Source: an uncultured Gemmatimonadales bacterium (lineage in GTDB: Bacteria > Gemmatimonadota > Gemmatimonadetes > Longimicrobiales > Gaopeijiaceae). Taken from it: a DNA stretch of 64,000 nucleotides. Below are positions 1-64,000 of the stretch, piece by piece. The number at the start of each line of letters is the position of its first letter. Within the stretch, counting starts at the first letter, position 1. The stretch covers positions 3,552,001-3,616,000 of the forward strand of contig CAWELD010000003.1 of NCBI GenBank assembly GCA_963809895.1, given 5' to 3'. Position numbers and translations under genes: made by a program. The notes under the pieces are model-generated. The model worked only from the letters and a program-made list of their open reading frames with translations, did no database searches and was not told the origin of the DNA.

Positions 1-2
1 TG

Positions 3-596
3 GAGGGCTCGAACTACGAAGCGCCCCGGCGGGTGACCCAGCTCGACCTCCTGGATCGCAACTCGGTCTCGGTCGAGGTGGGAGCGCGCTGGGGTGTCGG
101 CTTCGACATCCGCTTCTACACGGGCTTCCGGCAGACCGAATATCCCCACCAGGGAAGCTTCGACGAGAGCGATCCCTTCCGCCGTGATCACGCGGTGACG
201 GTGGGCGCCCAGTGGCGCTGGGAATCCACCGTGGTGGCGGACCTGGGGGTCGAGGGCATCGTCAACCGCTCCAATTCGCGGCGCCCCGAATACGATGCCT
301 TCACCGTCACGGCACAGCTGGCCGCGCCTCTGCCCTGGTGGGGGCTGCGCACCAATCTCTACGGCGTGCTCACCGGCAAGAGCTACGTGTACACGACGCC
401 TTTCGCGCGGCTGGTTCCGGGCGAGGAGGCGGACAACGCATCGGTGCTCTATCTGAACCTGTCGCGGTCCATCGCCGACAACCTGGACGCATCGGTGCGG
501 GTGGGCTGGACCAAGGCCGAGACCGATATCGGGCAGTCCTATTTCCGGCGTTCCGGGGTGAGCTTCCTGCTGAGCTACCGCCCGCTGCTACACTGA
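3..596 (+). CDS. Partial (5'-truncated) probable outer-membrane beta-barrel protein, hypothetical
   Basis: Frame open from the window start; alternating beta-strand pattern and C-terminal ...GVSFLLSYRP. Confidence 0.55.
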   Translation, partial: EGSNYEAPRRVTQLDLLDRNSVSVEVGARWGVGFDIRFYTGFRQTEYPHQGSFDESDPFRRDHAVTVGAQWRWESTVVADLGVEGIVNRSNSRRPEYDAFTVTAQLAAPLPWWGLRTNLYGVLTGKSYVYTTPFARLVPGEEADNASVLYLNLSRSIADNLDASVRVGWTKAETDIGQSYFRRSGVSFLLSYRPLLH

Positions 597-1310
597 GACC
601 CGGATCGCCCAGCCGCCCCACCCGCCGTGGTGGCTGAGGCTGACGGCGGCGGAGGCGGTGGGACGCCCGTTCAGGTACACGCGGGGCGGCACCCGGCCGG
701 CGGGACCCTCGGCGCACACGATGGACACGTCGCTCTCGGTCCTGGCCAACGCCTCGGCGGCGTCACGGCGGGCCCCCAGGCGCACCAGCGCCGAGGGCAG
801 CGAGTGGACGGCCCTGGCCTCGGCGGGGGTCAGGTGCTCCGACATGAGCACTTCGAGGTCCGGCACGCCCCGGGTCCGGTGCAACACTTCCAGCTCGGCG
901 GCCCGCCACCGGAGATCGGCAGGGAGCCCGCTGTCTTCGACGTCGATACCGGGAGCCCAGGCCAGCGCCACCAGGCAGCGCCCGGCACGCGCCATCCGCA
1001 CCGGGATGTCCCGGTCCTGGTGCCGGACGCGGGCCGCGACCAGCGAATCCCCCGGAGAAGGCAACGCCTCCACGGCCACACGATAGGTCGCGTGGCGAAA
1101 GACGGGGGCACGGCCGTCGAGGCCCGTCACCACCTTGTAGGCGGCCTCCTTGGCGGCCCACAGCGCCCACAGCGCCTCGTCGGCCTGCGCCCCGGGCCGA
1201 GCCTCGAGCCAGCGCCGTTCGCTGTCGGCCAGGATGCGGGCGAGGAAGCGGCCGTCGGAAGCCTTTCCCGGACAGCGGGGATCGTCGAGATCGACCACGT
1301 CGATCCCCAC
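588..1310 (-). CDS. 4'-phosphopantetheinyl transferase (AcpS/Sfp superfamily)
   Basis: VGIDVVD and LWAAKEAAYK motifs, terminal SLSH; start GTG 1310 or CTG 1340 overlapping the upstream stop. Confidence 0.85.
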   Translation of the reverse strand: MGIDVVDLDDPRCPGKASDGRFLARILADSERRWLEARPGAQADEALWALWAAKEAAYKVVTGLDGRAPVFRHATYRVAVEALPSPGDSLVAARVRHQDRDIPVRMARAGRCLVALAWAPGIDVEDSGLPADLRWRAAELEVLHRTRGVPDLEVLMSEHLTPAEARAVHSLPSALVRLGARRDAAEALARTESDVSIVCAEGPAGRVPPRVYLNGRPTASAAVSLSHHGGWGGWAIRVSV

Positions 1311-1336
1311 CGCCGGAGGGGACCCGGCGGACCCGG

Positions 1337-2683
1337 TCAGGGCATGCCCTTCCAGACGATCCGCCACAGGCGCCCCTGCTGGTCGTCGATGACGTAGAGC
1401 GAGCCGTCGGGAGCCATGGCGGCGCCCACCGGCCGCGCCGACCAGCCGCGGTCCGATCCCTCCGGCGGCTGGAAGCCGTCGGCGAAGACCTCCCAATCCC
1501 CCGAGGGAATCCCCCCGGTCATGGGCACGAAGACCACGTTGAAGCCCTCCTGCGGGAGGGGCGCGCGGTTCCAGGATCCGTGGAAGACGATGAAGGCGCC
1601 GTTCTGGTAGCGGGCCGGGAACTGGGTGCCCGTGTAGAATTCCAGGTCGTCGGGAGCCCAGTGGCCCGGGAAGCCCATGAGGGGGTCCTTCTTGTCGGCA
1701 CAGCGCCCCACCTCGGTGCCGTCGCCGCCGTATTCGGGGGCCAGCACCTTCTCGTTCTTCTCACGGTCGAAGTAGCAGTAGGGCCAGCCGAAGTCGTCGC
1801 CCTGCTGGATGCGCACGAACTCCTCGGCGGGCTTCTCCGCGCTCTCTTCCTGCGTGTAGAGATCCGGCCACAACTCGGCGAGCTGATCGCGTCCGTGCTG
1901 GACGCCGTAGAGGATGTTCCAGGTGGGATGCCAGCGCAGCGCCACCACGTTGCGGAGCCCGGTGGCGAAGCGCGTGCCGTCGGCCTGGGTCTGGTGGGTC
2001 CTGGTGCCGTCGAAGCGCCAGATGCCCGCCCGGTCCTCCAGCTGCGGGCAGGGATCCTGACCGGCCGAGCCCGCCGTGCGGGCCTCCACCTGGCAGGCGT
2101 TGGAGGGCGCGCCGATGTTCACGTACATGCTGCCGTCGGGAGCCAGGGCCACGCTCTTGGCCGTGTGGTTGCGATCGTCGGGCAGGCCCGAGACGATGGT
2201 GTCGGGCGGACCGGCGGGCGTGAGGGCGTCCTCCTGCATGCGGTAGCGCAGGACGGCGTCGTTGGGGGCGAAGTAGAGCACGCCCTCGCCCAGCAGCACC
2301 TCGTTGCCTCCGTTGTCACCCCAGCGCTCGCGCACGTCGAAGCGGGCGTCGCCGTCCTCGTCCCTGAGCGCCACCACGCCGCCGCGCTCGGCGCGGGTGT
2401 TGCTCAGCGCCACGAACACGTCGCCGTTGGGGGCCACGTCCAGATGGCGGGCCCGGCCGAGGCTGTCCAGCACCTGGATGGCGCAGAACCCGTCGGGCAG
2501 GGTCAGACCCCCGTTGTCCGGAGCGCAGTACTGCGCCAGCGACGAGGGATGGCCGGCGGGCGAGGGCTCGCCACCGGCTTCAGCCATGCCGGCGCCACTC
2601 TCTCCGCCCTGACACGCGGCGGACAGGGCCAACGTGGTGAACGTGGCGGTGGCGAGGATACTGCGGAATGCACGATGGATCAT
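1337..2683 (-). CDS. PQQ-dependent sugar/sorbosone dehydrogenase family lipoprotein
   Basis: Lipobox LSAAC; ATGLRN, GRD, GWPYC, FHGSWNR and RPVG motifs; ATG at 2683. Confidence 0.88.
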   Translation of the reverse strand: MIHRAFRSILATATFTTLALSAACQGGESGAGMAEAGGEPSPAGHPSSLAQYCAPDNGGLTLPDGFCAIQVLDSLGRARHLDVAPNGDVFVALSNTRAERGGVVALRDEDGDARFDVRERWGDNGGNEVLLGEGVLYFAPNDAVLRYRMQEDALTPAGPPDTIVSGLPDDRNHTAKSVALAPDGSMYVNIGAPSNACQVEARTAGSAGQDPCPQLEDRAGIWRFDGTRTHQTQADGTRFATGLRNVVALRWHPTWNILYGVQHGRDQLAELWPDLYTQEESAEKPAEEFVRIQQGDDFGWPYCYFDREKNEKVLAPEYGGDGTEVGRCADKKDPLMGFPGHWAPDDLEFYTGTQFPARYQNGAFIVFHGSWNRAPLPQEGFNVVFVPMTGGIPSGDWEVFADGFQPPEGSDRGWSARPVGAAMAPDGSLYVIDDQQGRLWRIVWKGMP

Positions 2684-2748
2684 GAAGGGTCTCCAGACGG
2701 GGCGGGGGACGCGTGCGTGCGAGAATTGGCCCGGAACGCCGGGCGCTG

Positions 2749-3171
2749 TCAAGACAAACCGAGTGCCAGCCGGACGTCGTCGGGGATCCGCATGGGCCGG
2801 CGGTCCTGGCCGATCCACACCGCGACGACCCTGGCTTCCGCGAACACCGAATCGGGATCGTCGGGGTCGGCGGCGACCTGCTCGATCACCATGGACGAAC
2901 TGCGCGCCGACGCGGCGCGCGTCCGGATCGAGAGCTCCTGGTCCAGCGTGGCTTCCTTGCGATAGTCCACCTCGACGCGCACCACGTGCACGCCTTCGCC
3001 GCGACGCCCCAGCTCGTCCAGCGGGAATCCGCCCGCCGCCAGGGCCTGAAAGCGCGCGAACTCGAAGTAGTTGAGGTAGACGGCGTGGTTCACGTGCCCG
3101 AAGCTGTCCAGCTCGTAGCTTCGGGCCCGCACGCGGGTCTCGAACTCGGGGCGGTCCTCGGGGGATTCCAT
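2749..3171 (-). CDS. Acyl-CoA thioesterase (4HBT/YbgC hot-dog family)
   Basis: ELDSFGHVNHAVYLNYFE motif; ATG at 3171. Confidence 0.9.
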   Translation of the reverse strand: MESPEDRPEFETRVRARSYELDSFGHVNHAVYLNYFEFARFQALAAGGFPLDELGRRGEGVHVVRVEVDYRKEATLDQELSIRTRAASARSSSMVIEQVAADPDDPDSVFAEARVVAVWIGQDRRPMRIPDDVRLALGLS

Positions 3172-3269
3172 GGGGCCATGGGGAGGGAGCGCGTGGTGGA
3201 TCGTGAAACGACCCCGAGGCCGGGTCTGGTGTTCCCGGGGGCGGGCGCCCGTGGGCGGTGGGCGAGCTC

Positions 3270-5855
3270 CTACTCGGCGCGCAATGCGGACACGGGATCC
3301 ACGGAGGCCGCGCCTCTCGCCGGCAGCGACGACGACACCAGCACCATGGCCAGGAGCGCCACGGGGACGGCCACGAGCACCGTGGGGTCGGTGGGCTCCA
3401 CCTGGTAGAGGAGCTCCTGGAGGCGTGGACCCACCAACAGCGTCACGCCCAGTCCGACGCCCACCCCCCAAGAGCCCATGCCCAGGGCGCCCAGGACCAC
3501 GCGTTGCACCACGCGGCCCCGGTCCGCTCCCAGCGCCATGCGGATGCCGATCTCGCGGCGTTGCTGGTCCACCATGCTGGCGACCATTCCGTAGACGCCG
3601 GCCAGCGCCAGGAGAAGCGCCACCCCCGCGAATCCCCCCAACAGCCCCGTCTGGAATCGCCGCGCCGCCGTGGACGCCCTGATCTGGCCCGGATACGTAG
3701 CCAGATCCGCCAGCAGCTGCTCGGGATCGGCCTCCTGGATCGCGGAGCGCAGGGCGGCGGACGGAGGGGCCGGCGCCGTGGAGCGAACCGCCAGCGAGAG
3801 CGCTGTGGGTCCCCGGGATTGCCGCAGGGTCAGATAGAATCCGGGGCCGGCCTCACTGGCGAGCGAGAAGTCCCGGACGTCACCCACGACGCCGATGATC
3901 TCCACGGGCTCGACGTCGCCGAGGTCGACCATCATGCGGTGACCCACCGGGTTCTCTCCCTGGTAGAAGCGCTCCACCAGCGCCTGGTTCACCACCATGC
4001 GCAGGGGGGCGCGCCCGTCGTCGGACCGGTCGAACCCCCGGCCCCGCAGCACGGGGATGCGCAGGGTGTTGAAGTAGTCGTCGGACACCACGCGCACCTG
4101 GGCGGTGCGACGGCCGTCGCTGACCTGAGCGGGCGGGTCCTCTTCGGGATAGAGGTAGGTGTCGCCGCCGTTGCCGCTCAGGGGCAGCATGTTCGCCATG
4201 GCCACCCCGGTGACGCCGGGCAGGGCCTGGAGGCGCGTGTCGATCCGGTCCAGCATGGACATGTAGGTTTCGAGATCCGGATACCGCGACTGGGGCATGC
4301 GCAGCGTCGCGGTCCGGACCCCCGCCGGATCGAAGCCGGGGTCCACGGCGGTGAGGCGCATGAGGCTCTTGGTCAGGAGCGCGGCCGCGGTCAGCACCAC
4401 CACGGTCATGGCCACCTCGGCTCCGGCCAGGATCTTCCGGGCCCGGGGCGCGGCGGTGGTGCGGGTGCCGCTGCGGGCGCGAGCCGGCGCCCGCGCCAGG
4501 TGGAGCGCCGGAGCCAGGCCGAAGAGGATTCCCACCAGGGCGGTGATGCCCACGGCCGCGGCCAGCACCGGACCGTCGACGCTGGCGCGAGCGAGCCCGG
4601 GGAGGTTGTCGGGACCGAAGCGCACCAGGGCCCACAGGGCCAGGTGGGCGACTCCCACGCCGGCGACCCCGCCCACCGCCGCCAGGGTCAGGCTCTCGGT
4701 GAGGAGCTGGCGGACCAGGTGGCCCCGGGTCGCCCCCAGGGAGCTGCGGACGCTCATCTCCGTGGCGCGGCCGGCGGCCCGGGCCAGGAGCAGATTCGCC
4801 ACGTTGGCGCACGCCACGCCCAGGATGAGGATGGTGGCCACGAGGAAGAGGAGCACCGCGCTCTTGCCGGTGCCCACCAGCACGTCGCCCAGCGGCCGCA
4901 GCAGGGGGCGCCATTCGGTGTTCGTGTCCGGATACGACGCTTCCAGGCGTTGGGAGAGTCGGTCCAGGCGTTCCTGCACGCCGCTGACGGTCATCCCGGG
5001 GGCCAGACGGCCCACGGGCCGGAGAAAGTGGTAGCGCCGCTCCTGCCAGCCTGGAGCGCCCCAGGTGAAGGGGATCCACACCGATGCGTCGAACGGTGGC
5101 TCCAGCGACGGGGGCAGAACGCCCACCACCGTGAGCGTCAGGTCGTCCAGGTGGATCGCGGTGCCGAGAACGTCGGGGTCGCCGCCGAAGCGTCGCATCC
5201 AGAGATCGTGGCCGATCATGGCCACCCGGGGCTGCCGTCCCTCGGTCTCGTCCGGGCGGAAGCTCCTGCCCAGCGTCGGCTCGAGCTCCAGGGCCTCGAG
5301 CAGGTCGTGCGAGGCCGGCAGGAAGTCCACCTGCTCCGGCTCGCCGGTGCCCGACGTGAGGGCCGCACCGGAAGAGAACGACGTGGCGGCCAGCGTGGAA
5401 AAGCCGAGATCGGCCTCCAGGTAGTCCCGCAGGTCCGGCGGCGACACCGAGGCGAAGCCCGAGCCGTCGGGCGCGCGGCTCCCCCACATCCACACCAGGT
5501 CGGAGCCCTCGGGATAGGGCAACGGGTTCACCACCACCGCATTCACCAGGCTCACCATGGCCGTGGCCCCACCGATGCCCAGAGCCAGCATGGTGACCGC
5601 CACCAGCGTGAAGCCCGGCCGACGCCTGAGGCCCCGTAGCGCCCGTCGCAGGTCGTGCCACCGTGTACCCATTCCCCTCCCCTCCTCCCATCGAAGCATG
5701 ATGGCGTGGGGGACGATCCCCCAGACCCTGCGCCACGCGGCGGCCCGTCCCCGACGGCGCGCGGTCACCTCGAGCTCGGCCCGCCACTCCTCCAGCCATC
5801 GCGCCCGAGCGGCCGCCGGCATGATCAGGGCCGCCAGGCGCAGCAGAAGGCCCAC
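3270..5855 (-). CDS. ADOP-type duplicated MacB/FtsX ABC permease (no ATPase domain)
   Basis: LALGIG, ACANVANLLLAR, EIGIRMALGA and C-terminal PARGAASVDPVSALRAE motifs. Confidence 0.9.
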   Translation of the reverse strand: MGLLLRLAALIMPAAARARWLEEWRAELEVTARRRGRAAAWRRVWGIVPHAIMLRWEEGRGMGTRWHDLRRALRGLRRRPGFTLVAVTMLALGIGGATAMVSLVNAVVVNPLPYPEGSDLVWMWGSRAPDGSGFASVSPPDLRDYLEADLGFSTLAATSFSSGAALTSGTGEPEQVDFLPASHDLLEALELEPTLGRSFRPDETEGRQPRVAMIGHDLWMRRFGGDPDVLGTAIHLDDLTLTVVGVLPPSLEPPFDASVWIPFTWGAPGWQERRYHFLRPVGRLAPGMTVSGVQERLDRLSQRLEASYPDTNTEWRPLLRPLGDVLVGTGKSAVLLFLVATILILGVACANVANLLLARAAGRATEMSVRSSLGATRGHLVRQLLTESLTLAAVGGVAGVGVAHLALWALVRFGPDNLPGLARASVDGPVLAAAVGITALVGILFGLAPALHLARAPARARSGTRTTAAPRARKILAGAEVAMTVVVLTAAALLTKSLMRLTAVDPGFDPAGVRTATLRMPQSRYPDLETYMSMLDRIDTRLQALPGVTGVAMANMLPLSGNGGDTYLYPEEDPPAQVSDGRRTAQVRVVSDDYFNTLRIPVLRGRGFDRSDDGRAPLRMVVNQALVERFYQGENPVGHRMMVDLGDVEPVEIIGVVGDVRDFSLASEAGPGFYLTLRQSRGPTALSLAVRSTAPAPPSAALRSAIQEADPEQLLADLATYPGQIRASTAARRFQTGLLGGFAGVALLLALAGVYGMVASMVDQQRREIGIRMALGADRGRVVQRVVLGALGMGSWGVGVGLGVTLLVGPRLQELLYQVEPTDPTVLVAVPVALLAMVLVSSSLPARGAASVDPVSALRAE

Positions 5856-5857
5856 GT

Positions 5858-6181
5858 TCAGCTCTCCTGCGGCGCCGCGTCGGTTGCTTCGGCTTCCAGG
5901 AGCCCCGCGCTCCGGAAGCGGGCTCGGGCTTCGTCCAGCGCGGTCTCGCCGGCGCCGGTGACACGGTAGTAGCGCCGGCGGGGGCGGCCCGCCTCGCGAG
6001 CGAGCTCGTCGGATTCCCAGGTGGACGACACCAGGCCGCGCCGCTCCAGCGTCGACAGCGCCGGATACACCGTCCCGGTGGCCAGGCCGGTGCGCTCGGC
6101 CACGTCGAAGCCGTATCGGCAGCCGCCGGCCAGCGCGCCCAGGACGGCCAGCGTGGCCGCGCCGAGACCTCGTGGGCTCAT
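5858..6181 (-). CDS. PadR family transcriptional regulator
   Basis: YGFDV...GTVYPAL..LE..GLV and RRRYYRVT..G; ATG at 6181; directly upstream of the permease. Confidence 0.9.
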   Translation of the reverse strand: MSPRGLGAATLAVLGALAGGCRYGFDVAERTGLATGTVYPALSTLERRGLVSSTWESDELAREAGRPRRRYYRVTGAGETALDEARARFRSAGLLEAEATDAAPQES

Positions 6182-6279
6182 GGGAGCACCCCTGTCCCTT
6201 GGAGTCGAGACGAAACGCGCCGCTCCCCGGGGCAATCCGCCGGACGGGCCCGGGGGGGCTCCGGCAGTGGCGGCGATGC

Positions 6280-6298
6280 TATATAGAAGTTCTATCTA
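6280..6298. promoter_or_regulatory. Putative PadR operator ATAGAA-G-TTCTAT
   Basis: Perfect 6-bp inverted repeat at 6283-6295 in an AT-rich patch about 100 bp upstream of padR. Confidence 0.6.
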
Positions 6299-6338
6299 AA
6301 CCGATGGGATCCGGCAAGTGGGGGGGTGCCGCAGGGAA

Positions 6339-6887
6339 TCAGCCGTCGGCCCGGCGGCCGAGGATCGCCGCCCGGATCCGTTGTAGCTGCCGCACGTGGG
6401 CCAGGTCGTGTCCCGCCAGCAGCTCCACCATGCGCCACAAGGACTCGGGACCGCGTTCGGCGTGGGCGCCTTCCACGGACCATTCGTCGGCGGAGCGGCG
6501 CTCCAGCCAGCGCAGGTTGAGCTCCCGCAGGGTCGTGAGCTCGGCGAGGCTCTCGTCGATGTCGGTCCCCGCATAGTCCTGGGCCCGGGCCCAGGCGTTC
6601 TGATCGACGCTCTGGACCTCGTCACCGGGCTGGGACAGCACCCGTCGCAGCCGGTACCAGTAGATGCCTTCCATGTCGGCGAGGTGTCGCACGACTTCCG
6701 CTACCGACCATTTGCCCGGTGCCTCCGGAGCCCGGCGTAGCGCCGGCGGGCAGGCATCGACCTCGCGTCGCACCCCCTCCGGCAGCTCCCGGAGCACCTC
6801 GAGGGGGTCCCTGGACCCGAGCAGCCTCAGAAGGCCGTCGGCGTAGGCCTGCGCCTCGTCGGGATCGTTCGGTGTGGGCTTGTCCAT
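6339..6887 (-). CDS. DinB/YfiT family metal-binding protein
   Basis: GKWSVAEVVRHLAD and AGHDLAH..Q motifs. Confidence 0.88.
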   Translation of the reverse strand: MDKPTPNDPDEAQAYADGLLRLLGSRDPLEVLRELPEGVRREVDACPPALRRAPEAPGKWSVAEVVRHLADMEGIYWYRLRRVLSQPGDEVQSVDQNAWARAQDYAGTDIDESLAELTTLRELNLRWLERRSADEWSVEGAHAERGPESLWRMVELLAGHDLAHVRQLQRIRAAILGRRADG

Positions 6888-6903
6888 GACGATCAGGAGT
6901 CTC

Positions 6904-7635
6904 TCAACCCGCGACGGCCCGCTCCGACACCCGTCCGAAGCGCCGGTCGCGCGCCCGGAACTCGGCGAGCCAGCGTCCGACCTCCTCCTCGTCCACGTCG
7001 GGCCACAGCACCGGCGAGAAGACGAACTCGGCGTAGGCGCACTCCCACAGCATGAAGTCGCTCAGGCGACGCTCGCCGCTGGTGCGCACCAGCAGATCGA
7101 CGTCGGTGACGCCGCCGTCGCCGAGCGTCTCCTCCAGGGCTTCGGCCAGGACGTCGCGATCCACGGGCGCGGAGGTCTCCCGGAGGCGCTCGGCCGCGGC
7201 GGCCAGCACGTCGCGGGCGGAGTAGTCCACCGCCAGTCGGAGATGGAGGCCCTTGCCGTCCCGGGTCGCTTCTTCGGCGGCCTCGGCCGAGGCCAGCACC
7301 CTGGGTGGCAGGCGGTCGCGGCGTCCGATGAGCGACAGGCGCACCCCCTTCTCCACCAGCTCCGCGGTCTCCGTGCGCAGATGACGGAGGAAGAGCCGCA
7401 TGAGGGCGGCCACCTCGAGGCGGGGACGCTGCCAGTTGTCCGAGGAGAACGCGTAAAGCGTCAGCGTGCCGACCCCCAGCGACGGCGCCGCTTCCACCAC
7501 CTTGCGCACGGCCTTGGCCCCGGCCTGATGGCCTGCGGTGCGCGGAAGCCCCCGGGCCCGAGCCCAGCGGCCGTTGCCGTCCATGATGACGGCCAGGTGG
7601 ATGCCCTCGCGGGGCCCTTCGGGGACAGGTGTCAT
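6904..7635 (-). CDS. uppS: Undecaprenyl/decaprenyl diphosphate synthase (cis-prenyltransferase)
   Basis: IMDGNGRWA, YAFSSDNW.RP and RTSGE.RLSDF.LWECAYAE motifs. Confidence 0.92.
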   Translation of the reverse strand: MTPVPEGPREGIHLAVIMDGNGRWARARGLPRTAGHQAGAKAVRKVVEAAPSLGVGTLTLYAFSSDNWQRPRLEVAALMRLFLRHLRTETAELVEKGVRLSLIGRRDRLPPRVLASAEAAEEATRDGKGLHLRLAVDYSARDVLAAAAERLRETSAPVDRDVLAEALEETLGDGGVTDVDLLVRTSGERRLSDFMLWECAYAEFVFSPVLWPDVDEEEVGRWLAEFRARDRRFGRVSERAVAG

Positions 7636-8023
7636 CGTGGTCGCATGGCCCGGATGAGGGCCTCCATGTGATCAAGGTAGGAGCGCAGCTCGCGCCCCCC
7701 CGCTCGGTGAGCGAGTACTCGGTGCGCGGCACCCGGCCCTCGAAGCCCTTGGTGCATTCGATGTAGCCGGCCTCCTCCAGACGCCGGGCGTGGGCGCTCA
7801 GGTTGCCGTCGGTGGTGCCGAGGATCTCCTTCAGATCCGAGAAGGCCAGGGTGCCGTTCACGGCCAGGGCGCTGACGATTCCCAGCCGCACCCGTTCGTG
7901 GATGACCCGGTCCAACTCCAGGGGACCGTCGGTGCCCTCTCCCTCCACGCTCCACAGGCGCCGGGTGGCGGAGGCCACCTCGGTTCCATCGGCCCCTTCG
8001 GGCACTGCTCGTTCCTCAGCCAC
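7632..8023 (-). CDS. Winged-helix (HTH_34/ArsR-MarR-like) regulator with one frameshift in the C7 run at 7695-7701
   Basis: IHERVRLGIVSAL...TDGNLSAH...LEEAGYI in one frame and RELRSYLDHMEALI in the next; one added base restores a single ORF. Confidence 0.85.
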
Positions 8024-8624
8024 CGTACCTCCGGGCGATCACGAGTCCGAACACGAGGTGCAATCCCCCGAACCCCACGGCCATGGCCTCGCCCCCCAGG
8101 CTCGGGACCAACAGCGCCACGGCTCCCAGCCCCATGAAGGTCGCTCCCATGAGCGGGATGATGCGCACCGAGAACGCGCCGCCGCCCAGGATGGCCGTGC
8201 CGTAGAGGACCAGCCAGGTGCCCGGAAGCAGGTCCACGGCCCCGGCGCGCAGCAGAGGCAGGGTGAGCATGCCGCCGACCAGGAGCGCGGGGAGCGTGCC
8301 CAGCAGGAACTTGCGGCCCGGGCCCCGGAGGAGTGGCTCCTCGAGCCGGCGGGCCTTGTGCACGATGCCGGCCATGGCCAGGACGAAGGCCACCGCCGCC
8401 GCGGCGATCCAGGTGAGCACCCAGCGCTCGGGGCCGGCACCCCGAGCGAGCACCGCCGCCGTCAGCGCCACCAGGCCCATGACGACTCCGGCCCATCCCG
8501 AGACCGCGGTGAAGGCGGACGAACGCTCGATGGTGCGGCGGATGTACTCCAGGTCCGCCACCGCACGGTCGTGGATGGCCAGCGGCTCGTCGCGTGTGAC
8601 CCGTAACCGTCGGGCGGGGATCAT
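8016..8624 (-). CDS. Multi-pass membrane protein, hypothetical
   Basis: About 6 hydrophobic segments; DLEYIRRTIERSS start and GFGGLH end; overlaps the regulator gene. Confidence 0.8.
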   Translation of the reverse strand: MIPARRLRVTRDEPLAIHDRAVADLEYIRRTIERSSAFTAVSGWAGVVMGLVALTAAVLARGAGPERWVLTWIAAAAVAFVLAMAGIVHKARRLEEPLLRGPGRKFLLGTLPALLVGGMLTLPLLRAGAVDLLPGTWLVLYGTAILGGGAFSVRIIPLMGATFMGLGAVALLVPSLGGEAMAVGFGGLHLVFGLVIARRYGG

Positions 8625-8708
8625 GGCGCTCCGTCCGGCGCGAACGGTGCCGGGCCCCGTGGCCGAGGCGGCTCAGGCCACCCGGGATTCCTGGGAAACG
8701 AAGATTGA

Positions 8709-8771
8709 GATACCATGCTTCAACGGTATCCCCCCTCGGTTTCGCGCGTCAAGTACTTTGCGAATCAGAGT
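8709..8771 (-). promoter_or_regulatory. Promoter with two inverted repeats for the membrane protein-wHTH-uppS operon
   Basis: TTGACG (8752-8747)-N18-TACCGT (8728-8723); GATACC-N10-GGTATC at 8709-8730; ACTTTG-N5-CAGAGT at 8755-8771. Confidence 0.5.
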
Positions 8772-9733
8772 GACTCCGGGGGGACCACGACCTCCAACGC
8801 ACCGGGCAGCACCTCCACGCCGACCCGGTCGCCGGCGCTGACGAAGACGTCGCCGTCGGCCTCGAAGCGCACCGGGGCTCCGAACTCCAGGGTGAAGGAG
8901 GAGGCCGAGTGGACCTCCACCCGATCCGATTCCACGTGGCGTCCCTTGCCGGCGAGACCGAAGAGGCGCATGCGGGTGAGAGGGGGAGCGTCGCCGATGA
9001 GGCAGGCGTGGAGGAGGCCGTCACGGATGTCGGCCCCGGGTGCGATGGGGAAACCCCCGCCGAAGTAGCGGCCGTTGCTGACGGTGACCATGAGGTGCCG
9101 ACCCTGGCGCTGAAAGCCGTCGGCACCGGTGATCGCGAGCTCGATGCCGGGAAAGCGAACGAGCTGCTGGAGCGCCGTGACCTTGTACAACACCTCGCCC
9201 TTGAGAAAGCGCGCCGAAGCCGCGGCGTCGATGACGGCGATGTCGAAGCCGAACCCCACCAGGTTGAGGAAGTGACGCACGCGCGCCTCGCCGCCCTGGC
9301 CCTTGCCCGGCTCGGCGGGCGCCGACGGTGTGGTGACGCGACCCACGTCCACCCGCGCCGTGCGTCCCGACGTCAGGGCCCGCACGGCAGCCGCCGGATC
9401 GCCGTAGTCCAGCCCCAGGCTCCTGCCGAAGTCGTTACCGGTGCCCGACGGCAACACGCCGAAGCGAACGTCGGAGCGCCCCGAGGCCAGGATGCGGTCG
9501 GCGACGTGGCTCCAGGTGCCGTCTCCCCCCACGGCCACCAGGGTGTCGAAGCCCTCGGCCAGGGCGCGGTCGGTCAGGTCGTACTCGTCACCCGGGTGTG
9601 TGGTGACGCCGTGCTGGAACCCGGGAAGGTGGCGGGCCAGGAGCTCCAGATAGCGGGCGATGCGGCGCCGGCCCCGCCCCCGTCCCGACGCCGGGTTGAA
9701 GACGACGAAGGTCCGGCGGGCGGCGTCGCTCAG
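8765..9733 (-). CDS. Diacylglycerol/sphingosine/ceramide kinase family lipid kinase
   Basis: NPASG, VGGDGT, PSGTGNDF and NGRYFGGG motifs; start uncertain (CTG 9733 or GTG 9778). Confidence 0.9.
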   Translation of the reverse strand: MSDAARRTFVVFNPASGRGRGRRRIARYLELLARHLPGFQHGVTTHPGDEYDLTDRALAEGFDTLVAVGGDGTWSHVADRILASGRSDVRFGVLPSGTGNDFGRSLGLDYGDPAAAVRALTSGRTARVDVGRVTTPSAPAEPGKGQGGEARVRHFLNLVGFGFDIAVIDAAASARFLKGEVLYKVTALQQLVRFPGIELAITGADGFQRQGRHLMVTVSNGRYFGGGFPIAPGADIRDGLLHACLIGDAPPLTRMRLFGLAGKGRHVESDRVEVHSASSFTLEFGAPVRFEADGDVFVSAGDRVGVEVLPGALEVVVPPESL

Positions 9734-10392
9734 AGCTCTTCCAGCTCCTCGAAGGTCTGCATGCCCGCCTGGTACCACTCCTCCCGGAACGGATAGGAGG
9801 AGACGTCTTCGAGGGTCAGGCCCTCGGTGATCGGGTGGGGGTGCAGGATCAGCTCTCCGGCCTCCTCTTCGTGCTCCGAGTGGGGGCCGTCCATGTAGAT
9901 GTTGACCTTGAAGCGCTCGTCGCCCTCCACCGTGAAGCAGTGGTAGGGATTCACCGTGGGCACGAAGTCGTGGTCGGTGACGGTGAGCTCCAGGATGGGT
10001 GAGCCGTTCTCGCTGACCCGGACCTCCATGCGCCCGTCGGACTCCTGGAACTCGAAGTCCACGTCGGCCATGTAGTGAGGCAGGTGCCAGCGCCCGATGG
10101 CGTGCTCGCGCGACGCCTCGGTGCTGGTGGCCACCATGAACGGAAAGAAGGCCGCCTTGGGGAGGGGCTTGCCCGGCTCCACCCGGGGCGGCGTGATGAC
10201 GGCCATGACGAGCTCGTCGTAGGCCCCCACCTCGCTTTCCGTGAACTGGAAGGCCAGCACCGCCAGCACGCTCCGCGTGTGCTGCTTCTCCATGGGTTCG
10301 AGGTGTCGGGGCAGAAGCTCACGGGCGTCGGTGGTGCCCATCTCGAAGAAGGCGCCCACACAGTTCTGGAAGCCGTACCGGGTCAGGACCAT
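9730..10392 (-). CDS. Acetoacetate decarboxylase-fold protein (non-canonical active site)
   Basis: ARELLP..LEP, VGAYDELV and R...W.LP pattern; start ATG 10392 or GTG 10452. Confidence 0.7.
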   Translation of the reverse strand: MVLTRYGFQNCVGAFFEMGTTDARELLPRHLEPMEKQHTRSVLAVLAFQFTESEVGAYDELVMAVITPPRVEPGKPLPKAAFFPFMVATSTEASREHAIGRWHLPHYMADVDFEFQESDGRMEVRVSENGSPILELTVTDHDFVPTVNPYHCFTVEGDERFKVNIYMDGPHSEHEEEAGELILHPHPITEGLTLEDVSSYPFREEWYQAGMQTFEELEEL

Positions 10393-10482
10393 GGATCCGG
10401 GGATGCTGGGGTGAAGGTCGGATGCACGGCGGCGGCGGGTCGGTGCTCGCACGCCCCTTCCCGCCGCCGCACGTCGCCCGAC

Positions 10483-11844
10483 TCAGATGATGTCGTTGCG
10501 CTTCAGGACGCCGATGATGATGTCTGCGCCCCGGTCCAGCTCGTCACGAGTGTGCGCCGCGGAGATGGACATGCGGAAGCGGGACTTGTGCTTGCCCACC
10601 GCGGGATACTTCACGGGGTTGATGAAGACGCCGTCCTCGAGGAGCTGTTCGCCGAGCTCGAAGATGAGGGCGTCGTTTCGCACCATGATGGGGATCACCT
10701 GCGACTCCGAGTCGCCCACGTCGACGCCGGCGGCACGGAGCTTCGACTGCATGAACTCCACGTTCTCCCACAGGCGCGTGCGCAGCTCGGGCTCGGTATC
10801 CGCCAGGTCCAGGGCCTTGAGGAGGCCGGCCACCACCGTGGGGGCCAGGGCGCACGAGAAGAAGCGCGACCGGGAGAATCCCCGCAGGTAGTCGATGAGT
10901 TGCTTCGAGCCGGCCACGAACCCGCCCTGGCCGCCCAGGCTCTTCGAGAAGGTGCCGATGTGGATGTCCACGGCCTCGTCGAGGCCGAAGTGCTCGGCCA
11001 CGCCACGCCCGTTCGGCCCGAAGACGAAGGTGGAGTGGGCCTCGTCGACCAGGATGCGCGCGTCGTGCTTGCGGCACACCTCGACGATCTCCGGGAGCGG
11101 GCAGAGGTCGCCGTCCATGGAGTAGACGCCCTCCACGATGACCAGCTTCTTGCCCTCGAAATTCCGCAGCTTGCGGTCGAGGTCCTCCGCCTTGTTGTGG
11201 CGGAAGAAGCGGCTCTTCGCCTTGGACAGGATCATCCCGTCCACGATGGAGGCGTGGGCGTACTGGTCGGCGACGATGAGGTCGCCGGAGCGCATGAGCC
11301 CGGCGATGACCCCCACGTTGGCGCTGTAGCCCGTGGGGAACACCATGGCCGCTTCCTTGGCCTTGAAGCGGGCCACGTTCTCGGCGAGGCGCCGGTGCAG
11401 CTCCGTGGTGCCGGACAGGATCGGCGAGCCCGAGGAGCCACCCCCGTAGACGTCCACCGCGGCCTTGATCGCTTCCTTCACTTCCGGGCGATAGGACAGG
11501 CCCAGGTAGTTGTAGGAGGCGAAGTTGATGAGGCCGCGGCGCACCTCGCCGGTCTTGGTGTCCTCCACGTCGACCTGGGTCGATGGCGCCGAGTGGAGCG
11601 GCAACTCGTACTGGTAGTACCCCCGGGGATGCACCTCCGTCCACCACGCCTCGAAAGGCTCCAGGAGGGCGAAGGGATCGTCGCCGGCTCCGAAGTAGAA
11701 GTTGGTGTAGTCGTAATCCAGGGGGTCGACCTTGGCCGTGGGCAGCATCTCCGGGGCCTCACGGAGGCGGTTCTTGCCCGTGGAAACGTCGCTTTCCCTG
11801 GGGGAAGCGGTGGTCGCGCCTTGAGTTCGATCGTGATCAGCCAT
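10483..11844 (-). CDS. PLP-dependent alpha-oxoamine synthase, serine palmitoyltransferase-like
   Basis: NFASYNYLGL, TGYSANVG, HASIVDG, EGVYSMDGD, DEAHS and GTFSKSLG (PLP Lys) motifs. Confidence 0.85.
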   Translation of the reverse strand: MADHDRTQGATTASPRESDVSTGKNRLREAPEMLPTAKVDPLDYDYTNFYFGAGDDPFALLEPFEAWWTEVHPRGYYQYELPLHSAPSTQVDVEDTKTGEVRRGLINFASYNYLGLSYRPEVKEAIKAAVDVYGGGSSGSPILSGTTELHRRLAENVARFKAKEAAMVFPTGYSANVGVIAGLMRSGDLIVADQYAHASIVDGMILSKAKSRFFRHNKAEDLDRKLRNFEGKKLVIVEGVYSMDGDLCPLPEIVEVCRKHDARILVDEAHSTFVFGPNGRGVAEHFGLDEAVDIHIGTFSKSLGGQGGFVAGSKQLIDYLRGFSRSRFFSCALAPTVVAGLLKALDLADTEPELRTRLWENVEFMQSKLRAAGVDVGDSESQVIPIMVRNDALIFELGEQLLEDGVFINPVKYPAVGKHKSRFRMSISAAHTRDELDRGADIIIGVLKRNDII

Positions 11845-11914
11845 TAGCCTTCGCTCGGAGCTGAGGCGTTCTCTCGCGCCGGGGTCCCCGGTGGGGAGCC
11901 CCCCGCGTCAAGCG

Positions 11915-12685
11915 ATGGAGACTCCCGATTTGAAGATCCGCGGGACCCTGACCGTCTTCGCCGTGGGCGTATCCCTCGTCGTAGGCGACCTGATCCAGCG
12001 CACCGCGGTTGCCGGCGCGGCACGACTCCTGCCATCCCGCCGGGACCGCATCCTCGCTGCCTGGCAGCAAGGACTGGCGCGTCTCATGTTGGGCCTGGCA
12101 CGGTTCCCGGGCGGTGCACGCTTCGACGACGTTCCCCGCATTCCGGGGCGCTCCGGCGTGCTCGTCCTGATGAACCACCAGTCCCTTCTGGACATCCCGT
12201 TGGTCGTTCGGGCCCTGGCGCCGGGGTACCCCCGGATCATCACCCGGGCCCGATATGCCCGCGGGAAGCCATTAATTTCGCACATGGTGCGGCTCTATCA
12301 ATACCCCACCGTGGATCCGGGGGCAACCGCGAGGAAACAGCTGGCGCAGCTCGCCGAGGTGGGACGTTCCGCCGATGTCCCCCTGGTCATCTACCCGGAG
12401 GGGACCCGGACCCGGACCGGAGACGTGGGCCGGTTCAAGAAGGCCGGCCTGCGGGCCCTGCTCTCCGCGAGGCGCTGGGAAGTGTGGATCGTGGTCTCCG
12501 ACGGCCACTGGCAGAGCGGGCGGCTCGCGGACTTTCTGGAGAACGTTTCGACGATTCGCGCGCGCACCGCGGTCGTGGGGCCCTTCGAGTCGCCGGAGCC
12601 GGGCGACGATCTCGACGGGTTCATCGGCGACATGGCGGCGCGCATGCGCGATGCCCTCGAGGGACTCCGGGGCGACGCGGCGTGA
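11915..12685 (+). CDS. PlsC-like lysophospholipid acyltransferase
   Basis: NHQSLLD (HX4D) and YPEGTR motifs. Confidence 0.88.
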   Translation: METPDLKIRGTLTVFAVGVSLVVGDLIQRTAVAGAARLLPSRRDRILAAWQQGLARLMLGLARFPGGARFDDVPRIPGRSGVLVLMNHQSLLDIPLVVRALAPGYPRIITRARYARGKPLISHMVRLYQYPTVDPGATARKQLAQLAEVGRSADVPLVIYPEGTRTRTGDVGRFKKAGLRALLSARRWEVWIVVSDGHWQSGRLADFLENVSTIRARTAVVGPFESPEPGDDLDGFIGDMAARMRDALEGLRGDAA

Positions 12686-12695
12686 CGACGACGCG

Positions 12696-13658
12696 ATGAC
12701 GGTGCCCGAGGTGCGCGCTCCGGCGGAGGCCCATCGCCTGATCGGGCCGCTGCGCGAGGCCGGCGGCGATTCGCTGCGCGCCATCCTCCTGTTCGGGTCC
12801 CAACTCGTGCGGGCGACCCCCGACGATCACAGCGCCTGGGACGTGGTGCTGGTGGTGGACTCGTACGGGGACTTCCACCGCCGGCTGGTGTCCGGTGGTC
12901 ATCACCGGAGGCCCGCGTGGCTCCTGAGTCTGCTGGCCCGGGTGCTGCCCCCCAACATCACCGCCTTCGACCCCGGCGACGACGGGCCCCTGGCCAAGTG
13001 CGCCATCGTGTCCCGCGAGCACTTCCAGCGGGCGCTGGGACCCCGGGCGCGGGACCACTTCCTCAAGGGTCGGATGGTGCAGAAGGTGGCGGTGCCGTGG
13101 GCCCGGGACGAGGCGGCACGCGCCGAGGTGGAGGAGGCGCTGGCCGGGGCGCGACGTGGCGTGCTCTCGTGGGTCGCGCCCTACCTGGCCGGCGACTTCG
13201 ATGCCGACGCCCTGGCGCGCCGCATGCTGGAGGTGTCCTACGGCGGTGAGCTCAGGCCGGAGAGCGGTGATCGGGTCTCCCAGGTTCACGGGGCGCAGGC
13301 GGCCTTCCTGCATGGGGCGTTCCAGGACGTGCTCGACCAGGCGGCGCAAGCCGGTGAGGTAACGCCGGTGGGCGAAGGCCGTTTTCGCCTTGCCCGGGAG
13401 CCCGGCCGCTGGGAGCGCTGGCGGGTGTCGCTCTATTTCGCCCGCTCCAAGGTCCGGGCCACCGCCCGCTGGCTCAAGCACGTCGTCACCTTCAACGACT
13501 GGCTCACCTACATCCAGCGCAAGGTGGAGCGGCGACTGGGCACGACGGTGGAGATCACGCCCTGGGAGCGCCGCTTGCCGCTGCTCCTGCTGTGGCCCAA
13601 GGTCGTCCGGGTCCTGCGATTGCGCAGGGCTTCATCCCCCCCGGGAGACGACGAGTGA
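12696..13658 (+). CDS. Tam41-like (pol-beta fold) lipid cytidylyltransferase
   Basis: LLFGS...WDVVLVVD, K.AIVS, GRMVQKV and SYGGELR..GDRV align by eye with Tam41/Mmp37 motifs. Confidence 0.65.
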   Translation: MTVPEVRAPAEAHRLIGPLREAGGDSLRAILLFGSQLVRATPDDHSAWDVVLVVDSYGDFHRRLVSGGHHRRPAWLLSLLARVLPPNITAFDPGDDGPLAKCAIVSREHFQRALGPRARDHFLKGRMVQKVAVPWARDEAARAEVEEALAGARRGVLSWVAPYLAGDFDADALARRMLEVSYGGELRPESGDRVSQVHGAQAAFLHGAFQDVLDQAAQAGEVTPVGEGRFRLAREPGRWERWRVSLYFARSKVRATARWLKHVVTFNDWLTYIQRKVERRLGTTVEITPWERRLPLLLLWPKVVRVLRLRRASSPPGDDE

Positions 13659-14434
13659 GAAGCGACCTGACCGTGCTCGCGGCCGTCGTGGCGCTGGCGT
13701 TGGCATCCATGCCCGTGTACGCCGTGACCGCCCGCCGGCGCGGTCCGGACCGGCTGGAGTCGTCGGCCCGGGGGAGCTTCGTATTGGGCTCGTTCGTGCG
13801 GGAGTGGTTCTACTGGTTCCTGCGCCCGGTCGAGCGGCTGTGCCTGGCCCTGGGTCTGAGCCCGACCTTCTTCAACGTCCTGGGCGCCCTGCTCGGGGCG
13901 CTGGCCGGCTGGTTCTTCTCGGGTGGCGGCATGGTGGCGGGGGGCTGGGCGGTGTTCGGCGGTGGGGCCGCGGACGTCCTGGACGGCCGCATCGCCCGGG
14001 CTCGGGGGATGGCGGATCGCCGCGGCGCCTTCCTCGATTCCAGCCTGGACCGCTACGCCGAGGTGGGGGCCTTCGTGGGACTCGCCCTCTGGTTCCGCAC
14101 CGACCCGCGCTGGCTGCTGGCGGCGGTGGTGGCGCTCGGGGGATCCCTGTTGGTCAGCTACGCCCGCGCCCGCGGCGAGAGCGTGGGGGTGGTGTGCAAG
14201 GTGGGGGTGCTGCAGCGCGCCGAGCGGCTCCTCCTGCTGGGCTTCGGGGGATTGCTGGACCCGGCCTTCTCCTCCTGGCGCGGGCACGAGTCGCCCGGCG
14301 CGCTCATGGGACCCGTGCTGGCCTTGATCGCCGTGGGCACGCTGGCGACCTCCGTCTACCGGGTGGTGTGGATCGCCCGCCGGCTGGGTGAGGAAGAGCG
14401 GGGAGTGGGCGGGACGCCCGACGGACAGGCCTGA
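13655..14434 (+). CDS. CDP-alcohol phosphatidyltransferase (PIP-synthase/PgsA-like)
   Basis: DVLDGRIAR-x8-GAFLDSSLDR signature; SYARARGE...G..QRAERL; GTGA overlap with the upstream gene. Confidence 0.9.
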   Translation: MRSDLTVLAAVVALALASMPVYAVTARRRGPDRLESSARGSFVLGSFVREWFYWFLRPVERLCLALGLSPTFFNVLGALLGALAGWFFSGGGMVAGGWAVFGGGAADVLDGRIARARGMADRRGAFLDSSLDRYAEVGAFVGLALWFRTDPRWLLAAVVALGGSLLVSYARARGESVGVVCKVGVLQRAERLLLLGFGGLLDPAFSSWRGHESPGALMGPVLALIAVGTLATSVYRVVWIARRLGEEERGVGGTPDGQA

Positions 14435-14448
14435 GGCGGCTCCCGAGG

Positions 14449-15096
14449 CTAGGAGAGTCCTCCGGCCACCACGTCACCGATGGATGCCAGGTGGATGTCC
14501 GCGCCCTCCACGTGCACGACGCTGCTCTGGGGGCTCGCCTGATCCCACGTTACGGAACGGGCGGCGGTGAGGAGGTCGGCGCGCACGGCTCCCCCGAACA
14601 CGGTCACGGCCCGTTTGCGGACCCCCTTGGCCAGGCCGCGGACGGCGAGGCCCGAGCCGAGCTCCGTCAGGGCTTCCAGGACCCTGCGCGTGTTCTTCTT
14701 CTTGGGGTGGATGAGGATCTCGATGCCGGCCTGGTGACGGCTGGCGGACAGGAGCGTCAGCGCGGCAGTGCCCACCACGAGATAGCGGGCCTGGTGCCGA
14801 TTGAGCGCGTCACACAGGCGGGTCAGGCTGTCGCGGAACGAGGGCACCCGGTGGGCGTCGGGGTCGCGGGCCTTCCACGCCAGGTAACTCGCCTGATCCT
14901 GGAACGCGGCCATCCAGTCCGGACCGGCGGCGGCCGGCGTGAGGGCCGCGGCGGGGGCCGGCGCGGGAGGCTCGGTGAAGCTCGCCACCGCCTCGGTGAC
15001 CACCCAGCTGCGGGAGCGCTGTTCGAGGGCCGCCCGGGTGTCCGCGGCATCCACCAGCTCCTCGGGAATCGTGACGCAGATGCGCGCTCTGGACAT
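14449..15096 (-). CDS. Ribbon-helix-helix domain fused to a degenerate nucleotidyltransferase domain
   Basis: N-terminal RICVTIPEELVDAAD...RSRSWVVTEAV; Pro/Ala linker; LN...RYLVVG..A NTase-like C-terminal domain. Confidence 0.65.
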   Translation of the reverse strand: MSRARICVTIPEELVDAADTRAALEQRSRSWVVTEAVASFTEPPAPAPAAALTPAAAGPDWMAAFQDQASYLAWKARDPDAHRVPSFRDSLTRLCDALNRHQARYLVVGTAALTLLSASRHQAGIEILIHPKKKNTRRVLEALTELGSGLAVRGLAKGVRKRAVTVFGGAVRADLLTAARSVTWDQASPQSSVVHVEGADIHLASIGDVVAGGLS

Positions 15097-15136
15097 GTCG
15101 TTCTCCGACTCTACCAGGCGTGGCTCGGGCGGGGAT

Positions 15137-15165
15137 AGTATGAGCAGCTCATACTTAGTAATACT
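15137..15165. promoter_or_regulatory. Putative RHH operator AGTATGAGC-A-GCTCATACT plus AGTAATACT
   Basis: Perfect 9-bp inverted repeat at 15137-15155, 40 bp upstream of the RHH gene; second short palindrome at 15157-15165. Confidence 0.7.
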
Positions 15166-15193
15166 GTCGCCGAAGTGATTCCGCAATAACGAG

Positions 15194-15919
15194 CTACGGG
15201 CCCCCGCTCGCCACCAGGCTCGCGTTCTCGATGCGGTCCAGCTCCGGGAACTCCTCGTCGAAGTAGGCCCCGCCCCGGGCGATGGCCATGGCCTGGTAGA
15301 CCCCCTCGCCCCGGGGCGGCCCGTCGCCGTAGCCCGAGTAGAGGCTCTCCACGACTTCCATTCCCTCCACCACCTCGCCGAAGGGCGCGAAGCCCTGGTC
15401 GTCGAGGGAGCGGTTGTCACCCAGGTTCACGAACACCTGGGTGGTACGGGAGTTGGGGCCACTCCGGGAGAAGGTCACGCGCCCCCGGGTGTTGGTCTGG
15501 GTGACCGGGTCGTCCACCAGCAGACGCTTCCGCCAGACGGCGTTCACGTAGGGGTCGTCGTGAATGCCCCACTCCGCCACGAAGCCCTCCAGCACCCGAT
15601 GGAAGCGGACGCCGTCGTACCATCCCCCCTTCACCAGGTTGTAGAAGCGATCGGCACCGAGCGGCGCCCAGTCCCGGTGGACCTCGACGACGAAGGTGCC
15701 CTGGGTGGTCCGGAACCGTGCCTGGAAGGTGGGGGGCGCCGTGTCCCGGAACGCCGACACGCGCAGGAGCGGATTCTGGAGCCTGGGATCGCCGGAGGAC
15801 TGGGAGCTGTCGCTGCCGCAGGCGACGGGGGCGGCCGCGACCAGGGCGCCCACCAGCGCCACCAGGATGCGGGCGGATCGGGTCGGGCGCCGGGGGGCGC
15901 GAGGCGTGGTCGGGTTCAT
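15194..15919 (-). CDS. Cyclophilin-type peptidyl-prolyl isomerase, lipoprotein
   Basis: APLGADRFYNLV, FHRVL.GF, SRTTQVFVN and FAPFGEVVEGMEVV motifs; lipobox PVAC. Confidence 0.92.
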   Translation of the reverse strand: MNPTTPRAPRRPTRSARILVALVGALVAAAPVACGSDSSQSSGDPRLQNPLLRVSAFRDTAPPTFQARFRTTQGTFVVEVHRDWAPLGADRFYNLVKGGWYDGVRFHRVLEGFVAEWGIHDDPYVNAVWRKRLLVDDPVTQTNTRGRVTFSRSGPNSRTTQVFVNLGDNRSLDDQGFAPFGEVVEGMEVVESLYSGYGDGPPRGEGVYQAMAIARGGAYFDEEFPELDRIENASLVASGGP

Positions 15920-16080
15920 GCCGCATCGTGCGCTGAGGACGCCTCACGCGCAACGCGCGCTGCCGGGGCCGGAGCCGGTTCGCGGCCAGGCCTTCCCCCG
16001 GAGCTCCATCGGGTACACAATTCCGGCACGCGGGGCCCCGCCCCGGCACGAATCCAGCATCTCAGCACGGTGAAGTCAGC

Positions 16081-17640
16081 ATGAGCCAGAAGATTCTCGA
16101 GGCCCTGGGGATCGGTGACACCAACCCCGGTGGCTTCTGCGGCGAGTGGATCGGCTCGGGTCCCGAGTCCGAGGTCGTGACTCCCATCGACGGATCGGTC
16201 ATCGCCCGGGTGACGCAGGTCACGGAAGAGGAGTACGACCGCATCGTCGATCGTGCCCACGCGGCCTTCCTGGAATGGCGGACCGTACCGGCGCCGAAGC
16301 GGGGTGACGTGGTGCGACGCCTCGGCAACCGGCTCCGCGACAAGAAGAAGGAGCTGGGCGCGCTGGTGGCGCTGGAGATGGGCAAGATCGTCGCCGAGGG
16401 GGAGGGCGAGGTCCAGGAGATGATCGACATCTGCGACTTCGCCACCGGCCTGTCGCGGCAGCTCTACGGCCTGTCCATGCACTCCGAGCGCCCGGACCAC
16501 CGTATGGCCGAGCAGTGGCATCCCCTGGGAGTGGTCGGGGTGATCAGCGCCTTCAATTTCCCGGTGGCGGTCTGGAGCTGGAACGCCGCCATCGCCGCCG
16601 TGTGCGGCGACTCCACGCTCTGGAAGCCGGCCAGCAAGACCCCGCTCACTGCGGTCGCCGTCACGCGCATCGCCGAGGAGGTGTGTCGCGAGGCGGGCGT
16701 GGATCCGGCGATCTTCTCGCTGGTGGTCGGTCGTGGCTCTACGGTCGGCGACCGCCTTCTCCACGACAAGCGCATCCCCCTGGTATCGGCCACGGGTTCC
16801 TGTCAGGTGGGTCGGCGGGTGGCGGAAGTCGTGGGCAAGCGCCTGGGCCGCACCATCCTCGAGCTCGGTGGCAACAACGCCATCATCGTCACGGCCCACG
16901 CCAACCTGGACCTGGCCCTTCCGGCAATCCTGTTCGGCGCCGTGGGCACGGCGGGCCAGCGCTGCACGAGCACTCGGCGCATCATCGTGCACGAGTCGGT
17001 GCGTCAGGAGCTTCTCGACCGCCTGATCCGGGCCTACGGTGACATCCAGATCGGAGATCCCCGCGACGAAGGCACGCTCATGGGCCCCCTGGTCACCACC
17101 GGCGCGGTGGCGGACATGCAGGCCGCCATCCGGCGGGTGAAGGAGGAGGGCGGCGAGGTCCTGTACGGGGGCGAGCCGCTGGAGGGCGCCGAGTATCCCG
17201 GCGGCCACTGGGTGCGTCCCTGCATCGCCGCCGTGCAGAACGAGTTCGACATCGTCCAGGAGGAGACCTTCGCGCCCATCCTCTACATCATCGGATACGG
17301 AAGCAGCGATGCCTCACCGCGGCAATCGGTGGAGGAGCTCCACGAGGCCATCCGCATCCACAACGACGTCCCCCAGGGCCTGTCCTCGGCGATCTTCACC
17401 GAGCATCTGCGCGAGGCCGAGCTCTTCCTGTCCCAGCGGGGAAGCGACTGCGGAATCGCGAACGTCAACATCGGCACCAGCGGGGCGGAGATCGGTGGCG
17501 CCTTCGGAGGCGAGAAGGAGACGGGCGGTGGCCGGGAGTCGGGCTCCGACGCCTGGAAGGCCTACATGCGTCGGCAGACCAACACCGTGAACTGGAGCAC
17601 CGAGATGCCGCTGGCCCAGGGGATTCAGTTCGGCGGCTGA
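16081..17640 (+). CDS. Aldehyde dehydrogenase family 7 (alpha-aminoadipate semialdehyde / piperideine-6-carboxylate dehydrogenase)
   Basis: AFNFPVAVW, LELGGNNA, GQRCT, ETFAPIL and GGEKETGGGRESGSDAWK motifs. Confidence 0.92.
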   Translation: MSQKILEALGIGDTNPGGFCGEWIGSGPESEVVTPIDGSVIARVTQVTEEEYDRIVDRAHAAFLEWRTVPAPKRGDVVRRLGNRLRDKKKELGALVALEMGKIVAEGEGEVQEMIDICDFATGLSRQLYGLSMHSERPDHRMAEQWHPLGVVGVISAFNFPVAVWSWNAAIAAVCGDSTLWKPASKTPLTAVAVTRIAEEVCREAGVDPAIFSLVVGRGSTVGDRLLHDKRIPLVSATGSCQVGRRVAEVVGKRLGRTILELGGNNAIIVTAHANLDLALPAILFGAVGTAGQRCTSTRRIIVHESVRQELLDRLIRAYGDIQIGDPRDEGTLMGPLVTTGAVADMQAAIRRVKEEGGEVLYGGEPLEGAEYPGGHWVRPCIAAVQNEFDIVQEETFAPILYIIGYGSSDASPRQSVEELHEAIRIHNDVPQGLSSAIFTEHLREAELFLSQRGSDCGIANVNIGTSGAEIGGAFGGEKETGGGRESGSDAWKAYMRRQTNTVNWSTEMPLAQGIQFGG

Positions 17641-17650
17641 CGCTCGGGGC

Positions 17651-18715
17651 TCAGCTTCCCTCTGCTCCCGGCGGACGTTCCGGCGGTGGGCCCGGTGCCT
17701 CGGCGCGCCATCCCTCCGGCCACCGTGCCCGGGCGCCCTCCTTGCCCTCCAGCGGGTTGACGTACACGCGCTGGGTGGGATAGGCGAAGTCGATGTCGCT
17801 CTCGGCGGCGAAGGCGTCCAGTACCGCTTCCCAGATGGCCTGGGCCGTTCCGCGGCGCTGACGGGGCCGGCACAGGTAGCGCAGCGTGAGGAGCACCCCG
17901 GAGTCCTGGACCGAGGTGTACACCGTGGGCGTCAGCTTGTGGTAGTAGATGAGCACCTTGCGCGCGGCTCTCCGCATGGAGAGCTCCGCCTCGTCCGTCA
18001 CGTCGGCCGCCTGCTCCGCTGCGATCTCCTCGATGATGCGCTTGGCTTTGCGCCAGTCGCTCTCGAAGGTGACTAGAATCGCAGTTTCATTCCACAGATA
18101 CTCGAACTGCGCCGTGTAGTTGGCCAGGGGCGTGCTGAAGACCAGGGCGTTGGGCACGTGGATGATACGACCGGTGCTCTGATCCGCCGCCACCCAGTTG
18201 CCGATCTCGAGGAGCGTGAACTGGAAGACCCGGATGTCGACCACGTCGCCGGCGTGCTCGCCGATCTGGATACGGTCTCCCAGATCGAAGGGCCGGCGCC
18301 ACATGATGAAGACCCACCCGGCGAGATCGGTGACCGGGTCCTTGAGGGCGATGGCGAGCCCCGCGGTGAGGAGGCCCAGGAACGTGCCCAGGTTGCCGAT
18401 CCCCTCCAGCCAGACCGCGAGGACGAAGACGGCCGCCACCGCGAACGCCGCGTAGGCGGAGCCCTTGGACCAGCGGTAGCGGATGCGCACGTCCTCGATG
18501 CGGCCCTCGATGAACCGGAGGACCAGGCGCCGCGCCACCACCACGGCCACCACCGCGAGGATCGAGAGGACCAGGTTTCGGAGCGTGCCTGGACCCCCGG
18601 GTGTGAGGCCCTCCAACGCGTCGAAGAGGCCGCCGGGACCCCTCACCACGCTGTCGGCGAGGGGGCCGATGGGGGTCTGCGGGATGGTCGCCTGCCACAG
18701 GATGAATGCGATCAT
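17651..18715 (-). CDS. MscS family mechanosensitive channel
   Basis: GLAIALKD, PFDLGDRIQIG..GDV.DI and VPN motifs. Confidence 0.9.
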   Translation of the reverse strand: MIAFILWQATIPQTPIGPLADSVVRGPGGLFDALEGLTPGGPGTLRNLVLSILAVVAVVVARRLVLRFIEGRIEDVRIRYRWSKGSAYAAFAVAAVFVLAVWLEGIGNLGTFLGLLTAGLAIALKDPVTDLAGWVFIMWRRPFDLGDRIQIGEHAGDVVDIRVFQFTLLEIGNWVAADQSTGRIIHVPNALVFSTPLANYTAQFEYLWNETAILVTFESDWRKAKRIIEEIAAEQAADVTDEAELSMRRAARKVLIYYHKLTPTVYTSVQDSGVLLTLRYLCRPRQRRGTAQAIWEAVLDAFAAESDIDFAYPTQRVYVNPLEGKEGARARWPEGWRAEAPGPPPERPPGAEGS

Positions 18716-18781
18716 GACCCAATGTGAGGCTACCGGGGGCCCTGCGACAGGCGGTGGCCAGGCGGGCAGCAGTCGCCCTGG

Positions 18782-19672
18782 CTAGTCGTCCTCGTCCCGG
18801 AGCGCACGGCCCACGATGAGGGTCACGTTGTCCGAGCCGCCTCCGTCCAGGGCGTCCTGCAGGAGATCCCGGCACACCTGCTCGGTCGAGGTCATGTCGA
18901 CGAGACGTTCGCGGATGCGCTCGTCCGAGACGTGCTTGGTGAGGCCGTCGCTGCAGAGGAGATGGACCACGCCCCAGTCCTGGTCGATGCCCGTGACCAC
19001 GGGTGAGCTCTGCTCTCCCCCTATGGAGCTGGAAAGGACGTGAGACCAGGGAAGCTCTCCCCTGCCGGTCCGTGTCAGCACGCCCTGGTCGAGGAGCTCC
19101 TGAGCAATGGTCTGGTCGCGAGACACCTGCGTGAGCTCGCCGTCACGCAGCATGTAGTAGCGGCTGTCTCCCGCCTGGAGCAGATAGGCCCTGGGCCACA
19201 CCCCGATCCACAGGGTGAGGGTGGTGGCCATGTTGCGCCGCTCCGGGTCCAGGCGGCCCCGCTCCACCAGCTCGCCGTGCACCTTGAGGGCCGCCTCCTG
19301 CAGGGCGTTGGAGAAGGCCGATTCGTCGGTGGGGTCCACCGTGTAGTAGGTGTGGAGGCACTCGGCCACGTAGCGCGTGATGTTCTCCACCGCCGTGCGG
19401 CTCGCCTCCTCACCTCGCGGCCCGCCCCCGACGCCGTCCGCCACCATGGCGAGAAAGGCGAGGCGCTCACCCAGGAGCGGACTGGACGGGAGGTCCGGAA
19501 GGCTCGTGAGGTGCACCTCCATGTGCTTGTGGAGGGAGCAGACCAGAAAGTGGTCCTGATTGACCTCGCGCACCTTGCCGACGTGGGTGAGGCCGTAGAC
19601 GTCGATCTGCTGGTCGGTGGGCTTGGCGTCGCTCCCGATGACGACGTCACCCGTGGGCCGCGGGCTGTCCAT
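18782..19672 (-). CDS. PP2C (PPM) Ser/Thr protein phosphatase
   Basis: VR.VNQD, VADGVGG, GDSR.Y, LCSDGL and GGSDNVT motifs. Confidence 0.92.
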   Translation of the reverse strand: MDSPRPTGDVVIGSDAKPTDQQIDVYGLTHVGKVREVNQDHFLVCSLHKHMEVHLTSLPDLPSSPLLGERLAFLAMVADGVGGGPRGEEASRTAVENITRYVAECLHTYYTVDPTDESAFSNALQEAALKVHGELVERGRLDPERRNMATTLTLWIGVWPRAYLLQAGDSRYYMLRDGELTQVSRDQTIAQELLDQGVLTRTGRGELPWSHVLSSSIGGEQSSPVVTGIDQDWGVVHLLCSDGLTKHVSDERIRERLVDMTSTEQVCRDLLQDALDGGGSDNVTLIVGRALRDEDD

Positions 19673-19826
19673 GCGGGGGTCCTCCGGATGCCGCGCTCGG
19701 GGAGAGACGAGGACGAAAGCGTCCGCCTACCCGGCCCACCTTGTCGGTCGCCGCCCGGCTGCGCAACCGTTCCCGACTGCGGGCCCTGAGCGGAGCGCCG
19801 CCCCACGCAGCGCATTCTCGCGCTGG

Positions 19827-19860
19827 TTGCGGCTGATAGCTGATCTGCTATCATCATCGA
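19827..19860 (+). promoter_or_regulatory. Leaderless promoter with operator TGATAGC-N6-GCTATCA
   Basis: TTGCGG (19827-32)-N16-TATCAT (19849-54), ATG 6 nt downstream; inverted repeat at 19834-19853. Confidence 0.6.
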
Positions 19861-20097
19861 ATGGACGTCCTCGACGCCGCCACCCTCCTGCGGACGGCGC
19901 GCCTCCGCGCCGGCCTGACCCAGCGGGCTCTCGCCCGTCGGGCAGGGACGTCGCAGTCCGTGGTGGCACGCATCGAGTCGGGCCACACCGATCCGGGGGT
20001 GGAGACACTGCGGGGGCTCCTCGAGGCCGCCGGCTTCGTTGCCCGGTGCACCCTGCTGCGGGTGGCCTCGCTCGGGAGAGGCGTGGGGTCCGGCTAG
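19861..20097 (+). CDS. Small XRE-family HTH protein
   Basis: ARLRAGLTQRALARRAGTSQSVVARIESG motif. Confidence 0.85.
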   Translation: MDVLDAATLLRTARLRAGLTQRALARRAGTSQSVVARIESGHTDPGVETLRGLLEAAGFVARCTLLRVASLGRGVGSG

Positions 20098-20717
20098 TCC
20101 GTGACGTCCGCCGGCCCGATGTCGAAGCCCAGGATCCCCACGAAGACCCTCCCGGGTCCGTGGACGCCGCGCACCAGGATCTGGCCGATGTCCGCGGACT
20201 TGCTGGGACCCGAGTGGAGCCCCAGCGCCGACGACAGGGGCGCCTCGAGCCCTTCCAGGAACCCCAGCAACGTCGCGTGCACGTGAGCCTCGGGCACCCA
20301 CATCACGTGGCTCGGCGGGAGGAGCTGGCAGCGGCGGCCGTCCCGCGCATCTAGAACGACGGTTCCTGTTTCTGCTACGGCGCCCAGCGCCATGGAGACG
20401 CCCAGGGGGGCGTCCTCGTGGCGAAGCGCGGGAAGCGCAGGGCACAGCGCCGGCGGCAGGGTGGCCCCGCAAACCGCCCCCGTCAGCCCGTTGGCGATGC
20501 CGCCGAGCCAGCTCAGGGCCGCGTCCAGGTCGCCGAGTCGGGCGACCTCGCCACCGGCGGCTCGAAAACGCTCGCTGAAGGCCTCGACCGGCGAACGCGC
20601 GCCGGCGGCGCGGTTCCCGGGCCGCCAGCCGCCGAACACGCCGGGGTGGTCCGCGGGATCCCGGTCCGCCAGCGCGGCCCGGACTCGAGCCAGGACGGCG
20701 TCTCGCGCGTCGCTCAC
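20094..20717 (-). CDS. lutC: Lactate utilization protein C (LUD domain)
   Basis: AETGTVVL and SGPSKSADI...GVHGP motifs; GTGA-coupled to lutB. Confidence 0.88.
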   Translation of the reverse strand: MSDARDAVLARVRAALADRDPADHPGVFGGWRPGNRAAGARSPVEAFSERFRAAGGEVARLGDLDAALSWLGGIANGLTGAVCGATLPPALCPALPALRHEDAPLGVSMALGAVAETGTVVLDARDGRRCQLLPPSHVMWVPEAHVHATLLGFLEGLEAPLSSALGLHSGPSKSADIGQILVRGVHGPGRVFVGILGFDIGPADVTD

Positions 20718-22105
20718 GTCGCCTCCTCGTCTCTGGCGTGAAAGGGCGGAGAGCTGGGTCGAGGCGGCTCGCGCTCCCGCGACCAGCCACCGAGGACCGG
20801 GAGGGCGCGTCCGCCCAGCTTCCACGGGATCCAGCGAAGCAGGCTGCCGGCGGCGCGAAAGAGCGCCGGTCGTTCGGCCAGCGACGCGAAAGTCCGCATG
20901 CCCAGGCCCTCGCTCCCCGGGGTGAGCCCGGCCTCCACGGCCCGTTCGCGCCAATGGATCAGGAGCTCCGGCAGGGGGATGCGCACCGGGCACACGTCGG
21001 CACACGCGCCGCACAGGCTGGACGCGAAGGGGAGCGGCATGGACTCTTCGAGGCCCAGGAGACCCGGCGCGAGCACGGCGCCGATGGGGCCCGAGTAGGC
21101 GAAGCCGTAGGGGTGCCCCCCGGTCTGGCGGAATACGGGGCAGATGTTGAGGCAGGCGCCGCAGCGCACGCAGCGCAGCGCTTCGTGGGCGCGCTCGTCG
21201 GCCAGGAGGGTCGTGCGGCCGTTGTCCACCAGCACCACGTGCACCTCGTCGGGGCCGTCGGGCTCGTCGGCTCGCCGGGGCCCGTGGAGCAGCGACACGT
21301 AGTTGCCGATGGGCTGTCCCGTGGCGGCCTGGGCCGTGAGCTGGAGGAATCCGGCCAGATCTCCGAAGCGCGGCAGCAGCTTCTCGATGCCCACGAAGGC
21401 CACGTGCACCCTGGGCAGAGAGGTGGTGAGGCGGATGTTGCCCTCGTTCTCGATGAGCGCCAGGGTCCCGGTCTCCGCCACCAGGAAGTTGCCGCCGCTG
21501 ATGCCCAGATCGGCGGCCAGGAAATCCTCGCGCAGCGCCTGCCGGGCCGCCGCGGCCAGGACCTCGGGCGCCGCGTCCAGGGGCGTGCCCAGCTCGCGGT
21601 GGAAAAGCTCCCGACAGTCCGCCAGGCTCCGGTGGATGGCCGGCCCGACGATGTGGCTGGGAGGCTCGTCCAGGAGCTGGATGATGTATTCGCCCAGGTC
21701 GGTCTCGCGTACGCGGACGCCCCGGGATTCGAGGAAGGGGTTCACGCCGAGCTCCTCGCTCAGCATGCTCTTGCCCTTCACGCAGCGGGACAGCCCGCGG
21801 CTCTCCACGATCGTGCCCAGGATGCGGAGCGCCTCGCCTGCGTCGCCGGCCCAGTGGACCTCCACGCCGTTGGCCTGAAGCCGCTGCTCGGCCCGTTCCA
21901 GATAGGTGTCGAGTCCGGCCAGGAGGTGCCGCTTCACGTCCCGTGCCCAATCCCGCCACCTGTCGGCGTCGATCTCCCGCCACGCGGCGGAGCGGTGGGC
22001 GTCGAAGGAACGGGTCGCCGCGGTGACGGCGTCGCGCATGGCCGGCTGCTCGCGGATGACCGTTTCCGCTGCCTGCGCGTAGCCTTCAGGGCGCCGGCCG
22101 CTCAC
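20714..22105 (-). CDS. lutB: Lactate utilization protein B (Fe-S)
   Basis: KGKSM..EE, ETDLGEYIIQL, CVRCGACLNICP and SSLCGACADVCP motifs. Confidence 0.93.
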   Translation of the reverse strand: MSGRRPEGYAQAAETVIREQPAMRDAVTAATRSFDAHRSAAWREIDADRWRDWARDVKRHLLAGLDTYLERAEQRLQANGVEVHWAGDAGEALRILGTIVESRGLSRCVKGKSMLSEELGVNPFLESRGVRVRETDLGEYIIQLLDEPPSHIVGPAIHRSLADCRELFHRELGTPLDAAPEVLAAAARQALREDFLAADLGISGGNFLVAETGTLALIENEGNIRLTTSLPRVHVAFVGIEKLLPRFGDLAGFLQLTAQAATGQPIGNYVSLLHGPRRADEPDGPDEVHVVLVDNGRTTLLADERAHEALRCVRCGACLNICPVFRQTGGHPYGFAYSGPIGAVLAPGLLGLEESMPLPFASSLCGACADVCPVRIPLPELLIHWRERAVEAGLTPGSEGLGMRTFASLAERPALFRAAGSLLRWIPWKLGGRALPVLGGWSREREPPRPSSPPFHARDEEAT

Positions 22106-22854
22106 GGCGCCGTCTCCAAGCGCTGGGTGGCGGGAGCGAGCCCCGCCGCTTCGGCCAGGAGCTCCGCGAGGTGCCGGAAGGCCGGCGCTCCACCCGTCCT
22201 CTGCCGCTGCGCCCGTCCCGCGAGCTGCATGAGGCAGCCGCCGTCTGCCGAGGTCACCACGTCGACGGGCGGGAGCGTGCCGAGCTTGCGGTCGGCCATC
22301 CCCGCGGACACGGCCGGGAGCTTCACCGAGAAGAGCCCGCCGAATCCGCAGCACTCCTGGTCGGCCTCCCAGTCCGCGATGCCGGCACCGGCGCTCCTGA
22401 GCAACGTCAGCGGCTGGTCGTGCACGCCCAGCTCCCGGAGGGCGTGGCAGCCGTGGTGATAGGCCACCGTGCGACCGTCGAGGCCCCGGCCGACGGAGGT
22501 CAGACCGAGGACGTCCACGAGGAACTGACTCAGTTCGAAGGTGCGCGCCGCCAGGCCCTCGGCTTCGGCCCCCTCGGCGGCGGGCAGGAGCTCCGGATAG
22601 CCCCGGAGCATGCCGGCGCAGCTCCCCGACGGCAGGACCACGTACTCGGCATCCCGAAAGACCCCCAGCGTGTGCCGGGCCATGCGCACCGCCTCGGTCC
22701 GGTGGCCCGAGTTGTACGCCGGTTGGCCGCAGCAGGTCTGGCCCGAGGGTACGACGACCTCGACGTCCAGATGCCGGAGCAGCCGAACCGCGGCGGAGCA
22801 GGCGTCGGCGAAGAAGCGGTCACCGAGACAGGTGGCGAAGAGAGAGACGCGCAT
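22102..22854 (-). CDS. lutA: Lactate utilization protein A (CCG domains)
   Basis: LFATC, QTCCGQP and CCGFGG.FSVK motifs. Confidence 0.93.
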   Translation of the reverse strand: MRVSLFATCLGDRFFADACSAAVRLLRHLDVEVVVPSGQTCCGQPAYNSGHRTEAVRMARHTLGVFRDAEYVVLPSGSCAGMLRGYPELLPAAEGAEAEGLAARTFELSQFLVDVLGLTSVGRGLDGRTVAYHHGCHALRELGVHDQPLTLLRSAGAGIADWEADQECCGFGGLFSVKLPAVSAGMADRKLGTLPPVDVVTSADGGCLMQLAGRAQRQRTGGAPAFRHLAELLAEAAGLAPATQRLETAP

Positions 22855-22933
22855 GACGTGTAAACATGCGGCATGGCGTGTGCCGCCGCGACCGCTCGCC
22901 GACGAAGGTAGCGGGCGAAGGGGCTGCTCCGGT

Positions 22934-23284
22934 TCAGCCCGTGCCGCCGGCCTCCACTCCCAGGACGCGGGCCACGGCCCCTGCGTGGGCGGTCCAGCGT
23001 GCCACCTCGGCCTCGAGCTCCGCCCGTCCCTGGGGGGTCAGGCGGTAGAAGCGGGCGCGGCGGTTGTTCTCCGACACGCCCCATTCGGCGGCCAGGAGTC
23101 CGTCGCGCTCCAGGCGATGCAGCGCCGGATAGAGGGCGCCCTCCTCCACCTGGAGCACGTCGTCGGAGTCGGCCTGGATTCTCCGGGCGATGGCCAGCCC
23201 GTGGAGCGGGCCTTCGTCCGCGGCCCGCAGCACCAGGAGGTTGAGGGTACCGTAGAGTGAGCCTGAGTCGATGCGAGGCGTCAT
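22934..23284 (-). CDS. PadR regulator, acidobacterial type
   Basis: GTL.LLVL, HG.AI, VEEGALYPALHRLE and WGVSENNRRARFY motifs. Confidence 0.93.
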   Translation of the reverse strand: MTPRIDSGSLYGTLNLLVLRAADEGPLHGLAIARRIQADSDDVLQVEEGALYPALHRLERDGLLAAEWGVSENNRRARFYRLTPQGRAELEAEVARWTAHAGAVARVLGVEAGGTG

Positions 23285-23312
23285 GGGCTTCGGTTGGAGA
23301 CGGGTAGGAGGA

Positions 23313-25973
23313 TCATTCGACGCGCAGTGATTCGGCGGGCTCCACCGACGAGGCGCGCAGCGCGGGGATCGCAGCCGCCACCACGGCGACCCCCAGGAGT
23401 GCCAGGCCCGAGGCTACGTACGCCCGCGGCGCACCGGTGCCCACGCCGAAGAGCAGATCCCCCAGACCCCGGGTGAGTACGCGGGCGAGGAGCAGTCCGG
23501 CCAGCAATCCCACCGCGACCAGGCCGGCGCCCTGACGGATCACCATGCGGCGCACGGATGCCCGATCCGCCCCCAGCGCCAGACGGATGCCGAGCTCCCG
23601 GGTGCGGCGCGCCACGGTGTAGCTCAGCAGCCCGTAGACGCCGAGCCCGGCCAGGATCAGCGCCATGCTGGCGAAGACGCCGAGGGTGAGCGTGGCCAGT
23701 CGTTCACGCTGCGTCGCCCGGGCCAGCGTGGCATCCATGGTGGTGACGTCGTAGAGCGCCAGGCGCGAGTCGTAGGACCAGATCGCCCGCCGCACCGCCG
23801 GCGCCATCTCCAGGGGAGCGCCTCGTGTGCGCACCAGCACCGTGAGGGGGCCGCCGGCCGGGGGCGTCTGGAGGAGGCTCGTGTAGAAGGTCGGCGGCGC
23901 GTCGGCCCGCAGGCCCTGGACGTGCTCGTCGGCCACGATCCCCACGATCTCGCGGAAGCCCGTGCCCCAGAAGCCCAGGTGGGATCCCAGGGCGTCGCCG
24001 TCGGGGAAGTAGCGCTGCGCGGCGGTGGCGTTGAGGACCACCACGCCAGGCTGATCGACTCCTTCATCTGCGCGGGGCAGGCGTCCCTGGAGGAGCTCCA
24101 CGCCGGCCACCCCGAAGTAGCCCGGCGTGACCATGCGCGTGGTCATCTCGCCTTGCTCGGGATCCGGAGGGCGGCCTTCGATGGAGAAGGAATTGGTGAA
24201 TCCGGGGTCCAGGGGATGATTGCTGGCGAGCGCCACCGACTCCACCCCGGGCAGGTCCCCGACCCGGGCCAGGATCTCGCGCTCCAACTCCAGCCGCTCG
24301 TCCAGGTGCGGATAGACGCTGAAGTCCACCGGATAGCGGTCCGTGGGCGGGAAGAAGGTGAGCCGCAGGGTGTGGTCGGTGCGGAAACCGGGATCGACGT
24401 GATTGAGATTGCGGAGCGTCGTACCCAGGAGCACGGCGCCCACCAGGAGCAGCGCGGCGAGCCCGGCCTGCGCCATCACCAGCAAGCGACGCAGAGTGGC
24501 CCCGGAACGGCCGCCGGAGCCGTCGCCCCGCCCCTGGGAAAGAGCCCTCTGGAGATCCAGACGCAGCGCACTGACCGTGGGTGCGATGCCGAAGACCAGG
24601 GCCAATCCCACTACCAGCGTCAGCGCGAAGAACAGGACGCGCGCGTCGAGCCCGGGGGTGCCCAGGACCAGGAGCTGCGGGGGCACCATGACCAGCGTGA
24701 CGCGGAGCGCGACCCATGCCACCCCCACTCCCAGGACGCCGGCGCCTACGGACAGCAGCAGCGTCACCGCCAGGTTCCGGCGCGCCGTGCGCAGGCCCCC
24801 GGCTCCCAGCGCCGTGTGAACCGCCGATTCCCGGGACCGAGCCGTGGCCCGCGCCAGGAGGAGGTTGGTGACGTTCAGGGTGGCGAGGAGGAGGAGCACG
24901 CCGACCGAGCCGAACAGGGCCCACAGCATCCGGCTCACGTCGCCCCGCAGGAAGTCCGTGGCGGGCTCCACGAAGGCGCCCCGATTGGCGTTGGCCGGGA
25001 CCTCCTGCTCCAGGGCGGCGGCGATGCGGGTCATCTCGGAACGGGCCCGCTCCAGGGGAACCCCGTCGCCGAGCCTCCCCACGACGGTGGCGTAGTGGGG
25101 ATTCCTGGTAGCCTGGGCGGCGGTCATGCGAAACGGGGTCCACACATCGGTGCTTCCGCCCATGACCACGTCGGCTCCGGCAGGGAGCACGCCCACGATC
25201 TGCGTGGGATGCCCGTCCAGGGCCACCGTCTCACCCAGGACGTCGGGGCTGGCGTCGAACGCGCTACGCCAGAAGCGGTTCGTCAGGACCGCCACCGGAG
25301 AGCCGCCCCCTTCGGTTTCCTCGGGGGTGATGAAACGTCCCAAGACGGGCTCCACTCCGAGCACCGACGCCAGGTCGTGGTGGGCCGTGACGACGTTGAC
25401 GTGGAGGGGCTCGGCGTTGCCGCGCAGCAGGCTCGCCGAGTACGTGCCCCACATGCTCAGTCCGGCGAAGGAGCGGGACCGGTCGCGGAAGTCGTAGAAG
25501 TCGGCGGTGCCCGCCTGCTCGCGCAGCGTGCCGGTGGCCCGGTCGTTCTGCCACACGTAGACCAGCCGTGACGCGTCCGGATAGGGCAACGGGCGCAGGA
25601 GCACGCCGTCCACCAGGCTGAAGAGCGCCGTGGCGAAGCCGATGCCCAGCCCCAGCGTGAGGATCACCAGGGCGGCCAGCCCCCGGTCTCGCACCAGCTC
25701 GCGCACGGCGAGCCGGATGTCGTGTCGCAACGCCTCCATTCCTCCCCTCCTCGTCTCCCGGCGGGCCGCCTCGCGGCGGACCCGCACACACTGGTCGGCG
25801 ATACGCTCGTGGTTGCCGAAGCGTCGGCGGGCCTCTCGGCGCGCCTCCGGCTCGCTCCATCCCCGCTCCACCAGCTCACGGACCCGGCCTTCCAGATGGA
25901 AGTCCAGCTCCTCGCGAACCTCCCGGTCCAGGGACGTCGCGGAGAAGAGGCGCCGTGGAGGCGGTGCATCCAT
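23313..25973 (-). CDS. ADOP-type duplicated permease with 'permease prefix' N-terminal domain
   Basis: EVREELDFHLE...EARREARRRFG prefix; ELGIRLALGA; duplicated MacB/FtsX architecture. Confidence 0.9.
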   Translation of the reverse strand: MDAPPPRRLFSATSLDREVREELDFHLEGRVRELVERGWSEPEARREARRRFGNHERIADQCVRVRREAARRETRRGGMEALRHDIRLAVRELVRDRGLAALVILTLGLGIGFATALFSLVDGVLLRPLPYPDASRLVYVWQNDRATGTLREQAGTADFYDFRDRSRSFAGLSMWGTYSASLLRGNAEPLHVNVVTAHHDLASVLGVEPVLGRFITPEETEGGGSPVAVLTNRFWRSAFDASPDVLGETVALDGHPTQIVGVLPAGADVVMGGSTDVWTPFRMTAAQATRNPHYATVVGRLGDGVPLERARSEMTRIAAALEQEVPANANRGAFVEPATDFLRGDVSRMLWALFGSVGVLLLLATLNVTNLLLARATARSRESAVHTALGAGGLRTARRNLAVTLLLSVGAGVLGVGVAWVALRVTLVMVPPQLLVLGTPGLDARVLFFALTLVVGLALVFGIAPTVSALRLDLQRALSQGRGDGSGGRSGATLRRLLVMAQAGLAALLLVGAVLLGTTLRNLNHVDPGFRTDHTLRLTFFPPTDRYPVDFSVYPHLDERLELEREILARVGDLPGVESVALASNHPLDPGFTNSFSIEGRPPDPEQGEMTTRMVTPGYFGVAGVELLQGRLPRADEGVDQPGVVVLNATAAQRYFPDGDALGSHLGFWGTGFREIVGIVADEHVQGLRADAPPTFYTSLLQTPPAGGPLTVLVRTRGAPLEMAPAVRRAIWSYDSRLALYDVTTMDATLARATQRERLATLTLGVFASMALILAGLGVYGLLSYTVARRTRELGIRLALGADRASVRRMVIRQGAGLVAVGLLAGLLLARVLTRGLGDLLFGVGTGAPRAYVASGLALLGVAVVAAAIPALRASSVEPAESLRVE

Positions 25974-26021
25974 GGTCGGACACCTGCGCGTGGAACGACG
26001 TGGCGAAGTGGCGAGCGTTCA

Positions 26022-26070
26022 CCCAAGCTGCTTAGGAGAAGCATGCGCGAACTTCCCTAAGCTGTCAAGG
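26022..26070 (-). promoter_or_regulatory. Sigma70-type promoter flanked by two CCTAAG-N3-CTTAGG-like operators
   Basis: TTGACA (26068-63)-N17-CATGCT; sites CCCAAG-CTG-CTTAGG at 26022-36 and CCTAAG-CTG-TCAAGG at 26056-70. Confidence 0.7.
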
Positions 26071-26940
26071 TGAGGGCCCTCGTGAGTGAGGACCCGGGCC
26101 ACTCCCGGGAGAGCTGGCCCACGAGGAAGGGCGTCGAGGTCGGCGCCGGGGAGCCGCCGGCGGGCTCCTCCGTGACGGCGCCGACGGAGATGTCCAGCCC
26201 GGTGGGGACCTGAAGCGCCACCACGGCCTGACCGTCGGCCGGCGTGTCGAAGGTTCCCAGGGAGACCGGGCTGCCCCCCGCGGGAATCCCCCAGAGCTCG
26301 ATAGGTGCGTCCCTCCGGCGCCGGCGGGAGCTGGGCCACGGAGAGGATGACGCGCCCTCGGGAAGGGCTCCAGACCAGGCGGGCGCTGGGCGGCCGGTCG
26401 GTGGACACGAGATGCGCCGCCCGTGAATCGACGCCGAGGGCGACCGCGAGGAGCGAATCCCGCTCCACCAGCGCCGCCGCTTGCGATCGGTGGTGGCTTC
26501 CAGCGAGGCCACCTGATCCCGGAGGCGGGTCACGTCGCCTCGCGCGGTCCACCAGCCCACCAGGCTGATGACCGCGATGGCAGCGGCGATCAGGGTGATC
26601 CATCCCACGGGTCCGTCGCCGGCCGACGGGGTCTGTCGAGCCTCGTCGATGTCGGTGACGCCGGCCTCGGGTTCGCCACCGGGCGCCGCCGTCGGCGAGG
26701 CGTCCGCTGGGTCGGCCGATGCGCTGGTCCGGGCGGCCGCCAGCACGCGGGCCCCGAGCCCGTCGGGCGGGGTCACCGGGGGCACGGCCCGCCCGAGTCG
26801 GCGAGATTCTCACGGTAGGCGTCGAGCTCGACCCGGCAGGAGGGGCAGTCCTGGAGATGGGCCTCGAACTCGCGCGCCTCCGGGGCCTCCAGCGCGCCCA
26901 GGGCGTAGGCCTCGACCCGGTCGTGGATCGTCTCGCTCAT
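26057..26940 (-). pseudogene. RskA-like zinc anti-sigma factor with three frameshifts (about 26797, 26484, 26299)
   Basis: YALGAL...FEAHLQDCPSC (HxxxCxxC), TM segment, LPPAPEGRTY/LW and AVTEEPAGGS..PT lie in alternating frames. Confidence 0.75.
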
Positions 26941-27575
26941 GACTGCTCTCCCGGTCGCAGAGGGGCCAGGCTCTCCCGGAGCTTCATCATTCCCGAACGC
27001 ATCCGCGTCTTCACGGTTCCCAGGGGCGTCTGCAGCCGATCGGCGATCTCCCGCTGTGACAGTCCCCCGAAGTAGGCCAGTTCCAGCGCCTCACGCTGCG
27101 GCGTCGGGAAGCCCGTCCATGGCCTGGCGGACCCGGCCTCGCAGCTCCACCTGCTCTGCGCGACGCTCCGGATCCGGCCCGGGGTTCGAGAGGGGAACGG
27201 CCAGCTCTTCGCCTTCGCGGACGGCGGACCGCTCCAGGCGCGCCGCGCGGCGTTTCCGGGACCGCACCCGGTCCAGCGCCCGGCTGCGGGCGAGCGTCAG
27301 CAGCCAGCAGTCGGCCGATCCCCGCTTCGGGTCGTAGTGCCCGGCGGTGCTCCAGGCCTGCACGAATACGTCCGCGGTCACCTCCTCGGCATCGGCGGCG
27401 TTCCTGACGATGGCCGATACCAGCGAATACACGGGACCCGCGTGCCGGTCGTAGAACTCGGCCAGCGCGGCCTCGTCGCCCGCGGCCATGCGGGCCAGGA
27501 GGCGCGGGTCCTGGGGCGTCGTGGAGGGTTCGAAGCCATGGGCCGGAAAGGGGAGACGGCGACGACGGCGAACAT
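26937..27575 (-). pseudogene. SigK-like ECF sigma factor with two frameshifts (about 27527, 27100)
   Basis: AAGGAGG + ATG 27575; region 2 (AEEV..DVF.QAW) and region 4 (LAYFGGLSQREIADRLQTPLGTVKTR) in different frames; ATGA-coupled to the anti-sigma gene. Confidence 0.8.
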
Positions 27576-27805
27576 GGCCCTCCTTGGGTCGAGCAGCAAC
27601 GGCACGAGCCGGCGAGCAGCGCATCGAGGCTACGTCGCCTGGCCGGCGGCCGGAAGGGCAATCCACCCGGGCCGGCGGCGTCGTGCTTCCCATTGCATGC
27701 GGTACTATCGTGAAGTCCGACTGAGTGTTACGCGAATTGAACGAGCGACGGTGGTGTCCGGTCCGGGCGGAGTTCCGCCCGGCCGGCGCCCCTCGCCAGC
27801 GACCC

Positions 27806-30016
27806 TCAGAAGCTGAATCCCAGGTTCACGCTCACGGAGGGAGCGCCTCCGCCCTCGCGGCCGGCCAGGGTCGCTTCTACCGGCCCGAGGGGTGTGAGGG
27901 CGCCCAGCGCCAGGCTCCAGCCCCTCAGGTAGTCCTCGGGAGCCACTCGCCAGGTGTCGAAGGTGTTGCCCGCGTGCAGCCCCGCGGTGATGAACACCTG
28001 GGCGCCCAGACGCCGCTGGACCCCCAGGGTGGCGACCTGCACGGCATGGCCCCTGCGCTCCTGGGGCTTGAGTCCGGGAAACGCCGGCTGGGTCTCTCCC
28101 AGGACCCCGGACGGATAGACGCCGCCCAGGAAGAAGAGGCGGTGGAGGGGCAGGTCGTCACCTTCGGCGTATCCAGCCATGACCCCGACCCGGAGGGTGG
28201 TGCGCTCGCCCAGGGGCAGGAGCTGCTCCACGCGGCCCACATGCAGGCGGAACGAAGCCCCGCTCCCCATGCTCCGGTCGGCCCACTCCGAGCTGAGCAG
28301 GAGCGACAGCCCACGGGTGGGAAAGGCGCTCCGGTCGAAGGTGTCGCGCAGGATGCGCCCGGTGACGGACCAGAAGCTCACCGTGCGGCTGGTGTCCGAG
28401 GGAGAGATGACGGTGCCCACGGCCGCCCGCTCCGCGCTCAGACGGATCCCGGCCACGGCGGTCCTGCCCAGGGTGGTGCCCATGAACGCCGACAGGTTGG
28501 TGACCCGCGCGCGCGCCTCGGCGACCTGCCGCCCACCGTCGTACAGGTCGAAGAGCGCCCGGGTGTAGCGCAGGTCCGTCGACAGGCTGAAGCGGCCCGC
28601 CAGGCCGAAGCCCCGCACCGCCCGCACGCCGGCCTGGAGCTGCTCGCCGAGACGGAGCTCCGCCACCGTGGTGGTTCCGAAGCCCAGGACGTTGTGGAGC
28701 GTGCCCGAGAAGAGGAGCGACGCCTTGCGGTGGTCGTCGAAGCGGAAGCCGAATCCCAGGGCGTCCTGGGGCTGGGGCACCAGCTGGAAGGACACGGCGG
28801 TGTCGCCGCTCTCGACCTCCACCCGGTACATGGCCTGATCGAAGAGGTCGGTGCCGTACAGGCGCCCCAGGGCCCGGTCCAGCGTGCCGGCGGACACCTG
28901 CGCGCCGTCCCGGATCCCGATGGTGCGCAGCGCCAACTCCTCGTCACGGCCCGTCACCCCCTGGATCTCGATGCGCGCGGCCGTCAGGGAGTCGGGCAGC
29001 AGGCCATGGGGCGGACGTGGAGGAGGGGCGGCCGGGCCCACCCTCTGCCGGATCGCCAGGAGGGTGTCGCCGAGTGCCCGGGCCGCCAGCTCGCCCCGGG
29101 CCGCCCACTCCCGGCCCCGGTCGAAGGCGAAGGACGACAGCCCCTCGGTGTTCACGTCGATGAGCACGTCGCAGAGCGCCCGCTGGCGCTCCGTCGACGC
29201 CTGCATGCGAAAGGCCACGGTCTGAAGCAGGATGTCGAAGAGTGAGCTCAGGTCCTCCGCCTGTTCCAGCGGGTCCGAGACATCGCTGCAGATGACGATG
29301 TCGGCTCCCATGGCGCGGGCGTCCTGGGCGGGGAGGTTGCGGGACACGGCGCCGTCGACCAGGAGCCGGTCTCCAAGACGAAGCGGCCGGATCACGCCGG
29401 GGATGGCGATGCTCGCCCGAATCGCTTCGGCCAACGAGCCGTCCCGCAGCACCACCGCCTCGCCGGTCTCGATGTCGGTGGCCACCGCGGCGAAGGGCAC
29501 CGGGAGATCCTTGAAATCGCGCACGGCCTGCACGGGCCAGGTGAGGCGCTCCAACGCCCGGGTTCCCCGCTCGCCCCTCACGACCCCCGTGGGGAATCCC
29601 ACCTGACCGTTGCGGATGGGGAAGGACAGCAGCGCCCGGGCCTCCGCCATGCGGCGATCCACCGTCAGGTCCGCGCGGTCGCGGGCATCGGTGAAGATGA
29701 CGGTCCAATCCAGCGCCTCCAGCCGGCTCAGGACGTCGTCCGGCGCGTAGCCGGCGGCGTAGAGCCCCCCGACGAGGCTTCCCATGCTCGTGCCCGTGAC
29801 CAGGTCCACCGGAATCCCCAGCTCCTCGAGCACCCGGAGCACGCCGACGTGGGCGAAGCCCTTGGCGCTCCCGCCGCTCAACGCGACACCGATGCGGGGG
29901 CGGTCCTGTCCGACGTCCCTGGAGGAGATGCTGCTGGCAAGCTGCGCCCGGGCTCCGGGCGCAAACGCGAGCCCCAGGACGAGGCAAGCAGCGGCGAGAC
30001 GCCGGTGAAGGTTCAG
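27806..30016 (-). CDS. Patatin-POTRA-beta-barrel phospholipase (PlpD/type Vd-like)
   Basis: Signal peptide, GGSAKG, GTSMG and DGA motifs, terminal NLGFSF; start uncertain (CTG 30016 or ATG 30097). Confidence 0.88.
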   Translation of the reverse strand: MNLHRRLAAACLVLGLAFAPGARAQLASSISSRDVGQDRPRIGVALSGGSAKGFAHVGVLRVLEELGIPVDLVTGTSMGSLVGGLYAAGYAPDDVLSRLEALDWTVIFTDARDRADLTVDRRMAEARALLSFPIRNGQVGFPTGVVRGERGTRALERLTWPVQAVRDFKDLPVPFAAVATDIETGEAVVLRDGSLAEAIRASIAIPGVIRPLRLGDRLLVDGAVSRNLPAQDARAMGADIVICSDVSDPLEQAEDLSSLFDILLQTVAFRMQASTERQRALCDVLIDVNTEGLSSFAFDRGREWAARGELAARALGDTLLAIRQRVGPAAPPPRPPHGLLPDSLTAARIEIQGVTGRDEELALRTIGIRDGAQVSAGTLDRALGRLYGTDLFDQAMYRVEVESGDTAVSFQLVPQPQDALGFGFRFDDHRKASLLFSGTLHNVLGFGTTTVAELRLGEQLQAGVRAVRGFGLAGRFSLSTDLRYTRALFDLYDGGRQVAEARARVTNLSAFMGTTLGRTAVAGIRLSAERAAVGTVISPSDTSRTVSFWSVTGRILRDTFDRSAFPTRGLSLLLSSEWADRSMGSGASFRLHVGRVEQLLPLGERTTLRVGVMAGYAEGDDLPLHRLFFLGGVYPSGVLGETQPAFPGLKPQERRGHAVQVATLGVQRRLGAQVFITAGLHAGNTFDTWRVAPEDYLRGWSLALGALTPLGPVEATLAGREGGGAPSVSVNLGFSF

Positions 30017-30130
30017 GGAGATCGCTCCGCTGGGGTGGGCTCCCCCTGAATCTACCAGATGCGGCGCGCTTGCGGTGCGGAAGGGGTGCTGGTCCATTGT
30101 GCCGTTGGATCGCGAAAACCGAGGAATCAC

Positions 30131-31465
30131 ATGCCAAGCCGCTACATCCGTGCAGCCCGGCTGTTGCCGATGGCCCTCCTGCTGTCGTCGCCGGCGCGCA
30201 CCCTTCGCGCCCAGAGCCTGGAAGACCTGGTCGATCTGGAGTTCAACGGTCAGACCTCGGCGGTCGTCGTCGGCCTTCTCCACGAAGGCGAGCTGGACTT
30301 CCTTCAGGCCTGGGGGACGGTGGCGTTGGACTCCGACGTGGAGGCGCGTCCGCAGGACCTGGTCCCGTATCCGGCCTTCACCGAGGTCCTGCTCGCCGTC
30401 ACCATCGAAGCACTGCACGACCTGGGCAGGCTGGACGCCGACGCGCCGGTGGGGCGTTACCTGCCGGAGCTCGCGGACCCCCTCGACCAGATCACCCTCC
30501 ACCAGCTCCTCACCAACACCGCAGGGTTGGACGACGCGGCGCTCCTGCCCGATCAGACCTGGGAGGAGGCACTGGACCGATTGCCACCGGAGGCGGCCAT
30601 GCTCCCGCCTGGCCTCGCGTTTTCGGAGTCGCGCTACTCGTATCCGTTGGCGGCGCGCGTGCTGGAGCGTGCCGCCGGACTCCCGCTGGCGGAGATCGTC
30701 ACCCGAGCGGTGCTCGAGCCGCTGGGGATGGTGCGCTCGACCTTCGACCTGGACGAGGCGGCCTCCATGGGTCTGGTAACCGGCTATGCGTTGGATTCCA
30801 TCGGCGTGTACGAAGTCGATCCACCGGTGGAGGTGGGCGGGCTGCCGGTGATCTTCACCAGCGCCACCGACCTGCTTCAGTTCGGTGCCGCCTGGATGCA
30901 GGGTGGCATCCGTGGCAGCTCGCCCTTGCCCGAGGGTCCGCCCCCGTCAGGGATGCCCGCGGGCATGGGGTTCAAGGACGGCGCGTGGATCAACGATTTC
31001 CGGGGGATGCCGCGGGTGTCCGCGGGACCGGGGGCCGAGGGCTGGGGGCTCACCTTCCGGGTCTATCCCGAGAGCACCACGGCCCTGGTCATCTGGGTGA
31101 ACGGTGGGGGATCTCCCATCCTGCCCAACTTCACGGAGGGGCTGTTGGCCGAAAACCTCGAACTCGAGGACGAGCAAGCGCCGGAGGTGTCGCCCCCGCC
31201 CCCGCTGGCGGCCTCCGACTGGGCCGGCACCTACCTCAACGGGGAGTACAAGCTGGTGCTGGAGGCCACCGGAGACCGGCTCTTCTTCGTGGACGGCGAG
31301 GAGCGCATGCCCATCGCCGCCGACGACGAGACCGGAGGGTATTCGGCCCGGGCCCGCGAAGGGCGGGTGCAGCTGCGCTTCGTACAGGTTCCGGGCTACC
31401 GGCTGGTCTACCTGGAGCGCAAGGCGTTCGTGCGGGCGGTGGCCGGGGGATCGCCGCCGGCCTGA
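30131..31465 (+). CDS. Secreted beta-lactamase/serine-hydrolase-fold protein lacking SxxK
   Basis: ITLHQLLTNTAGL and LEPLGM motifs present; YPAFTEVL where ASxTK is expected. Confidence 0.75.
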   Translation: MPSRYIRAARLLPMALLLSSPARTLRAQSLEDLVDLEFNGQTSAVVVGLLHEGELDFLQAWGTVALDSDVEARPQDLVPYPAFTEVLLAVTIEALHDLGRLDADAPVGRYLPELADPLDQITLHQLLTNTAGLDDAALLPDQTWEEALDRLPPEAAMLPPGLAFSESRYSYPLAARVLERAAGLPLAEIVTRAVLEPLGMVRSTFDLDEAASMGLVTGYALDSIGVYEVDPPVEVGGLPVIFTSATDLLQFGAAWMQGGIRGSSPLPEGPPPSGMPAGMGFKDGAWINDFRGMPRVSAGPGAEGWGLTFRVYPESTTALVIWVNGGGSPILPNFTEGLLAENLELEDEQAPEVSPPPPLAASDWAGTYLNGEYKLVLEATGDRLFFVDGEERMPIAADDETGGYSARAREGRVQLRFVQVPGYRLVYLERKAFVRAVAGGSPPA

Positions 31466-31478
31466 ACGCCGGTCAACG

Positions 31479-31937
31479 TCAGGACGCCAGCCGGTCCACC
31501 TCTTCGCGGAGGGAGTCCGAGAAGACGTACGCGTGCTCCCGGAACCAGGCTACCCACGACGGCTCGCGCAGGTGGACCTCGAGGGTGCGCTCGTAGCTCT
31601 CCCACATCTGCGGGTCCAGCGCCCCCACGCGATGCTGGTAGACCAGGTTCCCGAAATGCCGGAACACGGCCGTCATGTACGAGTCCCAGCGGAGCTTCTC
31701 GGCGGGGCTCAGGCTGGAGGGATCCCGCTCGGCTCGCGCAAGGAAGGACGCGAACTCCGAGTCCCGGAAGGCGTGCTCCAGCAGGCGAATGCTGTTCTGG
31801 ACCATGGAGTTGAACGAGGCGGTCCGCACCGAGTCGGTGTTCTGGCGCGTCTGTAGCGCCAGGTAGATGAGGGAGACGATGACGCCGATGGCGCCCAGGA
31901 ACTCGCCGAGATTGCCCAGCGCCTGAAGTGTTGGCAT
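31479..31937 (-). CDS. Hypothetical protein with N-terminal TM helix
   Basis: LGNLGEFLGAIGVIVSLIYLALQ start; GC3-rich coding pattern. Confidence 0.8.
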   Translation of the reverse strand: MPTLQALGNLGEFLGAIGVIVSLIYLALQTRQNTDSVRTASFNSMVQNSIRLLEHAFRDSEFASFLARAERDPSSLSPAEKLRWDSYMTAVFRHFGNLVYQHRVGALDPQMWESYERTLEVHLREPSWVAWFREHAYVFSDSLREEVDRLAS

Positions 31938-32004
31938 GCCGTGTCGTTGCCGGAGGGTGCGTTGGAAGAGACCGATAGTCTATCCTGGTGCGCCCCCGAC
32001 AGGA

Positions 32005-32038
32005 ACGCCCGGCCCGCGCGCGGTGGCGGGCCGGGCGT
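32005..32038 (-). terminator. 13-bp GC hairpin downstream of the lipoprotein gene
   Basis: ACGCCCGGCCCGC-N8-GCGGGCCGGGCGT; weak U-tail. Confidence 0.55.
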
Positions 32039-32064
32039 CGGTCCCTCGCCCCGATGCCGGGCGA

Positions 32065-33384
32065 TCAGTCGAGATCGGCGCCGCCGCGGGCCGCCATCAT
32101 GAGACTCACCATGGCGTCGGCGTCGAGGGTCGTGCCGTCGGGCAGGAGCGTGAGCAAGGTGCCGACGGTGGCGTCCAGGGCGTCCCGATAGCCCGCCATC
32201 ACCGAGGCGGCCTCCGCCGCCGAAGTGGTCGCGTCGAGCCGGGCGCCCAGATCGGCGTCGGCGAAGGCGCTGGAGAGTCCGGCGCGCAGCGCGGCCTCCA
32301 CGGCGGCGTCCAGCGTGCCGGTGACCGTCACGATTCCGTCGAAGACCGCAGCTTCGCCGTCGTCGGCCGCGGCATCCAGCGCGGCCCGCAGCTCCTCCAT
32401 GGTGGTGGCCGCCTCGACGTCGGCCCGGGCTGTGGCCAGGATCGTGGTCATCGCCGACGCGCTCTCGCCGGGTCCCGCGTCCACCGAGGCCGCCAGGCGC
32501 CCCCGCGCGCGGAGGTTCATGGCCACCGCGTGCCGCACCAGCTCGAGCCGCGTGGCTGCGGTCGCCGCGCTGGAGCCTCGCACGGCGCCGGAGGCACGGG
32601 CCGCGGTGAGAAGTGTGAGCGAGCCCACCGATGCGCCGGCGTCCAGGTAGCCATCCAGGGTGGCTTCGGCGAAGGCGTCGTTGGCCGCCTCCAGCTCGGC
32701 GCCGTTGTAGCGGCTTTCGGCGTAGTCCATGGCCAGGCCGGCCATGAGCTCGGTGCGCGTGGCGGCGTCGAGCTCCGTGGCCACCTGTGTCGCCGTGGCG
32801 TCGAGCCAGCTGCGGGCGGCCAGGTAGGCATCAGCCACCGCGCCTACTTCGGCGCCGCTGGCGGCCACCTGAGCACCCGTCGCGTCGTCCATGCGCACGA
32901 AGAGCGCCAGGCTGCCATCGTCCGCGGCGGCTCCGCTCTCGCCGTCCGAGTTGAGCCGGACGAAGACGTCGCTCTCGACGGTGGTCTCCGGTACGATGGT
33001 GGCCACGGTGATGTCGGACCCGGCTTCGGTCGTTCCGTGCACCAGGACGCGGCCGACCTCGGCTGCGGCGTCGGTGTAGGCCACGACTTCGAGCCCGCTC
33101 TCGCCTGTGGGCACGGTGTCCACGCTGAAGCGGCCCTCGGCGTCGATGTCTCCGCGGGCCAGCGTGGTTTCGCTGCCGTCCGACGCCACCCGCACGACCG
33201 CGACCGTGGTCGCATCGGCGCCGGCGACGGGATTGGGACCCGCCGAGGCCGGCGCGGTTTGATCGATCCGGCCCACGACGGTGGCTCGATTCGTGTCAGG
33301 GATGACCACGCCCTCGCCGTTTTCGAAGCAGGCGGCCAGAAGCAAACTACCGGCCAGGAGAAGGGGGAGAGTCTGGATACGCAT
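32065..33384 (-). CDS. Acidic Ala-rich lipoprotein, hypothetical
   Basis: MRIQTLPLLLAGSLLLAAC lipobox; ATG at 33384. Confidence 0.75.
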   Translation of the reverse strand: MRIQTLPLLLAGSLLLAACFENGEGVVIPDTNRATVVGRIDQTAPASAGPNPVAGADATTVAVVRVASDGSETTLARGDIDAEGRFSVDTVPTGESGLEVVAYTDAAAEVGRVLVHGTTEAGSDITVATIVPETTVESDVFVRLNSDGESGAAADDGSLALFVRMDDATGAQVAASGAEVGAVADAYLAARSWLDATATQVATELDAATRTELMAGLAMDYAESRYNGAELEAANDAFAEATLDGYLDAGASVGSLTLLTAARASGAVRGSSAATAATRLELVRHAVAMNLRARGRLAASVDAGPGESASAMTTILATARADVEAATTMEELRAALDAAADDGEAAVFDGIVTVTGTLDAAVEAALRAGLSSAFADADLGARLDATTSAAEAASVMAGYRDALDATVGTLLTLLPDGTTLDADAMVSLMMAARGGADLD

Positions 33385-33541
33385 GGAAGTCCTCGGGCGG
33401 GTGGGTGATACGGAGCCCACCACCGCGTGCCGCGCCGGCGAATGGTGACCTGTCGACGTGGCCTCCCCGGGAAGCAACTCTCGTTCCAGAGGGCAGGAGA
33501 GGAGGGTCCCTGCGACGATGCCCGCCCGCCTGCGTGGCGTT

Positions 33542-36277
33542 TTACGCGTCCAGGATGTCGCGGATCTTGCGCGCCAGATCGTCGGGGGCGAAGGGCTTCT
33601 GGAGGAGCGCGGCGTCCTGGCCCGAGAGGCCGTGGTCGTGGATGCGGTCAGCCGTGTATCCGGACATGAACAGGACTTGCCAGTCCGAACGGACCTGGCG
33701 CAGGCGGTCCACGAGCTCCTGTCCGCTCATGTGGGGCATGACCACGTCGGTGAGGACGAGATCGATGGGCCCGTCGTGGCTCTCGCACAGCAGCAGCGCC
33801 TCACCCCCGTTGGCGGCCTCCAGGACCCGGTACCCCATGCGCTTCAGGAAGCGGCGGACCAGCGACCGCACCGTCTCCTCGTCTTCGACCAGGAGGATGG
33901 TCTCGCCCTTCGCTCTGAGCGCAGCGCCGGTGCGCGCCCTCGGCTCCACGGTGTCGGGCTCGTCGCGGACCACCGGGAACCAGATCCGGAACTCAGCGCC
34001 TCGGCCCGCCTCGCTCACCACTTCGATGTGGCCGTCGTTCTGCTGGATGACGCCGTAGACGGTGCTCAGGCCCAATCCGGTGCCCTTGCCGGCCTCTTTG
34101 GTGGTGAAGAAGGGCTCGAAGATGTGCTCGAGGATCTCGGGGGGGATGCCGGAACCGGTGTCCCGCACGGACAGGAACACCCAGGTGTCCGTATCCGGCG
34201 CGACAGGACCCGACTCGGGAGGGGTCGAAGTCGAGCGCGCCTCGATGGTGAGCTCTCCGCCCCTCGGCATGGCATCGCGCGCATTCACCACGAGGTTGAG
34301 GAGGACCTGCTCCACGTGGCTCGGATCGGCGCGGATGGCTCCGAGATCCTCCGGCATCTTCATGACCAGCGCCACGTCCTCGCCGATGAGACGGCGCAGC
34401 ATCCCTTCCATGCCCGCGAGGAGCCCTGCCACGTCCAACACGCGCGGGCGGATGGGCTGTTTGCGGCTGAAGGCCAGGAGCTGTCGGGTGAGTCCCGCGG
34501 CCCGCTCGGCCGCGCTCATGATCTCCTGTGCGTCCTCGCGCAGCGGATCGTGCTCCTGCAGGTCGGCGAGGAGGAACTCGGCCCGCCCCTGGATCGTGGT
34601 GAGGAGGTTGTTGAAGTCGTGCGCCACGCCGCCGGCCAACCGGCCCACGGCTTCCATCTTCTGGGACTGGTGGAGCTGCTGCTCGAGCTCCTTCGCCTCG
34701 GTGACGTCGGACATGGTCAGCACCATGCCCTGCGGCTTTCCGTCCGAGTCCCGCATGGCCTCGCCGGTGAGCGCCAGGATGACCCGGGTGCCGTCGGGCC
34801 GCGTGAGTCCGAACTCCTGGCCCAGCACGGCGGAGCCCTGGCGTAGGACCTTCACGAAGGGCCGATCCTCGTCGGGCAGCGGAGTGCCGTCGGGATGGGT
34901 GAGCTCCCAGATGGGATCGTCGTAGAGGCGTCCTGGCGCCGACCCCTGCGTGCCGAGCATGTCCTCGGCGGCCCGGTTGGCGAAGGTCACGACGCCGTCC
35001 GGGTCGATGAAGACGACGCCCTCCACCATGCTCTCCAGGATTCCCCGCAGTCGTTGTTCGCTCTCCTTGCGGGCGGCGGCTTCCTGCATCTCGCGCGTCA
35101 CGTCGCGCACGACGGTGGCGGCGCCCAGCAGGCTTCCGTCGCGGGCGAGAATGGGTGCGGCGCTGGCCTCGGTGGTGACCCAGGAGCCGTCGGGGCGACG
35201 CATGTGGACGTCGGCGCGACAGGTCTTACCCTCGCGCAACGCCCTCATCGACGGCAGGTCGTCGGGATCGAAGGGGGTGCCGTCGGCGTGCAGGAGGTCG
35301 CTGAGGGCGCTCGGGACGGGGTGAATGCGCTTCATCGCCTCATTGCGGAAGACGATGCGGCCCCTCGGGTCCGCCACCAACACGCCCTCGGAGAGCTGCT
35401 CGAGGATGGCCAGGCGTTCGGCGTTGGCGCGCTCCACCTCGCGGTTCGAGCGCACGTGGTCGGTCACGTCCATGCCGTGCGTCATGACGCCGGTGACGTG
35501 CCCGTCGGCGTCACGCAGGGGCTGGAAGGCGAAGCTCACGAACCGCTGCTCCAGTGGGCCGTCGGGCGTGCGGCGCAGGAGGATGCGCTTCTCCTCGCCG
35601 GTGAAGGGCTCGCCCGTGGCGAGGACGTGGTCCAGCAACCCGGCGATGGGCTGCTCGGCCACCTCGGGCACCGCCTCGAGGAGGGGCTTCCCGAGGATCT
35701 CCCGTTCCTCGCCGACCAGGCGTCGGTACGCGGGGTTCACCATCTCGAAGACGTGGTCCGGACCCCGCACCACGGCGATGAAGGTCGGGGCCTCCTCGAA
35801 GAGTCCCCGGAGCGTCGAGCGCTCCTTGCGGAGCTGGTCCAGGAGGCGCCGTTGTCGACGCTCGTGGCGCACGCGCTCGCTGACGTCCACCACGGTGACC
35901 AGACGAGCGGATCGGCCTGACCAGACCACGTCGCGTCCGAAGACCTCCACATGCATCACGGATCCGTCGGCCCGCAGATGTCGCCACCCGCCGGACCGGC
36001 TCATGGTCGCCGGTCGCTGCTTCAGGTGCTCCAGGAAGCGTGGAACGTCTTCCGATGGGCGCAGGTCGTCGACGGTGAGACCGAGGAATTCCTCGCGGCT
36101 GTAGCCGTACTGAACCAGCGCGGCGCGGTTCACCGAAAGGATGCCGAGCGTCTGGGTGTCCCAGACCCACATGGGCATGGGGCTGTCCTGAAACAACAGG
36201 GGACAGACCGGATTCTCCGGGAACGCGAGGGGGCCGTCCCCTGATTCGAGGACGGACCGTGGATCCGATGACGCCAT
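33542..36277 (-). CDS. Cytoplasmic multi-PAS hybrid histidine kinase with receiver domain (CckA-like)
   Basis: About 4 PAS repeats, [13 protein letters not shown]-box, [21 protein letters not shown]-terminal LVEDE..D..KPF. Confidence 0.93.
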
Positions 36278-36427
36278 GTGGGAGAGGGAGGTTCAAGAAT
36301 ACTTCATATACAGGTCCGTATTTGAAAGTTGTGTCACGCGGCGGCGCGGCGGAAGTCGGGCTTGGGCGGATATTTCGTGGGGCGTTTCCCCACGGGGGTG
36401 TGTGATGGTGCGCCGGTGCGGGGGCCG

Positions 36428-37669
36428 TCAGTGCTCGCCCAGCACCGCCATGACCAGGCCGCTCCGGATCTTGGGCTCGAACCAGGTGGACTTCGGGGGC
36501 ATGAGGCGGTCCTGGCGGCACACCGCCACGAACTGGTTCATGGTCACGGCCGGGAGCGTCACGGCCAGAGAGGCGTGTCCCGCGTCGACCTCACCTTGTA
36601 GCCACGCGGCGCCGCGGTTGGCGCCCACGAAGACCAGTCGCGCATCGGCGGGGTCGGTGATGCCCAGCAGCTCCGCGAACAGCAGGCGCTGTACGATGGC
36701 GTGATCGATGGACGCCGCCGCATCGGCGGGGTCGAAGGTGCCGGGACGGGGCGTCAGGCGTAGCCAGCCCGAATGCGGCAGGTACAGTCCCACACGGTGG
36801 GTCCCGTCGGGCTGGTAGGGTCGACCTGGAGCCGGGGCCACCTCGAAGGCGGCACCCAGATCGGCCTCCGTGGGGGGCGGCACCTCCGACGACACGAGCC
36901 GGTTGTAGGGTGCGATCCCCATGCGGGAGGCGGGAAAGAACACGGCCAGGAACCCGGGGCGCCCCAGCATGGCGGCCGCAGCGCTCCGGTGGTTGCCGTC
37001 GGCGACGTACGCTTCCGGTTCTCGGGCCAGCAGCTCCGTCAAGCGCTGGATCTCGCGGGCGTCGTCCAGGAGCCAGATACGATGCGTATTACCCATCTCG
37101 TCACCTGCCGCGAGGTCGGGCGGGCGGGCATCCGCGTGGCTCTCGAGGGCCGGGGCCAGGAAGCCCTGGATGTCGGGCGCGGCCACGTTCACCGTCCCGA
37201 TGACGGTTCCGGTGGCCTCGATCAGCCGCGCCCGCCCCCGTGCCTTCGCCTCGCGAACACCCTCGTTCCGGATGATGGGGCCCAGCGGCGTGGCCGGCGT
37301 GCGGATCTGATCCGTCCGGGCCATCCCCCCGAGACCGACCTGGCGCACGCCGGGGCGGGCGGGACCCGTGATCTCGTAGACGAAGAGAATGTCGCGCAGC
37401 TCACGGACCAGGGGCCCGCTCGACAGCGCTCGCATGTTGGCAGCGGCCCGGGCGAGCGCGGCATCGGAGTCCGCCGGCGCCAACGCGTCGGACGTCGGCG
37501 CGTCGCAGTGTGCCATGGTCACGCGCAGCACCGAGTCGGGACGACGCTGGATGAGCCGCCAGACCTCGGCGTCACCCTGGAACTCGTCGTAGTTCGGTGC
37601 GCTGATGCGCTCGGCGGCGCTGGAGTCCACCGGCACGAGGGCGCGAGCGATGGGGCGCAGGCTGATCAT
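36428..37669 (-). CDS. DUF1015 family protein
   Basis: APNYD, YVADGNHRSAAA and MPPKSTWFEPKIRSGL motifs. Confidence 0.88.
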   Translation of the reverse strand: MISLRPIARALVPVDSSAAERISAPNYDEFQGDAEVWRLIQRRPDSVLRVTMAHCDAPTSDALAPADSDAALARAAANMRALSSGPLVRELRDILFVYEITGPARPGVRQVGLGGMARTDQIRTPATPLGPIIRNEGVREAKARGRARLIEATGTVIGTVNVAAPDIQGFLAPALESHADARPPDLAAGDEMGNTHRIWLLDDAREIQRLTELLAREPEAYVADGNHRSAAAAMLGRPGFLAVFFPASRMGIAPYNRLVSSEVPPPTEADLGAAFEVAPAPGRPYQPDGTHRVGLYLPHSGWLRLTPRPGTFDPADAAASIDHAIVQRLLFAELLGITDPADARLVFVGANRGAAWLQGEVDAGHASLAVTLPAVTMNQFVAVCRQDRLMPPKSTWFEPKIRSGLVMAVLGEH

Positions 37670-37735
37670 GGTCGCGCCAAGCTGGCGCCGGTACCGTGAT
37701 CCCGCCACCCCGCTTGCTCACCGGACGTGAAACGA

Positions 37736-37762
37736 GGGGGAGCGGTACGGGACCGCTCCCCC
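37736..37762 (-). terminator. Intrinsic terminator after the tRNA
   Basis: GGGGGAGCGGT-N5-ACCGCTCCCCC followed on the minus strand by TCGTTT. Confidence 0.7.
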
Positions 37763-37781
37763 CCGTCAACCCGACGTCCAG

Positions 37782-37855
37782 CGCCTCCTCCAGGACTCGA
37801 ACCTGGGACACCCTGATTAACAGTCAGGTGCTCTAACCGACTGAGCTAAGGAGGC
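37782..37855 (-). tRNA. tRNA-Asn (GTT), CCA not encoded
   Basis: Cloverleaf: acceptor GCCTCCT/AGGAGGC, anticodon arm CCTGA-CTGTTAA-TCAGG, T-loop TTCGAGT. Confidence 0.97.
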
Positions 37856-37882
37856 AGGATCCCCCGCTGCGAGGGAACCACA

Positions 37883-37911
37883 ACGCTATCCAAAGGGCAG
37901 GGGGGTGTCAA
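37883..37911 (-). promoter_or_regulatory. Sigma70 promoter for tRNA-Asn
   Basis: TTGACA (37911-06)-N17-TAGCGT (37888-83), within the 3' end of the DoxX gene. Confidence 0.7.
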
Positions 37912-38470
37912 CGGAATCTGGCGCCAGCTTCTCGTGCGCGGCGCGGCGCTCGCTGTCGTGATCGGCGACGGGCTCGGGGGCGTGCTGGCCCGCCGCCGCC
38001 ACCTCGCCGTCACCGGGCTCCCCGGTCCCCTCGGCATCGAGCGTCTCACCCGGATCGTGATCGGGCGTGACGTCGACCGTGCCAGGCTCGGACTCCGCGC
38101 GCTCTTCATCGGCCGCGTGCTGTCGCCCCGCGGCCACCCAGGCCGCCATCAGGCACAGGACCAGCGTCACCCCGGCCAGCGCCCACTGGCGGTGCATCAG
38201 GTGCGTCGTGGTGGCCATGGCCATGACCGGCGCGATGAGGAGGCCGCCGAGGAAGGCCGTGCGCCGGGGAAGAAGGAGGATGGCGCCCAGAATCTCCATG
38301 GCGCCCGCTACCTCCACCAGCGACGGAGGGATGCCCCATTGGTTGGCGAAACTGTCCGCCCACAGCTCGGGGAACACGAACTTGGTGGCGCCGGCGGCGA
38401 GAAAGACGGGGACCAGAACGGTGGTGGCGACCCACAGGCCGAAGCGCCGGAGAGAAGGCGAGGTGGTCAA
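37886..38470 (-). CDS. DoxX family membrane protein with acidic tail
   Basis: FL.AGATKF, G..EILGAILLL and A..TH motifs. Confidence 0.8.
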   Translation of the reverse strand: MTTSPSLRRFGLWVATTVLVPVFLAAGATKFVFPELWADSFANQWGIPPSLVEVAGAMEILGAILLLPRRTAFLGGLLIAPVMAMATTTHLMHRQWALAGVTLVLCLMAAWVAAGRQHAADEERAESEPGTVDVTPDHDPGETLDAEGTGEPGDGEVAAAGQHAPEPVADHDSERRAAHEKLAPDSVDTPLPFG

Positions 38471-38644
38471 CGATCCTCGAGGGCGGGTCTGGCCGCCTCT
38501 GTCGTCCGAATGGCCGAATCCACGTCGCCGTCTCCTTTCCGACTAGCCCGTGGGCGTCCTGCACGCGTTGCAAGCTCTCGTCGAAGCCCACCTGTGGTCA
38601 ACGGCTGCGTTCCGACGACGGTTGGCCGACGAGCCTGCCGGGGC

Positions 38645-38676
38645 TTGACGTTCAGTGCGTACTGAACGTTCTTAAT
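38645..38676 (+). promoter_or_regulatory. Promoter/operator ACGTTCAGT-N4-ACTGAACGT
   Basis: Perfect 9-bp inverted repeat at 38648-38669 overlapping TTGACG, upstream of the regulator and efflux operon. Confidence 0.75.
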
Positions 38677-38699
38677 CGTCCTCGTTTCTCCGGAACGGA

Positions 38700-39188
38700 G
38701 TGCCCGTGAAGCCGTCTGCCGAGCAGTTCATCGAAAAGATGGGTGCCCTGGCCGAGGCCCAGGGTGCGTCGCGCATCAGCGGCCACATCCAGGCCATGCT
38801 TCTCCTCACGCCGGGGGCCCGGTCCCTCGACGAGCTGGCGCAGGCCCTGCAGGTGAGCAAGGCGAGCGTGAGCGTGAACGCCCGCATGCTGGCGGCGCGA
38901 GGGCTCGTGGAGCGGACCCATCGCCGGGGTGACCGGCGGGTCTTCTACCGCATGGCCGACGACCTGGAAGAACGGATGATGGAGCGGGCCCTGGAGCTCA
39001 TGCGCCGGTCCCGCGACCTCTTCGCCGAGGCGCTTGAAACCGTCGCCCCCGAACACGACCTGGTGCGGGCGCGCCTGATCTCCCTGCGCGACATGCACGG
39101 CGAGATCGTGGGCCGTATCGAGTCCAACCTCGCCCGGTTGCGGTCCGCCGCGACCGACCAGACCGAATTCTCCTCTGAAAGGAGTTGA
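38700..39188 (+). CDS. GbsR/MarR family regulator
   Basis: FIEKMG, SLDELA..LQVSKASVS.N.R.L and GDRR.FY motifs. Confidence 0.88.
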   Translation: MPVKPSAEQFIEKMGALAEAQGASRISGHIQAMLLLTPGARSLDELAQALQVSKASVSVNARMLAARGLVERTHRRGDRRVFYRMADDLEERMMERALELMRRSRDLFAEALETVAPEHDLVRARLISLRDMHGEIVGRIESNLARLRSAATDQTEFSSERS

Positions 39189-40858
39189 TCACCGTGTCCC
39201 CGCCGCTGCTTTCCTCCCGGCCGCGCTCGGGTCTCGTCATCCGGCGGCTCGCGCCGTTGCTGGCACTCCTCGTGAGCGCCGCGCGCGTGGGCGCCCAGGA
39301 GTCGGGCCCGCCGCCCCGCTCCCTCTCACTGCAGGAGGCCATCGGTCTCGCCGAGGCCGGGGCGGAGCAGGTCCAGATCGCCGAAGCCGGCGTGACCAGA
39401 GCCCAGGGTGACCAGAAGCGGGCGCTGGCCGCCCGTCTCCCGCAGCTCAGCGGCTCCGCCAGCTACTCCAGGACGCTGGACAGCCAGTTTCGCGGCGCGT
39501 TCAGCTCCAGCGACACCACCACGGCCACGGAATGTCCGGCCTTCACCGGAAACCCGACATTGCCTCTGGAAGCTCGGGTGGACTCGCTGGAGAGCGCCGT
39601 TTCGTGCCAACCGGGCTCGTCGGGCCCCTTCGGAGGCGCCGACTTCAACTCGCTGGGCTTCGGCAGCGAGAACACCTACAACCTGGGCCTCACCTTCTCG
39701 TGGCAGGTGTTCAGCGGCGGCCGGTTGGCGGCGCAGAGCCGGGCCGCCGACGCGGGCCGCTCCAGCGCCGACGTGGCGCTGGCCTCGGCCCGGGCCGAAC
39801 TCGTTCTGGACGTCACGCAGGCCTACTACGACGCCCAGCTCGCGCAGCGACTCGTCGACATCGCCGAAGCCTCGTTGCAGCAGGCGGAGGCGACGCTCCA
39901 GCAGACGCAGCGTGAGCAGGAGGTGGGAACCCAGGCCGAGTTCGAGGTGCTGCGTGCACGGGTGGCCCGCGACAACCAGCGCCCGGCCGTCATCCAGCGC
40001 CGGACCGCTCGTGATCTGGCCCTCTTTCGCCTCAAGCAGCTCCTGGATCTTCCGCTGAACGAGTCCCTGGAGCTCACGGACGACCTCGAAGGCATCCCGG
40101 CCGTGAGCGAAGGTGCGGAGCTCCCGGCCCGGCCCGCCGTCGAGCGACGGGCCCCGGTGCGCCAGGCTCAGGCGGGAGTCGAGGCCCAGCGCAGTCAGGT
40201 GGACGTGGCGTCCGCTCAGCGACTGCCGAGCGTGGCGCTGACCTCTTCCTACGGTCGGGTCGCGTTTCCCCGCGACCTGACGCCCGCCTGGAGTCAGTTC
40301 CGCACCAACTGGACGGTGGGCGTGGCGCTGCAACTGCCGCTCTTCACGGGCGGACGCATCGGCGGCGACCAGATGGCCGCCCAGGCGTCGCTGGCGGAGG
40401 CTCGGGCCCGTCTCGAGCAGGCTCGGGAGCAGGCGTCGCTGGATACCTACCAGGCCTACGCCGAGCTGGACGCGGCGCGCGCCTCGTGGCAGGCCAGCTC
40501 CGGCACCGTGGAACAGGCGCAACGCGCCTACGAGATCGCCGAGATTCGCTTCCGCGAAGGTCTTTCGACGCAGCTCGAGCTGAGCGACTCGCGCCTCCTG
40601 CTCGAGCAGGCGCGGGTGAACCGGGCCCAGGCGGCGCGCGACCTCCAGGTGGCCCGGACCCGGATCCGGTTGTTGCCGGACCTGCCCCTGGGCGGGGGCT
40701 CGGCGGGTCAGACCGGTGCGGCGGCGGCAGCGGGCGGCGGTGGGTCGTCCGCCGCGTCGTCCACGGGCCGGACCACCACCACGACCACAAGCGGTACCGG
40801 AGCGTCGGGCGTCGTCATTCCCGGCGGCGCCGGCACCCAGGGAGGGGGAAACCGATGA
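39185..40858 (+). CDS. TolC family outer-membrane efflux protein
   Basis: LSLQEAI start, duplicated OEP helical repeats, RFREGLSTQLEL. Confidence 0.9.
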   Translation: MITVSPPLLSSRPRSGLVIRRLAPLLALLVSAARVGAQESGPPPRSLSLQEAIGLAEAGAEQVQIAEAGVTRAQGDQKRALAARLPQLSGSASYSRTLDSQFRGAFSSSDTTTATECPAFTGNPTLPLEARVDSLESAVSCQPGSSGPFGGADFNSLGFGSENTYNLGLTFSWQVFSGGRLAAQSRAADAGRSSADVALASARAELVLDVTQAYYDAQLAQRLVDIAEASLQQAEATLQQTQREQEVGTQAEFEVLRARVARDNQRPAVIQRRTARDLALFRLKQLLDLPLNESLELTDDLEGIPAVSEGAELPARPAVERRAPVRQAQAGVEAQRSQVDVASAQRLPSVALTSSYGRVAFPRDLTPAWSQFRTNWTVGVALQLPLFTGGRIGGDQMAAQASLAEARARLEQAREQASLDTYQAYAELDAARASWQASSGTVEQAQRAYEIAEIRFREGLSTQLELSDSRLLLEQARVNRAQAARDLQVARTRIRLLPDLPLGGGSAGQTGAAAAAGGGGSSAASSTGRTTTTTTSGTGASGVVIPGGAGTQGGGNR

Positions 40859-42028
40859 CACGCACGGAGGCTTCTGGGGCCGCGCCCCTTCGGTTCGCGA
40901 CCGCACGCGCGATGAGCCTGGTGGCGCTGCTGGCGCTGGCGGCGTGCGGTCGCGGCCCCGGCGGCGACATGGAGGCGGAGCAGGCCGCCCCCTTCCGCGT
41001 GGATCCCGCCGATCTGGTCGTGGTGGATTCGGGCACCATCGAGACGGGCCCCCTCCTGTCGGGCTCTCTGCAGCCGCGCCAGCAGGCCACCGTGAGAGCG
41101 GAGGTCGGAGGGCACGGTGCTCGAGGTCCTGGTGGAGCCCGGTCAGAACGTGCAACGGGGTGCGCCCCTGCTCCGCATCGACTCCGACGCGCCCAGCGAA
41201 AACCTGGAATCGGCCCGTGCCGGCGTGCGTTCCGCCGAGAGCCAGGTGCAGGTGGCGCGCCGCAACGTGGAGCGCAACGAGGAGCTCGTGAAGGTGGGCG
41301 CCGTCGCGGAGCGCACCGTCGAAGACTCTCGCAACCAGCTCTCCGCCGTCGAGGCCCAGCTTGCCGATGCCCGCTCGCGGCTGACCCAGGCCCAGAAGCA
41401 GGTATCCAACACGCGTCCGGTGGCGCCTTTCACCGGCGTGGTCAGCGAGCGGCCCGTGAACGCCGGCGACGTGGTGTCACCGGGCGCCGCACTGGCCAGC
41501 ATCATCGATCCGTCGACGCTGCGGCTGGTTGCGGCGATCCCCGCCGAGGTGCTGTCCGCGGTCGAGGTCGGCGCCTCGGTGCAGTTCCAGGTGACGGGAT
41601 ACTCCGACCGCCGTTTCGTGGGGACCGTCGAGCGCATCAACCCGGCCGCCGACCCAGTCACCCGCCAGATCACGCTCTACGTCGACATCCCCAACGACGA
41701 AGGCAATCTGGTGGCGGGGCTCTACGCCGAGGGCCGGGTCACCAGCGATCGGCGTCGCGCGCTGGTCGTGCCTCTGTCGGCCACCAGCCTGGGCGGTGAG
41801 GACGCCGAGTCCGGGCCGATCCTCCGGGTGCGGCGGGGTGAGGTGGAGCGTGTGGATGCGGCCTTCGGGGTCATCGACCGGCGCACGGGCCGCGTAGAGG
41901 TCCTGGCCGGCGTGGCGCTGGGCGACACCGTGTTGGTGGGGCCGGCGCGCCAGATCACCCCCGGAACGCCGGTCGAGGTGTCCGGGAGCGGGCCGGGCGG
42001 CGGTGCGGCGGCCGGCGGGGAGAGCTGA
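40855..42028 (+). CDS. RND periplasmic adaptor (MFP) with +1 frameshift at 41110-41112
   Basis: Lipobox LAAC and VRAEVGG in one frame, TVLEVLVEPGQNV..G.PL in the next; removing one G from GGG restores the ORF. Confidence 0.85.
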
Positions 42029-42031
42029 GCC

Positions 42032-45000
42032 ATGGTCATTTCGGATTTCGCCATCAAGAAGCCCATCGTCACCGTGACGGTGATGATCGCCCTGGTGGTC
42101 TTCGGGCTGTACGCGCTCCTGCTCCTGGACGTGGACGAGTTCCCGGAGATCACCAATCCCATCGTCTTCGTGGCCGTGCCCTACCCCGGCGCGTCTCCGG
42201 AGCAGGTGGAGCGCGACGTGGTGGACCCCATGGAGGAGGCGTTCAACGCCATCGGCGGGATCGACCAGATCACCTCCACCTCGCAGGACGGCTTCGCGCA
42301 GATCACGGTGCAGTTCGTCTTCAGCAAGGACGTGGATCAGGCGTCGCAGGACGTGCGGGACGCCATCTCGGGGATCCGGGGCGACCTGCCGCTGGAGATG
42401 GAGGAGCCGGTCATCCGGCGGGTGGACCCCAACGACCTTCCCATCGTGTCGTTGACCCTGTCCTCACCGGACATGGGGCCCGTGCAGCTTACACGCCTGG
42501 CCGATCCGGCCATCACCCGCGAGCTGCGGGCCATCGCCGGCGTGGCGCAGGTGACGGTGCAGGGGGCCGTCGAGCGTGAGCTGACCGTGAACCTCCGGCC
42601 CGCCGATCTGGAGGCCTCCGGCGTGAGCGTGGCCCAGGTGGTCGGCGCCCTCCAGGGCCAGAACCTGTCGGCGCCGGTGGGGCGTGTGAACGCGCCGCTG
42701 CAGGAGCGCACCATCCGCCTCATGGGCCGGCTCGAGAGCCCCGAGCAGTTTCTGCAGATCGTGGTGGGCCAGCGTCAGGGTCAGCTCGTGCGCCTGGGTC
42801 AGGTGGCCGACGTCCTGGACGGCTCCGAGGAGCCTCGCACGCTGGCGCTCTACAACGGCCGCGAGGCCGTCGGTCTGGACATCACCAAGTCTCGCGAAGC
42901 CAGCACGGCCAGGGTGAGTGCGGACGTGCGCGAGCGGGTCGAGGAACTCCGCAAGACGCTCCCGGAGGGTGTGCGCCTGGACATCGTGCGTGACGCCGGT
43001 GACCGGGTCGAGAACTCGGTGCGCAACGTGGAGGAGACGCTCTTCGAGGGCGCTATGCTCACCGTGTTCGTGGTCTTCCTCTTCCTCAATTCGTGGCGCA
43101 GCACGGTCATCACCGGGCTGGCGCTGCCGGTGTCGGTGCTGGCGTCGTTCATCGCCGTGTGGGCCTTCGGCTTCACCCTGAACACCATGTCGCTGCTGGG
43201 GCTGTCGCTGGCCATCGGCATCCTCATCGACGACGCCATCGTGGTGCGGGAGAACATCGTCCGGCACATCGAGATGGGGCAGGATCACTTCGAGGCGGCG
43301 CACACGGGCACCGACCAGATCGGCCTGGCGGTGGCGGCCACCACCTTCTCCATCGTGGCGGTGTTCGTGCCCGTGGCCTTCATGGAAGGAGTGGCGGGGC
43401 AGTGGTTCAAGCCCATGGCGCTCACCATCGCCTGCGCCGTGCTGGTCTCGCTCTTCGTATCGTTCTCGCTGGATCCCATGCTGTCGGCCTACTGGCCGGA
43501 CCCGCAGCTCGAGGCCCACGAACGCAGGAATCCCATCGCGCGGGCGCTGGACCGCTTCAACGAGTGGTTCGACCGCCAGGCGGAGCGCTACAAGGGCGTG
43601 ATCGCGTGGGCGCTGGACCATCGCTGGAGTGTCATCGGCCTGGCCACGGCTGCCTTCGTCGGAGCCCTGGCGGTGCAGGTCGTGTTCGGCGGCGCGGGCT
43701 TCGTGCCCAACAGCGACCGCTCCGAGATCAACGTGGGCGTGGAAACGCCGCCGGGATCCAGCATCGAGTACACGCGCATCAAGGCCGAGGAGGTGGCCCG
43801 CATCGCCCGCACCCACGGCGAGGTGGCCTATACCTACACGACGGTGGGCAGCGCCACGGGCTCGGGCGCCGTGGACGAGGGCAACGTGTACGTGCGCCTC
43901 GTGCCCAAAGCCGATCGCGGAGCCTCGCAGCAGCAGGTGGCGGAACGCATCCGGGGCGAGATCCGGCGCGTGGCCGGTGCCACGGCCTACGTGTATTCCG
44001 CGGGATTCGGGGGCAACCAGAAGCAGATCCAGGTCCAGTTGCGCGGCGAGGAGGACACCGAGCTGCAGCAGGCCGCCGACCGGGTCCTGGGCGTCTTGAA
44101 CGACGTCCCGGGTGCCGTCGATGGGGGACTCTCCACCCGCGGCCAGAAGCCCGAGCTGGAGGTGAATATCCGGCGGGGGCTCGCGGCCACGCTGGGGTTG
44201 TCGCCCGCTCAGATCGCGCAGGCGCTCCGCCCCGCGTTCGCCGGCATCAAGGCCGGCGATTGGGTGGATCCCACCGGTGAGACACGCGACGTGCGGGTGC
44301 GCCTGGAGCCGTCGGCCCGCACCAACGCCTCGGATCTGGCACGCCTGCCCTTGGTGGTGCCGGGGCCCGCCGGTGGAGCGCCCGGCACGCTGCCGCTGGG
44401 CCAGGTCGCCGAGATCCGCGAGAGCATGGGTCCCGCCCAGATCCAGCACCTGGATCGGGACCGCGTCATCACCGTGGGCGCGAACGTGGACGGGCGCTCG
44501 TTGTCGGAGGTGTCGCAGGACATCAACCGCCGCATCGCCGGAATGAACCTGCCACCGGGCGTGGTCGTCTCTCAGGGTGGGCAGGTGGAGCAGCAGGGCG
44601 AGGTCTTCACCAGCATCTTCGCGGCGCTGGGCCTGGCCCTCATGCTCATGTATCTGATCCTGGTCATGCAGTTCGGGTCGTTCCTGGACCCCCTCGCCAT
44701 CCTCATCTCGCTCCCCCTCTCGCTCATCGGCGTGGTGCTGGCGCTCCTCATCACCGGCGACACGCTCAACATCATGAGCATGATCGGCGTGATCCTGCTC
44801 ATGGGCATCGTGGCCAAGAACGCCATCCTGCTCATCGACTTCTGCAAGTGGGGGCGGGAGCGGGGCCTGTCGCTCAGAGAGGCCATGATCGAAGCCGGGC
44901 GCGTGCGTCTGAGGCCCATCCTCATGACCACCCTGGCGCTCATCGCGGGCATGATCCCGGTGGCACTGGGGATCGGAGAGGGCGCCGATTTCCGGGCGCC

Positions 45001-45208
45001 GTTGGGCCGTGCCATCATCGGAGGGGTGATCACCTCCACCTTCCTGACCCTGCTGGTGATCCCCACGGTCTACGAGATCCTGGACGACTGGCGGACCTGG
45101 CTGGTGGCGCGCGTCACGGGCAAGAAGCCAGAATACGACCGGCACCGGGAGAGGAAGGGCGCGGGGCCGGCCCCCGGCGCCGAGCCGGTGCCCGAGGCGG
45201 GGGACTGA
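42032..45208 (+). CDS. RND efflux transporter permease (AcrB/AcrD/AcrF family)
   Basis: 1058 aa; [19 protein letters not shown] and RLRPILMTT motifs. Confidence 0.95.
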
Positions 45209-45227
45209 CCACGGGGAGGACGCGGCC

Positions 45228-45797
45228 ATGCGGTCGGACGACGAGGAGCGCTGCGCCGAGCTGAGGCGAGTGCAAGCGATCGACGAGGCCTTCGGGCGCG
45301 GCGATCTCGAGGCCCTGCGCGCGGCGGTGGGCGATCCGGAGGCCATCCCCAACGGCTTCATCGGAATGGCCTTCGGGCCGTGCCTGGAGTACGCGATCTA
45401 TCACAGCCCGCTGGCGTTCGTGCGCGAGCTCCTGGAGTTGGGTGCCGACGTGAATCCCACGAATCACGGGGGATTCCCGCCTCTGATCGCGACGCTCACC
45501 GGCGGCCGCTCGTCGCGTGACGCGGGCCCGCACTCGGGCCCGCTCCAGGTTCTTCGCCTCCTGCTGGAGTTCGGCGCGGACCCGGACCAGCGGGGGTTCA
45601 ACGACTACACGCCACTCCACTACGCCGTGGAGACCCACAACCTCGACGCGCTGGACATCCTGCTCGCGGCCGGGGCGAACCCCACCCTCGCCACGCGCAT
45701 CGATGATCTGGAGACCCCTCGCGAGCTGGCGGAGAAGCTGGGTCTGGCGGAGTACGCCGTGCGGCTGAGGGCGGCCGAGGAGGAGTGGCGGGGTTGA
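45228..45797 (+). CDS. Ankyrin repeat protein
   Basis: LLELGADVN, TPLHYA and LLAAGANP repeats. Confidence 0.88.
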   Translation: MRSDDEERCAELRRVQAIDEAFGRGDLEALRAAVGDPEAIPNGFIGMAFGPCLEYAIYHSPLAFVRELLELGADVNPTNHGGFPPLIATLTGGRSSRDAGPHSGPLQVLRLLLEFGADPDQRGFNDYTPLHYAVETHNLDALDILLAAGANPTLATRIDDLETPRELAEKLGLAEYAVRLRAAEEEWRG

Positions 45798-45855
45798 CAC
45801 GCGGCGGAGGCGGCGTGGGGCGGACTCCGCGCCGAACGGCGGCGCGCGAGCCCTC

Positions 45856-45885
45856 TTGCGTCTACGGCAGTTGTCGTACTATCGT
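45856..45885 (+). promoter_or_regulatory. BlaI-type operator TACGGCA-GT-TGTCGTA with promoter
   Basis: Inverted repeat at 45863-45878 (1 mismatch) between TTGCGT and TACTAT/TATCGT. Confidence 0.65.
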
Positions 45886-45930
45886 CGGGTTCGGGGACCG
45901 TGACGATGTATCGGACGCTGGGATGAGACG

Positions 45931-46323
45931 ATGACGAAGACGGGAAGACGTCCACCTGCGGCGCTGCCGTCGGATGCCGAGCTCAAGCTCCTGCGTGAGC
46001 TCTGGCAGGCCGGCGAGCTTTCCGTGCGCCAGCTCCACGAGCGGGTCGAAGCCGACTGGCCGGTGGGGTACACCACCGTGCTCAAGCTGCTTCAGCGCAT
46101 GCACGACAAGGGCCTCGTGTCTCGACGCGGGGCGGGCCGCGCGCATCTGTATCGGGCCGTCACCGGCGAGGCGGTTCTGGAGCGGCGCCTGGTGCGCGAC
46201 TTCCTGGCGCGCACCTTCGACGGCTCCGTGGAACGCCTGCTCCAGCGAGCGCTGCCCGACCGGGCCGCCGACTCCGACGAGCTCCGGGAGATTCGCCGAC
46301 TCCTGGATCGTATCGAGGAGTGA
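45931..46323 (+). CDS. BlaI/MecI/CopY family repressor
   Basis: PSDAEL..L..LW, GYTTVLKLLQRMHDKGLV and FDGS motifs. Confidence 0.92.
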   Translation: MTKTGRRPPAALPSDAELKLLRELWQAGELSVRQLHERVEADWPVGYTTVLKLLQRMHDKGLVSRRGAGRAHLYRAVTGEAVLERRLVRDFLARTFDGSVERLLQRALPDRAADSDELREIRRLLDRIEE

Positions 46324-46330
46324 GGACGTG

Positions 46331-47575
46331 ATGCCCGGCCTGGTGTCCACCGGCCTCCTCAGAACGCTGGGATGGTCGCTGCTGCATACGCTCTGGCAGG
46401 CGGCCGCCGTCTACGCCGGGCTGCGACTGGTGCTGACCATTCTTCCCACCGCCACAGCCCGGGCTCGCTACCACGCGGCCCTGGGTGCCGGCGTGGTGCT
46501 GCTCGTGCTCTGGGTCGGCACGACGGCCTGGTTGGTCGGGGGATGGCGAGAGCACGCCCGCTGCTGGGACTCGACCCCCGCGGAAATCGAGGCAGCGCCA
46601 GCGCTCTGCCGGGGACACGGGCGTGTCGACCCGAGGTCGGAGGCAGCGGAGCCGGCGCACTCCTCGGTCTTTCATCGTGTGGACGAGTTTGCGCGAGCGC
46701 TGGCGACCCCGGTGAACGAGATGGTGGGACCGCCGCTCCCGGGTCTCTCGCGAGCGGCCACGCCGCTCCTGGGGTCGTGGCCGGTGGTCTGGGCCGCGGT
46801 CTTCGGGCTCCTCGCGCTGGGCACCGTGGTGGGCCACCGATCGCTCCGGCGCATGGTGGCTGAATCGGAGCCCGTCTCCGACCGTCGGGCCGTGTCGGCG
46901 CGGGACGAGTTGGCCGCTGCGCTGGGACTGCCTGCCGGCATCCCTTTGCGGTCCAGCGCGCGCGTGTCGGGTCCGGGAGTAGCAGGGTGGGGCCCCGGTG
47001 CGATCGTCGTGCCCCATGGCCTCACCGAGACTCTTGGCGACGTGCACCTGCGGGCGCTCCTCGCCCACGAGTTGGCGCACGTGAGGGGTGGGGACTACGC
47101 CGTGGGCTTGGCTCAGCTCCTGCTGCAGCGAGCGCTCTTCTTCAATCCGTGGGCTCGCGTCCTGTCGCGGAGCATCACCGAGGAGCGTGAGGCGCTCCGG
47201 GACCACGCCGCCGTCGGTGCCGTCGGCTCGAGGCGCTCGTACGCCGAGATGCTGTTGGCCCTCGAGGAAACGCGAGCCCGCCGGCCCGCGCCCCGGAGTC
47301 TCGTCCCCCTGCTCGCCGAGGGCACGCTCCTGAGCAGGGTGCGTCGCCTTGTCCCCGGCGCCAGCCGCGGCCGCGCCCGGTGGCGGATCGCGTCGGCTCT
47401 CACCGCCGCCGTCCTCGCCACCGCGATCCTGTTGGAGGCGACCCTGGCCGCCGGCGCCCTGAGCTCCTGGGCGGTCATGAGCGCCGACACGCAGGCGCGC
47501 CAGGCCGCGGCATCCGGCGCCGCCCGGGTGCCGGACCCTACAGCGACCGCCCCCCACTCCACCGCACACGACTGA
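46331..47575 (+). CDS. M56 (BlaR1-like) membrane metallopeptidase
   Basis: LGWSLLHTLWQ, AHELAH and FFNPW...E.E...D motifs. Confidence 0.88.
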   Translation: MPGLVSTGLLRTLGWSLLHTLWQAAAVYAGLRLVLTILPTATARARYHAALGAGVVLLVLWVGTTAWLVGGWREHARCWDSTPAEIEAAPALCRGHGRVDPRSEAAEPAHSSVFHRVDEFARALATPVNEMVGPPLPGLSRAATPLLGSWPVVWAAVFGLLALGTVVGHRSLRRMVAESEPVSDRRAVSARDELAAALGLPAGIPLRSSARVSGPGVAGWGPGAIVVPHGLTETLGDVHLRALLAHELAHVRGGDYAVGLAQLLLQRALFFNPWARVLSRSITEEREALRDHAAVGAVGSRRSYAEMLLALEETRARRPAPRSLVPLLAEGTLLSRVRRLVPGASRGRARWRIASALTAAVLATAILLEATLAAGALSSWAVMSADTQARQAAASGAARVPDPTATAPHSTAHD

Positions 47576-47607
47576 CGCACGGTCACATCTTCTTCTGGAG
47601 GATCACG

Positions 47608-49308
47608 ATGTACCCTCATGTACGACGTCCGTCGTATTATCCCCCTTTCTCGCGTTTCGTGTTCCGGTGCCTGGCTGGAGCCGTGTGCGCGGCCCTGATC
47701 CTGGTGTTCGCTCCGCGGGTCGGGAGTGCCCAGAATACCCACACGGCCGCCATCGATTCCATGGTGCAGGCAGAGCTGCACGCGCGTCCCATCGCGGGAA
47801 TGGTCGTCGGGGTGGTCCAGGGCGAGGACACGCTCTTCCTGAAGGCATACGGGAAGGCCGATCTGGAGAACGGGAGTCCCATGTCCGAGGACGGCGTCTT
47901 CCGGATCGCCTCGCTGACCAAGCAGTTCACGGCCGCGGCCGTGCTCGAGCTCGTGGAGCAGGGGCGGGTCGCGCTGGACGACGACATCCGCACGTACCTG
48001 CCGGATCTGGACACCCAGGGCCGGGTCCTGCGGATCCGCCAGCTCCTGAACCACACGTCGGGTGTGCGCAACGTCTACGAGTTGGCGGCCTGGTCCCGCA
48101 TCCGTCCCCTGCGGCTCCCTCGGGCCGAAACCCGGAAGCTGGTGCTCCAGGGTCTGGCCGAGGAGGGCCTGGATTTCGAGCCCGGCACCGACTTCCACTA
48201 CTCGAACACGGGATACGATCTGCTGGGAGACATGATCGAGAAGGTCACGGGCACGGACCTCGGCAGCTTCTTCCGGACCGAGCTCCTCGAGCCGTTGGGG
48301 ATGGACCACACGAGCATGTGTCCGTGGCCTCGCGTGATTCCCCACCGGGTCCGCGGATACGAGCCCGACGGCGGGACGCTCACCAACGCCTTCCGTATCA
48401 GCCAGGGCGTCCTGTTCGCCTCGGGGGGCCTCTGCTCCGATGCGCGCGACCTGCTCCGCTGGAACGCCGCGCTGCACGGCGGGCGCGTTCTGTCGCCGGA
48501 GAGCTACCGGGCCATGACGACGCCCGAGGGCGCGAGCACGACGTACGGATACGGTCTGTTCATCAACACCCTCCAGGGCCATCGCGTCATCCGACACAAC
48601 GGTTCCGTTCCCGGGTTCGCGAGTCAACTCGAGTACTATCCCGACGACAGCCTGTCCATCGTGGTCCTGGCCAACAGCCCGGCCATGGTGGGCATGCTCG
48701 CCAGCGATATCGCCCTGAACGTGCTGGGCCTGCCCCCCCGCCGACCCGCGGTGCGGCCCGACGGCTGGAAGGTGGTGGCGCTCCAGCCCGGGGCCGACAC
48801 GACCGCCATCAACTTCCGGACCATGATGGCTGGCGTGCATGTCACGGCGGGGCCCGGCGCGCTCTACTTCAATCCGGACAGCGCGGCGGTCGGTGACTAC
48901 ACGGTGGCAGGCACCTTCATCGGCCTCGCCGATCCCGACCCCGATTACGGGCACGGCATCCTTCTGGCCGGTCGCTCTCTCGAGACCTCCGAGGCGGCGT
49001 ACCTCCGCTTCGTGGTGCGCGGATCCGGTGAGTACGCGCTGATCCGGCATGCCCACGGGAGTGACGAGGCGCTGATCCCCTGGACCGAAGCCGCCGCCAT
49101 CCACCACAAGCGCCCCCACGCCAACGCGGCCAATGCGCTGGCGGCTCAGGTGGAGCGAGGCACCCTGCACCTCCAGATCAACGATGAGGAGGTGGCCGCG
49201 CTTCCACTCGGGTCCGTGGGCCCCTCGGACGGCATCATCGGCCTCTGGGTGGGCGACGGCGACGACGTGCACATCGACGGCTTCGGGGCCAGGGGCGGTC
49301 GCGACTGA
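47608..49308 (+). CDS. Secreted serine hydrolase (class C beta-lactamase/peptidase S12) with extra C-terminal beta-sandwich domain
   Basis: GGAGG + ATG; signal peptide; ASLTK, LLNHTSG, YSN and HNG motifs. Confidence 0.9.
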   Translation: MYPHVRRPSYYPPFSRFVFRCLAGAVCAALILVFAPRVGSAQNTHTAAIDSMVQAELHARPIAGMVVGVVQGEDTLFLKAYGKADLENGSPMSEDGVFRIASLTKQFTAAAVLELVEQGRVALDDDIRTYLPDLDTQGRVLRIRQLLNHTSGVRNVYELAAWSRIRPLRLPRAETRKLVLQGLAEEGLDFEPGTDFHYSNTGYDLLGDMIEKVTGTDLGSFFRTELLEPLGMDHTSMCPWPRVIPHRVRGYEPDGGTLTNAFRISQGVLFASGGLCSDARDLLRWNAALHGGRVLSPESYRAMTTPEGASTTYGYGLFINTLQGHRVIRHNGSVPGFASQLEYYPDDSLSIVVLANSPAMVGMLASDIALNVLGLPPRRPAVRPDGWKVVALQPGADTTAINFRTMMAGVHVTAGPGALYFNPDSAAVGDYTVAGTFIGLADPDPDYGHGILLAGRSLETSEAAYLRFVVRGSGEYALIRHAHGSDEALIPWTEAAAIHHKRPHANAANALAAQVERGTLHLQINDEEVAALPLGSVGPSDGIIGLWVGDGDDVHIDGFGARGGRD

Positions 49309-49413
49309 TGCCGGGCACCGTGACGGCTGGGGCATCTGAGCCGCCACGCACCCTTCGCGTTCCAACCTTCCCGCGACTTCGTCCGTCTCACCTCCTGAAA
49401 CATTGCTGCCCGC

Positions 49414-49433
49414 GACATAGTATGTCATACATA
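49414..49433. promoter_or_regulatory. Putative PadR operator (overlapping GACATA-G-TATGTC and TATGT-CAT-ACATA)
   Basis: Two perfect overlapping inverted repeats about 45 bp upstream of padR. Confidence 0.65.
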
Positions 49434-49475
49434 GCATCAGAACGTCGCGACCCTGAAAACTGGAGAACCCCCGCC

Positions 49476-49847
49476 GTGTCCCTCGACCGTGAATGGATCC
49501 GTGGTGCCGCCCCCCTGGCGGTGCTCACCCTTCTGGAAGCCCGCGAGATGTACGGCTACGAGCTGGTGGAGGCGCTGGAGAGAGGCTCCGGCGGATTGCT
49601 GGAGCTCGGTCAGTCCACCGTGTATCCGCTGCTCTACAACCTGGAGAGCCGGGGCTTCGTGGAACCGCTGCGGCGCACGGCGCCCACGGGCCGCGAGCGG
49701 AAATACTACCGCCTGACGCCCGAGGGACGCAGCTGGCTGGAGGGTCAGCGCGACCAGTGGAGCACGCTCGTGGAGGCGCTCCACCGGTTGGGCGTCGACG
49801 GCGGCGACGCCGGGCCGGCTCCGGCCGCGGGCGAGGCGGTGCCGTGA
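49476..49847 (+). CDS. PadR family regulator
   Basis: MYGYEL, STVYPLLYNLE and GRERKYYRLT motifs; GTG start after GGAG. Confidence 0.92.
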   Translation: MSLDREWIRGAAPLAVLTLLEAREMYGYELVEALERGSGGLLELGQSTVYPLLYNLESRGFVEPLRRTAPTGRERKYYRLTPEGRSWLEGQRDQWSTLVEALHRLGVDGGDAGPAPAAGEAVP

Positions 49848-52561
49848 CGGGCCGCGACCGGCTGCCGCCGGAGCTGGAGGCCGTGGTGCGGGAGGCGCTG
49901 GACGCCGCCGGCCTGCCCCCTGGCGAACGCGGGGCGGTGGAAGAGGACCTGCGGGCACACTTCGAGGACGGTCTGGACACGGGGCGGAGCGCCGAGGAGC
50001 TGGCCCGGAGCTTCGGGGATCCCGAGGCGGCGGGACGACGAATCGGGCGGGCGCGCGACGCCGGCCGACGACATGGTCATGGACGTGACGGGAGGTGGAC
50101 GATGGTGGCAGCGGAGCTGTGGACCGAGATCAGGCGGGCGGCGCGCACCCTGGCCCGGGCGCCGGGCTTCACCGCGCTGGTGGTGGCCACCCTGGCCCTG
50201 GGCATCGGTGCCAACACGGCGGTGTTCACGGTGCTGGACGCGGTGCTCCTCGCACCCCTGCCCTACAGCCGGCCGGACCGGCTCGTGCGGGTGTACGCCA
50301 AGGATCTGGACGACGGTGGAGACAACTTCCTCCCGGGCCCCGCGGCGGTGGCGTACGCCGGTTGGAACGACGTCTTCGAGGATTTCGGCGTGCTCTACAC
50401 GTACCGGGAGACCGGCGCCGACCTCACCGACGGTGACCGTCCCGAGCGGGTCATCACCTCCAACGTGGACGGGGGATTCTTCGACGCGCTGGGCGTGGAG
50501 CCGCTCCTGGGTCGCACCTTCCGCGAAGAGGAGAGCATGACGTCGGGCGAGGACGCGTCCAAGCGGGCGGGGGCACCGTCAGCCGTCCTTTCCTACGGGC
50601 TGTGGCAGCGCCTGTTCGGGGGCGATCGCGGCGTGCTCGGCCGCACCATCCACCTCGACGGCGCGTCGTACCAGGTGGTGGGCGTCATGCCACAGGGCTT
50701 CACCAACCCCTTCGGCAGCCCGCCCGACCTGTGGTTGCCGCAGGACCTGGTGGGCCGCTGGAACTCCTGGGGCAACTTCTACCTGTCGGGCGTGGCCCGC
50801 CTGCGGGACGGCGTCACCCCGGAGCAGGCGCAGGCCCGGGTGGACGTCCTGGCCGACGGCTTGCGGGCGCAGGAACCGGACATGGGCGATTGGGGCGTGG
50901 CCGTGCGTTCGCTTCGCGACGACATCGTCGGCGACCAGCGCCGCACCATGTTGTGGATTCTGGCCGCCGCCGTGGGACTGGTCCTGCTGAGCGCCTGTGT
51001 GAACGCCGGCAACCTGGTGCTGGCCCGCAACCTGGGGCGGGGGCGGGACCTGGCGGTGCGGGGCGCGTTGGGCTCGGGACGTCGTCGCCTGGTGCTGCAC
51101 CTGCTGGCCGAGAGCGCCCTGCTGGCCGTGGTCGGCGGCGCGCTCGGGGTCCTGGTGGGATGGACCGGCGTGCGGGCCCTCCTGTCGCTGGCGCCCGACG
51201 CGTTGCCGAGGCTGGTCACGCCGACCTTGAGCGGGCGCCTCCTGGTGGTGGCAGGCGCCGCCACGACGGCGGCGCTGGCCCTGTTCGGATTGGCGCCGGC
51301 GCTGCGGCTGTCGCGGACGGCGCCGGCCCAGAGCCTCCGTGGTGGCAGAGGTGAGAGCGAAGGCGCGACGCTCAAGCGAATCCGGGCCGGTCTCGTGGTG
51401 ACGCAGGTGGCGGTGGCGCTGGTGTTGGTGGTGGGCGCCGGCCTGCTGACCCGCAGCTTCGCGCGCCTGCGCGCCGTGGACCTGGGTGTGAACGGCGATG
51501 GGGTGCTCACGTTCGAGGTGCACCTCCCCCAGAGCCGCTATCCCGACGGTGCCAGCCGCCAGGCGTTCCACCAGGCGCTGGACCGCCGCCTGGAAGGGCT
51601 CCCGGGGGTCGTCTCCGCAGGCGCGGTCTCCTGGCTGCCCGTGAACGGTCGCTATCACTCCTGGGGCGTACTGCCTCTGGGCCGGGATTTCGATCCCGAG
51701 AGCAGCTCGGTGGACGAGGACAACTGGTTCACCAGCGACGTGCGCGTGGTGGAGGGGGACTACTTCGAGACGCTGGGAATCCAGGTCGTGCGGGGTCAGC
51801 CCCTCGACGAGTTGGACCCCGGCGGACCGAGGGTGGTGTGGGTGAACGAGCGCGCGGCGGCCGACATCTTCGGCGAAGAGAATCCCATCGGCGAGCAGCT
51901 CTACGCCGGCAACGAGCCCCGACGCGTCGTGGGCGTGGTGGAGAACGTCGCCAACGATCCCCACGGCGGCTCGTTCCGGGAGACCTACATTCCCCACGCG
52001 CAGTTCGCGGACGATCGCAACTGGGCGCTCATCCACACCGTGCGCACCCGGGGCGACCTGGGCGATCTGCAGGCGGAGGTGCGACGGGAGCTGGCGCAGC
52101 TCGATCCGGTCCTCGTGCTCTATCGACCCCGGCCCTTCCGCGCGTTCCTGGCCAGCGCCCGCGCCGAGGACCGCTTCGCCACCACCTTGATGGGCACCTT
52201 CGCCCTGCTGGCGTTGGCGCTGTCCGCCATCGGCACCTACGGCGTCCTGGCGAACGCGGTGCTGCGCCGCCGCCGGGAGATCGGCATCCGCATGGCGCTC
52301 GGTGCCGATGCCGGCGCAGTCCGGGGGATGGTCCTGCGCTCGGCGTCGGCCATGCTGGTGCTGGGCGCGGTGCTGGGCACCGCCGGGGCCTGGGTCGGAA
52401 GCCGCTGGCTGCAGAGCCTGCTCTTCGGGGTGACGCCCGACGATCCCCTGGTGTGGGGTGGGGGCGTCACGCTGCTCCTGGGATTCGGTGTGCTGGCGGC
52501 GTGGCTCCCCGCGCGCCGCGCCACCCGGGTCGATCCGGCTCGCACGCTGGGCGCGGAATAG
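49844..52561 (+). CDS. ADOP-type duplicated permease with HAAS-like N-terminal domain
   Basis: EEDLRAHFEDG...FGDPEAAGR prefix; LALGIGANTAVF and EIGIRMALGA; GTGA-coupled to padR. Confidence 0.9.
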   Translation: MTGRDRLPPELEAVVREALDAAGLPPGERGAVEEDLRAHFEDGLDTGRSAEELARSFGDPEAAGRRIGRARDAGRRHGHGRDGRWTMVAAELWTEIRRAARTLARAPGFTALVVATLALGIGANTAVFTVLDAVLLAPLPYSRPDRLVRVYAKDLDDGGDNFLPGPAAVAYAGWNDVFEDFGVLYTYRETGADLTDGDRPERVITSNVDGGFFDALGVEPLLGRTFREEESMTSGEDASKRAGAPSAVLSYGLWQRLFGGDRGVLGRTIHLDGASYQVVGVMPQGFTNPFGSPPDLWLPQDLVGRWNSWGNFYLSGVARLRDGVTPEQAQARVDVLADGLRAQEPDMGDWGVAVRSLRDDIVGDQRRTMLWILAAAVGLVLLSACVNAGNLVLARNLGRGRDLAVRGALGSGRRRLVLHLLAESALLAVVGGALGVLVGWTGVRALLSLAPDALPRLVTPTLSGRLLVVAGAATTAALALFGLAPALRLSRTAPAQSLRGGRGESEGATLKRIRAGLVVTQVAVALVLVVGAGLLTRSFARLRAVDLGVNGDGVLTFEVHLPQSRYPDGASRQAFHQALDRRLEGLPGVVSAGAVSWLPVNGRYHSWGVLPLGRDFDPESSSVDEDNWFTSDVRVVEGDYFETLGIQVVRGQPLDELDPGGPRVVWVNERAAADIFGEENPIGEQLYAGNEPRRVVGVVENVANDPHGGSFRETYIPHAQFADDRNWALIHTVRTRGDLGDLQAEVRRELAQLDPVLVLYRPRPFRAFLASARAEDRFATTLMGTFALLALALSAIGTYGVLANAVLRRRREIGIRMALGADAGAVRGMVLRSASAMLVLGAVLGTAGAWVGSRWLQSLLFGVTPDDPLVWGGGVTLLLGFGVLAAWLPARRATRVDPARTLGAE

Positions 52562-52656
52562 AAGCGGCGTCGTCGGGCGGTGGCGACTATCTTGTCGGCG
52601 ACGCGGGCCGGCACGTGGGCCGGAGCCGCGAACACGCCCGACCATAGGGGGATGCC

Positions 52657-53946
52657 ATGCTTCGGGGCCGCACGCCGACGGGGTTGCTCGCGTTGGGATG
52701 GCTGGCTGCGCTCGCCGCGCTACCGCAGAGCTTCGGGAGGCCCGCGGCCGCGGCGGCCCAGGAGCCGGAGCGCCTGGACCTGCTGAGCTGGGCCGCCGGC
52801 GCCTTCACGGTGCGCCTGGAGGAACCGGCCACTCCCGAAGCGAGCCGGTCCGCGCTCGACGGCGACCCGCGAACCGTCTCCATCGGCATCCCCCGGCGCC
52901 AGCCGCTGCCCCATCGCTTCGTCGTGGAGCTGCCGGCGCCCACCACCTTCGAAGCGTTCGCGGTTCCGGCGATCAACGAGTTCGGCTCCGCTCGCGGCGC
53001 CCACGTGAAGACGGTGGTGATCGAAGGCTCGCCCGAGGGTCCCGATGCCGGCTTCCAGCCCCTGGCCACCCTGGCGCTGGAGATGGGCCGCAACGCCCCG
53101 CAGGAGGTGGCCGTGGCCGACGCCCGCCCGGTGCGCTGGGTGCGCGTACAGCTCGTGGACCGCATGCAGGAGCCGCCCAACGACGTGTCGCCCTACATGT
53201 TCTCGGAGCTCATGGGCTACGGGACGCAGGAGCCAGTGGCCTCGGGCGGGGACCGATACACCGGGCGTTGGCGGATCAGGCGCACGGGCATCCGTGACGA
53301 GCCCGGAAACAACGTCATCGAGCTGACCCAGGACGGCACCGCCATCCGGGGATGCCAGATCCTGGGGGGGCTGCGGACCACCGTCACCGGTGAGGTGGAG
53401 GGAGGGTTGGCGCGGCTCCTCATGGATCCCGCCGGTGCCAATGGCGGCACGCCGGTCCTGGCCAGCGTGAGTGAAGAAGGCGAGCTCGTGGGAGCCGTGT
53501 TCCGCGGTGGCTTCAGGGGATTGTGGGCCGCCCCCGATCCCGAGGCTCCCTCTCCCTGCCCCGAAGACGTCACGCCGCCGGATCCCATCGTGGAGGCGTT
53601 GCAGGCCGGGGTTCCCGCCATCATTCACGGCATCCACTTCGACCTGGACTCGGACCGGCTCCGACCCGACGCCGTGCCTGCATTGGAGCGCGTGCTGGCG
53701 GCGCTGCAGGCCACCGGCGACCAGGCAGTGGTCATCGAGGGACACACCGACTCCACCGGCGCCGAGGACCACAATCTCGACCTCTCGCAGCGGCGGGCAC
53801 AGACGGTGGTGGCGTGGCTCGTGGAGCGGGGCGTCGACGCCGCGCGCTTGACGCCAGTGGGCAAGGGCGAGACCGAGCCCATCGCCGACAACGAGTCGTC
53901 GGCCGGTCGCGCGCTGAACCGCCGGGTGGAGGTGCAGCCGGGCTGA
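52657..53946 (+). CDS. OmpA-family peptidoglycan-binding protein with discoidin-like N-terminal domain
   Basis: IHFD, IEGHTD.TG...N..LS.RRA and R.LNRRVE motifs; ALDGDP and ELMGYG in the N-terminal domain. Confidence 0.85.
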   Translation: MLRGRTPTGLLALGWLAALAALPQSFGRPAAAAAQEPERLDLLSWAAGAFTVRLEEPATPEASRSALDGDPRTVSIGIPRRQPLPHRFVVELPAPTTFEAFAVPAINEFGSARGAHVKTVVIEGSPEGPDAGFQPLATLALEMGRNAPQEVAVADARPVRWVRVQLVDRMQEPPNDVSPYMFSELMGYGTQEPVASGGDRYTGRWRIRRTGIRDEPGNNVIELTQDGTAIRGCQILGGLRTTVTGEVEGGLARLLMDPAGANGGTPVLASVSEEGELVGAVFRGGFRGLWAAPDPEAPSPCPEDVTPPDPIVEALQAGVPAIIHGIHFDLDSDRLRPDAVPALERVLAALQATGDQAVVIEGHTDSTGAEDHNLDLSQRRAQTVVAWLVERGVDAARLTPVGKGETEPIADNESSAGRALNRRVEVQPG

Positions 53947-53989
53947 GCGGCGGCCGTCGCGGGCGGTCCTCTCCCCAGCGGGCCGGCCG

Positions 53990-54142
53990 GGCCAGCGGCG
54001 GGGTACGCCAGCGGGCGGCGTGCGCGAGGGGGCGGGGTGGCGCCAGCGGGTGGGGTGCGCCAGCGGACGGGGGTGCGCCAGCGGGCTGGGTGCAACAGCA
54101 GGCGGGGTGCAGCGGCAGGCGGGGTGCAGCAGCGGCTGGGTG
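53990..54142. repeat. Degenerate G-rich tandem repeat, about 9 x 16-18 bp, consensus CGCCAGCGGGCGGGGTG
   Basis: Units start near 53990, 54006, 54023, 54041, 54058, 54076, 54093, 54110 and 54127; no spacers. Confidence 0.85.
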
Positions 54143-54197
54143 CACCGGGCGGCGGAACCCCCTGCAGCCGCCCGACCCCCCGGCGGCCAGGGGGGAT

Positions 54198-54373
54198 TGC
54201 CGACAACCCTGCAAGCGACGGGCTTTGCGGGGCCGACGCGAGATTGTGGGCGATAATTCGGGTCAATCCAGCGAGTACGGGAAGCGGTCTGAGCGCTCGT
54301 GCGCTTGACGGCGATAATCGCCGCCAATTGCGCACCAAGCCCGGAATCCCGCTCCGTTGCAGGGTTGTCGGCA
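54198..54373. repeat. 176-bp palindromic element (MITE/REPIN-like or structured RNA)
   Basis: Perfect 17-bp terminal IR TGCCGACAACCCTGCAA (54198-214)/TTGCAGGGTTGTCGGCA (54357-373); inner IR blocks share the same axis. Confidence 0.75.
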
Positions 54374-54487
54374 CGCCCGGGTGCCCGGAGGGGTCCAGCT
54401 CGCCCTGCCCAACGGCCCCCCGCCCACTACGTCTCATGCCGGCGGCCCGCCGCAACGCGTGCAATCCACCTCCAACCCCTTCCCCTC

Positions 54488-54547
54488 TTGACCGATCTAT
54501 ATGCACAACGCATATATGTGAGGAGCGTATGTGCGCCGCGCATATAC
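54488..54547 (+). promoter_or_regulatory. Promoter with two TATRTGC-N5-GCATATA operators
   Basis: TTGACC at 54488-93; sites at 54498-54516 (perfect) and 54528-54546 (1 mismatch), 30 bp apart. Confidence 0.75.
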
Positions 54548-54665
54548 TGAAGGCGGTGACGGTCCCTGCGCCGCGGCGATCCGCGATCGCCCGCGCAGCC
54601 GCCGCGGCCGGATGCGTTTCGAGCGGTGGATCGCCGCCGCCGTGCCGATACCGGAGGAGAGTGCC

Positions 54666-55025
54666 GTGTCCGACATCGATACCTTCCTGCCCCTGCGGCC
54701 GGTGGAGTTCCACGTGTTGTTGAGCCTGAACGAGGGCGCGCGACACGGCTACGGCATCATGCAGGACGCCCAGGCCCGCACGGGCGAGGCGGTCATTCCC
54801 GACGTGGGCACGCTCTACCGGGCCCTGCACCGCATGGTCGAGGGCGAGCTCATCGCGCCGTCCGAGGCACCCGACGGCGGCAGCGGTGAGGCCCGGCGGA
54901 GCTACTACCGCATCACGCCCTTGGGCCGGCAGGTGGCGGCGGCCGAAGCCAGGCGCCTGGACGCGCTGCTGCGCACCGCCCGCGCCGGGGGGCTGCTCGA
55001 GCCGGACACGGGCTCGGGGGTCTGA
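54666..55025 (+). CDS. PadR family regulator
   Basis: GGAGG + GTG; FHVLLSL..G.RHGYGIM, GTLYRAL.RM and RRSYYRIT.LG motifs. Confidence 0.92.
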   Translation: MSDIDTFLPLRPVEFHVLLSLNEGARHGYGIMQDAQARTGEAVIPDVGTLYRALHRMVEGELIAPSEAPDGGSGEARRSYYRITPLGRQVAAAEARRLDALLRTARAGGLLEPDTGSGV

Positions 55026-55042
55026 GCGGCCATGAGACGGCC

Positions 55043-57745
55043 ATGAGTCCTCACGAGCCCCGGGCCCTGCGCCTGGCGCGCGTCGCCTATCGGGTGCTGG
55101 CACGGCTGTACCCCCGCGAGCTCCGGGGGCGCTACGGTGGCGAGATGGCCGAGGCCTTCGCGGCCCAGGCCCGCGACCGCTACCGGAGCGGAGGCGCGCC
55201 GGCGCTGATGTGGTTGGTGCTGATAACGGTATGGGGCGCACTGCGCATGCGGGGACCGGGCGGCGGAGGGTCCGCGCCCGGGAGCGGAGGCAGGACCCGG
55301 ACGGGAGGTGGAGCGGTGGAGTGGACGAGGGAGCTGGCTCAAGCGGTGCGGCGGCTGCGTCGGCGCCCGGGGTTCACGGTGGTGACGGTGCTGACCCTGG
55401 CGCTGGGCGTGGGGGCGTTCGCATCCATCTCGGGGAGCGTCGCGGGGATTCTGGTGCGCCCCATGCCCTATCCCGAGTCCGGTGACCTCTACTGGGTGTG
55501 GCGGGACTACTGGGGCGCCTTTACCCGGGGCTGGCTGGGCGGTCCGGACATCGCCCGTCTGCGCCAGCACGACGAAGCCCTGGAGGGACTGACCGCCTTC
55601 CGCACGGGTCGCGCGAACTTGAGCGGGCCGTCGGGCACCGACCCCGTGGACGTGCGCGTCACGATGGCCTCTCCGGGCTTCCTGGACCTGCTGGGCGTGG
55701 CACCCCGTCTGGGTCCGGGCTTCACGCCGGTGGAGCACGCGCCCGACGCACCGGACGAGGCGGTGCTGGGCGACGCCCTGTGGCGGAGCGCCTTCGACGC
55801 CGACCCGGGGCTCGTGGGCCGGGACATCTATCTCGACGGCTCGGCCTACACGGTGGTGGGCATCCTGCCGGCGGACTTCGACTTCGTGGTGCACTCGAGC
55901 CTCGGGGATCCGCAGGCGGCCGATCTCTACATCCCCCTGTCCACGGACCTGGCCCAGCAGAGCGCCGGCAACGGCTCGTTCGCCGGGCTCATGCGTGTGC
56001 GTCACGGGACCCCGGAGGCCGCGGTGGACGCCGCCCTGGCATCGGTGGCCGAAGGAATGGACCAGGAGTTCTTCAGCAATCGGGGATTCCGGCTCTGGAA
56101 GGTGCCGATGCGCCAGGATCTGGTGGCCGACGCGCGCACGCCGCTGTTGGCGATCCTCGGCTCCGCGGCGCTCCTGCTGCTCCTCCTGGGTGCCAACCTG
56201 GCCACCCTCTTTCTGGCGCGAGCCCGGGGGCGGGCCCACGACGCGGCGGTGCGGGCTGCGCTGGGCGCCGGGCGGGGCGCGCTGCTGCGGACCGCGCTGG
56301 CCGAAGCGGCGGTGGTGGCCGGACTGGGGACGGGTCTGGGGCTGATCCTGGCGGCCTGGGGCTCGAGCCTCCTGGCCGCTGCCGCCACCGACGTCCTGCC
56401 GCGAGCGGCCGAGTTGGGCTTCGACCTGTGGACGGCCGCCGGCGGTGTCGGCGCCGCCCTGCTGCTGGCCTTGCTGGCCATGATGGGCCCGGCGGTCCGC
56501 TACGCGTCTCCCGGCGGATCGGCCGGCGCGCTACGCGAGGGTGGCCCGGCCCGTAACACGGCATCGGGAAACCGGGCTCGTGGCGTCCTGGTGGCCGCGC
56601 AGCTCGCGCTCGCCCTGACCCTGGTAGTGGGTGCGGGGCTCCTGACCCGGAGCCTCGCCAGCCTGCTGCGCGAGGACCCGGGCTTCGACCTGGTGCCGGC
56701 GCTCACCCTGCGGGTCGCCTTCTCGGGCACCGCGTACCCCGACTCCGCCACCACCGTGGGTGCGCAGCAGCGGCTTCTGGAGCGGGTGCGCGCGCTCCCG
56801 GGCGTCGCGGAGGCCGGCATCAGCAACGCCCTGCCGCTGGGCCAGGAGACGGACCAGACCAACGTGGCCTTCCCCCAATCCTCTGTGAGCGTGGCCGACG
56901 ACGTCGATGACGGGCGGCTGGCCGACATCTTCTCCATCACGCCCGGCTACGTGGAGGCGGCGGGGCTGCGGGTGCTGGAGGGGCGGTCGCTGGAGCGCTC
57001 CGATGCCGGCGAGCTGACCGGCGCGCTCATCGACGACGTGCTCGCCCGGCGCTACTTCCCCGACGGGGGAGCCGTGGGGGCGTCGCTCGTGCTGCGCGAC
57101 GACACTCTGGTGGTGGTCGGCGTAGTGGATCAGCCCCGCTTCTACGACGTGTTCCGCGACGACCGTGGCCAGGTCTATCTGCCGCGGGCCTACGCCGTGC
57201 AGAGCGAGGCGCGCCTGGTGGTGCGGAGTGAGGGGAAGGATCCCATGACGCTGCTGCCGGCCTTGCGGCGGGTGGTGGCGGAGATCGATCCCGGGCTGGC
57301 CGTGGCCGAGGTGCGCCCCATGCGCGCGATCGTGCGCGAAGCCCTGGACGGCGAACGCCTCAACCTGTCCCTGGTGGCGGCCTTCGCGCTGACGGCGCTG
57401 GTCCTGGCCGGCCTGGGACTCTACGGCGTGGTGAGCGGCACCGTGCTCGCCCGCCGGCGCGAGATCGGGCTGCGCATGGCCATGGGCGCCGAGGGAGGCC
57501 GGGTCGTGCGCCTCGTGCTCGGCCAGGGCCTCCGCCTCGTGGCTGTCGGGACGGCGCTCGGACTCGTAGCCGCGTGGATGCTCGGCCGCCTGCTGGGGGC
57601 ACTCCTCCATGGCGTCCAGCCCTGGGATCCGGTGACCTACGCGGGTGCAGCGGGTCTGCTTGTGGCGCTGGCGCTGCTGGCCTCATGGCTCCCTGCCCGT
57701 CGGGCCACACGCATCCGGCCCATGGAGGCGCTGCGCGGGGAGTGA
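55043..57745 (+). CDS. ADOP-type duplicated permease with 'YRxLxxLYP..R..YG.EM' N-terminal domain
   Basis: PGFT..TVLTLALGVG, EIGLRMAMGA and PARRATRIRPMEALRGE motifs. Confidence 0.9.
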   Translation: MSPHEPRALRLARVAYRVLARLYPRELRGRYGGEMAEAFAAQARDRYRSGGAPALMWLVLITVWGALRMRGPGGGGSAPGSGGRTRTGGGAVEWTRELAQAVRRLRRRPGFTVVTVLTLALGVGAFASISGSVAGILVRPMPYPESGDLYWVWRDYWGAFTRGWLGGPDIARLRQHDEALEGLTAFRTGRANLSGPSGTDPVDVRVTMASPGFLDLLGVAPRLGPGFTPVEHAPDAPDEAVLGDALWRSAFDADPGLVGRDIYLDGSAYTVVGILPADFDFVVHSSLGDPQAADLYIPLSTDLAQQSAGNGSFAGLMRVRHGTPEAAVDAALASVAEGMDQEFFSNRGFRLWKVPMRQDLVADARTPLLAILGSAALLLLLLGANLATLFLARARGRAHDAAVRAALGAGRGALLRTALAEAAVVAGLGTGLGLILAAWGSSLLAAAATDVLPRAAELGFDLWTAAGGVGAALLLALLAMMGPAVRYASPGGSAGALREGGPARNTASGNRARGVLVAAQLALALTLVVGAGLLTRSLASLLREDPGFDLVPALTLRVAFSGTAYPDSATTVGAQQRLLERVRALPGVAEAGISNALPLGQETDQTNVAFPQSSVSVADDVDDGRLADIFSITPGYVEAAGLRVLEGRSLERSDAGELTGALIDDVLARRYFPDGGAVGASLVLRDDTLVVVGVVDQPRFYDVFRDDRGQVYLPRAYAVQSEARLVVRSEGKDPMTLLPALRRVVAEIDPGLAVAEVRPMRAIVREALDGERLNLSLVAAFALTALVLAGLGLYGVVSGTVLARRREIGLRMAMGAEGGRVVRLVLGQGLRLVAVGTALGLVAAWMLGRLLGALLHGVQPWDPVTYAGAAGLLVALALLASWLPARRATRIRPMEALRGE

Positions 57746-57806
57746 CGGCGGAAAGCCCGCGACCTCCCGCCCGTAATCCGACGCCCTGGAACTCGCGCGC
57801 CCATGC

Positions 57807-57840
57807 TTGCTCATCGATCATAACCGGCTTATGATCGATC
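57807..57840 (+). promoter_or_regulatory. Leaderless promoter with 11-bp operator ATCGATCATAA-N5-TTATGATCGAT
   Basis: TTGCTC (57807-12)-N17-TATGAT (57830-35), ATG 5 nt downstream; perfect IR at 57813-57839. Confidence 0.8.
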
Positions 57841-58104
57841 ATGTCGGACATCAAGGAATACCTCGCCAGGATCGGCGCGAAGGGCGGGCGGAGGAGTCGG
57901 CGCACCCTGGACCCGGATACCGCTCGCGAGATGGTGCGTATCCGGGAAGCTCGGCGCGCCTTTCGGCGCTTTCACGCGCTGTGCTTCTGGTCCTACCGAC
58001 CCGACCTGGAGATCGGCAGGGACGACATAGCCTGGGTCGCCGAGCAACTCATGAAGCACGGGAACCGGGAGGCCTGGCAGGTCGGGGTGAAGCTGTGCCG
58101 CTGA
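57841..58104 (+). CDS. Small basic protein, putative antitoxin
   Basis: 87 aa; IGAKGG N-terminus and CFWS...G..EAW C-terminus; overlaps the downstream NTase gene. Confidence 0.75.
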   Translation: MSDIKEYLARIGAKGGRRSRRTLDPDTAREMVRIREARRAFRRFHALCFWSYRPDLEIGRDDIAWVAEQLMKHGNREAWQVGVKLCR

Positions 58105-58952
58105 CCGGGTTCCAGCGCCGGTTGCTGGGAGATCTCGCCCACACGCGCTCTGGCGACCGCTATCTGGCGGGTGGCGCGGCCATGCATTTCGCGCCCGATT
58201 CGGCCCGATACAGCGACGATCTCGACTTCTTCCACGACTCCGAGGCGAGGGTCGCATCGACCTTCGCCGCTGATCGGACGCTGCTCGAGGAAGCGGGATA
58301 CGCCGTGGATGTCGAGTTGAGCCTGCCCGGATTCGTGCGGGCGGTCGTGCGGCGAGACGAGGAGGCGACGAGAATCGACTGGGCTCACGATTCGGCGTGG
58401 CGTTTCATGCCCCTGGTGCGGGACCCGCTGGGCGGGCTCCTCCTGGACCCTGTTGATCTCGCCGTCAACAAGGTCCTGGCGCTGGCCGGACGAGACGAGC
58501 CGCGCGATTTCGTCGACGTACTCTTCGTGCACGAGCGGGTCCTGGCGCTGGCTGCTCTGGTGTGGGCGGCCGTCGGGAAGGATCCCGGGCTCACTCCCCT
58601 CTCGCTCCTGGAGCTGCTCCGCCGACGTGGTCGCTACCGACCGGAGGACTTCGAGCGCCTGGCGCTGGTGGAGACCTTCGATCTGGAGCAGGCCAAGGCC
58701 ACATGGCTGGGCGCGCTCGACGCCGCCGACGCTTTCGTACGCCGCCGCCCGCCGGACGAATACGGGTGCCTGTACTACTCCACCCGGGAGAAACGCTTCG
58801 TCGTGCCACGGTCGGATGCCTCGCTGTCCGAGCAGCACATCGTTCCGCACTTCGGTCGACCCGGCGGCGTGGTGCCGCGCGTGGCGGGCGCCCGGCTCGA
58901 CGAGACGGACCCTCCGGGCCCGGCCGCATCCGGAGAGGCTGCCGAAACCTGA
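58095..58952 (+). CDS. AbiEii/MenT-like nucleotidyltransferase (putative toxin)
   Basis: YLAGGAA, RYSDDLDFF and NKVLAL.GR.EPRDFVD motifs. Confidence 0.85.
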   Translation: MPLTGFQRRLLGDLAHTRSGDRYLAGGAAMHFAPDSARYSDDLDFFHDSEARVASTFAADRTLLEEAGYAVDVELSLPGFVRAVVRRDEEATRIDWAHDSAWRFMPLVRDPLGGLLLDPVDLAVNKVLALAGRDEPRDFVDVLFVHERVLALAALVWAAVGKDPGLTPLSLLELLRRRGRYRPEDFERLALVETFDLEQAKATWLGALDAADAFVRRRPPDEYGCLYYSTREKRFVVPRSDASLSEQHIVPHFGRPGGVVPRVAGARLDETDPPGPAASGEAAET

Positions 58953-58977
58953 CTCCGGTGCCCACAGCCGACACACC

Positions 58978-59012
58978 GAGGGGGCGCCCGACCGCCGGCC
59001 GGACGCCCCCTC
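58978..59012. terminator. GC-rich hairpin between convergent genes
   Basis: GAGGGGGCGCCCG-N9-CGGACGCCCCCTC. Confidence 0.55.
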
Positions 59013-59051
59013 ACTGCATGGCCTGCAGCGCGCAGACCGCGGGCCCGTGCG

Positions 59052-60881
59052 CTACATGGATGCCAGGTCCCGCACCACGCCGGCCAGCAATCCCACCTTG
59101 GCCCGGTCGCTGGAGCCCCGGGCATCGGAGTCCAACTGCCCGGCCAGGGCGTTCAGCGCCTGGCTGCGCCCACCGCCGGACATGCCCTCGGCATCGGCCA
59201 GCGCCTGGCGCGTCTCGCCGATGCGGCCCGACGACAGTCCGCCGGAGCGCTCGAGCTGATCCACGTAGGCCCGGGCCAGCGCGAAGGTGGCCGGCCATTC
59301 GAAGCGGCGCTGCTGCTGGGTGTTGAAGTAGTTGAAGCGAACCGTCTTGGCGGCGTCGATCTCGTTCTGGGTCAGGAACGGGCTCGGCGTGAGCTCGAAG
59401 ACGTCCAGCCCGCGCGCGATCTCGGAGCTGTAGATGTAGCCGTTGTACCAGTACGCCGACCACGAGCCCGCCAGCACCAGCTTGGTGGAGTCCATGGGAC
59501 CCCGGTCGAAGTAGGCGATCTCCACGGGGTTGGTGGGATCGGTCCAGTCGAAGACGTCGATGCCGCCCTGATACCAACCCTGCACCATGACCTCACGGCC
59601 GGGGATCGGAATGAGCGACCCGTTGTGCGCCACGCAGTTCTCGTATGGCGTCTGCGCCGCCGGCATCTTGAAGTAGCTCTTGAAGTCCAGGTTCTCACCG
59701 TTGCGCACGAAGACGGCGTCGGCGCCCCACTCGAGCTTGTCGGTGGGCCGGCAGCGGGGCTGGCTACCCCCGCCCCACTCGTCGGTGAAGAGCACCTTGC
59801 TGCCGTCGTTGCTGAAGGTCGCCGAGTGCCAGAAGGAGAAGTTGGAGTCGGCGGCCGCGTACATGCGCCGGGGATTGGCCACGTCGCTGATGTCCAGCAG
59901 CAGCCCGTAGCCCCCACACGCGCCCCCGGCGAGCCCCACGTCGGGATACACCGTGATGTCGTGGCACTGGGTGGGTCCGGTGCGCTGCCTGGGCGGACCG
60001 CGGCGCGGGCGCTGATCGGCGGGCGCCTCGGCGTGGCGCGCCGGCGCGTCCAGCCCCTGGAAGATCCGGGGCGAGCTCACGATGTGCGCCGCCTGGGGAT
60101 CGGCCAGCGGCACCTGGATCACCTCGATGCGGAAGAGCGCCGAGTTGGGGTCTTCGTCGGGAGCGAGCCCGGAACAGCCCGGCAGCTCGTTGGGCGAGCG
60201 CACGCCGGCCGAGCCCGACACGTAGATGTAGACGTTGTTCGGGTCGGCGGGATCGGTGACCACCGTGTGGGTGTGCGATCCGCGGCAGGTCTGGACGTTG
60301 GCGATGTACTTCGGCGCCGTGACGTCGGAGATGTCGAAGATGCGAATCCCCCGGAGCCGATCGGTGCTCACCGTGTCCGGGACACCTTCGGTGCCGCAGT
60401 CCACGCGCCCGCCGAGCCCCTCGCCGGAGATGAAGAGCAGGTTCTCGTAGACCGACACGTCGCTCTGCGAAGCCGGGCACAGATAGGCCTTCTTGAGCGT
60501 GGGCGCGCTGGGATTGCGGACGTCCCAGACCTGGAAGCCGTTGTAGCTCCCCTGGATCACGTCGCTGCCGACGAAGGCCAGGTCCGAGTTGGTGATGCCC
60601 ACGAACCCCTCGGGGGGCGCGGTGGTGGAGACCAGGCGCATGTTCCAGGACGCCTGCTCGGCATCCATCCAGCCGGCGCCCAATCCGACGCGGGGATCGG
60701 GATCGGGCGCGGCCATGGAGGCGCGGCCCACGGGCTCGGGCGCCGGTCCCTGCATCGTCATGGCCGACGAGGACGAGGACCCCGACGCGCACGCGGCGGC
60801 GTTGACCACCACGGCGGCGGCCGCGGCCAGCAGCGCCCGCCGGCGCAGGTGTACGGGTGGGGAGGACGAGGGGGTGCTCAT
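59052..60881 (-). CDS. LVIVD-repeat secreted/lipoprotein
   Basis: NSDLAF, CRGSHTHT, CHDI, FWHSATF and NCVAHNG motifs; repeated xxDISD/P. Confidence 0.85.
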   Translation of the reverse strand: MSTPSSSPPVHLRRRALLAAAAAVVVNAAACASGSSSSSAMTMQGPAPEPVGRASMAAPDPDPRVGLGAGWMDAEQASWNMRLVSTTAPPEGFVGITNSDLAFVGSDVIQGSYNGFQVWDVRNPSAPTLKKAYLCPASQSDVSVYENLLFISGEGLGGRVDCGTEGVPDTVSTDRLRGIRIFDISDVTAPKYIANVQTCRGSHTHTVVTDPADPNNVYIYVSGSAGVRSPNELPGCSGLAPDEDPNSALFRIEVIQVPLADPQAAHIVSSPRIFQGLDAPARHAEAPADQRPRRGPPRQRTGPTQCHDITVYPDVGLAGGACGGYGLLLDISDVANPRRMYAAADSNFSFWHSATFSNDGSKVLFTDEWGGGSQPRCRPTDKLEWGADAVFVRNGENLDFKSYFKMPAAQTPYENCVAHNGSLIPIPGREVMVQGWYQGGIDVFDWTDPTNPVEIAYFDRGPMDSTKLVLAGSWSAYWYNGYIYSSEIARGLDVFELTPSPFLTQNEIDAAKTVRFNYFNTQQQRRFEWPATFALARAYVDQLERSGGLSSGRIGETRQALADAEGMSGGGRSQALNALAGQLDSDARGSSDRAKVGLLAGVVRDLASM

Positions 60882-60915
60882 GAGCGGTCCAGGGAGGGGG
60901 TGGAGAGGGTGGAGG

Positions 60916-61623
60916 TCAGGGCGTGCGGCCGTCGGCCGTCAGCGCGTCCAGCATCTTCTGCATCCGCGCGATCTCGATGGTCTGATCCGCGTAGATGTCC
61001 GACGCCAGCTTGTAGACGAAGTCGTCCTGGGCTCCCCCGTACGTGCCGAAGAGCTCGTCCACCATGAGCAGCGCGCCCTGGTGGTGGGGGATCATGTAGG
61101 TGAGGAAGAGGCTGTCGAAGGCCGGGCCCCGGGCCTGGTCCAGCTCCTCCAGGCGCTCCGCGCTCAGCATGCCGGGCATGGTGGCCATGGTGGGATCCAT
61201 GGTGCCACGGCGGGTGTCGGCGCTCTCGGGCGTGCCGGGGGGCACCGGCTGGTCGTGGTCCGCCAGCCAGGTGCGCATGGTGCGGATCTCGTCGCGCTGC
61301 CCCACCACGATGCGCTCGCACAGCGCCTGCACTGCGCGGCTCGCGCCGTGGGACTGCGCCCAGGCGCCGAAGAGCACGGCCTGGGCGTGGTGCGGGATCA
61401 TGCCGGTCATGAAGCGCACGTCGGCGGGATTGACCGGGTTCTGGTTGCGACGGGCCGCGGCCTCGTAGGCGTCCATCCCCCGGCCGTCGGGGCTCGCGAC
61501 CGTCGCGGATGGGTTCGGCGGGGCGGAGGTCTGTCCCGGGCCGCTGGCGCAGGCGGTGGCCCCGAGGGCGAGGAGGGACGCCAACACGGCGGCCCCGAGC
61601 GTCGGGGAGGGCGACGTCTTCAT
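60916..61623 (-). CDS. DUF305 domain lipoprotein (ferritin-like)
   Basis: FMTGMIPHHAQA and MIPHHQGAL..Q..EI motifs; lipobox ATAC. Confidence 0.88.
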   Translation of the reverse strand: MKTSPSPTLGAAVLASLLALGATACASGPGQTSAPPNPSATVASPDGRGMDAYEAAARRNQNPVNPADVRFMTGMIPHHAQAVLFGAWAQSHGASRAVQALCERIVVGQRDEIRTMRTWLADHDQPVPPGTPESADTRRGTMDPTMATMPGMLSAERLEELDQARGPAFDSLFLTYMIPHHQGALLMVDELFGTYGGAQDDFVYKLASDIYADQTIEIARMQKMLDALTADGRTP

Positions 61624-61748
61624 GCTGTGCTCCGTGGTTCTCGAACGCAGCCGGGAGCAGATCGGCGCCGTCTGTCGGCGCCCGGGCATCTCCCGGCCCG
61701 GATGCGATGCTACACGCTCCGGGCCGGGTTGGAAAGTGCCCGCGGGCG

Positions 61749-64000
61749 TTACGTTCTGGGATCCGGCTCCACGCGGAACGTCTGCTCCTGGCTCGCCCCG
61801 CTCACGGTCAGTCGCGCGGTGAAGGTGCCGGGGAGCGTGACCACCGGCCGCTGGGGGCCGCGGCCGCCGAACCCGCCGCCGAATCCCCGCCCTCCTCCGG
61901 TGAACGGGGTCCACACCGCCCGGTGCATGCCCGCCGAGGTGGCGAAGGGCTCGGGTGGCTGTTGCCACAGGGGCGAGGTGCGCGGGATGCCGCCCTGGCC
62001 TCCCCCTCCGCCGCCCCCGGGCCCTCTCCCCTGCGAGGGCGGCGGCGGGAAGGTCTCCAGCACCGTGCCCTCGTCGTCCAGGATCTCCAGCGTCACGGCG
62101 CCGGGTGCGTCGGCGCCCAGGTAGTAGTCGAGGAACACGCCTTCCGGGGGATTCTCCGCCTGGGGTTCGTCCTTCTGGAAGGGCGTGCCGTTGTCACCGC
62201 CCTGGTCGTAGAGGGTCGTGTCCCGGGGCCGGAACAGGTGCGCGGCGGCGGCCACCACCTGCGCGTCGGCCTGCCTGAGCGCCGCGATGCCGTCGATGAC
62301 CCAGAACCCACGGCCGTGGGTGGCCACGATGAGGTCGCCGTCGTGGACCTGGAAGTCGCGCACCGAGGTCACCGGCATGTTGAGCTGGAGCGGCTGCCAG
62401 TGATCCCCGTCGTCGAACGAGACGAAGGCGCCCCGCTCGGTGCCGGCGAAGAGGAGACCCTGCCGCTCGGGGTCCTCGCGCACCACGTGCACGTACACGC
62501 CCTCGGGCAGACCGGTGGTGATGGCGTCCCAGGTGCGCCCCATGTCGCGGGTGCGGTACACGTGGGGGTCGAAGTCCTCGAGCTGATGCCGGTCGACGCT
62601 GGCGTAGGCCGTGTTGAAGTCGAAGTGCGACGCCTCGATGGTGGTGACGCGGCTCCACGGACCCACGTCGGGTGGGGTCACGTCGGTCCAGGTGCGGCCG
62701 TCGTCGGTGGTCACCTGCACCAGGCCGTCGTCGGTGCCGGCCCACACCATGGGCACCAGCAGAGGCGAGGGCGCCAGGGTGTAGACGACGCCTCGGCGGC
62801 CGTTGGTGTCGGTCTGGTTCGCCGCGGTCTCGTCCAGATTCGGCGGCACGCCGGGCTCGGGCCGGGTCAGATCGTCGCTGATGCGCGTCCACGAGCGGGC
62901 GCCGTCGGTGGACTTGAAGACGTACTGGCTGGCGTAGTAGAGCGCCCGCGGGTCGGCCTGCGAGAGCACCAGCGGCTGGGTCCAATCCGAGCGCTCGGGC
63001 TCGGGCCCGTCGGGGGGATTGCTGGTGCCCGGGATCGCCTCGTTCCGGGCCATGTCGTAGCGGGAGCCCTTGCCCCCGTAGATGATGCCCGGGTGCAGCG
63101 GGTCGCCCACCGTGCAGCCGCTCTCGCCGCCAGCGCCGATGGGCTCCCAGTCGCGCATGGAGATCTCGGCGAACTTGCCCCGTGAGCGCACCGCCACGGC
63201 GCCGCTGTCCTGCTGTGCGCCGGTCACCCAATACGGGAAGCGGTAGTCCACGGACAGGTGGTAGATCTGGGCGATGGGCTGATTCAGCCACGAGCTCCAG
63301 GTGACCTCGGCGGCATCGGCCCGGGCGTTCTGGGTGACGATGCAGCCCTGGTCGCTGGACATGACCATGGTGCCGGGCTCGTCGGGCGAGATCCACGCCT
63401 GATGGTAGTCGTCGCCGCCGGGGGATCCCCGGATGGCCTCCCAGGTGTGGCCCCCGTCGCGCGAGCGGGCCACCACCACGTTGGACACGTAGACCAGGTC
63501 CGCGTCTTCCGGGTCCACCACCACGTGCTCGAAGTACCAGCCGCGACCCCACAGCCCGCCGTCGTCGGACAGACGGGTCCAACTCGCTCCGCCGTCGTCG
63601 GAGCGGAAGAACCCGCCCTGTCCCGTGGCGCCCTGGCCGTAGGCGCCGGCCGTGGGTGGGGGCGTCGGCGCTCCCGGGGGCGGATTCAGGTTGTCGATGA
63701 CCGCGTAGACCCGGTTGGGCTCGCTGGGGCAGACGGCGATGCCGCTCTTGCCCATGCCGTCGGTGGGCAGACCGTTGGTGAGCGCGGTCCAGGTGTCGCC
63801 CCCGTCGGTGGACTTGTAGATGCCGCCACCCGGGCCGTTGGTGGGCGCGTACACGAACCACGGCGGGCGTCGGGTATTCCACAGCCCCGCGTACACGACG
63901 CTGGGGTCGGTGGGATCGATGACCACCTCGATGGCGCCCACGTCCTCGTTCTGGTAGAGGACCTTCTCCCAGCTCCGGCCGCCGTCCTGCGAGCGGAAGA
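61749..64000 (-). CDS. Partial (5'-truncated) BNR/Asp-box VPS10/sortilin-like beta-propeller protein
   Basis: Many S/T-x-D-G-G-x-T/S-W Asp-boxes; THGRGFW. Confidence 0.9.
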   Translation of the reverse strand, partial: FRSQDGGRSWEKVLYQNEDVGAIEVVIDPTDPSVVYAGLWNTRRPPWFVYAPTNGPGGGIYKSTDGGDTWTALTNGLPTDGMGKSGIAVCPSEPNRVYAVIDNLNPPPGAPTPPPTAGAYGQGATGQGGFFRSDDGGASWTRLSDDGGLWGRGWYFEHVVVDPEDADLVYVSNVVVARSRDGGHTWEAIRGSPGGDDYHQAWISPDEPGTMVMSSDQGCIVTQNARADAAEVTWSSWLNQPIAQIYHLSVDYRFPYWVTGAQQDSGAVAVRSRGKFAEISMRDWEPIGAGGESGCTVGDPLHPGIIYGGKGSRYDMARNEAIPGTSNPPDGPEPERSDWTQPLVLSQADPRALYYASQYVFKSTDGARSWTRISDDLTRPEPGVPPNLDETAANQTDTNGRRGVVYTLAPSPLLVPMVWAGTDDGLVQVTTDDGRTWTDVTPPDVGPWSRVTTIEASHFDFNTAYASVDRHQLEDFDPHVYRTRDMGRTWDAITTGLPEGVYVHVVREDPERQGLLFAGTERGAFVSFDDGDHWQPLQLNMPVTSVRDFQVHDGDLIVATHGRGFWVIDGIAALRQADAQVVAAAAHLFRPRDTTLYDQGGDNGTPFQKDEPQAENPPEGVFLDYYLGADAPGAVTLEILDDEGTVLETFPPPPSQGRGPGGGGGGGQGGIPRTSPLWQQPPEPFATSAGMHRAVWTPFTGGGRGFGGGFGGRGPQRPVVTLPGTFTARLTVSGASQEQTFRVEPDPRT

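Follow-up and report, generated by a model that had tools for sequence, protein, structure and literature searches.

In Caulobacter crescentus the cpgA, cpgB and cpgC genes, together with cpgD, are found beside spt (PMC9393093, PMC10331486, PMC12275187). CpgB is described as the kinase and CpgA as containing a PgsA domain (PMC9393093). For CpgC the mode of action is given as 'a yet unidentified mechanism', and the proposed substrate of CpgA is the CDP-glycerate made by CpgD, a CDP-activated head group and not a CDP-lipid (PMC12275187). In the account given for Bacteroides thetaiotaomicron, an inositol lipid cluster encodes the inositol-phosphate synthase (MIPS) BT_1526, the PIP synthase BT_1523, the PIP phosphatase BT_1525 and the inositol-phosphoceramide synthase BT_1522. 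There, inositol phosphate is first placed on diacylglycerol, from where an AUR1-like enzyme transfers it to ceramide, and the end product is an inositol phospho-sphingolipid (PMC9246714).

The window analysed here is a 64,000-nucleotide stretch of DNA whose Gemmatimonadota origin, already supposed in the initial annotation, agrees with the relatives recovered. It contains six lipid genes in two divergent operons, all of which were located again. The minus-strand operon encodes an α-oxoamine synthase of an uncharacterised lineage (AOS; 10483..11844; Pfam Aminotran_1_2, E 1.7e-58), an ADC-fold (β-cone) protein (9730..10392; PF06314, 38.4 bits, cut-off 29.8) and a DAGK-fold lipid kinase of the YegS/Rv2252/BmrU family (8765..9778; DAGK_cat and YegS_C). 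The plus-strand operon encodes a PlsC/LPLAT-type acyltransferase (from a GTG at 11891 or an ATG at 11915 to 12685; PF01553, 56 bits), a Tam41-fold nucleotidyltransferase of 320 aa (12696..13658) and a CDP-alcohol phosphotransferase of the PIP-synthase type (13655..14434; PF01066). The operons are separated by 46 bp if the GTG is used and by 70 bp, as originally proposed, if the ATG is used; neither a sigma-70-like site nor an Rfam family was found in this divergent intergenic region (11845..11914). Within the operons, the kinase and ADC-fold genes overlap by 49 nt and the Tam41-like and transferase genes by 4 nt, the PlsC-like and Tam41-like genes are spaced by 10 nt, and 90 nt separate the AOS from the ADC-fold gene if the latter begins at the ATG common to its homologues.

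The trio of kinase, Tam41-like protein and CDP-alcohol-type transferase parallels the cpg genes as described in PMC9393093 and PMC12275187, in line with the resemblance noted earlier. In both systems a backbone-making oxoamine synthase is linked (PMC10331486), and, as in Caulobacter, the product predicted here is a non-glycerol lipid that bears an anionic phospholipid head group; the likeness to CpgC rests on alphaproteobacterial homologues inferred to be CpgC-like and not on the named Caulobacter sequences. There are differences, too. The kinase is from another subfamily, the transferase is of the PIP-synthase and not the PgsA type, and the AOS falls outside the Spt clade. The accessory set also differs: the cluster has no bCerS, CerR or ACP gene, as the initial annotation had remarked, and no CpgD-type cytidylyltransferase, and contains an extra PlsC-like acyltransferase and the ADC-fold protein. 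With B. thetaiotaomicron (PMC9246714) the locus shares a PIP-synthase-type transferase, which matches the BT1523-type model with 93 bits, and MIPS in a bacterium that is predicted also to make a long-chain base. Unlike in Bacteroides, neither an AUR1/PAP2-like gene nor a phosphatase gene is present in the cluster, and a kinase and a Tam41-fold enzyme adjoin the transferase, an arrangement that points to the lipid itself being CDP-activated.

We propose that the six genes form one pathway whose product is a phospholipid resembling sphingolipids, its head group, introduced via a CDP-activated lipid, likely being inositol phosphate; we give this proposal about an even chance of being correct. In the first step the AOS, with the ADC-fold protein as its partner, would join an amino acid and a long-chain acyl thioester by condensation, and the resulting long-chain amino backbone would receive a second acyl chain from the PlsC-like acyltransferase. 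The YegS-type kinase would then phosphorylate the free hydroxyl. With CTP, the Tam41-fold enzyme would convert this lipid phosphate to a CDP-lipid, much as Tam41 acts on phosphatidate, and the PIP-synthase-type transferase would transfer the lipid phosphate to myo-inositol-1-phosphate supplied by an unlinked MIPS. Gene families, folds, co-conservation and the displacement of the usual PIP synthase are observed; we infer every substrate, the order of the acylation and phosphorylation steps and what the ADC-fold protein does, and the same applies to the ceramide, ceramide-1-phosphate and 'CDP-ceramide' postulated in the initial annotation. Counting against the proposal, the cluster itself has no reductase and no gene for a bCerS-type N-acyltransferase. 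If the proposal is true, a membrane lipid built on an amino-acid-derived backbone would obtain inositol phosphate as its head group by way of a CDP-activated lipid; no description of such a route to an amino-acid-derived inositol phospholipid was found in the literature.

Inositol phosphate is the probable head group: the transferase belongs to the PIP-synthase type, no other gene of this type is present in 18 of the 20 cluster-bearing genomes, and MIPS is retained. Its motif D-x2-D-G-x2-A-R...G-x3-D-x3-D is intact, as in actinobacterial PIP synthase and archaeal archaetidylinositol-phosphate synthase, and inositol-phosphate transferases are its sole family and PDB matches, those in the PDB being PIP synthases and DIPP synthase. 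The best NCBIfam scores, all below the curated cut-offs, are those for archaetidylinositol-phosphate synthase (120 against 180), PIP synthase (107 against 170) and the BT1523-type enzyme (93 against 350). Also unlike these synthases, it carries an N-terminal extension of about 50–70 residues. In the phylum a PIPS-type gene is present in 195 of 201 genomes, usually within about 1.5 kb of MIPS, whereas the transferase gene of the cluster, the single PIPS-type gene of its genome, is not beside MIPS; in all five genomes checked the single PIPS-type gene directly follows the Tam41-like gene. The cluster transferase replaces the usual MIPS-linked PIP synthase; this and its PIP-synthase type had been overlooked. 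MIPS is found in the source genome and in all 20 Tam41-bearing genomes, yet also in 190 of the 201 Gemmatimonadota genomes, so that its presence alone is not specific. The transferase is predicted to join a lipid phosphate to myo-inositol-1-phosphate.

The Tam41-like assignment is confirmed at the level of the fold. The protein has no Pfam match of its own and does not reach PF09139, but 19 of 32 homologues match this family at E <= 1 (best 5e-7). Its AlphaFold model (pLDDT 88.6) retrieves in Foldseek bacterial Tam41 with CTP-Mg (PDB entry 7ecd, E 6.7e-9, TM 0.72) and Schizosaccharomyces pombe Tam41, and in the family profile the LxGR and SYxGxxR stretches align with those of Tam41 (PDB entry 6ig2). 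The protein thus shares the overall fold of mitochondrial and bacterial Tam41, the CDP-diacylglycerol synthase (PDB entries 6ig2, 6ig4 and 7ecd), yet is only 12–16% identical to it and is encoded in a genome that already has a normal CdsA. It is predicted to be a CTP-dependent activator of a phosphorylated lipid. The PlsC-like protein, encoded in 78 of 80 loci, contains the H-x4-D (NHQSLLD) and EGTR (YPEGTRT) motifs, and its sole PDB match is PlsC (PDB entry 5kym, 2.5e-6). It is an extra, divergent copy; two PF01553 genes elsewhere in the genome outscore it. PgsA and PssA are encoded in the genome as well, which, together with CdsA and the two better PlsC-type genes, suggests that the cluster enzymes are specialised duplicates.

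The kinase, encoded in 68 of the 70 loci with room on the kinase side, scores 141.5 bits on TIGR00147 (cut-off 118.65) and matches DgkB (8e-20) and YegS (5e-18) in the PDB. The DAGK family claimed for it is correct, but it is of the YegS/Rv2252/BmrU and not of the CpgB type. Kinases beside Tam41-like genes in Spt-bearing Alphaproteobacteria reach just 26–29 bits on the same model, and hence a ceramide-kinase function is not supported by orthology. The family includes diacylglycerol and phosphatidylglycerol kinases, and a glycerolipid substrate would fit, too.

Co-conservation was examined in 80 fetched loci, 64 of which are informative in that they offer room on both sides; the gene arrangement recurs in these loci far above chance. 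The cluster occurs in many uncultured Gemmatimonadota and in a few other bacteria. A five-gene core (kinase, ADC-fold, PlsC-like, Tam41-like and CDP-alcohol transferase genes) is kept in 55 of the 64 loci, 27 with the AOS and hence with all six genes and 28 without it; four further loci have the AOS and miss only the transferase, and five are partial. The synteny and co-occurrence expected for one lipid pathway were thus found, except that the AOS, not linked to the other genes in roughly half the loci, is not strictly a cluster member. In all five tested genomes with an AOS-less cluster an orthologue (72–83% identity) is encoded elsewhere, with its own ADC-fold paralogue alongside in the three whose flanks were read, and an ADC-fold paralogue also remains beside the kinase where the AOS has moved away. 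The AOS and ADC-fold genes are therefore a fixed pair, a feature missed by the initial annotation. Of the 201 Gemmatimonadota genomes, 18 have both the AOS orthologue and the Tam41-like gene, two have only the former, two only the latter and 179 neither; within one genus, two of ten genomes have both and eight have neither. In searches for the Tam41-like, AOS and ADC-fold genes, the exceptions are G407 and G466, with a Tam41-like gene but neither of the other two, and G364 and G394, with an AOS–ADC pair and no Tam41-like gene. Together with the 28 loci holding the core without AOS, they indicate that the two modules can work apart. The ADC-fold model (pLDDT 95) is closest to MppR, Sbi00515 and acetoacetate decarboxylase (E 1e-11, TM up to 0.73). 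None of the lysines is shared by all 26 homologues compared, or even by 90% of them, and by this criterion the protein is without a Schiff-base lysine.

The AOS is predicted to make the long-chain amino backbone. The PLP motifs HAS, DEAHS and GTFSKS are seen in its sequence, and GTFSKS, SYNYLG and EGVYSM, cited earlier as SPT-like, are all present in the translation. Its best PDB match is the Sphingobacterium SPT (5e-88). It is, however, below the cut-offs of all three NCBIfam Spt models and in trees it falls in a clade of unlabelled AOS, including FAAL–ACP–AOS fusions, apart from Spt, BioF and Kbl. 'SPT-like' is therefore a matter of best-hit similarity alone, and a serine substrate and sphingoid product are not supported by membership. 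The nearest relatives (51–54% identity) are fusions with AMP-binding (acyl-AMP ligase) and PP-binding (carrier protein) domains, which we count in favour of a long-chain acyl donor. It is very improbable that the AOS is a normal BioF or Kbl that came to lie beside lipid genes by chance. With 368 for BioF and 349 for Kbl, its NCBIfam scores come near that for Spt-CFB (376), and sources of related clusters annotate it as 'glycine C-acetyltransferase' or 'KAPA synthase-like', but all three scores are below their cut-offs (426, 460 and 640, respectively) and both trees place it outside the BioF/Kbl clade. The genome holds a second AOS that clusters with BioF-labelled sequences, no bio or tdh gene turned up in a scan of the ORFs from 1 to 26 kb, in agreement with the earlier claim, and the position and co-occurrence of the AOS are conserved.

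Alternatively, the core could suffice by itself to make ordinary phosphatidylinositol phosphate, with the AOS–ADC pair making something else, for example an aminolipid or a signal molecule, and having only its regulation in common with the core. Phosphatidate would be made by the kinase from diacylglycerol, or by the PlsC-like enzyme from lyso-phosphatidate, and would be converted to CDP-diacylglycerol by the Tam41-like enzyme for a plain PIP synthase. The kinase subfamily and its best match DgkB agree with this, as do the PDB titles of Tam41 enzymes as CDP-diacylglycerol synthases, the replaced canonical PIP synthase, the 28 loci without adjacent AOS and the two genomes with neither AOS orthologue nor ADC-fold gene. 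We nevertheless consider it rather unlikely: CdsA and two better PlsC genes are kept, which leaves no evident need for another way to CDP-diacylglycerol; of the 20 genomes with the Tam41-like gene, 18 also have the AOS orthologue, which is missing from 179 of the 181 others; and an ADC-fold paralogue stays beside the kinase even where the AOS has moved away. Less probable still, and distinctly doubtful, is a cpg-type pathway in which the kinase acts on a ceramide-like lipid, a CpgC-like Tam41 protein attaches a small group to the lipid phosphate without forming a CDP-lipid, and the next unit comes from a CDP-activated small molecule that the transferase uses, in the manner suggested for CpgA and CDP-glycerate. 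Besides the reported roles of the Cpg proteins (PMC9393093, PMC12275187), it is favoured by full-length homology of the Tam41-like family (hhalign 98%, E 1.7e-13) to alphaproteobacterial proteins encoded directly after a DAGK-fold kinase, present in two of the five Spt-bearing genomes searched. The 'CpgC-like' label of these proteins is itself inferred, though, and the kinases are unlike (BLASTP E 0.06, besides the TIGR00147 scores). The lack of a CpgD-like gene in the cluster and a transferase that is not of the PgsA type and stands in for the canonical PIP synthase also speak against it.

A pattern scan places a terminator-like hairpin (8707..8732, minus strand) directly past the kinase stop; one site was found against 2.1 in shuffles, and it is a positional hint only. 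Further downstream of the kinase, the minus-strand gene at 8016..8624 encodes a small membrane protein with about four hydrophobic stretches that matches no Pfam or NCBIfam family. It is often retained there, with tblastn matches in 34 of 83 other sequences searched, always beside the kinase where shown, and may at most be a candidate member of the pathway.

The six genes of the cluster are arranged as two divergent operons separated by 46–70 bp, with the genes inside each operon close together or overlapping, and ORFs at six positions between 8765 and 14434 give clear family matches. The minus-strand operon encodes an alpha-oxoamine synthase (AOS; 10483–11844; Aminotran_1_2, E 1.7e-58), an acetoacetate-decarboxylase-fold (ADC-fold) protein (9730–10392; PF06314) and a DAGK-fold kinase (8765–9778; DAGK_cat and YegS_C). 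The plus-strand operon encodes a PlsC-type acyltransferase (11891 or 11915 to 12685; PF01553), a Tam41-like protein of 320 residues (12696–13658), whose own sequence has no family match, and a CDP-alcohol phosphotransferase with a family match (13655–14434). ORF lists are noisy because the G+C content of the window is 71%. Since the six family-matched ORFs, their divergent spacing and all of the AOS motifs quoted in the initial annotation are found, its observation of a six-gene cluster is correct.

The cluster is real and strongly conserved. Scanning a single genome for each species turned up 192 genes related to the Tam41-like gene, and the loci of 80 were fetched. Nearly all are from Gemmatimonadota MAGs, with a few labelled Gammaproteobacteria, Vicinamibacteria, Acidimicrobiia, Eisenbacteria or Solibacteraceae. 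When the six window proteins were compared by tblastn with the 64 loci that have room on both sides, all six genes in the window order were found in 27 loci, and the kinase, ADC-fold, PlsC-like, Tam41-like and transferase genes without the AOS in 28; the transferase alone is missing from four loci and five have a partial arrangement. Where the AOS is absent from the cluster, an AOS with 72–83% identity is present elsewhere (5/5 genomes), and it is directly followed by an ADC-fold paralogue (44% identical to that of the window) in all three flanks that were fetched. Of 201 Gemmatimonadota genomes sampled from the phylum, 20 encode the Tam41-like protein (E ≤ 1e-88), and the AOS orthologue is likewise present in 20 (E ≤ 1e-163 with an identity of 56% or more); 18 genomes carry both and 179 neither. 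Within one genus, both are present in two of ten genomes and neither in the other eight. In the two AOS-only genomes an ADC-fold gene directly follows the AOS, and in the two Tam41-only genomes (one of which, G466, is marked unpublished and is included in the tallies) neither an AOS orthologue nor an ADC-fold gene was found. These counts bear out the co-conservation of the six genes. The system can thus be divided into two modules that usually occur together: the AOS with an ADC-fold protein, and the (ADC-fold protein,) kinase, PlsC-like acyltransferase, Tam41-like protein and transferase. The cluster most likely represents one pathway.

Some loci depart from this arrangement. L020, L021 and L067, from MAGs labelled Gammaproteobacteria, Proteobacteria or unclassified 'Bacterium MnTg04', contain the AOS, ADC-fold, kinase, PlsC-like and Tam41-like genes, and no CDP-alcohol transferase follows the Tam41-like gene. 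Its place is taken in L021 and L067 by a convergent class-V aminotransferase and a sulfotransferase, and in L020 by a convergent ORF of the same size; these clusters may make a different head group. In two of the fetched flanks (L093 from genome G005 and L094 from genome G001) the unlinked AOS–ADC pair lies between an alpha/beta hydrolase and MFS transporter and a PaaX-like regulator. A HEAT-cyclophilin gene next to the pair in G005 recalls the cyclophilin gene at 15194–15919 beside the window cluster. One genome has an SDR-like ORF next to its unlinked AOS; it was set aside, as it is not conserved.

The AHAS, DEAHS and GTFSKS stretches, which we take to be the PLP-binding sites, are all found in the AOS translation, and the AOS fold is present with the PLP lysine and the His and Asp residues that go with membership of the serine palmitoyltransferases (Spt). 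Nevertheless, the 'SPT-like' label of the initial annotation holds for best-hit similarity and is not supported by family membership. The AOS scores below the cut-offs of all three NCBIfam Spt models (Spt-CFB 376.3 against 640, Spt-Beta 337.8 against 500, Spt-Alpha 269.6 against 670). It is likewise below those of the BioF/Kbl-family model (372 against 535), BioF (367.8 against 426.45) and the two Kbl models (349.1 against 460 and 306 against 493), and the top scores (Spt-CFB, BioF/Kbl-family, BioF and Kbl) are near ties. Its closest solved relative is the Sphingobacterium SPT (5e-88), followed by Thermus BioF/Kbl.

For phylogenetic analysis, the 150 nearest cluster representatives were collected, of which 95 were given NCBIfam labels, and six alphaproteobacterial Spt sequences above the equivalog cut-off were added. 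Two trees, one of 75 rows under LG+G4 and one of 56 rows under a mixture model, were calculated using quick searches only. In both, the cluster AOS sequences form a single clade, which includes the unlinked orthologue and orthologues from other phyla and is nested within a separate starred clade of unlabelled AOS (99*, 22 rows, in the 75-row tree; 100*, 19 rows, in the 56-row tree). Spt-alpha and CFB-like sequences form a joint clade distinct from it, and the BioF/Kbl clade excludes the cluster AOS in both trees. The ORFs scanned between 1 and 26 kb include no bio or tdh gene, and the earlier view that the enzyme is not a BioF or Kbl agrees with all of these results. Because it lies below all cut-offs and outside both clades, the AOS is, as judged from its sequence, neither a demonstrable Spt nor a demonstrable BioF/Kbl. 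In its nearest outside relatives (51–54% identity) the AOS is fused to an AMP-binding domain and a carrier domain, which points to long-chain acyl thioesters as the probable substrates. The cluster AOS represents an oxoamine-synthase lineage that is uncharacterised and has an ADC-fold gene as its fixed partner. The only other AOS of the genome is 31% identical and groups with BioF-labelled sequences on long branches in both trees. A second AOS type, 40–46% identical to that of the window, occurs in most cluster-less Gemmatimonadota of the phylum sample, including all 96 genomes of one family (f4), and is absent from the genome of the window.

The ADC-fold protein matches PF06314 with 38.4 bits (cut-off 29.8), and all 30 of its matches in an Atlas search are from PF06314 clusters. 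The model (pLDDT 95) has MppR, Sbi00515 and acetoacetate decarboxylase as structural matches, all of which are Schiff-base lysine enzymes. The family profile matched no solved ADC by sequence. In an alignment of 26 homologues no lysine is invariant or even 90% conserved, a result that concerns conservation among homologues and not a residue-by-residue mapping of the catalytic position. Because of this lack of a conserved lysine the protein is predicted not to be a standard decarboxylase; candidate roles are those of a partner or substrate-handling subunit, or a different chemistry. An ADC-fold protein that has lost its catalytic lysine, as judged by conservation, and that is the fixed partner of an AOS is a new family to study.

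The 'Tam41-like' label of the initial annotation stands for the fold and fails for the family. Searched alone, the window protein found nothing in the Pfam and PDB sequence searches, with no match to PF09139 even at E 10, and it does not belong to PF09139 at Pfam's own threshold. PF09139 has no match in the genome of the window. A precomputed Pfam label for Tam41 is attached to a few of the 330 homologues, and 19 of 32 aligned homologues match PF09139 at E ≤ 1 (best 5e-7). With a profile of the family, the LxGR and SYxGxxR stretches align to Schizosaccharomyces pombe Tam41 at an E value of only 0.5. The AlphaFold model (pLDDT 88.6) has five Tam41 chains as its top Foldseek matches (E 6.7e-9 to 8.4e-7, target TM 0.58–0.72), the best of which is a bacterial Tam41 with CTP-Mg (PDB entry 7ecd; E 6.7e-9, TM 0.72), and aminoglycoside nucleotidyltransferases are far behind. 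The predicted Tam41 fold, which comprises a nucleotidyltransferase domain and a winged-helix-like domain, holds. If the predicted pathway is right, the Tam41 fold would be at work in bacteria, in a specialised role alongside CdsA.

The acyltransferase matches PF01553 with 56 bits (cut-off 23), and its H-x4-D and EGTR motifs are found as NHQSLLD and YPEGTRT. Two other PF01553 genes of the genome score higher. CdsA, PgsA, a second PgsA/Cls-like gene and PssA are encoded elsewhere in the genome, which suggests that the cluster enzymes are extra, specialised copies.

The CDP-alcohol motif of the transferase (D-x2-D-G-x2-A-R...G-x3-D-x3-D) is intact and reads ADVLDGRIAR...GAFLDSSLDR in an alignment to the PIP synthase of PDB entry 5d92. 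All family matches are inositol-phosphate transferases, and in the PDB it matches only PIP synthases and DIPP synthase. The NCBIfam scores are below the cut-offs of archaetidylinositol-phosphate synthase (NF040950; 120.4 against 180), PIP synthase (NF045883; 106.9 against 170) and the Bacteroides BT1523-type model (NF052561; 93.4 against 350). Inositol-phosphate synthase (MIPS) is encoded in the genome of the window, unlinked to the cluster, and in 20 of 20 Tam41-bearing genomes. Its co-occurrence was discarded as specific evidence for an inositol head group because MIPS is near-universal in the phylum (190 of 201 genomes).

The distribution of PIP-synthase-type genes is telling. They are present in 195 of the 201 genomes; coordinates were compared for 11 non-carriers, and in these the gene is no more than about 1.5 kb away from MIPS. 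In 18 of the 20 genomes that carry the cluster there is just one gene of this type, with a lower score, and in all five complete or near-complete genomes that were checked the sole copy is directly 3' of the Tam41-like gene. Among cluster-less genomes of the window's own family, nine of 11 have the usual type, and the remaining two have neither this gene nor MIPS. This pattern suggests that carriers retain MIPS and use the cluster transferase in place of the canonical PIP synthase, and inositol-1-phosphate is the probable acceptor. The MIPS gene of the window's genome (C3:1651376-1651714, L105) is found among the housekeeping genes for dTMP kinase, S41 peptidase, PrmC and Obg, with no PIP synthase adjoining it; in most other genomes of the phylum a gene of the PIP-synthase type is close to MIPS (about 1.5 kb or less). 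A fifth CDP-alcohol transferase of 267 residues (C10:1180444-1181244, L104) is weakly similar to DIPP and inositol-phosphate transferases (41–44 bits); as a candidate for a phylum-wide inositol transferase it was rejected, the query having found no copy in 60 other genomes of the phylum.

We propose a pathway, all substrates of which we infer, that has in our judgement an even chance of being correct. The AOS–ADC module would provide a sphingolipid-like backbone, which would be acylated and then phosphorylated; the Tam41-fold enzyme would convert the phosphorylated lipid to its CDP-activated form, and this would be joined to inositol phosphate by the transferase. The kinase scores 141.5 bits on TIGR00147 (YegS/Rv2252/BmrU; cut-off 118.65), and its closest structures are DgkB and YegS. 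The main alternative is a private route from diacylglycerol to PIP, with the AOS module serving something else; we consider it unlikely. The kinase relatives and the two Tam41-only genomes speak for it, and the usual company of the two modules speaks against it.

The second alternative, for which we see only a slight chance, is a route of the Caulobacter cpg type without a CDP-lipid. According to two papers (PMC9393093, PMC10331486), cpgB encodes the ceramide kinase, cpgC, for which 'no conserved domains' are given, is required for the conversion of ceramide-1-phosphate to ceramide phosphoglycerate, and cpgA has a PgsA domain and attaches the second phosphoglycerate. A 2025 paper shows CpgD to produce CDP-glycerate and proposes CpgA as its user (PMC12275187). 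A remote Tam41-like homologue is directly 3' of a DAGK-fold kinase in two of five Spt-bearing alphaproteobacterial genomes, and the window family aligns to the alphaproteobacterial protein in hhalign with 98% probability (E 1.7e-13, 28% identity, 276 columns); its gene context suggests that this homologue may be CpgC. The kinases beside these genes in two Spt-bearing Alphaproteobacteria, presumptively CpgB-like, lie outside the subfamily of the window kinase: they score only 26–29 bits on TIGR00147, where the window kinase scores 141.5, and a BLASTP comparison of the two kinds gives an E value of 0.06. The system also differs from that of Bacteroides, where inositol phosphoceramide is formed by an AUR1-like enzyme that transfers the head group of phosphatidylinositol to ceramide (PMC9246714); the window cluster has no such gene.

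More broadly, and only tentatively, several phyla could have a Kennedy-like pathway for a non-glycerol lipid, in which an amino-acid-derived, sphingolipid-like molecule is phosphorylated, CDP-activated by a Tam41-fold enzyme and coupled directly to inositol phosphate; its product would take the place of ordinary phosphatidylinositol in these organisms, and the same chemistry would also explain the CpgC step. If true, the proposed pathway brings a new kind of intermediate, a CDP-activated and sphingolipid-like one, into lipid biochemistry and shows how some soil and sediment bacteria produce inositol lipids without phosphatidylinositol. We know of no organism in which an intermediate of the 'CDP-ceramide' type has been observed. 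In the literature searched, outside which most subscription journals lie, no mention of 'CDP-ceramide' and nothing relevant on sphingolipids or inositol lipids of Gemmatimonadota was found. 'Oxoamine synthase' and 'acetoacetate decarboxylase' are not mentioned together in the literature searched, and that on Tam41/CDP-alcohol or PIP synthase/sphingolipid clusters yielded no description of the present gene set. For the Tam41-like CpgC of Caulobacter, the mechanism of which is termed 'yet unidentified' in the 2025 paper (PMC12275187), the cluster offers a testable idea. The predicted lipids are possible markers of Gemmatimonadota and their relatives in environmental lipidomics.

Scans for Rfam families and sigma-70-like promoters (6–16 kb and 8–15 kb) found none. 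Contigs from one metatranscriptome library, mostly at least 99% alike, cover parts of the kinase gene, the ADC-fold and AOS genes, the 5' half of the AOS gene and the gap between the AOS and acyltransferase genes. Because a single contig bridges this divergent gap and such libraries can contain DNA, they are at most a weak hint of expression, and stretches without contig cover are uninformative.

Two further minus-strand genes are found 3' of the kinase gene: one for a very hydrophobic protein of 202 residues without a family (8016–8624) and one for an HTH_34/ArsR-like regulator (about 7650–8023). Both are found by tblastn in 34 of 83 other sequences and adjoin the kinase among the matches listed; they may be a regulator–sensor pair or a transporter for the lipid. 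The ORF at 6893–8023 (minus strand) is probably two genes, as only its first approximately 120 residues (the HTH domain) look real and the remainder is rich in Arg, Gly and Pro; an overlapping frame (6904–7635, minus strand) encodes an undecaprenyl-diphosphate synthase (PF01255, E 4e-72). MacB/FtsX-type permeases at 3270–5855 and 23313–25973, both on the minus strand and with no link to the cluster shown, flank the wider region, and a PadR regulator (22934–23284) adjoins one of them.
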